This document shows, one piece after another, positions 1-64,000 of a stretch of DNA of 64,000 bases (position 1 is its first letter; every line of letters begins with the position of its first letter). The stretch is from Euprymna scolopes. Lineage: Eukaryota. The DNA is taken from assembly GCA_053919585.1 (NCBI GenBank), contig CM132792.1. One strand, given 5' to 3'. The notes beneath the pieces were generated by a model, which was not told the origin of the DNA, did no database searches, and saw nothing but the letters and a program-made list of their open reading frames with translations. The translations under genes and the position numbers were made by a program.

Positions 1-960
1 ACAAGACTGTCTTACAAATGAGACAAACAAATTTGCAATGGAAATAGCCCAGAAGAGACAGCAAAAATATATGAAGACCTTCCATTGCAGAAAACTAGAA
101 GAATAGACCAACCAACAGCATGCCGAATATTTCCTGGATAGACTGATGTCTCAATCATGATTTGACAATTTACAATATCCTCTTGAAAAATTAGTGACAT
201 ACAAGAGTGGAGAGGCAAAAATTAAAATTGAGCCAATGTCAGATTGAGAGCAACTAACTACAAAGTTATAATAGGTAAATCTTGTATTGTTCAGTGCAGA
301 CTAGCTGACAACAATTGTAGGTAACAAAACTAATAGAAAATTTCTTAGAGACAAAAGGATTAAGGATTAGAAACTGCAAAAAACAAAAAAATAACAAAGC
401 GGAATTCAACCAATGAAACTGAACTGAAGATGATCGTAGCATCTGAAATCATGAAGAGAACAGGCTTAGTAATTGATGAAAACAAGTATAGAGTGATGTC
501 TCCTAATGCTTGTGATACTATCCGACAATAGATCTTGCTGGAGAACTTGGTGTGTGGATATGATGCTATGTTTTAAGGCTGAAAGCCTCCTTAAAGCCAT
601 CTACAAAGTTGCTAAGCAACTGAAAGATGACAGCTTTGCCATATCTTAACTGTTATGTACCAAGTTCAATGATGGAAAGCTTTTAAGAGCTAATTAAAAT
701 TAGTCACCATAAAAAACAACTTTTTCATGTGGTCATTGATTTGGAAAAGCTACATGTTAAGCCACTTAAATATGCAAAGAATCAGTTGATGATTGACCTA
801 ATCCAGAGTGTGTGTGTGTGTGTAGGGGGGGCACAAACAAAATGGCAGCAGATATGAAAAGTTGGATGTCATTCAGAAAATGTCTAACCTGAAGCATCTG
901 ACAAGATAAAAATGAAAAAAAGGATACATAATCTTGCATCATATGATATCATCTACAAGA
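1..960 (+). mobile_element. Highly degenerate LINE (possibly RTE-like) fragment
   Basis: Coding-like, purine-rich composition with broken RT-like stretches; no usable ORF. The family assignment is weak. Confidence 0.25.
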
Positions 961-1318
961 TAAGATTATTTCTATTTATGTGGGTCTAAAAGTTACTATC
1001 TTCTATATGATTGATGAATAAATAAACACATTGACAATAGAAGATAAACGATAGGCTTCCTTTCATGTAGCATCTAACAAAATTTACCCAAAGTGACATA
1101 AAATCACTGAAATCTTATATTAAAACAAAAACTTTAAACTCAAATAAAAATTAATGTCAGACTCTTTGATAAGAACTAACTACTTTTTTAAAACTAAACA
1201 TAATTACATATACAAAATATTAATTTTTTCAGGTAATAGAATTTGTATTCATTAATTTTTTTTTTTTTTTGTGTCTGTTTCTCTGAATTGATTGTACCTT
1301 ATTGATTATGCTTTGCAG

Positions 1319-1444
1319 GTTCCTGGAGATATGGCTACAAATAAAAATCAGTTAATTCTTGAAACGACTGAAAAAGATACAATCACATGTGATATGTCTG
1401 CTTGGCCTCCTGACAGTATTTCACAACTCTCAAAATTACGCGAG
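1319..1444 (+). CDS. Exon of an unidentified host gene (VPGDMATNKNQLILETTEKDTITCDMSAWPPDSISQLSKLRE)
   Basis: T-rich tract and TTTGCAG| acceptor; GAG|GTTAGT donor; 126 nt, phase 0-0; only one of three frames is open. It contains GATATGG, which could be the start codon. Confidence 0.7.
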
Positions 1445-3689
1445 GTTAGTTGCATTTGTTGTCTTCTATTTCTAACGATAAGCTATACTTTATATTCTAC
1501 AATCACAAGTTAAAATAAACTGCAATACTGTATAATATATTTTGTATGTTATATTATATGTAAGAGTTACGCCCCTTTTTATTCAGTTTCATATTTAATT
1601 TAAAAAATGTATTTAATGTTTCTCTTGTAATTGTTTTTTAGGTTTTACTTGGTTTGTGTCTTTATTTTTTAAAAGTGATATATGAATAAGCAGTAGATGT
1701 AATGATTCCATAAATTTGTTAAAGAAAAATATATTCCTGTTATATCTTTAATGCTATAATAAAGACCAATGTTTCTTTGTGTCTCTATCCAGTCATGCTA
1801 AAGTTAGCAATTAAAATGCATATCTTATTGTAACCTCTGTATAAGACCATCTCAACTAGCAAGGGGAAGCGAGAAAGAAAGTAACAAATCAGGCGTTCCC
1901 ACTATCTAAAATGAATTCAGAAATAAATCCTCAACTCTAAATAAAATCAATGCTGAGTGTTTGTTTTCTTTAGGTAATAAGAAATGATAATTTATATAAA
2001 AAATTAAATTACTAATGTAATCTTATGCTTGTATATAAATATTAGTCTGAACACTCAAGCAGAATTTTTTCCCTTCATGATTGTTGCTGGAGTGTGTGTG
2101 TTCATTAATATTAGATATTTGTTATACTTATAAAATTTTTTTTAATTTTCTTGCTTGAGATGATATTGCTTGTATCATAAAGCAAAGAGTTTCTATTTTA
2201 ATGAAGTTTCAGTCTGTCTAACATTAATAATTTTAAGAATGTTATATATTTTTAAACATTTGCATATGATATTATACGGAAATAAATATATAAAGCTTAT
2301 GTTTTTGTTTTCAAGATTGAGGTACTTTATTATATCCACCTATTTAGAAAATATTTTAATATAATCTACCATGTCATCCATCATGTTATAATTAGGGAAC
2401 GATTGGGAATCTTTCATATTTAATTTTTCATGGGTTTGCTATAGCACGATTTTCAAATCGTGCATATAAAACTTTATATTGTGCATTTTTTGCTATATTG
2501 TGATATTTAAAAAAGATTTATATTAGTTTTAAATTTATTTGATGTATTAAATGAAATATGCTAAAACTAACATGAAATAGCAATCATATATATGTATATA
2601 TAAGTGTGTTTATGATCTTAGACTCTGCAGTTCTAATGTTGCAATTTCAATGAAAATTTAAAAAATTGTTTAAAATGTATATAAAACTCAGTGTCTGTGT
2701 TTTCTATAGTACGAATAGTTAGATAATTTATATAAAATCTAGAAGTACATTTTCGGTAAAATTTTTCAGGAGAAAAACAATGGAAGTGTTCCCGAATCTC
2801 CATGTTCACCTCTAAAAATCTTCTAATATATCCTGTTTAAATGAAATTTATATTATAAAATTCACCAGTGAAGACAATAGAAGTCCCAAAATTTCTACAT
2901 TATCCATTATGTGCTGAATCAGAATCCCTTTAAAATTTCAAGTGTGTATATCTCATTTTAATGAAATTTAAATCATAGACGCGAAACACTAGTTCAGAAA
3001 GGTTTCTAACATTTCTACTTCATCTGATTCAATTAGGGAATAAAACAAGAAAAGAGTAGTAAAAATAAAGTTATATGGTGTTATGAGCATAGTGATGAAA
3101 TACATAATTCTCATTTAATTCCAAGCAACATTGAGTCTTCTTGCTAGTAAGTAAATGTGTGGGGAAGGTTAATAAGTGTGAAGATGTTGTAGAATGGTTT
3201 AAAATATATTTAAATGTGTCGTAAATAATCATGTTTCAGCACTTCTTCAGAATTAGAATGAAAATCAAGTTAAATTGAATTTTCATTTAAAAACGGTGGT
3301 ATATATTTACTTTTTTATGTCAGTTTCAACTAAAAGCAACGTTATCTACTTAATTGCCATGTCACAAATAGTTAAATATTACTGCATTATTATATAAAAC
3401 ACCTATTTTCATGATTTCATGATGCAGTGATTGACCATATGTTTTCGACATGCACTGTAAACACAAGGGAAGTAACTCATAGTTTGGAATATTAATAACA
3501 ATTTATTAAAATAAAAACGTAATAACAAAATGAACATTTGCATATTTTGATCTTTTTCCTTTTTTTTTTTTTAATTTTTTTAATATAAAAATAACTTTTA
3601 GAATAAACATAAAATAAAGTGAACATAAATACATTTTTGAGGTAACTGTTCAAATTGTTTTGTCTTTTTTTTAACTGGATAAAGTACTT

Positions 3690-4420
3690 TGAACTGAAGA
3701 TGCTCTCAAGTGGGCTATTGCTGAATTTTTGTCACCACATAAACTCAGCTAGATATGAGTCCATCATTTGCGTGAGAGTACCACATTCGGCCTTGTTCTG
3801 TTTCTTTGCTTCAAGCCACATTCACTGAATAGGTTTGTGATAGAATCCACAAAATGAGAATGGTGATTAACTCAGATTGTTATGCCTTCCAGCAACAGAG
3901 ACTATTGTTGTCCCTGGTTTCACAAAACGTTTTATTAGTGGAATCTCTAGAGGAATGGTAACAAAAAAAAACTAATTTTGTGATGTTTTCATAGCCACCA
4001 AAAACCCATAACTTCCATCGCACACATCCAGTGTTGTCTTTTTATAGAATACTTTCTTCTATCTCTGTAGTGCAACCTTCACCGCTAATTAGTTGGTGTT
4101 TGTACTCTTCACACAATTTACACATGGACATGCACCAATCTATGATAGTGTCTTGTGACATCATATTACATTCAAGCCTCACAATTTTATATGAAGCTCT
4201 TTCATATGCCCAATAATATATAAATAAAAGTAAACTGTACAGCGGTATGTTGGCATCTGAAAAAAAAAAGTTACCGTTCTGTACGGATAAAGTCTTTTGA
4301 TATTTATACTCCCATAAGAATCTGTCACTTGTTTGGGTATCATTTGCATTTCTCTCTGCAAGGAACACAATTGCAAACCTGACAGAAGTCCATGCACCTA
4401 AAGAAAATCTATCAACCTGC
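3690..4420 (-). mobile_element. Merlin (IS1016/IS1595-like, ISXO2 domain) DNA transposon remnant
   Basis: Minus-strand translation across frameshifts gives TIIDW...GEGCTTEIEES...LWVFGGYE...IPLIKRFVKPGTTIVS.CWKA...VNH.SHFVDSIT...MMDSYLAEFMW, the Merlin DDE motif series; multiple stops. Confidence 0.85.
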
Positions 4421-4631
4421 ATTTAATACTTGAAAAAAAAAAAAAAAAATCCTTCAATTCAAAGTATTTCAAAGTTAATTTCCAAATTTTTCTGGAATTG
4501 GCCTAAGCAAAAAGTTATCAAGAATTAGAATAAGACAAACAACAGTTACCTCCCCTACTACGATGCAAAAGCTTCTGTTAATCATTTAAGTAAAACTTGC
4601 AATTTATTTTGAAAACTATTTTCATTAATAA

Positions 4632-5111
4632 TACTGTGCAACAGTCAAAATGTACAGAATATCAGTGGCCATTTTGATATGCGTAACGGCATGGAAAATT
4701 CATTTCTGGCCTTTTTGTCACATTAGGTAGTTTTTTGCAAAATTGTCCCTTTCGAGAATTTTCCAAAGAATCTTAGTAATGTGAGTGATGAACATGGTGA
4801 AAGATTCCACCAGGATGTTTCAGCGATGAAGAAATGTTTTAAAGGGCAATGGAATCCTGGCTTGTTGGCAGATTACTGCTGCAATATAAAAGGGGGCGGA
4901 TGACGCTCAACATAAGGTCAAGAGGATAAATGTTGTTTAAATTGACACTTCTGTGTTTTTCATTCATGATAATAATGATTTATAGTATATGAAAACTGTG
5001 CCTAATCTAGAGAACTAAAATTTAGATTTAGTATCAGGAAACTTTTCTTACACCAAAACAGATCTTATGTGGCATGTATGTTTTTTTTAACCTGAAATTT
5101 GTTGCACAGTG
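4632..5111 (+). mobile_element. Internally deleted Chapaev3-type (CMC) DNA transposon
   Basis: TIRs (T/C)ACTGTGCAACA...TGTTGCACAGTG flanked by TAA on both sides (4629-4631, 5112-5114). 4751-4903 encodes NFPKNLSNVSDEHGERFHQDVSAMKKCFKGQWNPGLLADYC, the Chapaev3 transposase C-terminal motif. Confidence 0.8.
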
Positions 5112-5674
5112 TAAGTAATTTTCTACCTTATCATTTTTTGTAATTTTTGGTTGTTTCACTAATTTCGATAGACAATTAAGTATACCATTGATTTTATTCG
5201 AAATTCAACATTTCGATTTTCGTTCTGCTTCCAAAGAAGCGCCTTTATTTCTACTTAATGGATTTTCACTGATTGTGGGTGATGCATTAACTATGATAGG
5301 TGAGTGGAGAACATTACATGTAAAGAACAACTATTTGGAATGTGGTTTCTGGAATGGATTATTTCCTTTCACATTATAGCAACTTACTTTATAAATGAGT
5401 ATGCTACTCCTGTGTTATATCTAGATGAAATGTGGCTACTGAACAGAAAGTAGCAAGAAACCTGTATGATGTATTTGCTTGTTTGGGAAATTCATCCAGT
5501 AATTTTATATTTTGGAAATTTCCATTTTTATTAATTTTGCTGCTGTTCTCAACATTATGAAAGTCAAAGACGATTCAATCTTATAGAAGAGAAAGAGATT
5601 TAAAATAGAATCAAATACAAAAAAGGTATTATCCTGATAATGGCGACAATTTATTAAGAAAAGTCGAATTTATT

Positions 5675-8600
5675 TTATAAAAATAAAACTACTGGATAAA
5701 TTTTTGTAAATTTTGATGAACAGTATTTTACCTCACAAATATGTAACCATCCGTTTTTGATGCAATTAGAGATATATTTGCATACTTTTTTGGCTTGGGT
5801 AGCAATAGTCAGCTGTTTTAGGTGTTTATCGTTGGCAGGTAGCGAGCTCATTATGGCATGTACAAATGCTGCAGAGTTTTCTTCAAGGTCTCTATCCAGT
5901 AGCTCTTGACAAAACATTGGCAGAGTATAGTTCTTTGCATGGGACATGGCAAATGATACACTCATAATGTATTAAATGCATGCAGAATCTTTGTATTCTT
6001 GCTGGAAGTTCACTGATGTCTTTGCCTCTCAGTAGAGATACAAGTGGCTTGTGATCTGTATCTATGTGGAAGTTTAGGCCAATGAGGTAATCTGCGAATC
6101 TATCACATGCCCATGTTATTTCTAGGGCTTTTTCAATCTGCGTAGCGTCTTTCAGTTTCTGACATAGTCTGTAATGCATACACAATGCGGTGTATTTAGC
6201 TGTCATCTTGAATTTGTAACAATACAGCTCCTAGACCATGAGAGGATGCATCTACTGTTACTATGGTTCTTCTTCTTGGGCTGTATAATAACAGCACGGG
6301 GGCTGCATATAATGCTGACTTGATTGCATTGAATGTAATGTTTTGTGTCGTTTCCCAGATGGTGTTTTTTTTTTTTTTTTTTTGCTTACTAGATTGCATA
6401 GAGGTTTTTGTCATCTCTGCCAAATTTAGGATGAATTTGCCCATTTTATTGACCATCCCCAGAAATCAGCGGGTTTCAGATGTCTGTTAGTTTTCGGAAG
6501 TTTGCAATCCCAGTAACTCTTTCTGGATCTGGTTGTAGGCCCTCAATGAAGATCTGTCCCAGGAATTTGTGATGATTTCAATATCTCACATTTGTTATGG
6601 TTAAGTGTGATGCCTGCTGTTTTGATTCTCTTGAATGTTGCCCTCAGTCGGGTATCGTGCTCACATTGGTTCCTGCTGTATACTAGTACGTCTGTCCCGC
6701 ATGCATATGCCCCCCCCCCCACCATCTATATTGGCTAGTATCTTTTGCATGCATTTTTGATAGACCTCACTGGCTGATGAAATGCTGAAGGGGATGCGAT
6801 TAAATTGGTATCTCCCAAACGGACTGATGAAGATAGTGCGCGAGAGTTTTTGAAAGTGTAATTTGCCAGTATCCACTGTTAGCATCCAATTTACTCATTA
6901 CTTTAGCTTCACCCAGTTGAGCCAATAGGTGGTCAACCGTAAGTAATATGTGTAACTCATGTTTTACACTTTTGTTTAGTTTGGTGAGGTCAACACATAT
7001 TCTGACCTTCGCATTTGATTTGGGAACCATTGCCCTGGATGAGCACCATTCACCATGTTTCTCTACTTTACTGATGACCCCCATTCCTCCATCCTCTGTA
7101 GTTTTGCCTGTGTTTCTTTCATTAGAGGTAATGGTATATGATGTGATGTTGGAATGGAATAAGGTTTTAGAGGGATATCGTATTCTCTAAATTTGCCTAG
7201 ACCAGAGAATAATTCAGGTATTTCGCATCTTAGGTCATAGGCTTGTTGTGAGTTCTGTTTGATGCTATGTAAACTCTGGTGTACCGTGACTAGTTTCAGG
7301 GCTTCAATGGCTGGTCTGCCAAGTAATGGTTGTACTAGGTTGAGGATAACAAATACTACTTGTTCTGTTTGTTTGTTGTGGTCAGCAATTGTTACAATTA
7401 TTTTAAATTATTTTCCCTGTAACATGCGTTGTGGATTGTGGAGGGATTGTTTGGCAGTTTCGAGACATGGTATACCTTTTATTTCTCTGTAGACATGGGT
7501 TCAAGGATCGCTGCAACGTCTGTGCCAGTGTTCAACTTAAACTTTAGAGGGTTCCAGTTAACATGTAGAATGACTCGCCAGGGCCTGTTGTTGGTCACTT
7601 GGTCTTTTTAAGACACCTAGGAAGGCATTTTGTTTGCCATCACTGTCAGGAGTTATATTGTACCTCATGTACATTCTTTGTTTTCTAGCATTGGCTGAAA
7701 TGACCCACAGCTTCACAGTGATAAGTAGGTGCTGTGGCGGGGCATACATGCCTTGGGTGGCGTTTCTTGTCTCTGTATCTTAGACACCACGTCACTGGTT
7801 GTTATGCTCATGGAGAATGTTTTTATTTAGTACGGATTCCCATAGACAGTATTCTTATTGCAATTGCAGGAACGGGGGCTCTCCCTTGGAACTTGTGGTA
7901 TACTTTTTCCAGTTTATTTCTGTTACCTATTGCATGGACATATGTATTGTTCTCGGCTAGGTGTTCTTTGAATGGGTTTTCTGATGACCTCAATAAATGT
8001 TTTTGCTTCTTCATAGCTTCATTTTAGCATGCGCATGTTATAGCATCTTCTAGGGTAAGGTCTGAGATCGCTTGTAAGGTTTCTGTCTGAACACCCGATA
8101 ATTATCCAATCTCTGAGGCTATTGTAAAGATTTCCAAATGCAGTTTTTTGCAAGAATCTTTAGTTCCATGACAAATGAATCAATCGACTCGCGTTCATGT
8201 TGGAATCAGCTGTTAAATCTAGCTCTGTTGTACACTGCGCTTGTTGTAGCTGTGAAATGTCTGTTGGACCTTTCTTTGACCATGTTGAATATTTACAATT
8301 CTTCTAGGGAAAGGTTGTGTCTAGTATATCCTCCACTTTAGTGCCCATGCAATAGATTGAGTCGGTTTTCTGGTTGTTTGTCTAATCCTGATACTGTTCG
8401 ATATCTTAAAAATCTTTTAATCAATTTTACCCACTATGCAGGTTGGTCCAAGTTAAACTGTTCCAGTTGGGTAATTCCATTGCTACTCATTTTCTATTTT
8501 GGTATTTCATTTTTTGTCTTTACGTTCTACATTCGTTTTAAATGATTTCAAACATTTCAGTGTGTAGTGTCTCACCTTTTTGTTCTTTTTTAAATCCAAT

Positions 8601-8758
8601 CTGGCACCATGTTGTGTTTGTACGGTTGAGATATAACAGAAACATGTCTCCTTAAGACCCCAAAATGGCGATTGCCAGAGGGTCGTTCTATTCCACAAGA
8701 AAGGAGTGATGTCATTCAAGGAACGTAACTTTGGGTGGCGTACTAGCCAGATACAACA
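5675..8758 (-). mobile_element. Degenerate Ty3/gypsy (Mag-like) LTR retrotransposon: 5' LTR, PBS, gag, protease, RT and RNase H; truncated before integrase
   Basis: Frameshifted ORFs carry KVRICVDLTKLN, KLDANSGYWQI, PFGRYQFNRIPF, VDASSHGLGAVLLQ and TDHKPLVSLL. The LTR is at 8610-8758 with TGTTGT...ACAACA termini, followed by PBS TGGTGCCAGA (8600-8609, minus strand). Confidence 0.9.
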
Positions 8759-9459
8759 GCCACATATCTTGTCTTACCTTTTTTTTTACTTTTGGCAAAT
8801 AACTTCAAACTCCTAACAATTGGAACAGATGCTTTGGGCCTGGACAGAAAAGTATTTTTATGTTTAAATTAAGTAGACAATATATAGACTGTAAAATAGT
8901 CTTATTTTTTGTGGTAAAATGTAATAGCATTCATTAGTTATAACATAAGTTGAGATCTGTATTCTCAATTGTTTTTTTGCTCACATTCTTACTTAGTTAA
9001 ACATGATTGCCACGTCAAGTGTACTGCTTCCTATTTTCAAAAAAACAAAAAAAAACATTGATGAATGAAAGACCGTAGATCAGCAATAATGTACCATCCC
9101 TGATACTATATTGCCATCACTGTCTTGAAATACCAAATCTTGCTTATAATTATTGTAGTTTAAAACTTCAAGGACTATCTGTTGATGACATATACCGATC
9201 TGTATGAAAGACTTTGTTAATTGATGTTAGAAATTGTGATTTTAAAAAGCTGTGCATTCAGCTATATAGTACTGTAAACAAAATAGTAGGCTTAATTTGT
9301 CAACATCACTGCTACAAATACCAGAACACTTCCAAGTTTTAAACCAATTTTCCCATTGTTTTGAGCCTTTTACACTGAGATCAGTCTAACCTTTTTGTCT
9401 AAATAATTATTTCATCTTCTATATACCTCAAAGTTTTATATTAAATGGATTATTATAAA

Positions 9460-9950
9460 CTAGCGGGGGTACTCGCCATTTCCCGGGTGTTTGGAGGTGT
9501 GTGTATAGGGGGGGGGAGTAAAGAATAAGCGAAGTAATAACCCTGTTTAAATATTAAAAAAAAAACGATGTTAAACTTAAAAAAAAAAAATCGGAAAAAC
9601 CAAACCCCCCCCAAAAAAACAGCGAACAAACTTAAAACTTCTTTAAAAAAGAAATCGGAAAAACAAAAACGAAAGATCAGGGAAAAAAATGAACGTTTTC
9701 GGAAAAAAAAAAACACAGCGAAAAGCGAAAAAAAATGGCATAAATAACCCTTCAATTCGGTTAAGTCCATGGTGCGTTTCACCCAGTAGAAAGCATAGAA
9801 CGAAAAGGAACATTAAAATTCCATTCCAGTTTTTTTAAGCAACTACGAAGTGAAGAAAACCCAAACCGGCGTTCCTTCGTAATTGTCCTTTGTGAACGAT
9901 CCCGGAAACAGTGTAAGTGATGGCGGGGAAAGGAGGAATTAATTAGAGAG
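9460..9950 (-). mobile_element. Non-autonomous Helitron, 3' part
   Basis: On the minus strand it ends in a degenerate CCCGGG...hairpin followed by ACCCCCGCTAG|T; strongly similar to 56995-57290. The 5' boundary is uncertain. Confidence 0.7.
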
Positions 9951-10166
9951 AAAAGATTTTACTACTTCCATTGATTTTAACCAATTGTGGCAGTCAACTC
10001 TCAGCAGAAAAAATATAGGAATCTACGATTATCAAGGAAGTGAAGAGGTAATATGCCTATAACACACCTCAGATATTGTGCTGCAGTTTGTGCATATTAC
10101 ATTTGCATTGAATGTCTTGATTTTTAATCCTATTAAGGTCAAAATCATAGGGGGAAAAATGAGTTC

Positions 10167-10172
<6 letters not shown>

Positions 10173-10228
<56 letters not shown>
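10173..10228. repeat. (TA)n microsatellite
   Basis: Perfect TA run. Confidence 0.95.
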
Positions 10229-10231
<3 letters not shown>

Positions 10232-10299
10232 AAGAGACCATCTTTATTATAAGGTTCCTTACTTACATAAAATATAAGTTGAATAATTATAATTTTTTT

Positions 10300-12215
10300 T
10301 ATTATTTTGCCACTTGAGGATAAGGGTTAATGAGTGTATGGTAGTCATTGAGACAAAAGTGTATTAATAGTAAGTGGTGGAAATTGGGTAAAATTAGATT
10401 ATTTAGGAGGTGGCAGATCAACAAGAACTTGTTTACATTGGACTTGTAGTTCGCTGGAAAAACAGGTCAGTGGAACAGTTCCACAGGCGAGCAGTTCTAG
10501 GAAAGAAGCTTTGTTCATAGAATTTGCGTTTTAATGTAGGCACAGATAGAGGGAGGGAAACTTGATGTTCGTTAAAGCTAGATGATTGTTTTTTGTGAAA
10601 GTTTGACAGGGTGGGGGGACCATAGATTCAAACTAAACTGCGAATAAAATAGCGATGCGGCAGAGACAGGCTTGCAACATCTCTTCTGTGGGAAAGAGGT
10701 TGCAGGGAAGAAAAAAGGACATTACATAGGTTACAAAGTCAGTTTTGAACTTTGTCAAGGCGGGATAGGATCTTCCAGCAGCTTCCACTCAGATATGGCA
10801 ACAGTAATCAATTTTAGAACATGATTCTTATACAAGTAGAGGATTGCGTGGGGAGTTAGATACTTTCTGGAGTGGTAAAATGACACAAGCATTTTTCTGG
10901 TGACCTTGACAACAGATTTGATTTTCATTTCAAGTCAGGAGTAAAGGTCAGAACTAGTTTTTCAAAATAGGGAGCCTCTTTTAGATAAGAGCCATTCATA
11001 TCAATTGGGGTTAAGTACAGATCAAAGCATTTATGGTGAAAAGATAAAAGCTTGGTTTTGAATGCGTTAAAATTAACCACTTTTTACCCCATTGCACCAC
11101 ATGCTCAAGGTCTGGAGAGAGAGAGATTTGGAGAGATCTTGATAGTTATTGGCCTTTTGAAGTGTTGCCATATCATTGATCAAGGTAAAGAGTGGGCCCA
11201 GGATGGATCCTTGAAGCATGTCCATATTGATACTTTGAGCTTCAAACTTTTGCGTATCAATGACTAGTTGCATAAACCTATCAATGAAAAGATTCAATGG
11301 TTAAGAAGACATTTTCAGATATTCCATCATTGAAAATCTTGTGAAGTAGACTTTTGTCAAGAGCTATTACTCTTGAGAGAAACCCCTATCAAGAGATTCA
11401 CTGATCTTATGTGAAATTAGTCAGTACCTCAGCTGTAGATCTCACCAGATGGAAACTATGTTGCTTGTCACTGAGTAGGTTGTTTTTACTGAGGTGGTTG
11501 ATAATTTCTCTATTTAAGATTCAAGCATGACATACAGAAGACTAATTGGTCTTTACTGAGATGCAAAAGACTGATCATCACTATTTTTCAATATTAGACA
11601 AACTAATGACATTTTCCAAGGTGTTAGGAAGCATTTCTCCTTATGCACTGATTTAACAGTTTTGCAAGAATAGGTGCTAGTTCTGGTTGCAGCTTTAGGA
11701 GTACTATAAGTAGAATATTGTCAGAACCTGTTGTTTTGCTGGCATTAAGGTTCTTGAGTGTAGTAATATCACAGATATGTGGACGTCACTCATATTTTCA
11801 GTTTTGGGAGGAAATTTGGAAGGTAGGAGACCCTGATCTCATAGGGTTGAGTTTGCTGTAAAGTCCTTGACTAAGAGTTTGGCTTTGTCAGATGTTGATG
11901 AAATCACCTCAGGCCTATTGATGATGGTCAGATTAGGGGACACACATCTATTTAGGACCTTGTTTACTATTCACCAAAACTCGTGAGAACCAAGCCTCTG
12001 TTCTACTTGGACTTGGACTGAGCATATGGCACTCTTGAGTTTTCTGCGATCCTTTTGCAATGATTGCTGACGGTTCTATAGGTGACTTTAGTTTTAAAAC
12101 ATCTATTACATTTAAAACAATTGAAGTAATAGTTTCTGTGTGCAATTACGGCAGCATATTCAGGAGTGTACCATGTTCTGTTACTGAATAGATGGTTATT
12201 AAATCTGTTCAATAC
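10300..12215 (-). mobile_element. 5'-truncated degenerate CR1/L2-group LINE (family A-like)
   Basis: Fragments QGSILGPLFTLIND and WYTPEYAAVIAHRNYYF; 3' UTR similar to 37630-37690. Confidence 0.85.
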
Positions 12216-14185
12216 GGTTTCAAAGAAAAACAGTTCCTGAAATTAAGTACAGTCTCATAAGTGCTATCTCCTTCTATTGCTGGTCTTTTCATTAGACACT
12301 TTTAGTTTACTTTTAGTTGTAGTGTGATCAGCATGGACCAAAAGGTACCATTCCATTTTTGGTAGTTTTAACCATATTTGCAGAACAAAAATATTCAGTG
12401 CTGTGTTATTTCTTTTGTATCATATTGGCTCATCTGTTGCAGTTGATAATAAATATTTTCAACTTTTTGTCTTTCATCGGTAGACTAAACAATTCATGAA
12501 GAATTAATGGGTTTAATAATTTAACAAGTAGGTAGATAGATTTCAGCTTTTTAATTTTTAGATGAAGCTTTTTGATCTCATTTATTCAGTTCTTCCATTT
12601 GATTCTGAATAGAACTTTTGTAATGGATGCAACCAATTTTCAAAAATGTTCTTGAAATTTAGAGATTTATTTAACACTAAAACAGGAAATGACCTTTATT
12701 TGATCTGTTGTCAAATGTCTCGTAGGAGCATTAAAATGTTCCGTCCTTTTCTATACGAATCTACAAAAATATTATCAAGGTCCAGTAAGCTATTGTCAGT
12801 TTTTTCTTTATTTTCTTATTATAGCTTCCTGTATTTTTCTCCAGACAACAACAACAACATACCGTTTTCTGTTCAATCAAATTTACTTATACATTGTTTG
12901 GCAATGTTCTAGACTGATGTTATTCAAGCATCTTTTTTTTTTTTTTTTTTTGCAATTGATTCTGTGTGCGTTTTTAATGAAGCATGTGACTTAATTAATG
13001 CTTGGTATTTTGATTACTTTGACCTGTTGAATTATCAGTATTAAAACACATCATTGCAGATGAGTTTCGCAGACTTCATAGTTGTCCCATCATGTTTTAG
13101 GCACAAAAACATTAACAAGGTCCATTAAGCAATCATAAATTTAGTTTTTTTTTTGTTTTGTTTTTTCATAATTCCCTTATTTATTATAGCTTCCTGTATT
13201 TTCTAATATATCACTGATGATTTAAGCTACATGACTGGTTGAATTGCCTGAAATCATTAAGGTTTTCACTTCAGCTTTACTACCAGCTTTTCACTGTCCT
13301 TCAGTTTTTTTGACATTTCTTTTAAGGTAGCATCAAAGCAATGTATCTATTTTTGCGACCATGTTAGGAACAATGAAATGATCCTCTAATGTTAATAAAC
13401 CATTGATGGTTAACCAAAATTAAAATTCTGCAATATAAAAATCTGTAATTGTTGCTCTTCCCATGGATTATATCTATATGATATGTTTAACTTATTCTGT
13501 AGTCACATATTGGATTTTGTCTAACAAGATTTATCTTGTCAGGATATTTCATGATTATTTTTAGACTTGTTTCAGCTGATTGATTAATTTACTACTATGT
13601 GGTGACTGGACGTGCTATACTTCTGTTCTTTGCAAGGAATGTGTAATTGAAAGATCTATACAGAGTGGCTGTCCTTGACACATTGCCTCAGTGAACAGAG
13701 ATTATATTGTTCTAGTCCAGTTACCATGTATCTATTTAGTTTGTATTTTTACGTCTAACAGTACAACACTTTATACTCAACCTAAATTTACAATTTATGA
13801 ATAAACTGAAACTAATCGATATTTTGACACTTTAATTTCTCAGTCTTTACTAGCCGTCCAGGGATAGGAAACCTATTTCAAACTGTTGAAATATTTGATT
13901 ACATGTTACAATTATAATCAAAGTAAATATGGAGGTAAAGTAAGTTTTGTTTCACTTAGAGAAAGTTAAACTGTATCCGAAACTGCACTTTATAACATTT
14001 CTCTGATTTCATATTACAAATAAGTTGCTAAATATTGATTACAAAGATGTGATCTACATTAGAGCTTTTATTTACTTTTTTTTTTTTTTTTTTTGAATAC
14101 TTTTTCTTTTTTCACTTTTAACTGAAATACACTTTGCTACTGTTTTATCTTGATCTTCAGCACATTGGATATAAGGTTTTATATA

Positions 14186-14393
14186 CAGGGTGGCACAAAA
14201 AAACGGGCCTCAACTCTAATTAAGCCCCACTTCTTAGTGTTTTGTCCAAATGAAATGAAACTTTGGTCATAACTAGTTTATTATATTCAAAACATCATAT
14301 CAAAACACTAGGGTCTTTGGCCTTTTTTTCTCGGTTCTACAGCATATGTTCTAGATGGCCTTCATTTAGCTTTTGTTTTTTTGGGTCACCCTC
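14186..14393. mobile_element. Tc1/mariner-type MITE
   Basis: TA|CAGGGTGGCACAAAAAAAC ... GTTTTTTTGGGTCACCCTC|TA imperfect TIRs. Confidence 0.7.
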
Positions 14394-15061
14394 TATTTGT
14401 AGAGAAATGTTGAATTTTTTTTATTTTTAATATTTTGAAATATCTCATTGCTTCAAAGCTGTTTGTTTATTATTGATGTTTTGGATACAACCGATTTTTT
14501 TTACATGTGTTTGTTTTTATTAAGATTAAACCAGTTTATTAAATCTTTTCTCAATGTTATAATACTTTTCAACCGACTTATATAGCAATGTGTTTCTTTA
14601 ATTCAATACACGTTTGAAAATTTGAATCCTATCATGTGAAAGTAATTATAAGTGTATTAAAGTCATAATAGTTACAATTTATGCCCCCTCCTAGCAACTT
14701 CTGTGGTTTTCATTTGATTCTACCTTAGTGAACAGTTTATTTTACTTTACATGACTCTTCATATGTCACAACTTATGTCCTCTTTTTCTGAAGAAAACTT
14801 ATGGATTTAGTATGACCCCCCCCCCTCCCACCTCGCACCTGAAAAATATTCACAACACTCAGCTAGTTACAATCAGGGTTGCGGAGTTGGAGTCGAAAGG
14901 AGTCAGAGGTTTTAGTCGGAGTCGGATTTCTGAAAGTACTAAGAGTTGGAGGCAGAATTTTTTTATCCAACTCCGACTCCTTAAGTCCAATCAATTTAGT
15001 TTTTACATGCTTTTCCTGTTTGATTTTTACCAGTTTTTTCTTTTTGTTCTATTACAGTTTT

Positions 15062-16512
15062 ACCTGAAATAAGGCACATTGCAACTTTGATGTACTGGGC
15101 TACTATTAGGAACCTAAGTACTATGTAGAGAGTTTAGCAGCAAGGTGTCTGTTCACATTATGCTTGAACTTCTGCATGTCAGTACAGTTGGGGATGCAAG
15201 AACCCAGAAGAGAATTCCAAAGTCTAGTAGTTCTGGGGAAGAAACTATTATAGTAAAAGGCTTTCTTACATCTAGGGATCTCTACTGTGTAGGGGTGGGA
15301 CTTTGGTACTTGATGAATTTGTCAGATCTTTTCATCGAGGAGGTACAAGGGTTTGTAATTCGTCAGAGCGTCCACCATTAAAATACTTGTAAACAGGCAG
15401 AAGGATGTAACATTTGATCGATGGGACAGGGGCTGAAGCTTACATGAAAGTTCAGGACCTATTAGGTTGGTGACTCTTTTAAACCCTGTCCAGGAGTGAG
15501 AGACTAGTAACAGATGCACCAGCCCAAATGTGACAGCAGTACTCCATACATGAGCAAATGGTGGAACAGGTACAGGATACTTTCAGGCGCAAGTAACTTT
15601 CTAGCATGGTAGAGAGAGCCCACCTTCTTTGCAGCAGTCTTGGCAATGATCTTGATGTATCTATTCCAACTCATGTTCCCTGTGAACATTAAGCCAACAA
15701 GTTTGACTGAAGTACTTTCAAGTAATGTATCTTTAGCCATAGCTATTAGTGGTTGGTAAGGTTTCATATAATTATTAAAGGAAACTAGCTTTGTCTTGGC
15801 AGCGTTGAATGTTACCATCCATTTTTTATTCCATTCTACTACAGACTGAAGGTCTTCTTCTAGGGTTTCTGCCATTATCTTAGATATGAGCTCATTAGTT
15901 TTCCCCACATGCCTGCACGTGGTGCACTACAAACATTCTAACATCATACAACTGATAATAGAGCAACTGCTCTAAGCGCCACCAAAGAGTTAGGGCTCCT
16001 GTACTCCAAATTGGAAACAGCAACCAGCAACTATCAAACCGGTACCTTCAAACTTGTCTGACAGCAGTCCAATCGTGTTAGCATATATGGTGAAAAAGCA
16101 CTCCGAAGATGCCCAGCTATAGGAGAAGGGAATAAGGTAAATGTGGGGGACGGCATTCATACGCTAGTCAGGAAACAAGGCTAAGCACTGGGCATCTCTA
16201 ATGAGTCCCTGTGGCCGCACCTTTGCTCCTGGCTATAGGCAAAGGAGGAGTATGGAAGCCGGGCGATAGGCAGAGCCTATCTACTCCTTAAGCATTTAAG
16301 GTTTGTAAATCAGTGATTTGATCAAATCACCAGCTCTAGGGAGGTTGTTGTCAAGGACTGAGGAGGCCTCCCTTCCCCGTTTGGTGCCAAGACGTATGAG
16401 GTCAGTGACACAGGTTTACAAATCGGAGTTTTCCTTCTAGATGGATGACCTGACCAGATCTACGAGTCCATCAGCACCAAAAGGGTTTTCCCGTGCCTGG
16501 TTTCAAAGCCAG
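15062..16512 (-). mobile_element. Internally deleted CR1/L2-group LINE (family B): 5' UTR fused to the RT C-terminus and 3' UTR
   Basis: 15062-15910 matches 32870-33730 (LEEDLQSVVEW..AKTKLVSFNN); 15911-16450 matches the 5' UTR at about 21090-21575. Confidence 0.8.
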
Positions 16513-17062
16513 GTATTTCTATGCCCTCGAAGTGATAGTTTGGATTAATAGTTAGTATCAAAGAATTAGTATCTGCTTTGAAGTTACACGTTAGTTAATA
16601 TCTACTAGGGTTAAGAAAAGATCAAATATGGTTTGTGGATTAGTGACTAATTAGAAATTATAGCGTGCATTAGGGTGCGTTTAGAAATGTGCTTTAAGTG
16701 TTAGTTTTCATGTAAAGATATTCACCAGTACTTTATCTTATCTAAGTGAAAGAAAGATATAGTTGCTAGTTAACATAGATCACTTATAATCTGGACACAA
16801 ACTGTGGCTATTAGTTATCTATTTTATAGATATTCTATAGAGTATAACTATAGGTTAAGCTAATGCATGCCTTAGTAATAGAAATCTATAGATGTTTAGT
16901 ATTTATCGATTTTTAAAGGGTCAGCCTGCTAAAGTTTAGGACCAGAAGCAAAAGCCTCCTCTCAAGGTGTGTGCAAAGTATGTGATTTTATATCCGCTTG
17001 GGGAGAAGAGCAGTTGGTTTTTGTCCAGTTGGAATAGGAGAGATGATATACTTACAAGAATA

Positions 17063-17323
17063 CAGCATTTATATCCAAAACTAAGGGACAAAATTTTAAA
17101 ACGTAAAATTTGTTAGAAAGAACTGTGAAAAACTGAGATTTTGACAACTGGTAGTCGTTATCATACATAATACCATACTAAAATTTGAATCATTTGCAAA
17201 GGATAGAAAGTGAACTATAACATTTATTTATTTTCAAAATAGGAACGTCCAAAAGTAAGGGACAAAATTAAGAAAAACAAATATAAGGTTTTAAAATTTT
17301 GTCCCTTAGTTTGGACGCTACTG
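17063..17323. mobile_element. Tc1/mariner-type MITE
   Basis: TA|CAG..TCCAAAACTAAGGGACAAAATTTT ... AAAATTTTGTCCCTTAGTTTGGACGCTACTG|TA. Confidence 0.75.
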
Positions 17324-17996
17324 TACAATATAGAAATGCAGGAATTTGGGGAGGATTTAGAAGTATAAGGATTTTTAATGTTTATCATGCAAAACAGGCA
17401 CGTGTCTTGGAGGCAAGTATTATCACTTCAAAGCAAAGATTTAGAAATAACATTTGTGCCAGTTATTTTAGTAACATACATCAGTAACAATATACATGTG
17501 GCCAGTATAAGCCTTATATTTAAACATTACACTTAGCCATAGAATGATAAATTATTTCCAAAAAGAGGGAAGTAGTATAAGTAAATAAGAGCAGGAAAAC
17601 AGGTTTGGTGAATAAGCAATAAATTAATTGCTTCCTAAGCAGTGGTTTGCACAATTTAGCAGTTTTTGTATGGTTTTGCCTTTATTTTTGGAGATATATT
17701 TTGTACTGTACGGTAATGCTTCTACTTCAAATCTGGACAACTGTTTTTGTTTTGGTTGTGACGTCACACAGGATCAATGAAAATTCTGTCTTTGAGTAGG
17801 ATCACTGTGGATTACATTGGATAACAATCGGATTGTAATCTGATAGTTATCCAGTTCCTGAATCTACTAGAATTTGGCAATTGGATTAATCCAGGATAGA
17901 TCCAGAATTACAATCTTATCGATCCCCGCCAAAAAACGAGCATAAATCAATAAGAAGCACCCTATAGAACTATAGCCTTTTATAGCTTTTCCTTCC

Positions 17997-19975
17997 TTTT
18001 TTTTACATAGGAGTCACCACTTACCAAGTCCTGGAGGCCACTCAAGGATAAGGGTTAATGAGTGCACAGTAGTCAATGGGATAATATCGTAATTGTTAGT
18101 AGTGAAAATTTGTAAAATTGAATTAGTTAAGGGGAACGGCTCATCAAGAATTTGTTTAGGTTGGACTTGAATATGACCAAATTGGATTCAGCTGGAAAGC
18201 AGGCAAATGGAAGAGAGTTCCACAAGCATGCAGTTCTAAGAAAGAAGCTTTGTTCATGGAATCTACGTTTAGGTTTAGGCACAGATAAAGAGTGGGGGAA
18301 ATTAGTGATAGTGTTTTCAGCTAAACAAGTGTTTTTTTTTTTTTTGTGAAAGTTTGGCGAGGTGGGGCATTGATTAGAGCCCAGACGAGCATGTGCCATG
18401 AAAATAGTGATAAAGCAGAGATAGGATCGCAGTGTCTCCTCTGTGGAAAAGAGGTTGCGGGGAAGAGAAAGCCCCCCCCCCCACTAGGCTATGAAGTATA
18501 TTTTGAACTCTGTCAAGGCAGGATAAAATTTTCTAGTAGCTCCTGCCCAGATGTGGCAACAATACTCCATCCTTGGACATACCTGGCTCTTATATAGGTA
18601 GAAAATTGCATCAGTAGTGATATATCAACCATTTTTCCTGCGACCTTGGCAATGGATTTGATGTTCCATCTCAGATCAGGAGTACAGGTCAAGCCCAAAA
18701 GCTTATCAAAACATGGAGCCTCCCCAAGACGAGAGCCATTCATTTCAATTGATGCCAAATACGGGATCAGAGCTTGATGTAAAGATAGGAGCTTGGTTTT
18801 AGATGCATGAAAATTAACCAGCCACTATTTCCCCATTGCACCACATGCTCCAGATCAAAAGAGAGAATCGAAGAGGACTTGGACATTTACAGCCTTTGAT
18901 TTGCTGCCATAGATGGTAGTGTCATCATAAATGTCTACAAATGATCTTAGGATGTGATTTAGAAGATCATTGATGTAGATCAAGAGAGTTGGGCCCAGGA
19001 TGGGCCTCTAAGGGATTCCGGAATTAATACTGTGAGCTTCTGATTTCTGCCCATCAACCACTACTCTTATGAACCCATCAGAGAGAAATGATTTAATAAT
19101 TGAGAAAACTTTCCAGCTATACCGTAGCTGGAGATCTTGTTAAGTTGGCCTTTATGCCATACCCTATAAAAGGTCTTTGATATGTCAAGAGCAATTGCCC
19201 TAGAAAAGAAGATCTCCAGCTACGGTATAGCTGGAAAGTTTTCTCAATTATAAAATCAATTCCGTAAGCACATCTGCTGTAGATCTAGCAGAATGGAAAC
19301 CATATTGCATGTTACTAAGGTTATTTTTGCTGAGGTAGTTTACTATTTCTCCATTTAACATGGATTCCAGCAACTTACTCATGACGCACAGGAGACCTAT
19401 TGGTCTGTAGTGAGATGAAGATGCCCGATCACCTGAATTCCTAACTACAGGGCATACTGATGAGGTTTTTTGAGGTGTTGAGAAGCAATTCTCCTTAACA
19501 CATGCTTAAACCTTGTATGTAGGGGAACTTGTTTTGGTTGAAGCTTTTTCACCACTATAATTTGAATGCCCTGATGGCATTAAAATTATAGATTACTGGA
19601 ATCAAGGTTTTTGATTAGCTTGGCAACATCACACACAGATATTTGTATGTCGCATAGCATGTTTTCTGATGCAAGAGGAAATACTGGGGATTGACGGCCT
19701 TGGTTGCATAGGGTATAATTAGTTGCAAAGTTCTTAGCAAAAAGTTTGGCTTTGTCTGATGCTGACGAGATTATGCCAGATCCATTGATGATGGTTGGGA
19801 TTGAGCACATGCTTCTGTTTAGGATTTTGTTTGCTATTTGCCAAAACTGGTGGGAACCAAGCCACTGCTCAGCTACTTTGGACTTAATGAACTGAACATA
19901 CAACCCTCTTGCATTTTTTATTACTCTTTTACGGTGGTTGCTGGCAGTCCTAGGATCAGCTTCAGTCTCAGCACA
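17997..19975 (-). mobile_element. 5'-truncated CR1/L2-group LINE (family A)
   Basis: Collinear with 35730-37695 (KSKVAEQ.LGSHQFWQIAN.ILNRSM; PKPKRRFHEQSFFLRTACLWNSLP); A-tail at the left end; many frameshifts. Confidence 0.92.
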
Positions 19976-21069
19976 GCTTCCTGTTTTTCTTTGATCCTCT
20001 TTCCATAAAGGCAATGCTATCTTTTGAAAAATTTCTTCTTTGTATAATATGTGTCTTTACTCCCCTCTTCTGATGAGAAGCATTTGGCTTCGAAATGCCA
20101 TGGCCTAAAGAGGTTTCCCTATCCCAAAATATTGTAGTCCCTTTTGAACTGAAAGCATAATAAAATTTAATTGTAAATTTTTATCCTTTTGATATCTTAA
20201 CTTATTCTATAAAATTAGTTCATATATTTAAATGTATTTTTAACCACATTTACGAACTACCATTCTTATCTGAATTGATTTTAACAGGCGAGTCTACTCA
20301 TGTTATACAATAAAATACGATAATCAAATTTTGTTATGGGGATTGCATTAAAAAAAAAAGCTTAAAATCTATTTAAAATTTTAACCATCCCTTAATCTAC
20401 CTTTAAAATAGATATTACTAAAAAAGTGAAATTTATTTTATTGTATTATATTATTCCATTTCTATATTCCGTGCTATCTACACGCTTGAAACTTAATTTT
20501 CTAAGATTTTTCTCGTATGTCATCTTGTTTGTAATATATTAGTAATAGTTAGCAATATATTATAGACACAATAGAAAAATTGGAAATATGCATCTCTTTT
20601 CTAGTATTTGTCACCTTTGGTAAATGAGTTTGTATGTTTTAAATTAGTGATACAGAAATGGAAAATTATACCGTTCCAATTAAATAAATGAAGGAAGTAT
20701 TAAAATCAAAGCACACATTTGGCTCTTAAGGGAGATACTCCATCCCTCCCTCTTACTGCTCTCAAATAAACGCTAATCTTTGCACCTCAATTGCTTTCAC
20801 GTGAAAACACTGGTCTTTTTGATAGACCAACATGGGTTGCTCGATGAACACCAAGTTAAGTGCATCTATCTATCCATGTGGTGTGTAACCTCTTTATGTA
20901 GATCTAGTCCTACCATTTCTTTTGTTTACTTTGCTTTATATTATATTCCCTTGCATATTTAAGTAATTATTATTAATATCCTATTCATTTATTTTAAAAC
21001 AAATAAGTTGCTAGAGCTAATTGATTCTCTCACAGTACTTGAAAGATACAATTTCTTGTAAATGTAAGA

Positions 21070-24000
21070 GGGGAATCTATCTCCAATCCTACGCTTATCT
21101 ATGTAGAATAGAGAAAAACTTTAAAGTAAGATACTTCCTGGAGCTGGTGACTAGAACAAGTTTCTAGTTTGCTAACCTAACTTGCTTAAGGAGTAGATAG
21201 GCTCCCTTCTATCACCGGCTTTCATAATTTTTCTTTGTCTATTAGCCAGACAAGAGGTACAACACAAGGAACTTACCAGAGCCACCTTATGCTTGGCCTT
21301 GTTTTCTGACTAGGACATTGAACGCCGTCCCCCTATTCCCTATTTTAAATTTCACTCTTTCTCTCAGAAACTGAGAAAATTAGGTTTGCTTGCATGCCAC
21401 TTGTGCTCACATGACTTATTTTGGGTCGGACTTGTCTGAGAAATTGAGGGTAACTGATTGACAGTTTGTCTAGCTGTTGTTTCCGACTGACAGTACAGGA
21501 TCCCTCTTTGGTAATGCTTAGACCGACTGCTCTGTAATCAGTTGTATAATATCAAGATAGTTGTAGTGCCATGTCATAGAAAGGGACACTGCTACTATAT
21601 CTGGTGGGCTTTCACGACACCACAATTCAGCTAATGGGCCACTGTGTGTATGCTTGGTGTCAAAACCGGCCCACTTTACTCAACACTCTTCCCCTAACTT
21701 GACATTAAACAAAAACGTAATGAAATGACAACCCAAACAAATATCACAATAAAACCAGCCACCCAAACAAAACCAATTCACCTCTGCCCTTGAGGCTCAC
21801 TTTCTCAAATATCCATGGGCTTAAAGGTAATATAGATGATGTAGAATCTTACTTTTTAGTAAACTCCTTGGATATCTTAGCATTAAGTGAAACAAACTTA
21901 CACTCTTCAAACTGCTCTAACTACTTTTACATGTCAGGATAACTCCCTCTTTGCTGGAAGGACTCGGATAGATATATGCACAAGTTTATATCCGTAGCAC
22001 CCTCCCTTAAACTAGAGAGAAAAATCTTGAATCAGATGACCAGGCTTTTATATGCTTTCGACTAACATTTCATCACTGAGTTAGTTACTTATATTTTCTC
22101 TACCGTTTTTCCTCAAGTCAGGATTGTATTCTAATTGGTCATGTCACTGATAGTATAGATGCAGCACTCTCCTTGGATAGTGTTTTACCGGCCTTACTTG
22201 AACAGAGGAATTTACACCGATTACCACTATGAATAGTGCTAGTAATTCCAACAACGGTAAGAGAGATACGACGGCACTTTAACTGCTAGCCGAGCGCCCA
22301 ACAGATATACACGCTTTCCTATCTTTGTACATTATTGTTAATACACTTGTTCCTTAACCAAACCTCGACTTGATTGTTCTTATTTTCACTGTTGTTCCAC
22401 GACACAACAGATAGTAATGCCAAAATACGTGTGTTTGGTGACTTTAATGTCCACCATAAAAATTGGCTTGGTTTCTCAGGTTGCACAGATGCAGCTGGAC
22501 GCTCTACTTATAGCTTCTCTATAGCCCATTCCCTAACATAGACAATAATGTTTCCAACTGGCCTACCAGATCGTGAACCTCGGCAGGCTTCACTTCTAGA
22601 CCTATTCCTCGCCACAGTACCTGAGGATTGTGTGACTAACGCCTACAGTTCACTTGGAAACACAGCACTTAGTGGTATTAGCTGACATCACATTTAAATC
22701 CCAACCTCAAGGTGAGGAACCATTGCTCAAAACAACAAGGTACTAAAACAGGGCTGACTGAGAAAACCATTAGAGAACACATCCAAGATGCCCCATGGAC
22801 CGATATCTTCTCTCTCCCTGCTGAACAGTGTGCCAATGAGAAAACTGAATGGTGCAAAGTGGACATTGAAGCACGTGTTTCCACGCGGAAGTTTTATAGC
22901 AAGCCCCCCCCCCCCTGGTTCACTACGGATTCTGGAGCTGCCATTGCACAAAGACAGAATGCATTCCGCCAGTTTGTACATCATAAGTCAAATACAAATA
23001 GGCAAAAATTCATAGATGCTAGAAATCATTGTAAGAGAGAAATAGTAACAACCAAAAGAAAGCATGCTGAAATAATCAGGGAATGCATAGAATTGCAAAA
23101 GATAGGAACTTGTGATTTTCTAAAAAATCTATAATAGTGTAGTAAATAAATGGCAATCAGTAATTCCTTCACTGAGCAACAACCAGAAGGTTGCATGCAT
23201 GGCAATGAAGAAGGTGGAACTGCTTACCCGGCGATTCGCCTCCAACTCCACCTTAGAGCCAACAAACAACTCCCTCCCAAATTTCTCTATGCGGACTGAA
23301 GCCACATTAAATGATGTAAAATCACCCGTTCTCATGTCTGCAATATCATAAAAAACTTAGAAACCTCAAAGGCCTGATCTCATCCCTGCTATACTAATTA
23401 AGAAATGTTCAGCTGAGCTAGCCCCTATACTTTCCAAGCTCTGCAATAAATGCCTTGCTGAATCTTGCTTTCCTAATAGCTGGAAGATGGCCTCTGTAGT
23501 ACCAGTGTACAGGAATTCTGGTGAAAGAACAGACCCTCTCAATTTCCGCCCCATTCGTTTCTTCCCCTATTCGTTAAAATCTTTGAGACCTTAATTAATC
23601 AAGCACTAGTTCACCACCTCGCAAAAGAAAATCTTCTCTCTGACAAACAGTATGGACTCGGGCAATGTCATTCTACTGCAGATATTTAAACATTCATCTC
23701 TGAACGCATTTACCATGGATTGGATAAGGCAAGCAAAGCCATAGCTGTAGCCCTTGATATATTCAAGGCCTTTGACAAAGTCTGGCACAAGGGGCTGCTA
23801 ATGAAAATTAAATTGTACGTTATAACTGGACGTATACTAAATATAATTAGATCCATCAGACAATAGAAGCATACAGGTTGTCATTGACGGACATACATCC
23901 AAGCAGCATAATTTTAATGAAAGAATACCTCAGGGGTCGATCTTTGGATCATTATTATTCATGATATTCATAAACGACCTCCCTGATAATATTGTGTCCG

Positions 24001-24803
24001 AGATGGGTATATTTGTTGATGATACAACGCTCTATAACATGCATGAGGGAAGAACGGATGTACATAAATCTAAGACAAATGGATGGTAAATACATATGTG
24101 TAGTAAAACGAAGCTGCTCCCTTTTAACAATTATAAGACGCCTCTCCAATCGCCTATATCGATGACAAATAACACCCTACTTTAGAATTCTACCTTCAAA
24201 CTCCTCAGCCTAACATTTGCAGGCGATATAAACTGGAACAAATACATGGAGGACATTGCAAAGACTGCTGCAAAGAAAGTGGGTTCCCTCTATCGAGCTA
24301 GACGACTATTCACACCTGAGAGTATCCTTTATCTCTACAAGGCCACCATTCGCCTATGCATGGAGTATTGTTGTCACATGATAGGGTCCAAAAAAAAGAG
24401 TTGTCAGTCTAACCGGTCCCACTATCAACTAAGCTCCAGCCATTGTCCCATCGCCACAATGTTGCATCTCTGTGCCTGTTTTACAAATATTTTAATGGAA
24501 TGTGTTCTGATGAACTCGTTGCACTTGTACCCCCTCACCATACATATCCTGACAAACCCGCTTAGCAATAACTGTTGAAATCCCTAGATGCCAGGAATCT
24601 TTCTATTCTGATAGTTTCTTCCCTTGAACAGCTAGACTTTGGAATTCCCTTCCTGCTTCTCTGGTCGTACTGATATGCAAAAGTTTAAATGTTACATAAA
24701 CCAACATTGTTAATCTTTCCTAGATATGGTCCCAAATAGTAGCCTTTTACACTCTAATGATATGCCTTGTTAGGAGTAGATGTGAGTAAAAAAATAAATA
24801 AAA
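21070..24803 (+). mobile_element. Near-full-length degenerate CR1/L2-group LINE (family B): 5' UTR, APE endonuclease and RT
   Basis: LTFSNIHGL...LALSETNL and VFGDFNVHH (APE); PQGSIFG..FMIFINDLP..MGIFVDDT (RT); A-rich tail at about 24788-24803. Confidence 0.9.
22181..22409. mobile_element. Solo LTR inserted in the LINE endonuclease region
   Basis: TGTT...AACA termini; perfect 5-bp TSD GATAG (22176-22180, 22410-22414); the LINE reading resumes across it. Confidence 0.85.
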
Positions 24804-25094
24804 CTGGTATAGTGTATATGTGAGCATATTCATCAGACAAGTGAAGGTTAAACGTCAAAAATAATATACATGAAAAGTAATTATAAAATGCATGCTGAAT
24901 AGATATGGAAGGCTGGTATATGGATCTGCAGAATAGATTTCCACATAGGAGTCGGGAGTCAGAGATATCAAAGGAGTCGGCGTCGGTATTCTAGGAGTCG
25001 GACTTTTATCATCCGACTCCATAACCCTGGTTACAACTACTGTCAATAATTTCCTTTACTCTGTCTAAACTAGGAAAAACTGAACAAAAATTCC

Positions 25095-25374
25095 ATGATC
25101 AGTTTCTTTCCTAGAACTGCCCATTTGTGGAACATAATGCTGTGGAGTTGCTTCTCAACTGACTATAACATGGTTGTCGTCAAGTCCAATGTAAACAAGT
25201 TCTTGTTGAGCTGTCTTCTTAAATAATAGAATTCTATCCAATTTTCACAATTACCAATCATCAATGTTGTCTCAGCAGCCACCTGACATTCATTAACCCT
25301 TCCCCGTGAATGGTCTTTGGGCCTCGATAAATGGTGACTCCCTAGTATAAAAAAATTAAAAAAAAAAAAAAAAG
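25095..25374 (+). mobile_element. Short 3'-end fragment of a CR1/L2-group LINE (family A-like)
   Basis: Matches the family A 3' UTR (TAACCCT..GATAA.TGGTGACTCC) followed by an A-tail. Confidence 0.75.
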
Positions 25375-26448
25375 TAGAAATGATTTAAAATATTACATTT
25401 CTTGTATATATTTATAAAGCTTTATTAAACAGTTTTACTAGCCATCACCAAAATGGGTTCATAATATTGAGATACCCTTTGGTATAAGTTCAAAGGGATT
25501 GAATCGTCAAGTACTTAAAAGCAATTAAAAACATTGCTGTGGTGAAGATCAAAAACAAGTAAAGTTCTAGCTAAGAAAAATTATTAATTTCATAGGTCTT
25601 AAAATGATTGAAATTGGCTCAAGTTTGAGGAATCTATAAAACCCTTTACCTCTGAATTAAATTTCATTAGAGGTAAACACTTTTCTAATTAAGAACCTTT
25701 TATTAAGAGAAGAGAATTCTTACCTATCCTCATAATAGAATGCCGGTTTCAAATTGAATGAGAATGTGTATTATAAAGGTCGACACACGCCACACATACT
25801 TATTAGGAACATAGTTGTCAAGAAGTGTAAACTTGCAGCTCATAAGTGATTACCAATTAAATCTTGAAAAATTATGTAATATTTCAAAACCATTATTTAA
25901 TAATATCCAAGTTTGTAAAAACATTGTTTGTATTTGAGAATTAATTAATCTTTTTAAATTTGATTGCATAATATACTGTATTATGTTTGTATATAGCTCT
26001 TTATTAAAGATGACATTGGTGGTAAAACAAATATTAAATAACTTTGATATTCTCATATATTTGTTCATTCTTAAGGTTTGCAGCTTAAATTATTGTGACC
26101 TTAATATAAAACCTGTTTATCAAAATATATTTTTGATTTATTTGAATTTTTTATTTGCCTCATAAATTTATTTTCCTTTTTCTTAAAAAAAAAAAAAACT
26201 ACCTAAAAAAAATTAGGTGTCTATCCATAATTTTGAAAAAATTTTCAACTACTTAATTGTTTATAAATTTGTCTAAAATTCTATAAGAAATAGATTTTGA
26301 AAAAAATATATATTTAGGATTAAATGATATATTGATATTTTTCCTTTGTTTTATTTATTTTTTTAGGTAAAAGGTGTTGCTTTTTGTGTTTTTTTTTTAT
26401 CTTTTAGTTTTGTTTATTTTGTCATAGCTAATTTTTGTTTACTTATAG

Positions 26449-26514
26449 CCATCTTGTTTGGCATCTAGTGAAACAAACAGCAATTCTTGCCTGAACGTCT
26501 TAAAGAAGAAAGAT
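26449..26514 (+). CDS. Internal exon of the host gene (PSCLASSETNSNSCLNVLKKKD)
   Basis: T-rich tract and TTATAG| acceptor; perfect |GTAAGT donor; 66 nt, phase 0-0; the other two frames contain stops; compatible with exon 1319-1444. Confidence 0.7.
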
Positions 26515-27350
26515 GTAAGTAAGGAATGACTTGCACATCAAATACATGACACATCATTTGTCTCTATTGATGAAGACCATGTTCTTATAGCATGACATAT
26601 TGTGTTAGTCAAATCACTGATTATGAAAAAAAATATAGCCCCTGATATGCTGGATGAGTTGAAATAAAGATATCCAAATCCTTGTAGCTAATATAATTTT
26701 TCTGGAAAAATGCTAAAATCTAGACTCACAAATATCAGATCCACTCAGACATTCTGCACTTTATTTCCTGCAGGAAGTATAGATTGTGTGTATATTTCTC
26801 ACTCTGACCTAATGTTTTAATTCACATTTGCATCCTGGTTGTTTTTTGCACCATAGTTGAATCCTTGAAAATAGTCTTCTATATTTTTACTAGACTTAAT
26901 AATTGTAGCGTTTACAACCCTTGCCTATTATAGACAAAAAATTCAATGGCATTGATTTTGTATATTTCTTTTCTTGCAGTGAGTTAATCAGTTGTAATAC
27001 TGAAAAAAAAAACCCCACTTCAGTGGAAACATTAAAAAGAAACAAAAATAAATTCAAATTTATAAGCCATGTTTTTGTATTTTTAAAATACTTTTTTTCT
27101 TGCTCTATAGTTAATGGAAATAAATGAAATTTATTTTTCAGATTATCTCAGATTAAACAGTAATACTGTTTTTGTATCATTTGGATCATTCTTACTATTA
27201 TTCCTATCTTAGTTATTGTATTCATGATTCAGCTGATGTAATCTCTGACCTTAGCTGCATCTTCTTGAATTGACAATCTTCTGGTCAGATTTGTGAATTG
27301 TTGCTCATGTCTTAAACTTGCATGGAATTTTAAAACACGTATATATAATT

Positions 27351-28420
27351 TGAAATATGTATGGTAGTAATAATAAATTTAGAAATATGTATGTATATAC
27401 AGATGGTAGTAATAATAAATTTAGAAATATGTATGTATATACAGATGGTAGTAATAATAAATTAAGAAATATGTGTGTATATACAGACGGTAGTAATAAC
27501 AAATTTGGAAATATGTATGTATATACAGATGGTAGTAATAACAAATTTAGAAATATGTATGTATATACAGATGGTAGTAATAATAAATTTAGAAATATGT
27601 ATGTATATACAGATGGTAGTAATAATAAATTTAGAAATATGTATGTATATACAGATGGTAGTAAGAACAAATTTACAAATATGTATGTATATACAGATGG
27701 TAGTAATAATAAATTTACAAATATGTATGTATATACAGATGGTAGTAATAATAAATTTAGAAATATGTATTCTATACAGATGGTAGTAAGAACAAATTTA
27801 CAAATATGTATGTATATACAGATGGTAGTAATAAAAAATTTAGAAATATGTATATATATACAGATGGTAGTAATAACAAATTTGGAAATATGTATGTATA
27901 TACAGATGGTAGTAATAACAAATTTGGAAATATGTATGTATATACAGATGGTAGTAATAACAAATTTGGAAATATGTATGTATATACAGATGGTAGTAAT
28001 AACAAATTTGGAAATATGTATGTATATACAGATGGTAGTAATAACAAATTTAGAAATATGTATGTATATACAGATGGTAGTAATAATAAATTTAGAAATA
28101 TGTATATATATATATATACAGATGGTAGTAATAATAAATTTAGAAATATGTATATACAGATGGTAGTAATAACAAATTTAGAAATATGTATATACAGATG
28201 GTAGTAATAACAAATTTAGAAATATGTATATACAGATGGTAGTAATAACAAATTTAGAAATATGTATATATATACAGATGGTAGTAATAAAAAATTTAGA
28301 AATATATATGTATATACAGATGGTAGTAATAACAAATTTAGAAATATGTATTTATATACAGATGGTAATAATAACAAATTTGAAAATATGTATGGTAGGA
28401 ATAATAAAATCTAAAATATG
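27351..28420. repeat. 42-bp minisatellite, about 25 copies (AATATGTATGTATATACAGATGGTAGTAATAATAAATTTAGA)
   Basis: Directly visible tandem unit; length variants of 38-48 bp arise in the internal TA tract; both ends degenerate. Confidence 0.97.
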
Positions 28421-29053
28421 TATGTCTGTATAATTCATACATTTAAAGATTTAAAGTACAGAGATTTACACATGTAATAACCTTGCTTTCAATAATGTCA
28501 CTGATTCCTTTTTTATTATGGTGTGGGGAGGTAAGAAAGAAATATTTTTTTCATGTTTCCAGCTTTTAATAAAATTAAGATTTTTTGGGATGGGTTTTAA
28601 AGCTTAATTAAAATTAACAAAAATATATGTGCTATTAAAACCTCCTAGTTGACACATTACAAAGAAATGCATATTTGCAATCTATATATATGACTTAGAT
28701 TATTTTTATGGGGGAAATTTCTGTGTAAGTAATAAAACTATCCTAAAAGTAGTTCTTTAAATTTGTGTAAAATTTTTAAAGATTGCCATATAATTATTCT
28801 TTATGTATACCTTATTGCAATGTTTTAAAATAGTTACTTAATATATTTTTCGTTGTTTTCTTACTAATTGATTGATCTTTGAATGAACCAATTAAAGCTT
28901 TAAAAAAAAAAATCAATAATTCTCAAAACTGAGTTTTAATGCTAGTCATTTTCAAAACCAGTTAAAAGTAGCTTTTGGCAAGCTTAAAGCAGTGTCTTCC
29001 AACTTTTTTGTTTTTCATTTTTTTCTATTTTATAATGATTTGATATGGTTTAG

Positions 29054-29121
29054 ATGCTAAATTTTCAGACTATTGCGGAAACATTTAGAAAAATATTTTC
29101 AGAGTTGCTGGGAGAGGATGG
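29054..29121 (+). CDS. Probable internal exon (MLNFQTIAETFRKIFSELLGEDG)
   Basis: TTTAG| acceptor at 29053 (alternative TTTTCAG| at 29068, same frame); GG|GTACTG donor; open in phase 0, ends in phase 2; flanked by T-rich intron. Confidence 0.5.
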
Positions 29122-29758
29122 GTACTGATTGCATTTGTTTTTTGTATTTTTTGGGGGTTTCTTTGAGGTTTTTTGGGTTTTTTTTTCAGCTTTTCGTATA
29201 GCTGTTTCCTAATGGAACTGATCCTGATCATTAAGAGTTCAAAAATTTAATTTATGCACTTTTTTCTTAAGTGTGTAAACAAAACTTAAAATCTGATCTG
29301 GATTGTATATATATTTGCATCCTCACATATAAAAACGATGCAGCACAAATAAAAGGAAATTAAAGATGCAATAAAAAGAGAGTAATTATAAAATTAATTT
29401 ATTGCTAAAAAAAATTAAATTGCAGGATTATTTTCATTTGTATTTAATTTTCAACAAGGAGCAATTGAATTTATGATATTTAAATTTATACACGGTTGTA
29501 GGCTATGACATTTGAATTATTGTAAAGAAATTAATCTAAAAAGAACATTAATCCCCATAACATAAACATAATACTGTGATAACAATGCAACACACAGTAG
29601 AAAATTGATATGTTGTGTCTGTTTTAATTCAACTAGCTAAAAACCAACTGCTTGCAGTTTCAATAATATTTCTTCAAAGGAAAACCATAGAGAAATGCCT
29701 TGCAAAAAGTGGAAACTACAAATATTAAAACTGGTTTTGGAAAATGTTTCAGTTGTAA

Positions 29759-30585
29759 TCTATATATATATATATATATATATAAAAGCTAAAATGTGTG
29801 TGTGTATGTATGTTCGTTTTTTTGTTTATGTCTGAGAAAGGCTTTTTTCCGAGAAGCGATCAGTTGGCTCACTTAAAATTTTTTATATTACGTCTGAATG
29901 ATAATATCTATGAGTTAACAATGGGGGTTGCCATTTTATTTAATTTGCCTGAGTTTGAAAAGCTAAATATTCAACATTTTTCGATCGCCGCGTGTGAATT
30001 GGGCTTTTTTGTATAATAATAAAAGCGAAACGAAGCTTAAGACATCATTCCCGGTGCGATTGTCAGAAATGTCCAAAAACAATCAGCTTTGATCAATGTG
30101 GAGTTTCTCCTTATATCAGACAATTGCTATTCAATTTGGACAATCCCCTTTTTATGGGGAGCTGGTCCCCCCCCCACATCTTGGGGAAACAAAAAAAAAA
30201 ACCTAAAAAAAAAAAAAAAAAAGCTGCCCCGCAGTAAATAAAATACTGTCCCATAGTGAAAGTTGACCTCATTAAATCATTAAGTACAGGCATGGGCCAA
30301 TTCTTGATACTTAAACAAATTCAAACATGTTTCCCTTACTATTTCGTGGTGGCCCAGTGGTTAACGTTGCGCATTTTTTTCCGCACTTTAATTTCCAACT
30401 TCGCTTCAAGGGTTCGGGTTTGATCCTTCATACTTACCTACCAAAACTTTTTTTTTTTTAAATTTTACCCCCCCCCCCTCTCGGACACAAACACCTGGGC
30501 AACGATTTTTTATTCTTTCGTTTTGATTTACCCAAAACCACACACACCTCCAAACACCCGGGCAACGCCGGGTACCCCCCGCTAG
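29759..30585 (+). mobile_element. Complete non-autonomous Helitron (subfamily B), 827 bp
   Basis: A|TCTATATA...AAAAGCTAAAATGTGTG 5' end; 3' hairpin CCCGG-GCAACG-CCGGG followed by CTAG|T; inserted at an A|T site with no TSD. Confidence 0.88.
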
Positions 30586-32204
30586 TAATTATATAAAACT
30601 GAGTTAGAGCCCTAGAACCAACTATTTAAGAAACCTAAGCTTGGAAGAGAAGAAACAAAAAAACTTTGGTTTACCAAATAAGGAATTATGTTAAGAATTG
30701 TTACTTTCTTTTATTTTTACACATAATTTCTACATTTGTTTTACAATTTATTTTCGTCTTTGTCGTTTTTATTTGCTGCGAATAATTTCTATCTCTTCAT
30801 TTTTCGTCTGCTGTTTATTGTTCAGTTTGTGCTCTTCAGATCAGGATCAAGAAAATATTTTATGCATCTTTGTTTTCTTTCCACCTGCAGGTAGCTCAAG
30901 GGTTTGCCAAGTGAATCAATACCCAAATCATTTGTCATGAGTTTGTAACCTGCTACTTCTCTCTCTTTTTTGTCTTTTTCTCTCTTCATACTCTTCTTTG
31001 TGTTCCTTTGCATGAGCAGAGAGAGCGCATTCAAGACAGTATCTTTTCAAGCACTAAACCACTCTATTATTTTTTATAAGGTTTGTCTGTATTTTGGGAT
31101 AAAAAAGCATTGTATTTCTTTGGATTACTGTCCTCACTGTTATTTATATTTCAACTACGTTTCTGTCTACAGCATTAGTTGCAGCATACTGATATTTGTT
31201 AAACACACAAAATAAAGTAGACGTAACATTCATGTTATTTGAAAACTGCCGTAGAAATGAATAAAGTTAAAGATGTTGACAAATATCACATGATTTGGCA
31301 TTGAGATATACAACGGTTACAGCACTCTCTCAAATGTAGATTTCGTTAGTGTCTGATAAATAAGCCGTGTTTTTTGTTGCTCATTTGTTCAACAATTAAA
31401 AATGGATTTATGGTAGAATTTTCTATTTCAATGTTGGAAATTCTTATGTAAACATTGACTTTATTATCATTTAATTTAAAATTAATGTATGAAAGTGAAT
31501 TTGCTTTTGAATTAAAACTAACATAAGAATGGAAAAAGTCTTATTGCTTTAAATTTAACTTTTATGATAGTTAAATTATGACGTTTCAAAAATAAATGCA
31601 TAAAATTATGAACATTGCTCAGTAATGGTGGAAATAATTATTTCTTGATTAAAATTGAAAAATAAAATCTAAAATAAATTACAAAACCTAAAAAAAATTA
31701 GGGCACTTGTGACTTTGGTTATGGACAGACACATGCACATTTCTTATTGTATTGAAGAGTAATAGATAGAACAAAATTGTCGTGAAAAACTATTTAACAG
31801 TTCTTTCATTAATTACTTGACCATAGTATCTCTAGGAAATCTTTTGTCTTTTTCTTTTTGCATACCAGCTGTGCTTTTTTTTCTTTTTTTTTTATAGAGC
31901 AATCTGAACTTTGTAATTGTTTAACCTAAAAAATAATTATTGTTCAATCCTCATATTGATTAATAAGTGCTCTTTCAGAATCTTAAGATATTGTAACTCT
32001 GTTTTGTATTAGCGTTTTTTTTTGTTTTTAAAATTTTTAAAATTATCATTATTCCAAATCATTCCATAAATGTGACAGAATTTTTTAAGTGTAATGTGTA
32101 CATCGTATATTATTGAAAAATGTTAATAAGAATAATTAGGTGAATGTGTAATGTAAGTCTTAAAAACAGGCTTAGATCTAATCTTAGAGTAAAATTAAAT
32201 ATGG

Positions 32205-32425
32205 ATAGTATGGCTGGGGTGACGTGTGTAGAACATTAGACTTTATTAGTATAGTCATGTTGAAAGAATTGATGAAAGTTATTGGGTTAGAGATAGCATG
32301 GTCCGTTTACAGGAGAAAGCCAAGGAAAACATGACCAGCAAGTGATAAGGATGGATTTGAAAGAAGGATAAAGACCTGGTAAAAGATAGGTTAGTTTGGA
32401 AGTCCATTTTTAAAATCCATCTGAT
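32205..32425 (+). mobile_element. RTE-clade LINE 3' fragment, interrupted by a CR1-group LINE (tail resumes at 33755-33790)
   Basis: Degenerate Y.HVER.DESYWVR..., KPRKT(W) and KDLVKDRLVWKS motifs; an RTE-type tail (CATG..AATGGATGTTAAACTGAAGAT) follows the CR1 A-tail. Confidence 0.6.
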
Positions 32426-32429
32426 ACTA

Positions 32430-33754
32430 ACAGCTGCTAAACTCCTGACTGACAAACAATATGGATTCAGGCAAGCCCGTTCAACAGCAGATATCTTAAC
32501 TGTAGTTTCTGAACGTATATACCGTTCATTGGATAAAACAGGGGAGGGTAGAGCGGTGGCCCTTGATATATCTAAGGCTTTTGACAGGGTATGGCACGAT
32601 GGTCTTCTAAGGAAAATTAGATCATATGGAATCACTGGAAGAATTCATAACGTAATTAAATCCTTCTTAAGTAATAGAAAAATCAAAGTTGTCCTCGATG
32701 GACGTACATCCAAACAACATGACATAAATGCGGGAGTGCCTCAGGGGTCTATCCTTGGACCGCTATTGTTCCTGATATTCATAAACGACCTCCCTGATAA
32801 TATTGTTTCGGAGATGGGTATATTTGCCGATGACACCACTCTCTATAACAGATATGAGGGGAAAACAAATGAACACATATCCAAGAAAATGGCAGAAACA
32901 CTAGAGGATGACCTCCAATCCGTAGTGGAATGGGGACAAAAATGGTTGGTCTCATTCAATGCTGCTAAGACTAAGCTTGTTTCCTTCAATAACTACAAGA
33001 AACCTTCTCTACCACCAATAGCAATGGCCAAGAACACATTGCCTGAAAGTACTTCTTTTAAACTCCTCGGCCTAACGTTTACAGGGAATATGAACTGGAA
33101 TAGATACATTGAGAGCATTGCCAAGGCTGCTGCAAGGAAGGTTGGCTCCCTCTACCGTGCTAGAAAACTACTTACGCCTGCCAGTATCCTATACCTCTAT
33201 AAGGCAACAATTCGCCCATGTATGGAGTACTGTTGTCACATCTGGGCTGGTGCATCTGCTGCTTGTCTCTCGCTCCTGGACAGGGTTCAAAAAAGAGTCG
33301 CCAACCTGATAGGTCCTGAACTGTCATCTAGGCTTCAACCGCTGTCCCATCGACGAGATGTTGCATCCCTCTGCCTGTTCTACAAATACTTTAATGGTGA
33401 ATGCTCTGACGAACTGCAAACACTTGTACCTCCCCGACGTAACTACCCCCGACAAACCCGACAAGCTACTAAGTCTCATCCCTTTACAGTGGAGATCCCT
33501 AGGTGCAAGAAAACCTTTTACTCCAATAGTTTCTTCCTCAGAACTGCGGGTCTTTGGAACTCCCTTCCGGGATTCTGCTTTCCCAACTGCAATGATATGC
33601 AGAAGTTCAAGTGTAATGTTAACAAACATCTTTCTACTCTTCTCCCTTCATAATGACCCCGCAAATTAATTCCCTAATAGTAGCCCCCTACTTCAAAGTG
33701 GCACTGTGCCTTGTTTGGGGTGAAAATTGAATAAAAAAAATAAAAAAAAAAAAA
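32430..33754 (+). mobile_element. Young 5'-truncated CR1/L2-group LINE (family B)
   Basis: Uninterrupted RT frame, 3' UTR and A-rich tail at 33730-33754. Confidence 0.95.
32433..33653 (+). CDS. Non-LTR reverse transcriptase, C-terminal part (N-truncated, open frame)
   Basis: KQYGFR..RSTAD, ALDISKAFDRVWH, GVPQGSILGPLLFLIFINDL, IFADDT, SFFLRTAGLWNSLP; no stops. Confidence 0.92.
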   Translation, partial: AAKLLTDKQYGFRQARSTADILTVVSERIYRSLDKTGEGRAVALDISKAFDRVWHDGLLRKIRSYGITGRIHNVIKSFLSNRKIKVVLDGRTSKQHDINAGVPQGSILGPLLFLIFINDLPDNIVSEMGIFADDTTLYNRYEGKTNEHISKKMAETLEDDLQSVVEWGQKWLVSFNAAKTKLVSFNNYKKPSLPPIAMAKNTLPESTSFKLLGLTFTGNMNWNRYIESIAKAAARKVGSLYRARKLLTPASILYLYKATIRPCMEYCCHIWAGASAACLSLLDRVQKRVANLIGPELSSRLQPLSHRRDVASLCLFYKYFNGECSDELQTLVPPRRNYPRQTRQATKSHPFTVEIPRCKKTFYSNSFFLRTAGLWNSLPGFCFPNCNDMQKFKCNVNKHLSTLLPS

Positions 33755-34169
33755 CTTGTCAACATGTACAATGGATGTTAAACTGAAGATAAATATCGGA
33801 AAGCATGAATTATGTAGTTTGCCATAATAATGAATGAACTAAAAATGTATATAAATTTAACATGATAGAGTATAAAAAATATAGCTTTTTAGATGCAAGC
33901 ACATATTTGAAAATAAATTATAATAGTTTGGTCTAAATAAAGTTTTAAGTTTGAGTAATTAATAATCATCTGTAAAATATGTGATTGTGACCTAACAAAT
34001 CTATTTGAGGAATAATCTACTCTCAATATGGTGACTTGTTAAGGACCTATGACACATACTGTCGTAAGGCAGAGAATACATACTCATATCAAATATCTTT
34101 AATTTCGAATTAGAACCACGGACTTATACTAAGTAAATATTAATGTCCTTTAACCCCCCCCTTTTTTTA

Positions 34170-37100
34170 ATGGAGAGTAGACAACGCATTGTGGATGCGT
34201 TATCAGCAGCTCTCGTTACTCTCACTTCTCCTTATTTGTCCCTCAGTCCTTATCTCGAATGAGTGATTTTTCTGACAAAGGGTGAAGAAAAAACTGTTTT
34301 CCAGGACGGCAGTACTTTGTGAACAGTAGCTTGAGATGTCGGAAATTTTCTGTTTCTATGTCTATCCTTGTGGCCATGTCACTAGTAAGGAGGCAAACGT
34401 TCCATCTGGGATGATGTTATCCGCCTGATAGTCAGGGACCCGAACCTTGGATTAACCACTAAGGAGGCTATCCTATCAGCAGGTGCAAAGTACTGGGGCT
34501 ACTGTATTTTCATCTGGTGAATGGATTCTGGCCCATGCAGTAGTTTCTGGTGGGGCCTCTTGATGCCATACTAGTGGGTAATTGTTCCGGCTTTACATTA
34601 TGTGCTACAAAAAAAAAAAAAAAAAATTCCTATCTTTTTCTCTCCTGCTTTTCCTCTCTATCCTGCTCTAACCAAGTCTGTCGACCTGTTCCACAAATCA
34701 CGAATCTTCAACATGAAATATCTCCAGAAAAAAATCACGAATAGAACCCCATCCTCCAACGTAGACCTCTATTACCATGTCTCCTTCTCCAACATCAGAG
34801 GTTGAAACCCAATTACAGGAGAAAAAAACAGACATATTCTTCCTAAGCGAAACTGGCATAGGGCCAACCACTTTCCTAGACGAGTTCATAATTAAAGGAT
34901 ACTCCAACTTAACGTCTAAATCTGACCCCCAAGATCACCATGGGCATGGAATATGTGTCTACATTAAAGATCGCTTTCCGTGTGATAGGGATATCTCAAT
35001 TGAAGACCCTAATTTACCTTATATGTGCTTCTGGGTTGCACTTGTGTACACCACTGCATTTATATTTGCCCTCTATCGCCCCCACAACAGCGGAGTTACT
35101 CTCTTTAAGAGCATATCTGAGAAAATTGACCCCATCTTGTCTGCTCATCCTTCGGCTAACATCCACATTTGTGGTGACTTCAATGTCCACAATGTGGAAT
35201 GGCTGACCCACTTGAACAAGGTAGATGATGAGGGGAGTTTCTGTCATGATTTTGCCATTGCATATGACCTCACCCAGATTGTTCGCAAACCCATCCGTGT
35301 GCCCGATACACCTGGTCAATACGCTAGCCTTCTAAACCTTTTTCTCACAACTTCCCCTGAGCTATGTTCATGTTCCGTTCTGCCCCCTCTGGGATCTTCC
35401 GACCACGCGGTTGTATTAATTAAAATAAAAACGAAATGCAATAAGTATTCAGATGTACCTCTCCACCGTACTGTATATCAATACTCCACAACTACTGGGA
35501 TGGCTTCTGTACATTTATATCTGATCTACCCCTACATTCCATGTTTAGAAAGGATGTGTCATCCATAGTATCAGACCTGACCGAATGGTTAATTGTAGGC
35601 ATAGACCGATTCATACCATCCAAAAAATTTCAACAAAAACCTAATAGCCAGCCATGGTTTTCCCCAGAATGTGCTGCTGCCATCGCGCACAGAAATCACT
35701 TTTTCCATAGCTACCAGCGTAATAGATGAACTGTGACTAGAGCTGCTTTCAGGACTGCCACCAACCACTGTAAAAGAGTAATAAAACATGCAAGAGATCT
35801 ATATGCTCAGTCCGTTAAATCCAAAGTAGCTGAGCAGCAGCTTGGTTCCCATCAGTTTTGGCAAATAGCAAACAGGATCCTGAACAGAAGCATGCGTTCT
35901 ACCCCAACCATCATCAATGGACCTGAGGTCATCTCGTCAGCATCAGACAAGGCCAAACTATTTGCCAAGAACTTTGCAGCTAATTTTACCCTATACGATG
36001 AAGGCCATCAACTCCCGGTATTTCCTCCTATAACAGACAACACACTATGCAACATACAAATATCTGTGCGTGAGGTCGCTAAGTTAATCAAGAACCTTGA
36101 TTCCAGTAAAGCAACTGGCCCGACGGCATTCCAATTATAGTGCTGAAAAAGCTTCAACCAGAACTTGCTCGCATACTTACAAAACTGTTTAAGCGTTGCC
36201 TTAAAAAGAAGTGCTTCCCAACACCCTGGAAAATCTCATCAGTATACCCTGTATTTAAGAATTCAGGTGATAAGTCGTCTCCCTTTCAGTACAGACCAAT
36301 AAGTCTTCCGTGTGTCATGAGTAAGTTGCTGGAATCCATATTAAATAGAGAAGTAGTCAACCACATCAACAGAAATAACCTTCTTAGTGACATGCAATAT
36401 GGTTTCCGTTCTGCCAGATCTACAGCAGATGTGCTAACGGTTATATCTCATAGGATTAATGAATCTCTTTACAAAGGCTTCCTCTCTAGAGCAATTGCTC
36501 TTGACATATCAAAAGCCTTCAATAAAGTATGGCATAAGGGCCTACTTCACAAGATTTCCAGCTACAGTATAACTGGAAATGTTTTCTCTATCATTAAATC
36601 ATTTCTCTCTGATAGGCTCATAAGAGTAGTGGTTGATGGGCAGAAATCAGAGGCCCTCAGTATTAATGCTGGAGTCCCTCAGGGGTCCATCCTGGGCCCA
36701 ACTCTCTTCCTGATCTACATCAATGATCTCCCAAAACACATACTTAAATCATTTGTTGACATCTATGCTGATGGCATGACCATCTATGGCAACACATCAA
36801 AGGCCGTAAATGACAAAGTTCTTTCTGATTCTCTCTCCTCTGATCTCGAGCGCCTGGTACAGTGGGGGAAGAGGTAGCTGGTTACTTTTAACATCTAAAA
36901 CCAAGCTCCTATTTTTACATCATGAACGCTCTGATCCCCATCTGGCATCAATTAAAATGGATGGCTCTTGACTAGGGGAATCTCCATGTTTTGATAAGCT
37001 TCTGGGCTTGACCTTTACTTCTGATCTGAAATGGAACATGTACATCAAGGTCGCTGGAAAAATGGTAGGATCCTTCTACTGCTCTAGAAGATATCTCTCT

Positions 37101-37696
37101 GATGATGCAATTCTCTATCTATATAAAAGCCAAGTACGTCCAAGGGATGGAGTATTATTGCCACATATGGCCAGGAGCTGCTAAAAATAGCCTATCCTGC
37201 CTTGACAGAGTACAAAATAGACTATGTGGCTTAGTGGGGGATGCTCTTTTCTCTTCCCTGTAACCTCTCTCCCACAGGAGAGATGTTGTGAGCCTGGCTT
37301 TGTTTTATCGTTACTTCCATGGCAAGTGCTCATCCGAGCTCCAATCTCTGGTCACCCCCCCCCTCGCCAATCTTTCACGAAGAGCATCCATCTAGCTGAA
37401 ACCACTGTCCAAAATTTTCCCCACTCCTTATCTGTGCCAAAATCAAAACGTAGATTCCATGAATAAAGCTTCTTTCTTAGAAGTGCATGCCTGTGGAACT
37501 CTGTTCTGTCTGCCTGTTTGCCACCTGACTACAACCTGGATGTCTTCAAGTCTAACATAAACAAATCCTGATGAACCGCCCCCTTAAGGAAGACATTTTA
37601 TCAAATCTCACCACTAACCTATTGTACACGCAATAACCCTTATCCCTGAGGGGCTTCTGGGCCTTGATAAGTGGTAACCACCTTGTAAAAAAAAAA
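34170..37696 (+). mobile_element. Near-full-length CR1/L2-group LINE (family A), a frameshifted APE-RT ORF
   Basis: ORF pieces 34777-35568 (FLSET, ICGDFNVHN, LGSSDH), 35541-35729, 35733-36140 and 36140-36877 (QYGFRSARST, PQGSILGP, IYADG); A-tail at 37687-37696. Confidence 0.95.
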
Positions 37697-37764
37697 GTCC
37701 AACCAGATCTTATGTTATTTATGTACTAATATTAAGAAAATGATTAAATGTACAACCCTTCCAT

Positions 37765-37985
37765 TTTTTTTTTTTAAATTTTTTATTCTGCTATTTCATT
37801 CTGAACAAGGTACAGTACCACTTGGATGTAAATGGCTACTATTTGGAACCTAGTTTACAGGGATACTATGTAGGGAGCAGCAAGGTGTATGTTCACATTA
37901 TACTTGAACTTCTGCATGTCAGTACAGTTAGGTAAATAGGGACCCGGGAGGGAATTCCAAAGACTAGCAGTTTGAGGAAGAAGCA
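37765..37985 (-). mobile_element. Short 3'-end fragment of LINE family B
   Basis: Reverse complement matches 33530-33740 (FLKLLVFGIP../GGCTACTAT), with a T-run at the left. Confidence 0.75.
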
Positions 37986-38478
37986 ATTTAAGTAGAAAAT
38001 AGCAAATAATTTTCACTAAATGATGTATAATATAAGTATTGTGTTAACATTAAATATCCTTAACAGTTGATATACTGTCAAACATGCAGATTGAAAAATT
38101 TCAATGTTTTATTTTTTCTTGTTTACATTTTAATCCAGGCAAATAGTAATTGCTAAGAAATCATTATGCATTGATTAAGGCTTTCATCTTTTGATAATAG
38201 TTTATTCAATAAATAACCTATTTTTAAGGTTTAAAAGTTAAAAAAAAAAAATAAAACAAACTATGCGGACTGATTAAGATATTTGTCCTTGTGAAGAAGC
38301 TTCTAATATTTTGAAACAATTATACAGAAGAACAATTTTTTTAAATGAAATTATGAAATAAAATATACATAAGACTATGTTCATGTATAAGAGTGTTTTC
38401 TCTTAAAGATGTCATTTTATTTGGAATTTTCTGATTTAAACTTGGTTGAGTTTTAAGATTAACTGAATTGTTTTATAG

Positions 38479-38548
38479 GTGTTGTTTTTCCATTTATCAA
38501 AATGAATTGGTTCTAATTGTGGCTGCTATTATATTGAACCGATTATGA
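38479..38548 (+). CDS. Possible terminal coding exon (G-CCFSIYQNELVLIVAAIILNRL-stop)
   Basis: TTTTATAG| acceptor; the phase-2 join to 29121 gives an open frame ending at TGA 38546-38548 with a hydrophobic C-terminus; AATAAA lies downstream. Other frames stop earlier. Confidence 0.35.
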
Positions 38549-40259
38549 TATGAACATTGGAAAGGTTAGAGGATTCTTTAACAAAAGTATATAGTGTTAA
38601 GACTAAATGTTTAATATCAGTGTTGAAACAGTGTTTTGATTTTATTTCTTTGTGTTTTGAACTAAAATAACTAATAAACCAGTTGATATCATTCTTTGGG
38701 ATTCTTTTTGGTCATTACTTATGGTGGGAAACTATATTTGTTATCAGTATCATAGATTCCACAAAATTGTAAGTATTTCATTGTTTTCTGTTGAATTTTA
38801 ATGAAAAATATGTATAGTTTAATATTTTCATGTTTTCGATTTAGACTTTTCTGTGAAAGAGTCAAATTTATGGCATAAAAATTCACTTTCTGAATTTTAA
38901 TTTAAAAAAAACATTTTTCAAATTTGTATTTATTGTAAAATTTTATATAAATATGAGAAATTCCTTTTTCAATTTAAAAAATGTTTTTTCTATTTTACTC
39001 AAAATACATCTTTTGGAATTCTCATTATCTTGCAGTTAATATGATTATCTCAATTAAAAACTGTTCTATTTACACTGTAAAAATACTTTTTGTTTGATTC
39101 CCTCCAAGTAGGTTATGCATACTCGATTAAGTTTGTATACAGCCTAGTGTCTACGTCACTTAAGCAATTGTCACAAAATTTTGTTAAAATATTAGTCATG
39201 GCTTTACTTAGAACTGATTTAGGATATTTAGGTCAAAAGTTGAGATCATGGAAAAGGTTAAAGTTATATTTTGTTGATAACTTTGGTTCTGTTAGTCATA
39301 GAGATTCACCACTAGATCCATATTGTAGCCAATGAAGTCCTTCATATTATTTGACCAACATAAATTTGTTTTTTTACTGTATTGATCTGATGTTCTTTTA
39401 TATTGGCAATCACCATGCAAAATTTTAGCCTGCTTGGATAAATAGTTATTATCAATTTTTCTGTGGCATAACTTTGGAAATATTTCGTGCATTATGGAAA
39501 TGTAAGGTCCAGAGAAGATTTTGATTGATTGTTATGTTATGCAAATAAATTAAGTTACATGTATGGTTTTATTAAGCTCTGTGTGTGTGTTATGTTTCCT
39601 CTTTTGAGAAGTTGTCTTTTCTGTTGGATAATATAAATAACAATAAACATGAAAGTCAACTCTTCATATAAAAATAAGTAACCCGTACAAGTCTATTGAA
39701 TTGCTAATGACTTTGGTTGAGTTTCTTTTTATTATGCTATTAATGTTGATTATCTTGTATAAATGAAAATTTGCCGTTTTTCTACCTAAAATGATTTGCT
39801 CTACAAAATTAGCATTTTCTAGTTGTTTACAATCGTTCATAGTTGAACTCATAATCTAAATGTAAAACTAATATTGTTTTTATTTAAATACAAATTTTAT
39901 AATATAAATAATAAATATCTAATTGTATGCTTAAAATTGTATAAAATAACTTTGTAACAGATGTGTCTTGGCATGTAAGCAAATAGTATAAAGTCTATTT
40001 GATTCTTTTTTATTAGATAAGAATAAAAAGTATCTAATGAATATAATATGGTTTCATGGTGAGTAGTCGTTTATACTATTTTAGCTGACTTATTTTATTA
40101 ACTAGTAAAGGAATAATTTGTATTTCTTTCTTGAGCTTTTTAAGGTTTTGTAACTTTATGATTGGGGCTAGCTTTCATTAGAAATGGCTCCCTTGGACTT
40201 ATTTTATTTATAGTTTTGTGAAAAGACATATTAGAAAATATGTATACTCCATATTTAGA

Positions 40260-40705
40260 ATTTGTTTATTCATTCTTTTGTGAACTGTTATCCTCATAGT
40301 TGTTGTTGTTGTTTCACTATGTTTCAGCCAACTCCTCCTCCGGCCGTCAGGTGATTAACCGCGACTGAATAGGAATACTTAGTCTTATAACTGTATCCCC
40401 AGTAATTATTGCCTTCCATAGCTGTTTTCTCACCAACTAATCTTCTGGCCTGCTTAGGTAGGATTGAAACTGCTATCTTCAGACAGTGCTCACCTGGAAT
40501 TGTAGAGCCTCAATGTCTCTATTCAATGCGCCATGGCCCCAAAATGATTACTGAAGATACAGTTACAAGACTCTGCATTCATATCCTGTCGCAATTAATG
40601 AATTGAAGAAGGCCAAAGGATAAGTTGGCCGAAACATGGTGAAACAACATCTATGAAGATGAGGATACAAAAATAAAGCCTCATCTCAAAGGATTTCAAA
40701 AACAA
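40260..40705 (-). mobile_element. Penelope-pLTR-related SINE-like element (tRNA-like head plus hammerhead-like tail) with an inverted partial copy
   Basis: Minus strand: GGGGCCA-TGGCGCATTGA (A box, 40523-40533), GTTTCAATCC (B box, 40461-40470), CTGA..GGCC..GGCT-GAAAC (40321-40351). Plus strand 40544-40670 is an inverted copy of about 40286-40408. Confidence 0.7.
40603..40640 (+). ncRNA. Degenerate hammerhead-ribozyme-like core
   Basis: TTGAAGA-A-GGCCAA-loop-TTGGCC-GAAAC: perfect 6-bp stem II; first core C replaced by T; stems I and III not clearly resolved. Confidence 0.5.
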
Positions 40706-40905
40706 AAAATGTCATTTATAAATGCTATTATTAAGAAAAACTTAAGTCACCTATATTTTCTTCTATGAAGTAGCAACACAAGAATTCCAACTTATGTTTA
40801 TAATTGATATTTTTTAATCCTTTTATGAGTCATTTTTATTTGTATACCTTACAATTTTAATATTGTATTCCAATTCTCTTGTTCAGTTACCGATGTCAAA
40901 TGCAA

Positions 40906-41459
40906 TCTATATATCTATAAAAGTGATATTGTTGTCTGTGTCTGTCTGTATGTGTATATTTTCCTACCAAATTACTGTCAATTTTCAGTCTACAGACGCG
41001 AGGTTTGACATAAGGGGTATTGAGATTTGGGAAAATCATTTTAATCGGTTTTTGGCCAGAAATTTGGCTTTCAAGGGGTCAAAGTTCAATGATTTGACCT
41101 TTGAAAATTACCGAACTTCTCTGCCAATTTTGGGTCTAAATGCTTGAAATTTTAGATGTAGGTTACTTGGACATGGATCAAGCTTTTTAATTTGATTTGA
41201 GCCCAAAACAAATGTTAAAGGATCAAAATTGGGCTCAAGGTTAAAAAAATTTGACCTCTCAGCCAATTTTTGGTCTAAACATTTGAAATTTTACATAAAC
41301 ATTCAGCAAGCTTTTTAATCAGTTTTGGGGTGAAAATTTGGCTGCCAAGAGGTCAAAGTTGAAAAAGTTGACTTTTGTAAACTCTACCAAACTCCTCTGC
41401 CAATTTTGGTTCTAAACACTTGAAATTTTAGGTGTAGGTTACCTAGACATGAGTCAAAC

Positions 41460-41498
<39 letters not shown>

Positions 41499-41550
41499 TA
41501 AAGTTATGAACAGTGCAGAATGCCCGAGGAATGCTGGTCTGAACTGCTAG
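40906..41550 (+). mobile_element. Non-autonomous Helitron with internal repeats
   Basis: A|TCTATATATCTATAAAAG...TGTCTGTGTCTGTCTGT 5' end; three copies of GCCAATTTT.G.TCTAAA...TTGAAATTTTA; degenerate 3' hairpin and CTAG at 41547-41550. Confidence 0.7.
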
Positions 41551-42551
41551 AATTCTATATGACTTTAATAAAAAGTATTGAATATTCTAAAAGTAGCATT
41601 TATTTTCCTTGAAGTAAAAATTTCTGATCTACCAACAAATCATTTTGTTTGTTTTTCAGATAATAGATTAAATATGATTGCAACTCTAATTTATTAGAAT
41701 TGTTTCATTACAATTTAAATTCTTCTGCTTGATTTTATATTCAATCATATATAATTAGTGGGACCCATTAACCAGCATTACCCAGTGGAAGCATACCCTA
41801 TAAAAAGCTTAAGTATGGCTATTGTTGGTATTTCCCAACCCTAACCTCCTCATGTTAAGAATGGCTTTTGGAGAAGACACTTCCAACATCCTCATGGTAA
41901 GAATGGCTTTCAGAATAGACCCCCCCCAACCCACTCCTGTTAAGAACAGTTTTCTGAATAGACACCCCATTTTGTGGGGGGGGGGGAGTCAAAATATCTG
42001 CTCCAAATTTAATCTTGATTATCGCTGTCATGATCCCCACATGCAAATATTATGAACCAACCTGGAAATTTTGGGTGTGCTGTGTCGGTCGGAAACAAAT
42101 GTAAATGTTGGGTACTTGTGTATTTTTTTTACCGTGCTGAGATAACGTTATTTTGAAAGCCATTCTGAACATTTGAGGGGAGTGTTTTGTAAGTAATCTA
42201 TGCTTTCACCTTGAAATTTAATAATCACATGATTACATGTTCAATAATAATGTGATTAAATTTTACCTCTATAAAGCTTGTGAAGCATTTATAATATAGA
42301 CATATTGTTCATGTCAAAATGTAGAAAACTTATGTTTGCATCAAACGAGATATCCATGTTGACCTTAAAGATTCCCTTTTAGTAAGAGTGTGTGTGTGTG
42401 TCGGTCTAGAAAAAAACAGTAAAAAGAAAGGAAAGGGAACATTCCATCATTAAACAAAGTAAAATAAAAGCCTAAAATGTAGTGTCGTCGGTAACTGCTT
42501 TGACCAAAAACTTCTATTAAATATTAGTTTTTTTAAAACCCAAATAGGGCG

Positions 42552-42954
42552 CAAATACGTAGGTAAACCAAAATGATTTTTAAAAAAATAATTTTGCAAC
42601 TGTAATTTCTATAATATAATTTTGTGTTTATGCATGTAGATTACCCCTACTGTATTTTTTAGAAAAATAGTCATAAAAAATTATATTGCTTAATATTCGA
42701 AAAACTACTTATTTGCAGACAATAAAAATGCAGTATTCTTTTTTAAAATGCAAATAAGTCACAAATAACATAGGTAAACCAAAATGATTTTTTATTTTGT
42801 AAATTTTGCAACTGTATTTTCTATAAAATAATTTTTTGTTTATGCACGTAGATTACACCCACAGTATTTTTTTGTAAAAAGTAGTCATCAAAAAGAACTA
42901 TATTGCTTAATAATCGAAAAACTACTTATATGCGGATAATTGAAATGCGGTATT
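42552..42954. repeat. Diverged tandem duplication, period about 210 bp
   Basis: TAGGTAAACCAAAATGATTTT...CGAAAAACTACTTAT occurs at both 42552-42737 and 42762-42954. Confidence 0.85.
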
Positions 42955-43387
42955 TGTTGTCAGCATACTATTTCCCATTTAAAATTATAAAAATAACCTA
43001 AAAAGAACTAATGTAAAATAGCGTGGTACCACAAATAATCAAACACCGAAGTTCTATTTATTATGTATAAAATAAAATAAAAATGTCAAAAAAGTTCTGT
43101 CCGTATTGTTTGTAAGTAAATAAAAGGTTTATAATGTTTAAAAATATAAAAAAACTTCTATGTGTATTGTTTAAAAGTAAAGAAAATATTCTGTTTAAAA
43201 TAAAGTGTGTAATCTTTTTTGAAAATTTTTTTCTCCCTCTCCCTCTCTCTATCTCTGTCTACTGCCTCTCTCGAACTCTCCCTATCTGTCTTTCTTACTC
43301 TGTCTGTGTATCTGTTTCCGTGTATTTGTTTACAAAATCTGTCATTTGCTCCCTGTTATGGCAAACCTCGAATATCGTGCTTACGTT

Positions 43388-43419
<32 letters not shown>

Positions 43420-43574
43420 CAGAAAACAATTTTAATTAACAATAGTATAAGAATTGAAGTAATACAATTGAGAAAAGTAAAATAAAACCAAAAAAGCAAC
43501 AATTGTGTGTGTGTGTGTGTTTTAATTTTTTTGTGTGTGTTTTTTAGGTTTTAACTATTGTAATGTGTATACAG

Positions 43575-43915
43575 AGCAGCCATGTTTTTAAACATTTAGC
43601 ATGTTCGTTTATTCAATAAGGTGTCTATTCTCGACAAGGCGAGTTGAGAGCTAGCAACCGATGAGAAGTGCCGGAACTGTTTAAGGGAGAAATTATTTAT
43701 CTTCCGGGTATAGATTGGGGGCGGGAAGAGTACTGTAGATAGAGGGAAAAATAAGAATTACTTCGTCTGTAGATAATGGCTTTCCTAGGATGAAATATAG
43801 GATTTTATTCTAAAGAATAAATGTCTATAACGGTGTTGTAAAGCTATATAAGATAGTGGATAATAGGTTAGATGTAATAAATTTGTATGTGGCATCTGTT
43901 CTTGCAAACCTACGG
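43575..43915. promoter_or_regulatory. Candidate housekeeping-type promoter / first exon
   Basis: Locally GC/CpG-rich; GCCATGTT (YY1-like, 43579), CCGGAA (43671) and CTTCCGG (43701) Ets-like sites, GGGGGCGGG GC box (43717); a possible donor ACG|GTAATT near 43914. Confidence 0.3.
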
Positions 43916-45069
43916 TAATTTGGTCCAAAGGGGAATTTCTGCAATCAAAATATATATAGGACTAGTTAGCCATATTCTGACATTATTTAGAAAGATGTAA
44001 GTTTATTAACAGTTGCTATTGCCACTTTTACTTAGTCAAACATGGAATTTTTCATGGTCAATTTTTTATCAAGTAGTTAGTAATTTTAGAGCTGAGAAAA
44101 TGATCCCCCCCCCCCGCCCCAATAAATTGAAAAAAAAAAAGGGAAAAATTTTAAATAGTACCCTGCTACATTTAGATTAAAAACAGGAAAAAAATTAGAT
44201 TGGGTGGTGAAAAATCACAATGCCATCATCCAATTTTCCTTCATTTCAAAATTGAGGACCTATTCCGTTATCATTTTAGGTTAAAATTAATATTTGAAAG
44301 TGCCCCCCCCCTTACACACACACCTTAAAATGTAAATTATTTATTGTTTGTAATTTGATTTTTTGCAAATATATTTTCAGACTGCTTACATGCCTATAAA
44401 GAAAATCTTCCAAAATATTTTCTGAGGGTCATGTTTTTAATTGAAAATGCCAAAAGCATGTTTTTGTTTTCTGCATTCCTCCCATGAAAGAAATCCTTCT
44501 ACACTGAAGCAATTAATTTTGTTTCAATACATTTACTAGTTATGGGATGATTCCAAAATTTTTCTTGATTCCGGTACAATTACCAATTCTGTTGTAAATT
44601 ACTGATTCTTATTCTTTTAAAGATTTGTTACTTAAACAAAAATTAATTACTATAAAACCCCATATCCGTATTTATTTTTGCGAAACGTAAACTGTACACT
44701 GGAAGTGGGGGATGTATATTACACCAATAAATCTTTGTAAATATTTTTCCTCATATGTTTTCCTTGTAAGTGATTAAAAGTTGTGAGACAACTAAAGATT
44801 TGTTTCTTTTAAAACAAAACTGATTTGCAAGATTTGTCCTTAATGCTATTCGAATATTTCCATAAAGAATTGAAAATAGTCAACTGAAGAAGAATGTGTA
44901 ATAAAGAGAATTCCTTACAAAGCCCTCCTCTCTATATTAAAAATAATTTTCTAAATAATGTTACTATTTAGAAAAACATTCTTAACATGAGGATGGTGGT
45001 GGTGGGGGGGGGGCGGCATTAAATATTCTGTGATTTATTCACTGTAAAATAAAAATGTTATTCATTTTT

Positions 45070-45520
45070 CAGCTGATTACATATAAACGGCCTGAAAAAC
45101 TTGATAAAAATAAAATAACAAAATGTGAGTTTCACATATAAAGTTAACATAAAATGATCACCTTTTTGAATCAGACAGCATTTTAAGAATGTAGTCAATT
45201 TTGTTTGTTTTAAATCTTGGTCATGTTCATAATACTTTGGTATGAAATATGTCATTGTGAAAAATCATACGAAATACTCTATCTTCCTAGTACTAACCCT
45301 AAGTCTGAGTGGTAACACGAAAAATAAAGCGATTACTAGTGGTTTTATGACTTTGCAGGTCAGATTTAGGGTTAGTGATAAAAAATTTTGGTTAACTGCA
45401 CTAAAAGTTATAATGGCCTAGAAATAGGTGATCATTTTATACTAAATTTCAGTGTATAACTAGTTCCACTCTACATTCTCCAATAACTTTTTTCTTTTCA
45501 GTGTTTTCATACATAATCGC
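45070..45520. repeat. Old degenerate foldback element
   Basis: Inverted pairs AAAATGATCACCT / AGGTGATCATTTT and ACTAACCCTAAGTCTGA / TCAGATTTAGGGTTAGT around a centre near 45335. Confidence 0.55.
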
Positions 45521-46036
45521 CTTAAAAAAATAGAATCTCATATTTGTGTGTGTAATTTTAAATATAGATAATAATTTTTTTTTTTTTTTTTTTTTTTAAT
45601 TTAGTGAATTTCTAAAAGATTTTGTTTCACATTTTATCCAAGGTTTTGATAAACTCATCTATATTTTTCATTTGTGCAAAAAAAAAAAAAAAAAAAAAAA
45701 TACAATAAAACATGAACTATTTTAGATATTCAGAGATGACTAATCCAGACAATGATAGGCAGGTCGGTGACATGAAAATAAAAACTTTGAGAGGTATCAT
45801 ATAAACATTGAAAGTGCTTAAATAAATTTGAACATTTCCAATGGTTTTCTAAGGGAATAGGAGTAAGTGAACTCTCGAATATTTACTTTGCTTACCATCA
45901 GTAATCAATAAATGAATTAAATTCAACTCAGAAAATCAATGGAATTCTTGGTCCTGTGGCACTTAGTTTTGTTATCTTCTAATAAATAATAAATCAGGTA
46001 TTTTGTGGTGTATTCAACAAAACGCATTAGTAGTCA

Positions 46037-46525
46037 AAAAGCAAATATATAACAAATTTAACCAAAGGCAAGATAAATTACTCTTCTATCTTCCTAGATA
46101 AGTTTGGATGGTTTAGCATATTTTAAAACGTCTATTTAATTCAAAACACATGTAGTGCCAAGATTGTAAGTTAGAACGATGGCAAGATGGCCAACATCAA
46201 AGGTTTATCTAAGAAGTTTCGATAATTATTTAAATCATGAAAAGATAATAAAATAGTGACAGGAATTCACTCAATAAATGTCATGTTGACAATTATTGAG
46301 TTGATTTCTATCAGTATTTTGTTTATTTTTTGAGTTTTGAGCCATTATCGACACTTTTAAAGCAGTAATTGTTGATCATCTTGTCAGTTTAACTTAGCAA
46401 TTCACTACTTTTTATTTGAGCCAAATAAAAGCTCTAGAATATGTTAAAAAAACAAAAAACCTATTCAGGTATGGAGAACAGTAACTTATCTTGCCTTTGG
46501 TAACATTTAGTTATATATTTGTTTT
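46037..46525. mobile_element. Full-length degenerate palindrome (foldback/MITE), about 490 bp
   Basis: ACCAAAGGCAAGATAA / TTATCTTGCCTTTGGT outer arms; complementarity continues inward to TGTCA-tgt-TGACA near 46285. Confidence 0.8.
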
Positions 46526-46997
46526 ACCGTATATACTTCAAAGTCCCCAAATAATCGTTTTTTTTTTTGTTTTCATATATATATATTATAAAGAATCATT
46601 GAAAATCGGAAATGACTCAAATTTTCCCTGATACCAAAAGTTCTGATTTTTTCGATTCATGATTCCAATTAATCGTCCCAACACTATCTCTACATTGGGA
46701 GAACATGAGTTTCATCACAGAAAGAAATTGGAATCAGAAGTAATAGAAAGGAAATCAATAATACAAAAAATGATATGTACCAGAGAAAACATTTCTTCAA
46801 ATTTTCCTGGTTGACGTATGTAAATAAAACGTAAAGATGCTCACTATTTAAAAAAATAAATAGATGAATAAAAATAGAAATCTGAATAATTCCAAAGATA
46901 TGCTCTATTATATTAAATAGTTAACTTAAAAATTGATTTATTTTAGTGTTTTAAAATGAAAAATCTGTTTATTTCCCTTTGTTGTAATATCATTAAG

Positions 46998-48095
46998 TTT
47001 TTTTGGTCCCCCAATTTATTGGAGAGGGACCTATGTTTTCAGTGGCATCCGTGCATCCGTTAGTCCGGACTATTGCCAGACAACCATCCGTTAGTTTTTC
47101 CTGAAATTTTGCCACAAATTGTATTTCATTAAATAGATGAGCACAGTAAAAAAAATTTTTTTTACAAAAATTTCCGTTGCCACCCCCCCAACCCCCAGGG
47201 GGCTCAAAAGAGGTCAAAAATGCCCCAAAATGGCCAAAAATGACACTTTTTGCCCCACAACTTTTGATCCGTTCATTAGATTTTTTTGAAACTTAGCCAA
47301 AATGTGGAGCCCCTTATTCTTAATATAAATCCAGTAAGGGTAACACTGGCAAAATTCTGGTTTGCGTCCCTGGGGATTTTCAGTGCTAAAAACGCCCCTT
47401 TTTGTGGCTTTTTTTTTAAATAAACTGTCTGACTATAAAGTGGTTTTTCACAGTGGTCAACTCAAATATACATTTGTTAAGGCCTGAAACTGCACCATTA
47501 TCCATTTACACTGAGATTCGGTGTCCCCAGGGGCTCAAGAGGTCAAAAATGCCCCAAAATGGCCAAAGATGACACTTTTTGCTCCATAGCATTTGATCCA
47601 TCCATTAGATTTTCCTGAAACTTGGCCAAAATGTGGAGGCCATTGTTCTTAATATAAATTCAGTATGGGTGACCCTGAGAAAATTCTGGTGCGCATCACT
47701 CTGGGACTTTTAGGCCTTAAAAAAACATGCCCTTTTGGAGCTCTTTTTTCATATTACTCAAGAACTTGATATGTATATCTATATAGTAGTTTCCCATCGT
47801 GCTGAATTCAAATATACATGTCTTAAGGCGGCGAACTGCATCATTTGACCATTTTCACTGAGAGTCGGCATTCTCAAGAGCTCAAAAGGGGTCACAAATG
47901 CCCCCAAATTGCAAAAAAACAACACTTTTTACCCCATAACTTTTGCTCCATCCATTAGATTTTTCTGAAACTTAGCGAAAATGTGAAGGCAACGTTGGCC
48001 CTTCACATTTCTTACATTCATCATTTCTTCACTATTTTTTTGTGGCACCATCTCAGATGCAGCACAAGAGGGGGATCATGCACGCGTGGCTTATT
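46998..48095 (+). mobile_element. Helentron-associated (HINE/DINE-1-like) non-autonomous element with about 2.4 internal ~335-bp tandem repeats
   Basis: T-run then TGGTCCCCC with nearby inverted GGGAC; CCGT-like microsatellite; repeats begin at 47193, 47525 and 47872; 3' subTIR GGGGGATCA (48070-48078) before a T-run. Confidence 0.7.
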
Positions 48096-48246
48096 TTTTC
48101 TGTGCCTGTTTTTGTACCAACTCAAAACCTATGAGTAAAGTTTGCGTTTTTGTTGAATTAAAGTATGTTGTTGCAGATTTAGTGAACAAAAAAGATTTCC
48201 ACTTCATACTTTCCCAGCTTTTTCCAAGGTGAAGATTAAGATAGAC

Positions 48247-48251
<5 letters not shown>

Positions 48252-48306
<55 letters not shown>
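48252..48306. repeat. (TA)n microsatellite
   Basis: Perfect TA run. Confidence 0.95.
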
Positions 48307-48308
<2 letters not shown>

Positions 48309-48529
48309 CATTCAAACACAGTAGTGTTTTAATATATAGTTAAGTGGCAGTTTTTATCATTTAGAACGGCTTTAAAGCTTCACCGCTCACTCATTTTTTG
48401 ACCAAATTTCAAACAATTATTACAGTTTTTAGATCACCTTCTCAGCTATATTGTGAACAAAAAAAGTTTCAGTTTTCATTCAATAAAACAAAAGTTATGA
48501 TAAATGTTTATGCTTGCATTTTTCTATTG

Positions 48530-48532
<3 letters not shown>

Positions 48533-48586
<54 letters not shown>
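48533..48586. repeat. (TA)n microsatellite
   Basis: Perfect TA run. Confidence 0.95.
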
Positions 48587-48588
<2 letters not shown>

Positions 48589-49199
48589 CAAAAGCATGCA
48601 TCTTCTCCCTGATTTGGAGTGATTAGTATTTTTTACTGTCTGATATAAAATAGTTGTATTGAAATACCTATTTTTCATTTTTATCAGTAGACAATGAGAT
48701 ATACTATGAAAAGTTTTATGAAAGTCTAAGTACACAATCTCTTTACTATTTTCATTCAATTTATGACATCTATACTTTCTAAATGACGTTAAGGAATTGA
48801 TTCAATTTTGATTTATTCAGATTTAACAAATCATTTGATGGATATATATACAGGCGATTGGGGATCACCTGTGAATTTGACTCTCTTTCATACTTCCAAC
48901 AGAGAAAGCTGGTTCAACCCACTTAGGGTGAATGCCATACAGAAATAGCAATTCATTTTGTCAACCTTTGAGAGCATTGGTTTTGTTTTATGGCATATCA
49001 ATTATCGTAAAGTACTTTTATATCAAAATCATATGTTCTCACATACAAACATTTTTTTACAGTAATTTAAATAGATTTTATTTTATATACAGCATCTGTT
49101 TTTCCTAAGTTTTCACTTATTTAGTACTTTTCGGGCTCAATGTCATTTAATTTTGGTGATCTTAGAAACACCAATATGTTTACGTGACAAAAAAAAATA

Positions 49200-49233
<34 letters not shown>

Positions 49234-49504
49234 TTTCATTTATGCATAAAATGAGTTTAATTGAACAGGGTGGACTTGGTCTTTGATTTTTAACAAAATC
49301 TTTTATCAAGATTTGCAAGCATAACCTTTCTTGGAGTTTTCATCAGATTATAAAAGTTGAATAAAACAAAGCTTCTCATTTTAGAAAAAGGTTAAACATT
49401 GGCATTTTACAGAACACTAAAAAAAAATCTATTTATTATAAAACTTATCTTTCTGCTTTTGTGAAATGCCCATTTATTCTTTTTGATCTGTGCTTTTCTG
49501 TTAG

Positions 49505-49708
49505 TGAATAGTGAGTATTGTGCTTATTCGCTGAGTGCCAAAAATAGCAGCCAATTATCAAGGTGTATATGCCACCCAAGACAAGCACTTGCATTGCAAG
49601 CAGAAATCTTGTCTCAGTTCTTAGTGAGATGCACTTGTATACATAGCATCTAGTTCTTTAGAGGAAAGGCTGAAGTGTTTGATGCTGGTAAAAAAACAAG
49701 CTGCAGAG
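49505..49708 (+). other. Possible exon (non-coding, or coding only from an internal acceptor near 49661)
   Basis: Pyrimidine tract and TTAG| acceptor; GAG|GTAGGC donor; GC content above flanks; no frame is open throughout. Confidence 0.2.
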
Positions 49709-52344
49709 GTAGGCTGATTCATTTTCTCTTTCCATATTTCATATGGAATTGTTAATGTCTACAATACAACATTAACCACATTATCAAATTCTCTATATTT
49801 TATAATTATATTTTCTATCTTGCAATTTCATCTTAAGTATTTTTACTTATTCCAATTATAGGTAATTGCCTTTTCCCATTATTTTCTCTCAATGCTTGTG
49901 ATTATTGAATACATTTTCTGAATAAGAAATGTGTTCAAAATTTCCTTCATTCTAAAAGCATGTACATACTTAAATGTATAAGTGTCTTTTTTCTTAAGTT
50001 TAAATTCAAGATACAAACCTTATTCTTTTAAATAATAAAATTAAAATTTTATTCATTACATTTGGAGTTTGCAGAACAATATTTTAAAGTAAAAATTATA
50101 AATAAAATTATACTTTGAATTTTGATAATATAAATTTTAAAAAAATGTAGGAATTTTCATAAATTTTGTAACTATCTGTAAAAATTAGTTTTGCTAATGC
50201 AAGATTTTATGAACTTGTGAAAACTATTATTTTATATCATAATTTAGAGTTTCTAAAATATAAAAGTTATTCAAGATAGATCTTACCTTAGTTCTTAGTG
50301 AAGTGATCTCTTATTCATAACATACTACATAAGCCTACAACGAAATAATTTAGCAATCATTAAAATTTCATGACTATCCAAAGTTTAACAAATTTTATTG
50401 GAATTTCTATCATTTTTTATGACTGGAACTGGACTTTCTTACTCGTGTGTGATTTTCATGAAGGCATAAATCTAGAAGTCAATTTTTCAACAATATTTAA
50501 AATGTTGATTAAATATAGCCACTAGAGTAAATTTATAAATCGTGAAAGATGTCCATTGAAACAAAAATCAAACTTTTACATAATAAATGATAAATAGCAT
50601 TAAAATATCACATTTGATATTATTTTTCTGAATGAAATTAAGACTTCAGATTAAGTTGTTCATTAATATACTAACTCCTAACTTAAATAAATATTATAAA
50701 CAACTTAAGCAATCATGTTCTTTTCAATTCCAAAGTGATATATATATATAGCAGTTGTTTTTGTGGACCTTATGCAATACACCTTCACTAATTGTTTGAT
50801 ATTTTCAAATTTAACTGACATTTTGAATTTTACTATAATCCATTCCCACATCATATTCCAGATTCTTGTGTTTGAACCTTACAGAATACAATTTCATTAA
50901 TTGGTTAATTTAATCAAGTTTTATTTTTTATTTTGACTCTTATTTTATTTAAAGTGCCTTTTAGTTTACACAAAGGTTTTTTTTATATTTCAAATTTATG
51001 CTAACCAGTGATACATTTTTTACTAATGTTATCCTTTAATGAAAAGAGCTTATCTTTAAAACTCCATCGATTAAGGACTCTTTTTTACTATAATTTCTTA
51101 TTTGAATTTTTGATGGATTTATGAATATTGTAATTTATTCAATTTTTATTTTCATTATTAATTTTTTTAAATAATCTATCTAGTATATTGAGTTTTCTAT
51201 TATCTCTGTAGGTTTTAATATAAAGATAAATATTATCTTTGTAATTTTAATGTTATAGAAGAAATAATTTCAGATATAAATACAAAACGAGCTTATTTAC
51301 TCAAATGAATTTTTTTTAATTTACATGGATACTTGCTAAATGCATGGATTTATTTTCTTATGAGGGTTAAAATCATGTAAAATCTTGGCCATTTCTATTA
51401 ATAGATGTATACTGAATATAATCGATGAGAACAGTTGCTGTTTTAGATTAAAATAAATTGATCTGAGCAAGATCCCTTTTGCAATTTTTTTTTTTAAATC
51501 TTATTTTAATTTTTTTTGATGATCTGGCATGTTTTCCATTTATTTTTGATTTAGTGTGGCTACTTCAACTGTTTCACTGCACCACTGTTGGTACATGTTT
51601 CCCTAATTAATAGAATTTTCCAACTATTTGGATATAAATAAGTTTATCTAGAAAAAAAATGGATACAGATACTATGCTTTTAAAGCAACTTGGCACAAAA
51701 CAAACGTTTCAACTTATTTACATATTATATGTAATTCCTTAATATTTTAATGTTAGTTTTTTGTGTTACACACAAATTTAATATGAAAATAAAAGTGGAG
51801 GACAGTAATTTAAAAAAAAATATATAAGATACAATTTAAAATAGTGTTTAAATTTAATTAATGTTAAAATGAGGGTGTGCATTCATGTTATTGTTTTACA
51901 CGTTTTCCTTCTATTCTCATGGTGGCATAACTAAATAAAAATCAATTAATAATCCATCTTGCTTTTAATTATTTATATATATATATATTTTATTTGATAT
52001 ATGTGTAATAAGCAACAGCTTTGTTGGTATTTGGAACACATTGTATAGAAATTTCTCTGAATAACCTCATTCACCTAAACAAAGCTGTTTGAACTTGGAT
52101 GAAAGAAAGGCCAAAGAAAACGTGTATAAGCAGCAAAGAGCTAAGTACGGTCATATGATATGACATTCAAACCAATATTGATTATTGAGATTTTCTGAAG
52201 ACTTGGGTAAATATTTTGTATTCTTCGATTTCATTCATTGTGAGTTTATATTTAGTATTGATTATTTTGACAACAAGCAAATTATATTTTAAACTTTTCT
52301 TTTGATATTTGATCCCCTACTCTCTTAAACTAAATGCAAATTTA

Positions 52345-52598
52345 ATGAACAGTTATTTTCCTAGAATTATAAGCCTATGGAACTCTATATTGCAGTGCTA
52401 CTTTCAGCTGACTACAACATATAGCTTTCAATTCCAATGTAAACAAGTTCTTGTTGAGAATGAAATTCTACCCAATTTCCACCACTACAAATCATTAGTG
52501 TTGTCTTGCCAACCACCTTAGACCCAATAACCTTTATCCTTGAGTGTCCTTCAGGTCTTGATAAGCGATGACTCCCTTGTAAAAAAAAAAAAAAAAAA
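52345..52598 (+). mobile_element. Short 3'-end fragment of a CR1/L2-group LINE (family A-like)
   Basis: SYFPRIISLWNSI motif, family A 3' UTR and an A18 tail. Confidence 0.8.
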
Positions 52599-52744
52599 GT
52601 TAATAGCTAAATGTATTACAAAAATAGTAAAGTAGGAAATATGAGATTAAAAAAAAGTACCAAACTTTGAAATTTGTACCTGGATAATTCCACGTTTCTT
52701 AAAACAAGCAAACTCATATGGTAATATAATTTGACTGCTTATGA

Positions 52745-53075
52745 TAATACTAATTTACACTACTGTTCTCATCTTGGATAATATTCTTACGTTTTGGTTA
52801 ATGTAACCTCCAACCTTCTTCAGGTACATCTTGTCGAACTCAAAATTTTTTTAATGAAATTTCAAACTAATTTTTATTTAATTCAAGGGAGTAGATTGTT
52901 CTCATTTCATCAGCCATGACCGAGTAGAAGTGTTAATTAATCTTTCATTCTTAGTATTACCGATAGTGAGGATTAAACTTTCAACCCCCAGAAAACTGTC
53001 ACTTAGAACTGATTGTTAATCAACACATTTATCTATTGCATCACATGGCTGATGGAGCAAGAACAAGCTATCCCA
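52745..53075 (-). mobile_element. Penelope-pLTR-related SINE-like element (tRNA-like head plus hammerhead-like core) with a short inverted copy
   Basis: Minus strand: TGATGCAATAG (decayed A box, 53033-53043), AGTTTAATCC (B box, 52970-52979), CTGAAGA-AGGTTGG..TTAACC-AAAACGT (52789-52823). Plus strand 53044-53074 is an inverted copy of about 52887-52917. Confidence 0.7.
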
Positions 53076-53630
53076 TTACCTGGTTATAAAATATGCTTAA
53101 GACGTTTCTGAATTTTTGAGATGAGGATTGGTTATTTGTATTATTATTCATTGGACTATTGTTCTCATCTCGAGTGCGATTTTTTTTCACAACGTTTCAG
53201 TCGATATAACCTCCTTTATTTACTTTGCGGGGTTAACGTGCTCTTGTTCCGTCAGCCATGACTGGATAGAGTAATTTGTAATTTGCAATTTGCAAATGCA
53301 TATTTCGGTCATTTACTCTGAGGATTGAACCTTCAACCTTCAGGAGAATATCACTTTTACAATTGAGTTTTCCCAGTACTCTAACCACTGAGCCACGGGT
53401 CCTTACAGACAATTCTAGTAGGAATTTTAGGAGCCTTAAATCTATTTTTTATTTCTAGTTGTAAATATCACCATTTATTACTAATTATTAATGTATATCC
53501 ACCTCTATACTTGTATATATTAATGTTTTTACTTATTACTTGTATATTATTATCTATTGTTTATAATTACTGGGTCCCATATCGTATTGAATTCTATACT
53601 AGGTCTACTTAGCAGTTGGTTATTCCCCAG

Positions 53631-54204
53631 ACAAGAGAAAACCTCCACCGAAACAACTATCCAGAGAGCATGACATCAGCTCAAAGAAATCTGGACCAAA
53701 AACAAAAGGACACCACTCAGAAACTCACCACAGTTTGTGCACCATATATGAAGGGCTTGTCTGAAAAACTTCAACGAATATGTAATCCATATGACATCAG
53801 GACAGTATTCAGGAGTGATTCAACTCTCCGGAAACAGCTTGTGAGAGTCGAGCCCCCTACAGAAAAAAATCATGACTAAGGACTGTGTATATGAAATCCC
53901 ATGTAAATGTGGAAAACTATATAGACGTGAAACGTGTCGTCCGTTGAAAGTATGGTTAGAAGAACATCGAAAAGCCGTAGTACGTGGAGAGACTGAAAAG
54001 TCAGGTATAGCTGACCATATCTGGAAAGAAAAGGGAAACCATCTACCACTATGGGACGAAGTAAAAATTATAGACAGAGAGGAACGGTGGAGAGTAAGAC
54101 GACTGAAAGAAGCAACACATATGCTGGGGAATAACCAACTGCTAAGTAGACCTAGTATAGAATTCAATATGATATGGGAACCAGTAATTATAAACAGCAG
54201 ATAA
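53631..54204 (+). pseudogene. Penelope linker plus GIY-YIG endonuclease (frameshift near 53872)
   Basis: PYMKGLSEKLQRI...IRTVF; DCVYEIPCKCGKLY..ETCRPL...EEH...KSGIADH..GNH...W.EVKII..E...RRLKEA. Confidence 0.9.
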
Positions 54205-54302
54205 TATATACAAGTAATAAGTATAGAGATAGATATACATTAATATATAGTAATAATTAGTAATAAATGGTGATATTTACAACGTACTAGAATTGTCCGC
54301 AA

Positions 54303-54395
54303 GGACCCATGGCGCAGTTGTTAGAGTACTGGGAAAAATAAATTGTAAAAGTGATATTCTCCTGAAGGTTGAAGGCTCAATCCTCAGTGTGGGCG
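54303..54395 (+). promoter_or_regulatory. tRNA-like Pol III A/B-box head inside the Penelope pLTR (mirror copy at 53320-53402, minus strand)
   Basis: GGACCCA-TGGCGCAGTTGTTAGAG...GGCTCAATCC; the mirror copy has the consensus GGACCCG-TGGCTCAGTGG-TTAGAG and GGTTCAATCC. Confidence 0.7.
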
Positions 54396-54550
54396 ATCGA
54401 AATATACATTTGCGAATTACTTAGGACCTCTATCCAGTTATGACGGGACAAGAGCATGCTACCCCAGCAAAGTAAATAAAGGGTTCCGCTCGAAATTCCA
54501 TCCAAATTCCCGTGTTCGACAGAAACATTCCCGAGTTCGACAAGATAAAC

Positions 54551-54584
54551 CTGAAGTTCGGAGGTTATATTGATCGAAACGTTG
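54551..54584 (+). ncRNA. Degenerate hammerhead-ribozyme-like core in the pLTR
   Basis: CTGAAG[deletion]TTCGGAGGTTATATTGATC-GAAACGTT. The consensus with the 52789-52823 and 53190-53214 copies is CTGAAGA-A-GGTCGG-loop-TCGACC-GAAACGTT. Confidence 0.55.
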
Positions 54585-55269
54585 TGAAAATCACACTCAA
54601 GATGAGAACAATAGTCCAATGAATAATAAAACAAAATATGCTTAAATATGATATTTTAATTTATGTAGATTTCGTATATATTATAGTCATTTCTCTATCA
54701 ATGATTATATATTCTATTGTGCCCAGTATATAGTAGTGATTTCAAAAGTTTAAAAAATAATACAATATGACTTGGGTGCTATCAGCTAAAATTGAAAGTG
54801 AAACTCGGTTATTATCATTTGAGTTATTGTCAGTTGGATAAAAAATAGCTAAAAATAACATTAACATATATATATATATATATATATATAATTCTTGGTT
54901 CGTTTGTTATCAATAAAACAATATTTCTACATTACCAATTCAATTAAAATTTTCAGACAGTTTATCCTTAGAGTCAAATGTTTTTATGTTATTAAACTAA
55001 ATTAATAATTCAAATTATAAATTAAATAAAATACTTCCGGTAGTTATTTCAATTCATGCACCACGATTTGACGACTCTAATCGATGAGTGAAAAAAAAAC
55101 ATTCTCTATTTTTAAAATTTAAATTAATTTCCCAATTTTTTAATTTAAAACAAATTGCTTGCCAGAAGGTGCATTTTAAGTTGAAACATAAGTCAAAGAA
55201 CCTTAACAAAACCATCTTTGTCGTAAAAATCACACATTTGTTTTTTAAACAGTTGTTTCTATATAAGAA

Positions 55270-55643
55270 AATATTAACTGGACGACAAAAGTTTATCCTT
55301 AATAATGAGAAAAGCTACAGATAATGGGAGAAAAGCTCTCAAAATATTATGCGAACACTACACAAGCAAAGGAAAACTAAGGGTAATCTCCTTGTACAAC
55401 CAACTCTTGTCTCTCAAAAAGAAAGGAGACGAAAGCGTCACAGAATATGTGATAAGAACTGAGACAATTTTAACAGCTCTGAGAAATGCATTTGACGATT
55501 CCCTAATTATCGCCATGATATTAAAGACTACAAAGCTGCTACGACTCTTTTTTGTTTATGTGACACACAGCAACAAAGAAATAATATTCTTGGAATTTAA
55601 AACAGAAATCCATGGTTTCGAGAGAGGTGTGAAAAAAGTTTAA
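55270..55643 (+). mobile_element. Ty1/copia gag fragment
   Basis: LDDKSLSLIMRKATDNGRKALKILCEHYTSKGKLRVISLYNQLLSLKK..ESVTEYVIRTE...DSLIIAMILK resembles copia-type gag. Confidence 0.75.
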
Positions 55644-55649
55644 GCAAAC

Positions 55650-58436
55650 AGTAAAATAATTCAGTTTTTGTTTTTAAAAGAAAAAAAATCCCAATACGTA
55701 AGCCTTAAAATAAGATAACAAAAAAAAAAAAAGAGTAGGCAGGTAGACTCGAATCTGTAACGTGAAGGAGGAAAAGGTGGAAAAAAGCAAACCGCTTAAC
55801 CTCTGTGGCCACCATGACGTACGACTTCACTGTCATTCAAATTAAAAGTAATCATTGCAAGCGCGTACGATGACTTCGCAAAAATGTCAACAAAAAGTGA
55901 CCCCCCTCTTTATACAAAACTGTCCAATTGAGGGTGAAGGAATGAATATTTTTGGCCAAGTTTTCGATATGTGATCCAAGACATCAAGCTTCAAAACAAT
56001 ACTGATCTGGTCAGGATCCGTCACATGTGTCGAAAGTTTTTGCGAGACATACAAACACAAACACATTTTGCCTTATATAGACTCGCAGGGGTACCCGACG
56101 TTGCCCGAGTATTTGTAGGTGTGTGTTGGGGGGGGGAGGTAGATCAAAAAAGAAAAATAGTTTTGGTAGGAAGGTAGGCTCGAAAACAAATACTTAATGG
56201 ATAAAAACAAAAAAAACGGCAAAAAAATGTTTTTTGTAGGTGTGTGTATTGGGAGGGGAGGGGGGTAGATCCAAACCCTATGTTAAACTACTTTTAAAAA
56301 ATTGGAAAAAAAAAATAAATAAAAACAGCGAACATAATGTAAAAAGAAAAGGTAAAATTTAAAAAAAAAATGTTTTGGTAGGTAGGTCGGATTGAACCCG
56401 GAAGTTGAGGCGAAAAACTTGATAAGTTACCGCTCGCCCACAAAACGAAAGTAAACTGAAGTGAATTTCAATTAAACGTCTTAAACGCACAAGTGGCAGG
56501 TGTGCGGCGAATTTAATTAGTTCAAAGGAAATAAAATTCTGCACTTAATTTTAACTGCAGGATAGTTCTTTTGGGTTTGGTTTTTACCCAAATTTGTCCG
56601 GTTTTGTTTCCCCAATGTGTTGGGGAAAACTAGCTCCCACTTCATTAGGGCAGTGTCTGAATGAAAGCAATTGTTTTCACCAACATTGACCAAACGTCCA
56701 TTGCTTTCTGGACGCTCCCGGCACAGTAGGCCGAAAACCACACCTTAATTGCACATCAGTTTCGCTTTTATACGAAAAAGCCGAATCAACACGAGAGGGG
56801 CTGAAATAGCAAGAATTGTGTAAAAGTCTACATAAATAAATCTAGGCACGACACGCGTTCGCAAATCCTAGATATTATCTAGGGGGTAAATAAACAGTTC
56901 TAAGACATCGTAACCTCCCCGAGAAGTCTAGCAAAAAAGCCTTAGTTGGACATACAAAAACTTGCGCGCCCGTTTTGCCTTTTATATATATAGACTAGTG
57001 GGGGTACTCAGCGTTGCCAGAGTGTTTGGAGATGTGTTTGTGTAGGGGGGGGGGGTAAAGAATAAGCAAAGTAATAACCCTGTTTAAACTTCTTAAAAAA
57101 TCGGAAAAACAAACAACAAACGAATATAAAACTTTTTAAAAAATCGGAAAAACAAACGAATATAAAACTTTTTAAAAAATCGGAAAAATAAAAACCAAAA
57201 AAAGGGTGAAAAAAAAAAAAATGAACATGTTCAGAAAAAAAAAAAAAGCGAAAAGCAAAAAAAAAATAATAGCATAAATAACCATGTTTCAATATTAAAA
57301 GCTTAAAAATCAAAAAAAAAATTATCTGATACCTTAGATCGAACCTGCAATCTTAAGATAATGACACTATCACTTTATCCATTGTGCTATGAACATGTGG
57401 TTGAATGTAGGTCAGTTTTTATAATATTTAAACGAAACGTCTTTTGCGTGTGTTGACGCATGTGTAGAAGCTATCTTCTCATGAAGGAATGATTTTTTTC
57501 GACCCCCTCCCTGTAGAAAAGGGTCTGGTTGAAGGTGAAGGAATGAATGTCTTTGGGCAATTTTTCGATATTTGTCATCCGAAGGTTCAAGCCTGAAAAT
57601 GATACCGATCTGGCAAAAATCCATCGCCTGTGTCGAAAGTTTTTGCAAGACATACAAACATACACACTAACACATTTTCACAGCAGGGGTGCCCTGCGTT
57701 GCCTGGGTGTTTGGAGGTGTGGGGGGGGGCTAGATCAAAACAAAACAAAAAAAAACAATGTTAAACTTTAAAAAATCGGAGGGATTGGGGAGAACGAATA
57801 CACCCGGCATCACAAAAGAAAAAAATCGTTTTGGTGAGTAGGTAGAATTGAATCCGGAACCTTAAGGTGAACGTGGAAAAGAATCCTGACATGTTACCTG
57901 ATCGCCCACAACGGCAGAGTAACAAATGTATTTTGATTTAGCAATAAAAACTTCATTGACAAGTGCGCAAATTTAATGATAATAAGGTCAAACATAACCT
58001 GCAGTTAACTTTTGCTGCGAGACCGTTTTTTTGTTTTCTTTCCCAAACTTTTGCAATATATTGGAGGGGAAAATCAACTCCCTAGTGTCCCAATGAATAG
58101 CAATTGTCTGATATAAGGGGTTTCCCCTGCATTGATCAAACCTTATTGCTTTTCTGGACGAGTTCCAGGGAGCTGATCCTACGGATTCAGTTTCGCTTTT
58201 TATACTGAAAAGCGAAACGGACGCGCCGAGTGAAAAAAATCTTGAAAATAGCGTGTAAAAGTTGCCCAAATTAAAGATAGATGTGACCTCCCTTCGTAAC
58301 GTGTAGATATTATAATTTAGACAGTATATAAAGTTTTAAGAATGAGTGACCCCACTGAGCGCACCCCGTACAAAAGCCTTTGTGGGACATATACAAAAAA
58401 TGCACACACTAATGCACATTTTGCTTTTTATATAGA
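55650..58436 (-). mobile_element. Head-to-tail array of four non-autonomous Helitrons (A: ~55650-56081; B: 56082-56994; A: 56995-57680; B: 57681-58436)
   Basis: Junctions TATATAGA|CTCG (56081/2), TATATAGA|CTAG (56994/5) and CACATTTTCA|CAGCAGGGG (57680/1); each 3' end carries a CCGGGCAACG-type hairpin; B units match 29759-30585. Confidence 0.85.
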
Positions 58437-58850
58437 TAGATGGAAGCTGGCTTGAATTCAAGTTTAAAATGCAAAAGTTAAGTATTGTACTTCAATTGTG
58501 CTCTAAACAAAAAAATTCATTTCGAATGCATCCCTGTCATATCAAAGAACCTAGTGTTGATTTTATGTTAGGCCTTTTGGCTTGTGTGATGATGAAACTT
58601 CTCAAATGCACTTGTCATGTTAGGCTGTGTAAGGTGTTACTTTAGTCAAAATCGCCTGTTCTTTCTTTCATTGGATTATTTTGATTATCGATAGTTATTG
58701 AAGACATACCTATCTGAGAACATTGCCAAGCAAACAAAGTACATTTGTGTGAAATGTCATAAAAATTGGCCCAGCTGTTTTTGAGTTCATAGGGAAAAAA
58801 CTCCAACACATGCACAAAGTTTCTTTTATGTAATTGTGTGTGTGTGTAAT

Positions 58851-59525
58851 GTTTTGCGGTTAAATTTTAAATTCTGAAAAAACAACATATATAGACATAA
58901 ATTCGATTTAAGAATTTATTGCTTGACAAGAGAAATATATAGAAGGGGTTATTTTAATTTCCTTAATCCATGGATTTTTAACAATGGCTCATATCATCAG
59001 AGGAAATGAAATGCAGTTAGCAAAATGTTCAGTTGTGAATGGACGCTATTTTGCTTTTCAGCACAATTATTGAAAATAGTTTTATGAGTGATTGTGGATA
59101 ATTATATGGAGAAAATTATATGAAAAGAGAAGTTGATACAACCTGGGTAATCCATTATCGGAAGGAGTCCAATGTTGTTCGGGGTTATAAATCCAGGTGG
59201 GCAGAAAATAGGCCCATGGGAGAAAGTAATATTCCCATATAGCAGTACGCTTTCGTATAATTTTCTCCATATAATTATCCACAACCACTCAAAAAACTAT
59301 TTTCAATAATTGTGCTAAAAAGCAAAATAGCGTCCATTTGCAGCTGAACAATTTGCTAACTGCATTTCATGTCCTCTGATGATATGAGCCATTGTTGAAA
59401 ATCCATGGATTAAGGAAATTAAAATAACCCCTTCTATATATTCCTTTTGTCAAGCAATAAATTCTTAAATCGAATTTATGTCTATATATGTTGTTTTTTC
59501 AGAATTTAAAATTTAACCACGAAAC
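58851..59525. mobile_element. Foldback/MITE with ~276-bp terminal inverted repeats and a ~123-bp spacer
   Basis: 58851-59126 is the reverse complement of 59250-59525 with scattered substitutions; flanked by (TG)n and TA-rich sequence. Confidence 0.92.
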
Positions 59526-61399
59526 TTATATATAGCTCTATTCTTAAATATTGAGCTTTTCCTTTTTGGCTAGGATCCTCTTGAAAGTATTACTTCAAGT
59601 AATATCTCTCAGGATTTTTCATCTGAATTCTGTCAGTGTCTTATCTCGCTTATATATATATATATTAACAGACTTCCCTGCATTGCCTGGTCACAAAATA
59701 TGCATAAGTATTATATTTAAATTCATGCAGATTTCTTAATTATTATAGAGCCAATTTTCTTTTGATTATTATTCAATATATAGTAATGATTTCAAAAGAT
59801 ATAAAAAAAATGACTTGGGTACTATCCACTGGAATCAAAACTAGAACGTTTAGTTCTATAGTCTAAGTTGTTATTTATCACTCCAGTGTTACAGTCTGAA
59901 CTGCCAAGAGATGGATACAAAAGGTTAAAATTAAGCTACTTTGAGATATGAATGTTCAATTTTGAGCATGTGTAAAAATAATAGGAGTAATGCTTTATTC
60001 AACTTAACCTACCAAGGTCAGCTATTTTTTATTTTTAATTTTGACCGCTTTAGAAGCAGTTTTTACTGGCTAAAAATCAAATCGAAAGTGTGCTACAGGT
60101 CCAAATACCATATATATCAAATTTGAACTCCGTTGATCAAATGTTCACAAAGGAGTTTGGTAGAGATAATGATCTTGTCAATGTGTATGCGGAAACTCTG
60201 CCAAACTCTTCTCTGAATATCATCAATTTTTAGTGTTCTGGTTCATTAGAAACCTTTTCACACCTTTGAAAATACATGTTTTAGATATGTATGAAATTAA
60301 TACATAATTTAAATTTTGTATTCTAAAAGAATATTTTATTTAGGTTAAATTTTTGTTTTTCTTTTATTCTCCCATATCTGTTATCCTTTTCTTTTGTCTT
60401 TCATATTTTTGTTGCCCCCCCCTCTCTTCTCTGTTGACGTCCGTCTCTTTTCTGTTCTCCCCATTTTTTTATTTTCTTTTGCAAATTTTTTCTGATATTA
60501 AAGCAAAGAACAAAAGATGTTCGGTATTTAATACAAGGTATTTTTTAATGTGAGAAAAATCCACTTCACTGAAAAGGAGCACTCTGCATGGGATAAAAAA
60601 TAAGTATATATTCCTGTCAGATCCCCTATTTCTAATGTGGCAGCCTCTGGCGTTAGCTAATAACTCTCATCTCTCAAATTTATTTAAGGAAAAAAGATTT
60701 TATGAAATTTTGGACAAAAGCATTAAAAGAATTTTACAAAAAAAATGTAATGAAGTATGTAGGATTTATTTTGGAGATAAGCAAAGAGCAGAACTGTTTT
60801 TTTTTTTTTAAATAAATGTACCCATAAAAGTTACTACTTATACTCTTTTGTGTGGTATTATCCTGCATCCCAACCTGAACAATGTCCAGTTATCATGCTA
60901 GTTTGTAAATGATTCTAATATGTTGCTTGTAAGCAGTATAAAGAATCTATAGAAGAATTAATCTGTTGTAGTTAGCATGGAATTATGGGATAAAATGTTA
61001 TGCAACACATGTTTAAGACTTCAATGCTTCATTTTCTCTTTATTCTTATATTGTTTGAGACTGTGTTCCCACACATGAGTGGGATTTATCCTTGGGATTT
61101 ATCCTTGCATATTTTCTTTCTTTTCATGGAATTTGCAATGCTATCTTTCTTAATCGATATTTAATTATATCATTGGTATTGAAATAACATCTAGTTCTCG
61201 TTATATGTGAAGAGGACTTACGGAAATAATATGGCTCTCACAGATGTGCGTGTTCTAAAATATATCTATTCACAGGCATGTAATAAAACACGCTCTTTAT
61301 GAAAGTAGTTGCCTCTTTTATAACTACTATACAAAAATGCATATACTGATTGAAAAATGATTTTACAAAAGATGTTTGCATAATTATAATTGTCTGAAG

Positions 61400-61811
61400 A
61401 TGCTATGGAAATAACTGATGTTGATATAAAATGATTTATGTTGTGTAGCCATCAAGGTGGCTGTGTTATCCATCTTTTACTGAAGTTGAGGTAACAATAA
61501 CTTTTAAAATGCACTTTTCTAAATAGCCGATATATTTATAGCTGATGACAATTTCAGCTTGAAATATCTTTGTCTTAAGACATGGAGGAATGCTATGGAA
61601 AGTAAAGCTTAGAGAGTGAATGATATCAAGACTAAAGTGATGATTAGTGATTGTAGTATTGGAAATCCCCCAAAAAGAGGAAAGTTTCTTTGCTTAGTTA
61701 GTGAAAAGAGAGTTGGTTCGACTTAAATTTTTGTAGTATTTGTCAGCATAGAGTACACAGTAAGTTCAGTGGAATTACTAGTAGATTAAGAAATGATAAT
61801 AAATTCATGTG

Positions 61812-61812
<1 letters not shown>
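61400..61812 (+). mobile_element. Degenerate RTE-clade LINE fragment (RT plus Cys-rich finger)
   Basis: .ADD; TWRNAMESK..RVN.IKTKVMIS; GKFLC...FCSIC...VH...SGITSRLRNDNKFMC; ends at (TA)n. Confidence 0.65.
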
Positions 61813-61860
<48 letters not shown>

Positions 61861-61894
61861 CTAATACTTACATGTCAGACTTAAATTTCTTTCC

Positions 61895-61932
<38 letters not shown>

Positions 61933-62012
61933 CTCGGGTTTTTTTATTCAAAAGTAATGGACTAATGAATTCAACGAGGTTGTTAGATAGTGCTCAATAA
62001 AAAGAGCTGATA

Positions 62013-62254
62013 ATATTTGTTTATTGTTATATAAACATGGTCACATCCTACTGCTACAAATAGCCACTTGTTTCAATCAAACAACAGATATCATCAGGCA
62101 GCGACTTGACTATTCAAAAGTTCAATGAATAAGGTTATTCATTGAACTTTTGAATAGTCAAGTTGCTGCCTGATGATATCTGTTGTTTGATTGAAACAAG
62201 TGGCTATTTGTAGCAGTAGGATGTGACCATGTTTATATAACAATAAACAAATAT
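62013..62254. repeat. 242-bp near-perfect palindrome (120-bp arms, 2-nt GG loop, one mismatch)
   Basis: 62013-62132 is the reverse complement of 62135-62254 except G62103 opposite T62164. Confidence 0.97.
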
Positions 62255-62559
62255 ATATATATATATATATATATACTTCTATAAAAAAATTTTTGTGTTG
62301 ATATATTAAAAACCCTTTTTTCTATCTATTTAAAAAGAAAATACAACTTTATTTATAGGTCATGGAATTGCATTCATCTACAAAAGATCTAGCTAATTTG
62401 CATATTCTTTTAAACATTTATTTTAATTAATTCCCTATTAATTTTTTCAGTTTTCTTATGGGATGATCATCTTTTAACTATTACGTGTAATTATATTCAT
62501 GCAGATATTCTACATGATTTATACTTGCGTAAAAAGGTTATAGTAAACACAAACCTCTT

Positions 62560-63048
62560 TCTATATATATATTTGTTTTAAAAAATTTACCCATCAAACT
62601 CCTGTCAGTTTTTGGCTTACAGATATGAAACTTAATAGGTAGGGTTTTTGAACCGATGTAAAACTTTATATTTGGGTTTTAGCCTGGGGAAAATTGGTGC
62701 AAAAATGTGAAAATTCAAGAAACAAAATTTGCCAGGTCAAGGTCGAACGACAGCATTATGAATGAGTGACGTAATAGCTATTGGTTCATGTTATAATTTT
62801 TTACCTTGCAGCAAACATTTCTTCATAGCTCAGGCATTAACGTCAAAGGAAAAAGTAATTCGTGAGCTAAATGTTTTGGTTTTGATTCTCGGTGGTGGTG
62901 CACAAGTTATTTTATTTTTTTTTTTTACTTTTTAAATCATTACTATATATTGGGTCCAATGGAATATAATAATAAATACGAAATCTGCATTAATCAAAAT
63001 ATCATATTAAGCATATTTTACGACTGGGCAATTTCGGACAGCCTGTTA

Positions 63049-63049
<1 letters not shown>
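62560..63049 (+). mobile_element. Probable degenerate non-autonomous Helitron
   Basis: TCTATATATAT start; decayed 3' end CTGGGCAATTTCGG...TTAG|T. Confidence 0.4.
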
Positions 63050-63086
<37 letters not shown>

Positions 63087-63226
63087 TTGTTTCTAATATA
63101 CTGAATTTTACTGATTACGTATAATTCAGTAAATTTAATATACCAATGAATTTTTAAGCTAAAAGGAGATGACTTAAAATATAAGCTACAAAATTATATT
63201 TCATAATTGAACATTCATATACTGTA

Positions 63227-64000
63227 CGAGATGCGTGCAATAAGTAATGCTCCTGACCCACTTCCCATAGCAGTAGAGCAACGAAACTTTGCACAGTTAT
63301 TAGCCTTTCTCTATATAGGAACCACTCAGTTATGCATTTCTCCCATCGTTTGATGCAGCTCTGGAGACCGTTTTTGTAGAACACCCCAGGTTGGTCCTCT
63401 AACCACAACGTAACTGCGGAAATCAAGGCTGCATCATCTGGGAAACGCTTTCCTTTAAAAAAAAACTTCATGGTTACGGAGAGGTGAAAGTCAGAGGGTG
63501 CAAAGTCAGGAGAGTAGGGAGGATGAGGAATGATTTCATAACCACACACCCGTGGTTCTGATCTGGCGACATGCGAATTGTAGACCGGAGCGTTGTCGTG
63601 CAGAAGGAGGGTACCTTTGCTAATCTTGCCCCACCTCTTGATTTTGATAGCTTCCCTTAATTTCCTCAAAAGTGAAGCATAATAGGCTCCTGTAATTGTG
63701 GTACCCTTTGCCAGGAAATCTGTCATCACTACTCCATCCTGGTCCCAGAAGACTGAAAGCATGACGTTGCCAGCAGAGGGCTGCACCCTTGCCTTCTTTG
63801 GAGGTGGTAAGTCCAAATGCTTCCACTGCATTGACTGGGCTTTGGTCTCTGGATCATAGTGATGGACCCAGGTTTCATCCTGTGTAATCAGTCTTTTGAA
63901 TAACTTTGACTCATCTTCTTGGCATCTCTCCAAATTCATCCTTGAGCACTTGACGCGTTCTCGCTTTTAGAATGGTGTTAGCCAAGCTAATCAAGAACCT
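63227..64000 (-). mobile_element. mariner (DD34D) transposon, 3' part; probably continues beyond the window
   Basis: ORF 63154-63939: ITQDETWVHHYDPE, LLHDNAP, HPPYSPDFAPSDFH with exactly 34 residues between D2 and D3; TIR TA|CGAGATGCGTGCAATAAGTAATG at 63227; C-terminal frameshift. Confidence 0.95.

What the first reader, a model, noticed from the sequence alone, without database searches (positions are those of the whole stretch)
53088..54645. Penelope retroelement whose pseudo-LTR is a tRNA-derived Pol III head fused to a hammerhead-like ribozyme
Seen: GIY-YIG ORF, ~500-bp inverted pLTR arms and a 13-bp TSD. About 100 bp after the stop codon is a tRNA-like 5' end with consensus A box (TGGCTCAGTGG, 53385-53395 minus) and B box (GGTTCAATCC, 53322-53331 minus), and about 170 bp further a hammerhead-like core. 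Known: Penelope pLTRs often hold minimal hammerheads, and schistosome Sm-alpha repeats combine a tRNA-like promoter with a hammerhead. I am not aware of a description of the tRNA head as an integral part of a coding Penelope pLTR. Inference: a two-component system in which the pLTR is a self-contained Pol III/ribozyme unit that spawns SINE-like offspring (40260-40705, 52745-53075). Every core here is mutated, so activity must be tested on the consensus.
Basis: partly seen in the sequence, partly recalled or inferred. Interest (0 to 1): 0.8.

Follow-up and report, generated by a model that had tools for sequence, protein, structure and literature searches.

The report
Penelope retroelement with built-in tRNA-like promoter
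A dead jumping gene of the Penelope type in a large mollusc genome carries, between its protein gene and its small self-cutting RNA motif, a tRNA-gene-like promoter piece. That piece is a conserved part of a whole group of such elements, and it may mean that the cell's tRNA-making polymerase (Pol III) transcribes them.

Summary
Window 53088-54645 is one composite insertion flanked by a 13-bp target duplication. It consists of two 5'-truncated copies of a Penelope-like element (PLE), head to head. Each copy ends in ORF tail, spacer, tRNA-like A/B-box module, ATG, minimal hammerhead (HHR), 3' end. One end carries the usual 34-nt "tail".

The module is not a one-off SINE insertion:
- It follows the stop codon in RT-seeded copies of this family.
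- It is in a young, transcribed sister family with long open frames.
- It is in four PLE contigs from other assemblies or metagenomes, and in a ladybird (Harmonia) PLE.
- Five other PLE lineages lack it.

Only the A box, the B box, the ATG region and the HHR are conserved across lineages. There is no cloverleaf.

New here: all six module-bearing ORFs are almost free of T4+ runs (Pol III terminators) on the sense strand, at 0-0.57 per kb. The median for 76 other PLE loci is about 4.7 per kb. My best reading is an internal Pol III promoter. This is untested; the poly(A) RNA reads could not decide it.

The two short neighbouring copies belong to related lineages and start at the tRNA-like head, so the "SINE offspring" idea is partly supported. 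Earlier notes of this scan already report tRNA-headed hammerhead repeats in this genome. The link to coding PLEs and the T-run signal add to them. I found no paper describing this arrangement.

The parts
53088..53100 (.). Left copy of the 13-bp target-site duplication
   Evidence: Exact direct repeat D7 with 54633-54645
53101..53134 (-). 34-nt 'tail' extension of the left (minus-strand) copy. It matches the sequence that runs on into the ORF N-terminus in a fuller copy
   Evidence: Present only at this end. Continues into the ORF in L032. A 30-40 bp tail at one end is typical of PLEs (Craig et al. 2021). The same is seen in family B, with ends at ref 497 and ref 532-534
53135..53214 (-). 3' terminal region of the left copy with the hammerhead remnant (GAAAC 53198-53194). 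The CUGANGA half was lost in a deletion of about 80 nt
   Evidence: BLAST to the right arm, sequence, own-genome copies carry about 80 nt more here
53315..53420 (-). tRNA-like module of the left copy: A box 53395-53385, B box 53331-53322
   Evidence: 1 hit against 0.005 expected. No cloverleaf
53550..53630 (-). Last 27 codons and stop of the PLE ORF in the left, severely 5'-truncated copy
   Evidence: 95% identical to 54124-54204
53633..54204 (+). 5'-truncated PLE ORF remnant of the right copy. The C-terminal GIY-YIG endonuclease ORF is 53872-54204
   Evidence: 70% nt identity to the family B ORF tail
54205..54282 (+). AT-rich spacer after the stop codon. This copy lacks about 35 nt that sister copies have
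54283..54400 (+). tRNA-like module of the right copy: decayed A box 54310-54320, B box 54374-54383
   Evidence: inverted repeat I1, 88%
54401..54550 (+). Region holding the remnant of the ORF start codon (ATG 54440-54442), upstream of the hammerhead
   Evidence: Alignment with L032, family B and L068, where the ORF starts at this ATG
54551..54632 (+). Mutated minimal hammerhead (54551-54583) and 3' end of the right copy, the short end without a tail
54633..54645 (.). Right copy of the target-site duplication
52745..53077 (-). Older short copy of a related lineage ('D'). It starts at the tRNA-like A box (about 53043), carries a broken hammerhead near 52840, and has a 34-nt inverted fragment at 53044-53077
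   Evidence: Aligns from the A box onward with the 3' end of a coding PLE in another assembly, L075
40261..40706 (.). Composite insertion of a third related lineage ('C'). The minus copy 40542-40261 starts 2 nt before the tRNA-like head. The plus partner 40543-40706 holds only the hammerhead end

Best explanation
Shown. The region is a dead, duplication-flanked composite insertion of an endonuclease-bearing Penelope-like retrotransposon, made of a 5'-truncated copy and an inverted, more truncated partner.

In this PLE lineage the stretch between the stop codon and the next unit's start codon holds a tRNA-derived module, of which only the Pol III A and B boxes are conserved. About 40-110 nt further on comes the ORF's ATG. 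About 80-110 nt after that comes a PLE-type minimal hammerhead, which lies inside the N-terminal coding sequence.

The module is inherited across a clade of mollusc PLEs and also occurs in a beetle PLE. Module-bearing elements have almost no T runs on their sense strand.

Inferred. The module is an internal type-2 RNA polymerase III promoter, and it would act in two ways:
- From solo 3' ends it would make transcripts of about 300 nt (head, hammerhead, tail). The PLE enzyme could copy these in trans. The short copies that begin at the head fit this.
- In tandem arrays it could drive transcription through whole terminator-free units. The hammerheads, acting as dimers, would then cut the product into unit lengths.
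For: Anatomy:
- Target duplication, inverted arms and a one-sided tail. These match the published PLE insertion structure and family B insertions.

PLE identity:
- RVT_1 in the family B ORF.
- 730 homologues, those listed carrying the same domain set.
- GIY-YIG by transitive homology.

The module is integral:
- About 18 of 30 RT-seeded loci show the order ORF tail, spacer, module, mid region, HHR, and most copies that reach the stop carry it.
- It is present in every unit of the young family B arrays.
- It is present in L068, L069, L075 and L076 (55-72% aa identity) and in Harmonia L080.

Conservation pattern (mean pairwise identity over 7 lineages):
- A box 0.74 and B box 0.76.
- Between and around the boxes, 0.43-0.45.
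- A-to-B start spacing of 42-64 nt, within the working range of type-2 promoters.

No tRNA fold:
- ARAGORN finds 0 genes. The best Rfam tRNA score is 14.2 bits against a 29-bit threshold. This favours a DNA-level promoter role over an RNA-structure role.

T-run avoidance:
- T4+ runs in ORFs are 0, 0, 0, 1, 0, 0 in the six module-bearing lineages, against 6-15 in five module-less ones.
- Decayed family A copies have 14 against 66 expected.
- In 76 other PLE loci only 5% are at or below 0.6 per kb. Mann-Whitney p is 4e-5 to 1e-7.
- T3 runs are depleted even against synonymous-codon shuffles: 13 observed against 38 expected in bearing lineages, and 97 against 110 in the others.
- Phe is almost always coded TTC. 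A runs are not depleted.
- The Harmonia element is T4-free over 2.9 kb between T-run-rich flanks.

Short copies:
- The two short copies in the window start at -2 and about +6 of the head.

RNA:
- Family B is present in RNA runs. Poly(A) reads cover its ORF with a strand bias that fits sense transcripts if the libraries are dUTP-stranded.
Against: - No direct evidence of Pol III transcription. The only raw reads were poly(A)-selected and showed no pile-up of starts at the head.
- Module-bearing lineages amount to perhaps two independent clades (molluscs, Harmonia), so the T-run association rests on few independent contrasts.
- A few module-less PLE loci are also T-run poor, for example L112 and L083.
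- Under codon-preserving shuffles the T4+ deficit itself is explained by codon usage. Only T3 runs are depleted beyond it.
- Solo full-length family B insertions (L065, L066) have upstream repeats that stop short of the module, so they would lack the proposed promoter.
- 5' ends of longer copies are scattered, not fixed.
- A 2.7-kb protein-coding Pol III transcript has, to my knowledge, no precedent, and it would be uncapped.
Confidence: 0.55

Rival explanations
1. Hitch-hiking relic. A tRNA-derived SINE or tRNA pseudogene once landed in the non-coding spacer of an ancestral PLE and has been carried along ever since, with no role for the element. The T-poor composition would be an unrelated feature of that clade.
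For: - The module has lost its cloverleaf.
- Its presence follows phylogeny: one mollusc clade plus Harmonia.
- L070, inside or next to that clade, does well without it.
- Some module-less PLEs are also T-run poor.
Against: - The boxes stay at 0.74-0.76 identity while the sequence between and around them has drifted to about 0.44, over divergences of 55-72% aa identity and between phyla.
- The spacing stays within the promoter range.
- A functionless 75-nt insert should have decayed or been lost in elements whose non-coding space is otherwise minimal. In L070 only about 45 nt separate the stop from the HHR.
Confidence: 0.2
2. DNA-level role other than Pol III transcription of the element. The boxes recruit TFIIIC as an 'extra-TFIIIC' type site that acts as a chromatin barrier, as a helper for a nearby Pol II promoter of the ORF, or as a landing mark that favours nested or tandem insertion.
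For: - The module sits exactly where a promoter for the ORF is expected, 40-110 nt upstream of the ATG in tandem units.
- Poly(A)/oligo-dT RNA runs hold the element.
- PLEs are known to insert next to each other.
Against: This does not explain sense-strand T-run avoidance over the whole unit. It also does not explain short copies that begin at the head.
Confidence: 0.13
3. RNA-level role. The tRNA-like stretch in the transcript is recognised as RNA, for example by RNase P or Z to set an end, by the element's RT as a binding handle, or as a stabiliser.
For: - tRNA-like processing signals exist elsewhere (MALAT1 mascRNA, gammaherpesvirus tRNA-miRNA units; from general knowledge).
- The module is present in every 3' end, which is where RT recognition would occur.
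Against: - No acceptor-stem partner and no anticodon stem. ARAGORN and Rfam are negative in all lineages.
- Conservation is confined to the two promoter boxes.
- Insertion 5' ends do not coincide with the 3' edge of the module.
Confidence: 0.07

Closest known systems
Endonuclease-bearing Penelope-like elements with minimal hammerheads in their pseudo-LTRs (Cervera & de la Pena 2014, PMC4209133; Lunse et al. 2017; Craig et al. 2021, PMC8557442)
   Same: - RT plus C-terminal GIY-YIG ORF.
- Partial tandems, an inverted 5'-truncated partner, and a 30-40 bp tail at one end.
- Variable-length target duplication.
- A minimal type I hammerhead with one unpaired nt before stem II, a short helix I and no real helix III.
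   Different: - A conserved tRNA-like A/B-box module between the stop codon and the ATG.
- The hammerhead lies inside coding sequence.
- The sense strand is almost free of T runs.
- None of the PLE papers I read mentions such a module.
Schistosome Sm-alpha / Sj-alpha SINE-like repeats (Ferbeyre et al. 1998; Laha et al. 2000; reviewed in PMC6765202)
   Same: A tRNA-type Pol III promoter followed on the same strand by a hammerhead. The proposed logic is the same: multimeric Pol III transcripts cut into monomers.
   Different: - Sm-alpha is short, non-coding and tandem, with a canonical hammerhead that has a helix III.
- Here the same pairing is part of a 2.7-kb protein-coding element, and the hammerhead is the minimal kind.
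Animal non-LTR retrozymes (Cervera & de la Pena 2020; de la Pena et al. 2020, PMC7761336; Li, Clavereau & Pollet 2026, bioRxiv 10.64898/2026.07.22.740005)
   Same: - Hammerhead-bearing repeats that are thought to depend on PLEs and whose sequence is related to PLE pLTRs.
- This genome also holds such tandem units with tRNA-like heads, for example L022, and earlier scan notes report more.
   Different: - Retrozymes have no ORF.
- The papers name no conserved promoter motif.
- Here the coding partner itself carries a candidate promoter.
tRNA-derived SINE / LINE partnerships that share a 3' tail (Okada/Ohshima model; Kojima 2018, PMC5786205)
   Same: Short copies made of a tRNA-like head plus the 3' end of an autonomous retroelement.
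   Different: - In SINE/LINE pairs the head is absent from the autonomous partner. Here the autonomous element already contains it, so no recombination is needed to make a 'SINE'.
- The partner is a PLE, not a LINE.
- The cephalopod Ceph-SINEs are RTE-related and are not this element.

Membership tests
Penelope-like element (EN+, Penelope/Poseidon type) | PLE-type reverse transcriptase | tested here: met
   Met at family level only. The family B ORF hits RVT_1 at 1.1e-10. 730 homologues were found, and those listed share RVT_1, DUF8422 and HTH_animal. Tree. The window copy itself retains only the C-terminal part.
Penelope-like element (EN+, Penelope/Poseidon type) | C-terminal GIY-YIG endonuclease | tested here: met
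   No direct Pfam hit. The window ORF aligns at E=4e-15 with the Pfam-positive GIY-YIG segment of P0044.
Penelope-like element (EN+, Penelope/Poseidon type) | Insertion architecture: partial tandem or inverted 5'-truncated partner, 30-40 bp tail at one end, target duplication | tested here: met
   description in Craig et al. 2021.
Penelope-like element (EN+, Penelope/Poseidon type) | Minimal hammerhead in the terminal repeat | tested here: met
   Intact in sister copies and in 10 other lineages. Broken in all four window copies.
Hammerhead ribozyme, minimal type I (PLE kind) | Core CUGANGA ... GAAA with stem II supported by covariation | tested here: met
   Stem II variants include GGCCG/CGGCC, GGTCGG/TCGACC, GGCAGC/GCTGCC and GGTTAA/TTAACC. 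The U3-A8 core covariant is also seen. Rfam models do not detect it.
Hammerhead ribozyme, minimal type I (PLE kind) | Self-cleavage | not testable with these tools
   Needs an in vitro assay. Published PLE hammerheads cleave poorly as monomers.
tRNA gene | Cloverleaf with acceptor, anticodon and T arms | tested here: not met
   ARAGORN finds 0 genes. The best Rfam tRNA score is 14.2 bits against a 29-bit threshold, and there are no hits elsewhere.
Pol III type-2 promoter (tRNA/SINE head) | A box and B box consensus at 30-60(+) nt spacing on one strand | tested here: met
   Start-to-start spacing is 42-64 nt.
Pol III type-2 promoter (tRNA/SINE head) | Transcription by Pol III that starts about 10 nt upstream of the A box | not testable with these tools
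   The only raw reads available were poly(A)-selected.
Pol III type-2 promoter (tRNA/SINE head) | No T4+ terminator within the transcribed unit | tested here: met
tRNA-derived SINE | Short non-coding copies whose 5' end is the tRNA-like +1 | tested here: inconclusive
   Two short copies in the window start at -2 and about +6. Many other copies run on into the ORF. A genome-wide census was not possible.
Sm-alpha-like SINE / non-LTR retrozyme | Short non-coding tandem unit with a canonical hammerhead | tested here: not met
   This element is coding and 2.7 kb per unit, and its hammerhead is minimal. A true example of the retrozyme kind lies in L022.

The most novel reading that the evidence does not exclude
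A clade of autonomous, protein-coding Penelope-like retrotransposons is transcribed as whole units by RNA polymerase III. Transcription would start from a built-in tRNA-derived promoter, run through a 2.7-kb body that selection keeps free of terminators, and be followed by hammerhead processing of multimeric transcripts. The tRNA-headed hammerhead SINEs and retrozymes of the same genomes would then simply be its promoter-plus-ribozyme end running on its own. To my knowledge this would be the first autonomous retrotransposon driven by Pol III. It would echo the Pol III-made RNA partners of telomerase, the closest relative of the PLE reverse transcriptase.
Probability: 0.3. Interest if true: 0.9.

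Novelty: new variant of a known kind. Interest (0 to 1): 0.68.

Why it matters
Three questions about Penelope-like elements and hammerhead retroelements are open. How are they transcribed? What are the hammerheads for? Where did Sm-alpha-type SINEs and animal retrozymes come from?

A coding PLE that carries a conserved Pol III-type promoter next to its hammerhead gives one testable answer to all three. The short tRNA-headed hammerhead repeats would be the autonomous element's own 3' module. The hammerhead would be the processing device for terminator-free Pol III read-through.

The T-run signature is a simple sequence test that can be applied to every catalogued PLE. If whole-unit Pol III transcription is confirmed, it would change the textbook division in which SINEs are made by Pol III and autonomous retroelements by Pol II.

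Tried and rejected
- **Rfam and ARAGORN.** Run on the window, family B, L068, L069, L075 and L076, they found no tRNA or hammerhead above threshold. The miRNA hits on L068 are an inverted contig end.
- **Apparent clusters of 5' ends.** The clusters at the stop codon and 20 nt before the head are alignment breaks caused by indels in the window copy.
- **Copy-number profile along family B.** First-look candidate counts gave 56, 420, 103 and 1153 for four neighbouring segments. The counts are not monotonic, so this is not a usable measure.
- **Further own-genome sequence.** No genome-wide 5'-end census was possible.
- **DNA for P0003 and P0005.** Unavailable.
- **MALAT1-like end formation.** I considered a genomic A tract followed by a tRNA-like piece. 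I rejected it because the A tract varies between 5, 22 and 37 nt among copies and there is no cloverleaf.
- **RNase Z-type 5' ends after the module.** Rejected: family B 5' ends lie at four different positions.
- **Ceph-SINEs as the same element.** Rejected: they are RTE-related.
- **Reads laid on family B.** These were poly(A) libraries and showed no start pile-up at the head. A few inverted joints fall at the hammerhead AACGTT site, which is suggestive only.
- **80 metagenome PLE loci.** The module pattern found no module within a PLE, and none was seen in the 3' regions I inspected. Many of these contigs lack the 3' region, so absence there is weak evidence.
Full report
**1. What is in the window**

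Read on the minus strand, 53630-53101 holds these parts in order:
- the last 27 codons and the stop of an ORF;
- an AT-rich spacer;
- a tRNA-like stretch with A box TGGCTCAGTGG (53395-53385) and B box GGTTCAATCC (53331-53322);
- an ATG (53259-53257);
- the GAAAC-GTT half of a hammerhead;
- a 3' end.

Read on the plus strand, 53633-54632 holds the same series. It is preceded by about 570 nt of ORF that ends in a 110-aa frame (53872-54204).

The two copies are inverted, with arms 79-95% complementary in pieces. They meet head to head near 53630 and are flanked by an exact 13-bp direct repeat at 53088-53100 and 54633-54645. The left copy runs 34 nt further (53101-53134) than the right one.

Craig et al. 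2021 describe exactly this structure for Penelope-like elements (PLEs): an inverted 5'-truncated partner and a 30-40 bp tail at only one end.

The 110-aa ORF has no Pfam hit of its own. It aligns at E=4e-15 with the segment of homologue P0044 that passes Pfam GIY-YIG.

A combined A-box/spacer/B-box pattern occurs once in the 64-kb window, where 0.005 is expected. ARAGORN and Rfam report nothing. All four hammerhead-like cores in the window are broken.

**2. The family**

The window lies in a 5.9-Gb genome of 925 contigs. RNA runs that hold the element are labelled mollusc. Earlier scan notes call the host a cephalopod; I did not verify that.

The 3' region has at least 3,652 first-look candidates in this genome. 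An RT fragment has 15,030. I call the window's lineage family A.

Thirty loci seeded only by the RT fragment test whether the tRNA-like piece is a private insertion:
- About 18 of the 30 show the order ORF tail, spacer, tRNA-like module, mid region, hammerhead.
- Most copies that reach the stop codon carry the module.
- The exceptions look like internal deletions or truncated loci.

A sister lineage, family B, is about 72% identical in protein. It is young and has these features:
- open frames of up to 921 aa;
- tandem and inverted arrays with a 2.75-kb period;
- at least 1,153 first-look candidates for its 3' 121 nt, of which the 40 that were scored are all 100% identical.

Each family B unit has, after the stop, an A tract of variable length (5, 22 or 37 nt). 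Then come a module with TGGCCGAGTGG and GAGTTCAATCC, an ATG, and an intact hammerhead. BLAST finds no similarity between families A and B in this non-coding stretch apart from the hammerhead.

**3. The hammerhead is the known PLE kind and lies in coding sequence**

Twelve lineages share the following:
- core CUGANGA, or the U3-A8 covariant UUGANAA;
- one unpaired nucleotide before stem II;
- a 5-7 bp stem II with several covarying pairs;
- GAAA followed by CGU(U/C);
- a 3-6 bp helix I.

This is the minimal PLE hammerhead of Cervera and de la Pena 2014, including the unpaired nucleotide.

The ORF's start codon lies upstream of the hammerhead. The peptide from that ATG is conserved between families A and B and L068. 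The gene call on L068 starts there (gene 148-2691, hammerhead at about 203-238). The hammerhead therefore codes for a basic peptide (…PDEGRR…RPKRC…). The stem II difference between A and B (GGU/CGA against GGC/CGG) is synonymous on both sides, which argues for an RNA-level constraint on top of the coding one.

**4. The module outside this genome**

Homologues of the family B ORF are typical animal PLE proteins. Contigs that encode them gave the following.

With the module in the same place:
- L068 and L069 (Tara Oceans metagenomes, 55% and 61% identity);
- L075 and L076 (other assemblies, 72% and 59%);
- L080 (Harmonia axyridis, 46%).

Without it:
- L070 (51% identity, only about 45 nt between stop and hammerhead);
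- L071-74, L077, L078 and L079.

In a protein tree all mollusc-side bearers fall in one 100/100-supported clade. L070 sits inside or beside that clade. Harmonia sits elsewhere, next to the module-less L077.

In a seven-lineage alignment the mean pairwise identities are:
- A box 0.74 and B box 0.76;
- between the boxes 0.43, upstream 0.44, from the B box to the hammerhead 0.45;
- the two hammerhead arms 0.82-0.89.

A-to-B start spacing is 42-64 nt. No lineage shows an acceptor-stem partner or a tRNA-model score near threshold. What is conserved, then, is the pair of promoter boxes and not a fold.

**5. T-run avoidance**

Pol III terminates at runs of four or more T on the sense strand (general knowledge).

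T4+ runs in ORFs:
- the six module-bearing ORFs (B, L068, L069, L075, L076, L080) have 0, 0, 0, 1, 0, 0;
- five module-less ORFs (L070, L071, L077, L078, L079) have 8, 15, 6, 9, 6.

Further points:
- In 27.8 kb of decayed family A coding sequence there are 14 T4+ runs where 66 are expected.
- The Harmonia element has none over about 2.9 kb of sense strand, while its flanks have one every 60-100 bp.
- A runs are not depleted: 25 observed against 32 expected in family B.
- Phe is coded TTC:TTT at 89:6 in bearers and 61:74 in non-bearers.
- Under synonymous-codon shuffles the T4+ deficit is already explained by codon choice. T3 runs remain depleted, at 13 observed against 38 expected in bearers and 97 against 110 in the others.

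A scan of JGI metagenome contigs gave 80 further PLE loci. Over the 71 of these with enough coding span:
- the median T4+ density is 4.7 per kb and the median observed/expected ratio is 1.4;
- among those 71 plus the five module-less ORFs (76 loci), only 5% are at or below 0.6 per kb;
- all six bearers are at or below 0.57 per kb, with ratios at or below 0.43;
- Mann-Whitney p is 4e-5 for density and 1e-7 for ratio.

Caveats:
- Bearers represent perhaps two independent clades.
- Module status is unknown for many metagenome contigs.
- A few module-less loci, such as L112 and L083, are also T-run poor.

**6. The 'offspring'**

*40261-40706.* This is a composite insertion of a third lineage (C). 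Its minus copy runs from 40542 to 40261 and begins 2 nt before the tRNA-like head. Its plus partner (40543-40706) holds only the hammerhead end.

*52745-53043 (minus).* This aligns from the A box onward with the 3' end of the coding PLE in L075 (lineage D). It is preceded by a 34-nt inverted fragment.

Both short copies therefore start within a few nucleotides of where Pol III would start, but they are not copies of family A. With n=2, ordinary 5' truncation cannot be excluded. Many longer copies end at scattered points in the ORF, and family B 5' ends lie at four different positions.

**7. RNA**

Six runs on record as RNA (oligo-dT or poly(A)) hold 65-70% of the sampled words of a family B unit.

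Raw poly(A) reads cover the ORF with a strand bias that fits sense transcripts if the libraries are dUTP-stranded. They cover the repeat region on both strands. A few inverted joints fall at 2215 and 2218, the AACGTT site of the hammerhead. No pile-up of starts was seen at the head. These libraries are not suited to Pol III products, so the test is uninformative.

**8. Interpretation**

Shown:
- the PLE identity and architecture;
- the module as an inherited and selectively conserved part of a PLE clade;
- its position just upstream of the ATG in tandem units;
- a known-type hammerhead inside the coding sequence;
- near-absence of T runs from the sense strand in module-bearing lineages.

Inferred: the module is an internal type-2 Pol III promoter (confidence about 0.55). 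The further step, that Pol III reads through whole units and the hammerheads cut the product, I put at about 0.3.

Rivals:
- a functionless relic (0.2);
- a TFIIIC site with another role (0.13);
- an RNA-level signal (0.07).

**9. Known or new**

Already known:
- PLE hammerheads;
- the Sm-alpha design of promoter plus hammerhead;
- the idea that retrozymes derive from PLE repeats.

The PLE and retrozyme papers I read mention neither a tRNA-like module in a coding PLE nor a conserved promoter motif. Searches that combined Penelope with Pol III, A/B boxes or tRNA found nothing relevant. Repbase and Dfam could not be searched.

Earlier notes of this scan on the same genome report many tRNA-headed hammerhead retrozymes and a candidate Penelope-dependent SINE. 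One of them states that its coding partner could not be found. The present work supplies coding partners, extends the arrangement to other hosts, and adds the T-run signature.

I class the finding as a new variant of a known kind.

Noticed in passing
L022:2640-3246 (minus strand; G000:C14): A tandem 322-bp non-coding repeat. Each unit has a tRNA-like head (TAGTCAAGGGG ... GGTTCGATCC) followed by a canonical hammerhead (CUGAUGAG, 4-bp stem, GAAA loop, CGAAAC) and abuts a (TA)n/(CA)n tract. It is an Sm-alpha-like retrozyme, already noted elsewhere in this scan.
   Followed up: partly
L064:2519-8029 (minus strand), family B tandem units: In the tandem array the reading frame stays open through the whole 2.75-kb unit except for one stop codon. 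The tRNA-like module and spacer are therefore also in frame with the ORF. The A tract after the stop varies between 5, 22 and 37 nt among copies.
   Followed up: partly
L065:5143-5181, L068:203-238 and equivalents: The hammerhead is translated as a conserved basic peptide (PDEGRR..RPKRC, which looks like a nuclear-localisation signal). Stem II differences between lineages fall on synonymous third positions on both strands of the stem.
   Followed up: partly
L070:838-885: In this module-less PLE the stop codon is only about 45 nt from the hammerhead. The called ORF starts at the AUG inside the CUGAUGA box of the ribozyme core.
   Followed up: no
L071:352-398, L079:2561-2606: Hammerheads with the U3-A8 core covariant (UUGAGAA / UUGAAAA), which Cervera and de la Pena reported for the schistosome Cercyon element. 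Here they occur in PLEs from other hosts.
   Followed up: no
L068:175-200, L069:2487-2512, L076:4801-4826, L080:3810-3835: A small hairpin-like palindrome (GGTCCTTCTCAGGACC and variants) just upstream of the hammerhead is shared by mollusc-side and beetle PLEs.
   Followed up: no
L003:1126-1173 (minus strand): An unrelated tRNA-derived SINE-like head (TGGCCAAGTGG ... AAGTTCGAATCC) is inserted inside a family A ORF remnant.
   Followed up: no
L064:2114-2455 and 4850-5190: In poly(A) RNA the repeat region (hammerhead and tail) shows as many or more reads of the opposite orientation than the ORF does. Abundant loose ends point to a related subfamily with indels around the ATG and just upstream of the hammerhead.
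   Followed up: no
L068:1-100: The first 50 nt of this metagenome contig are the reverse complement of the next 50, which lie within the tRNA-like head. This is either an assembly fold-back or an inverted partner junction at the head. It produces spurious miRNA hits in Rfam.
   Followed up: no
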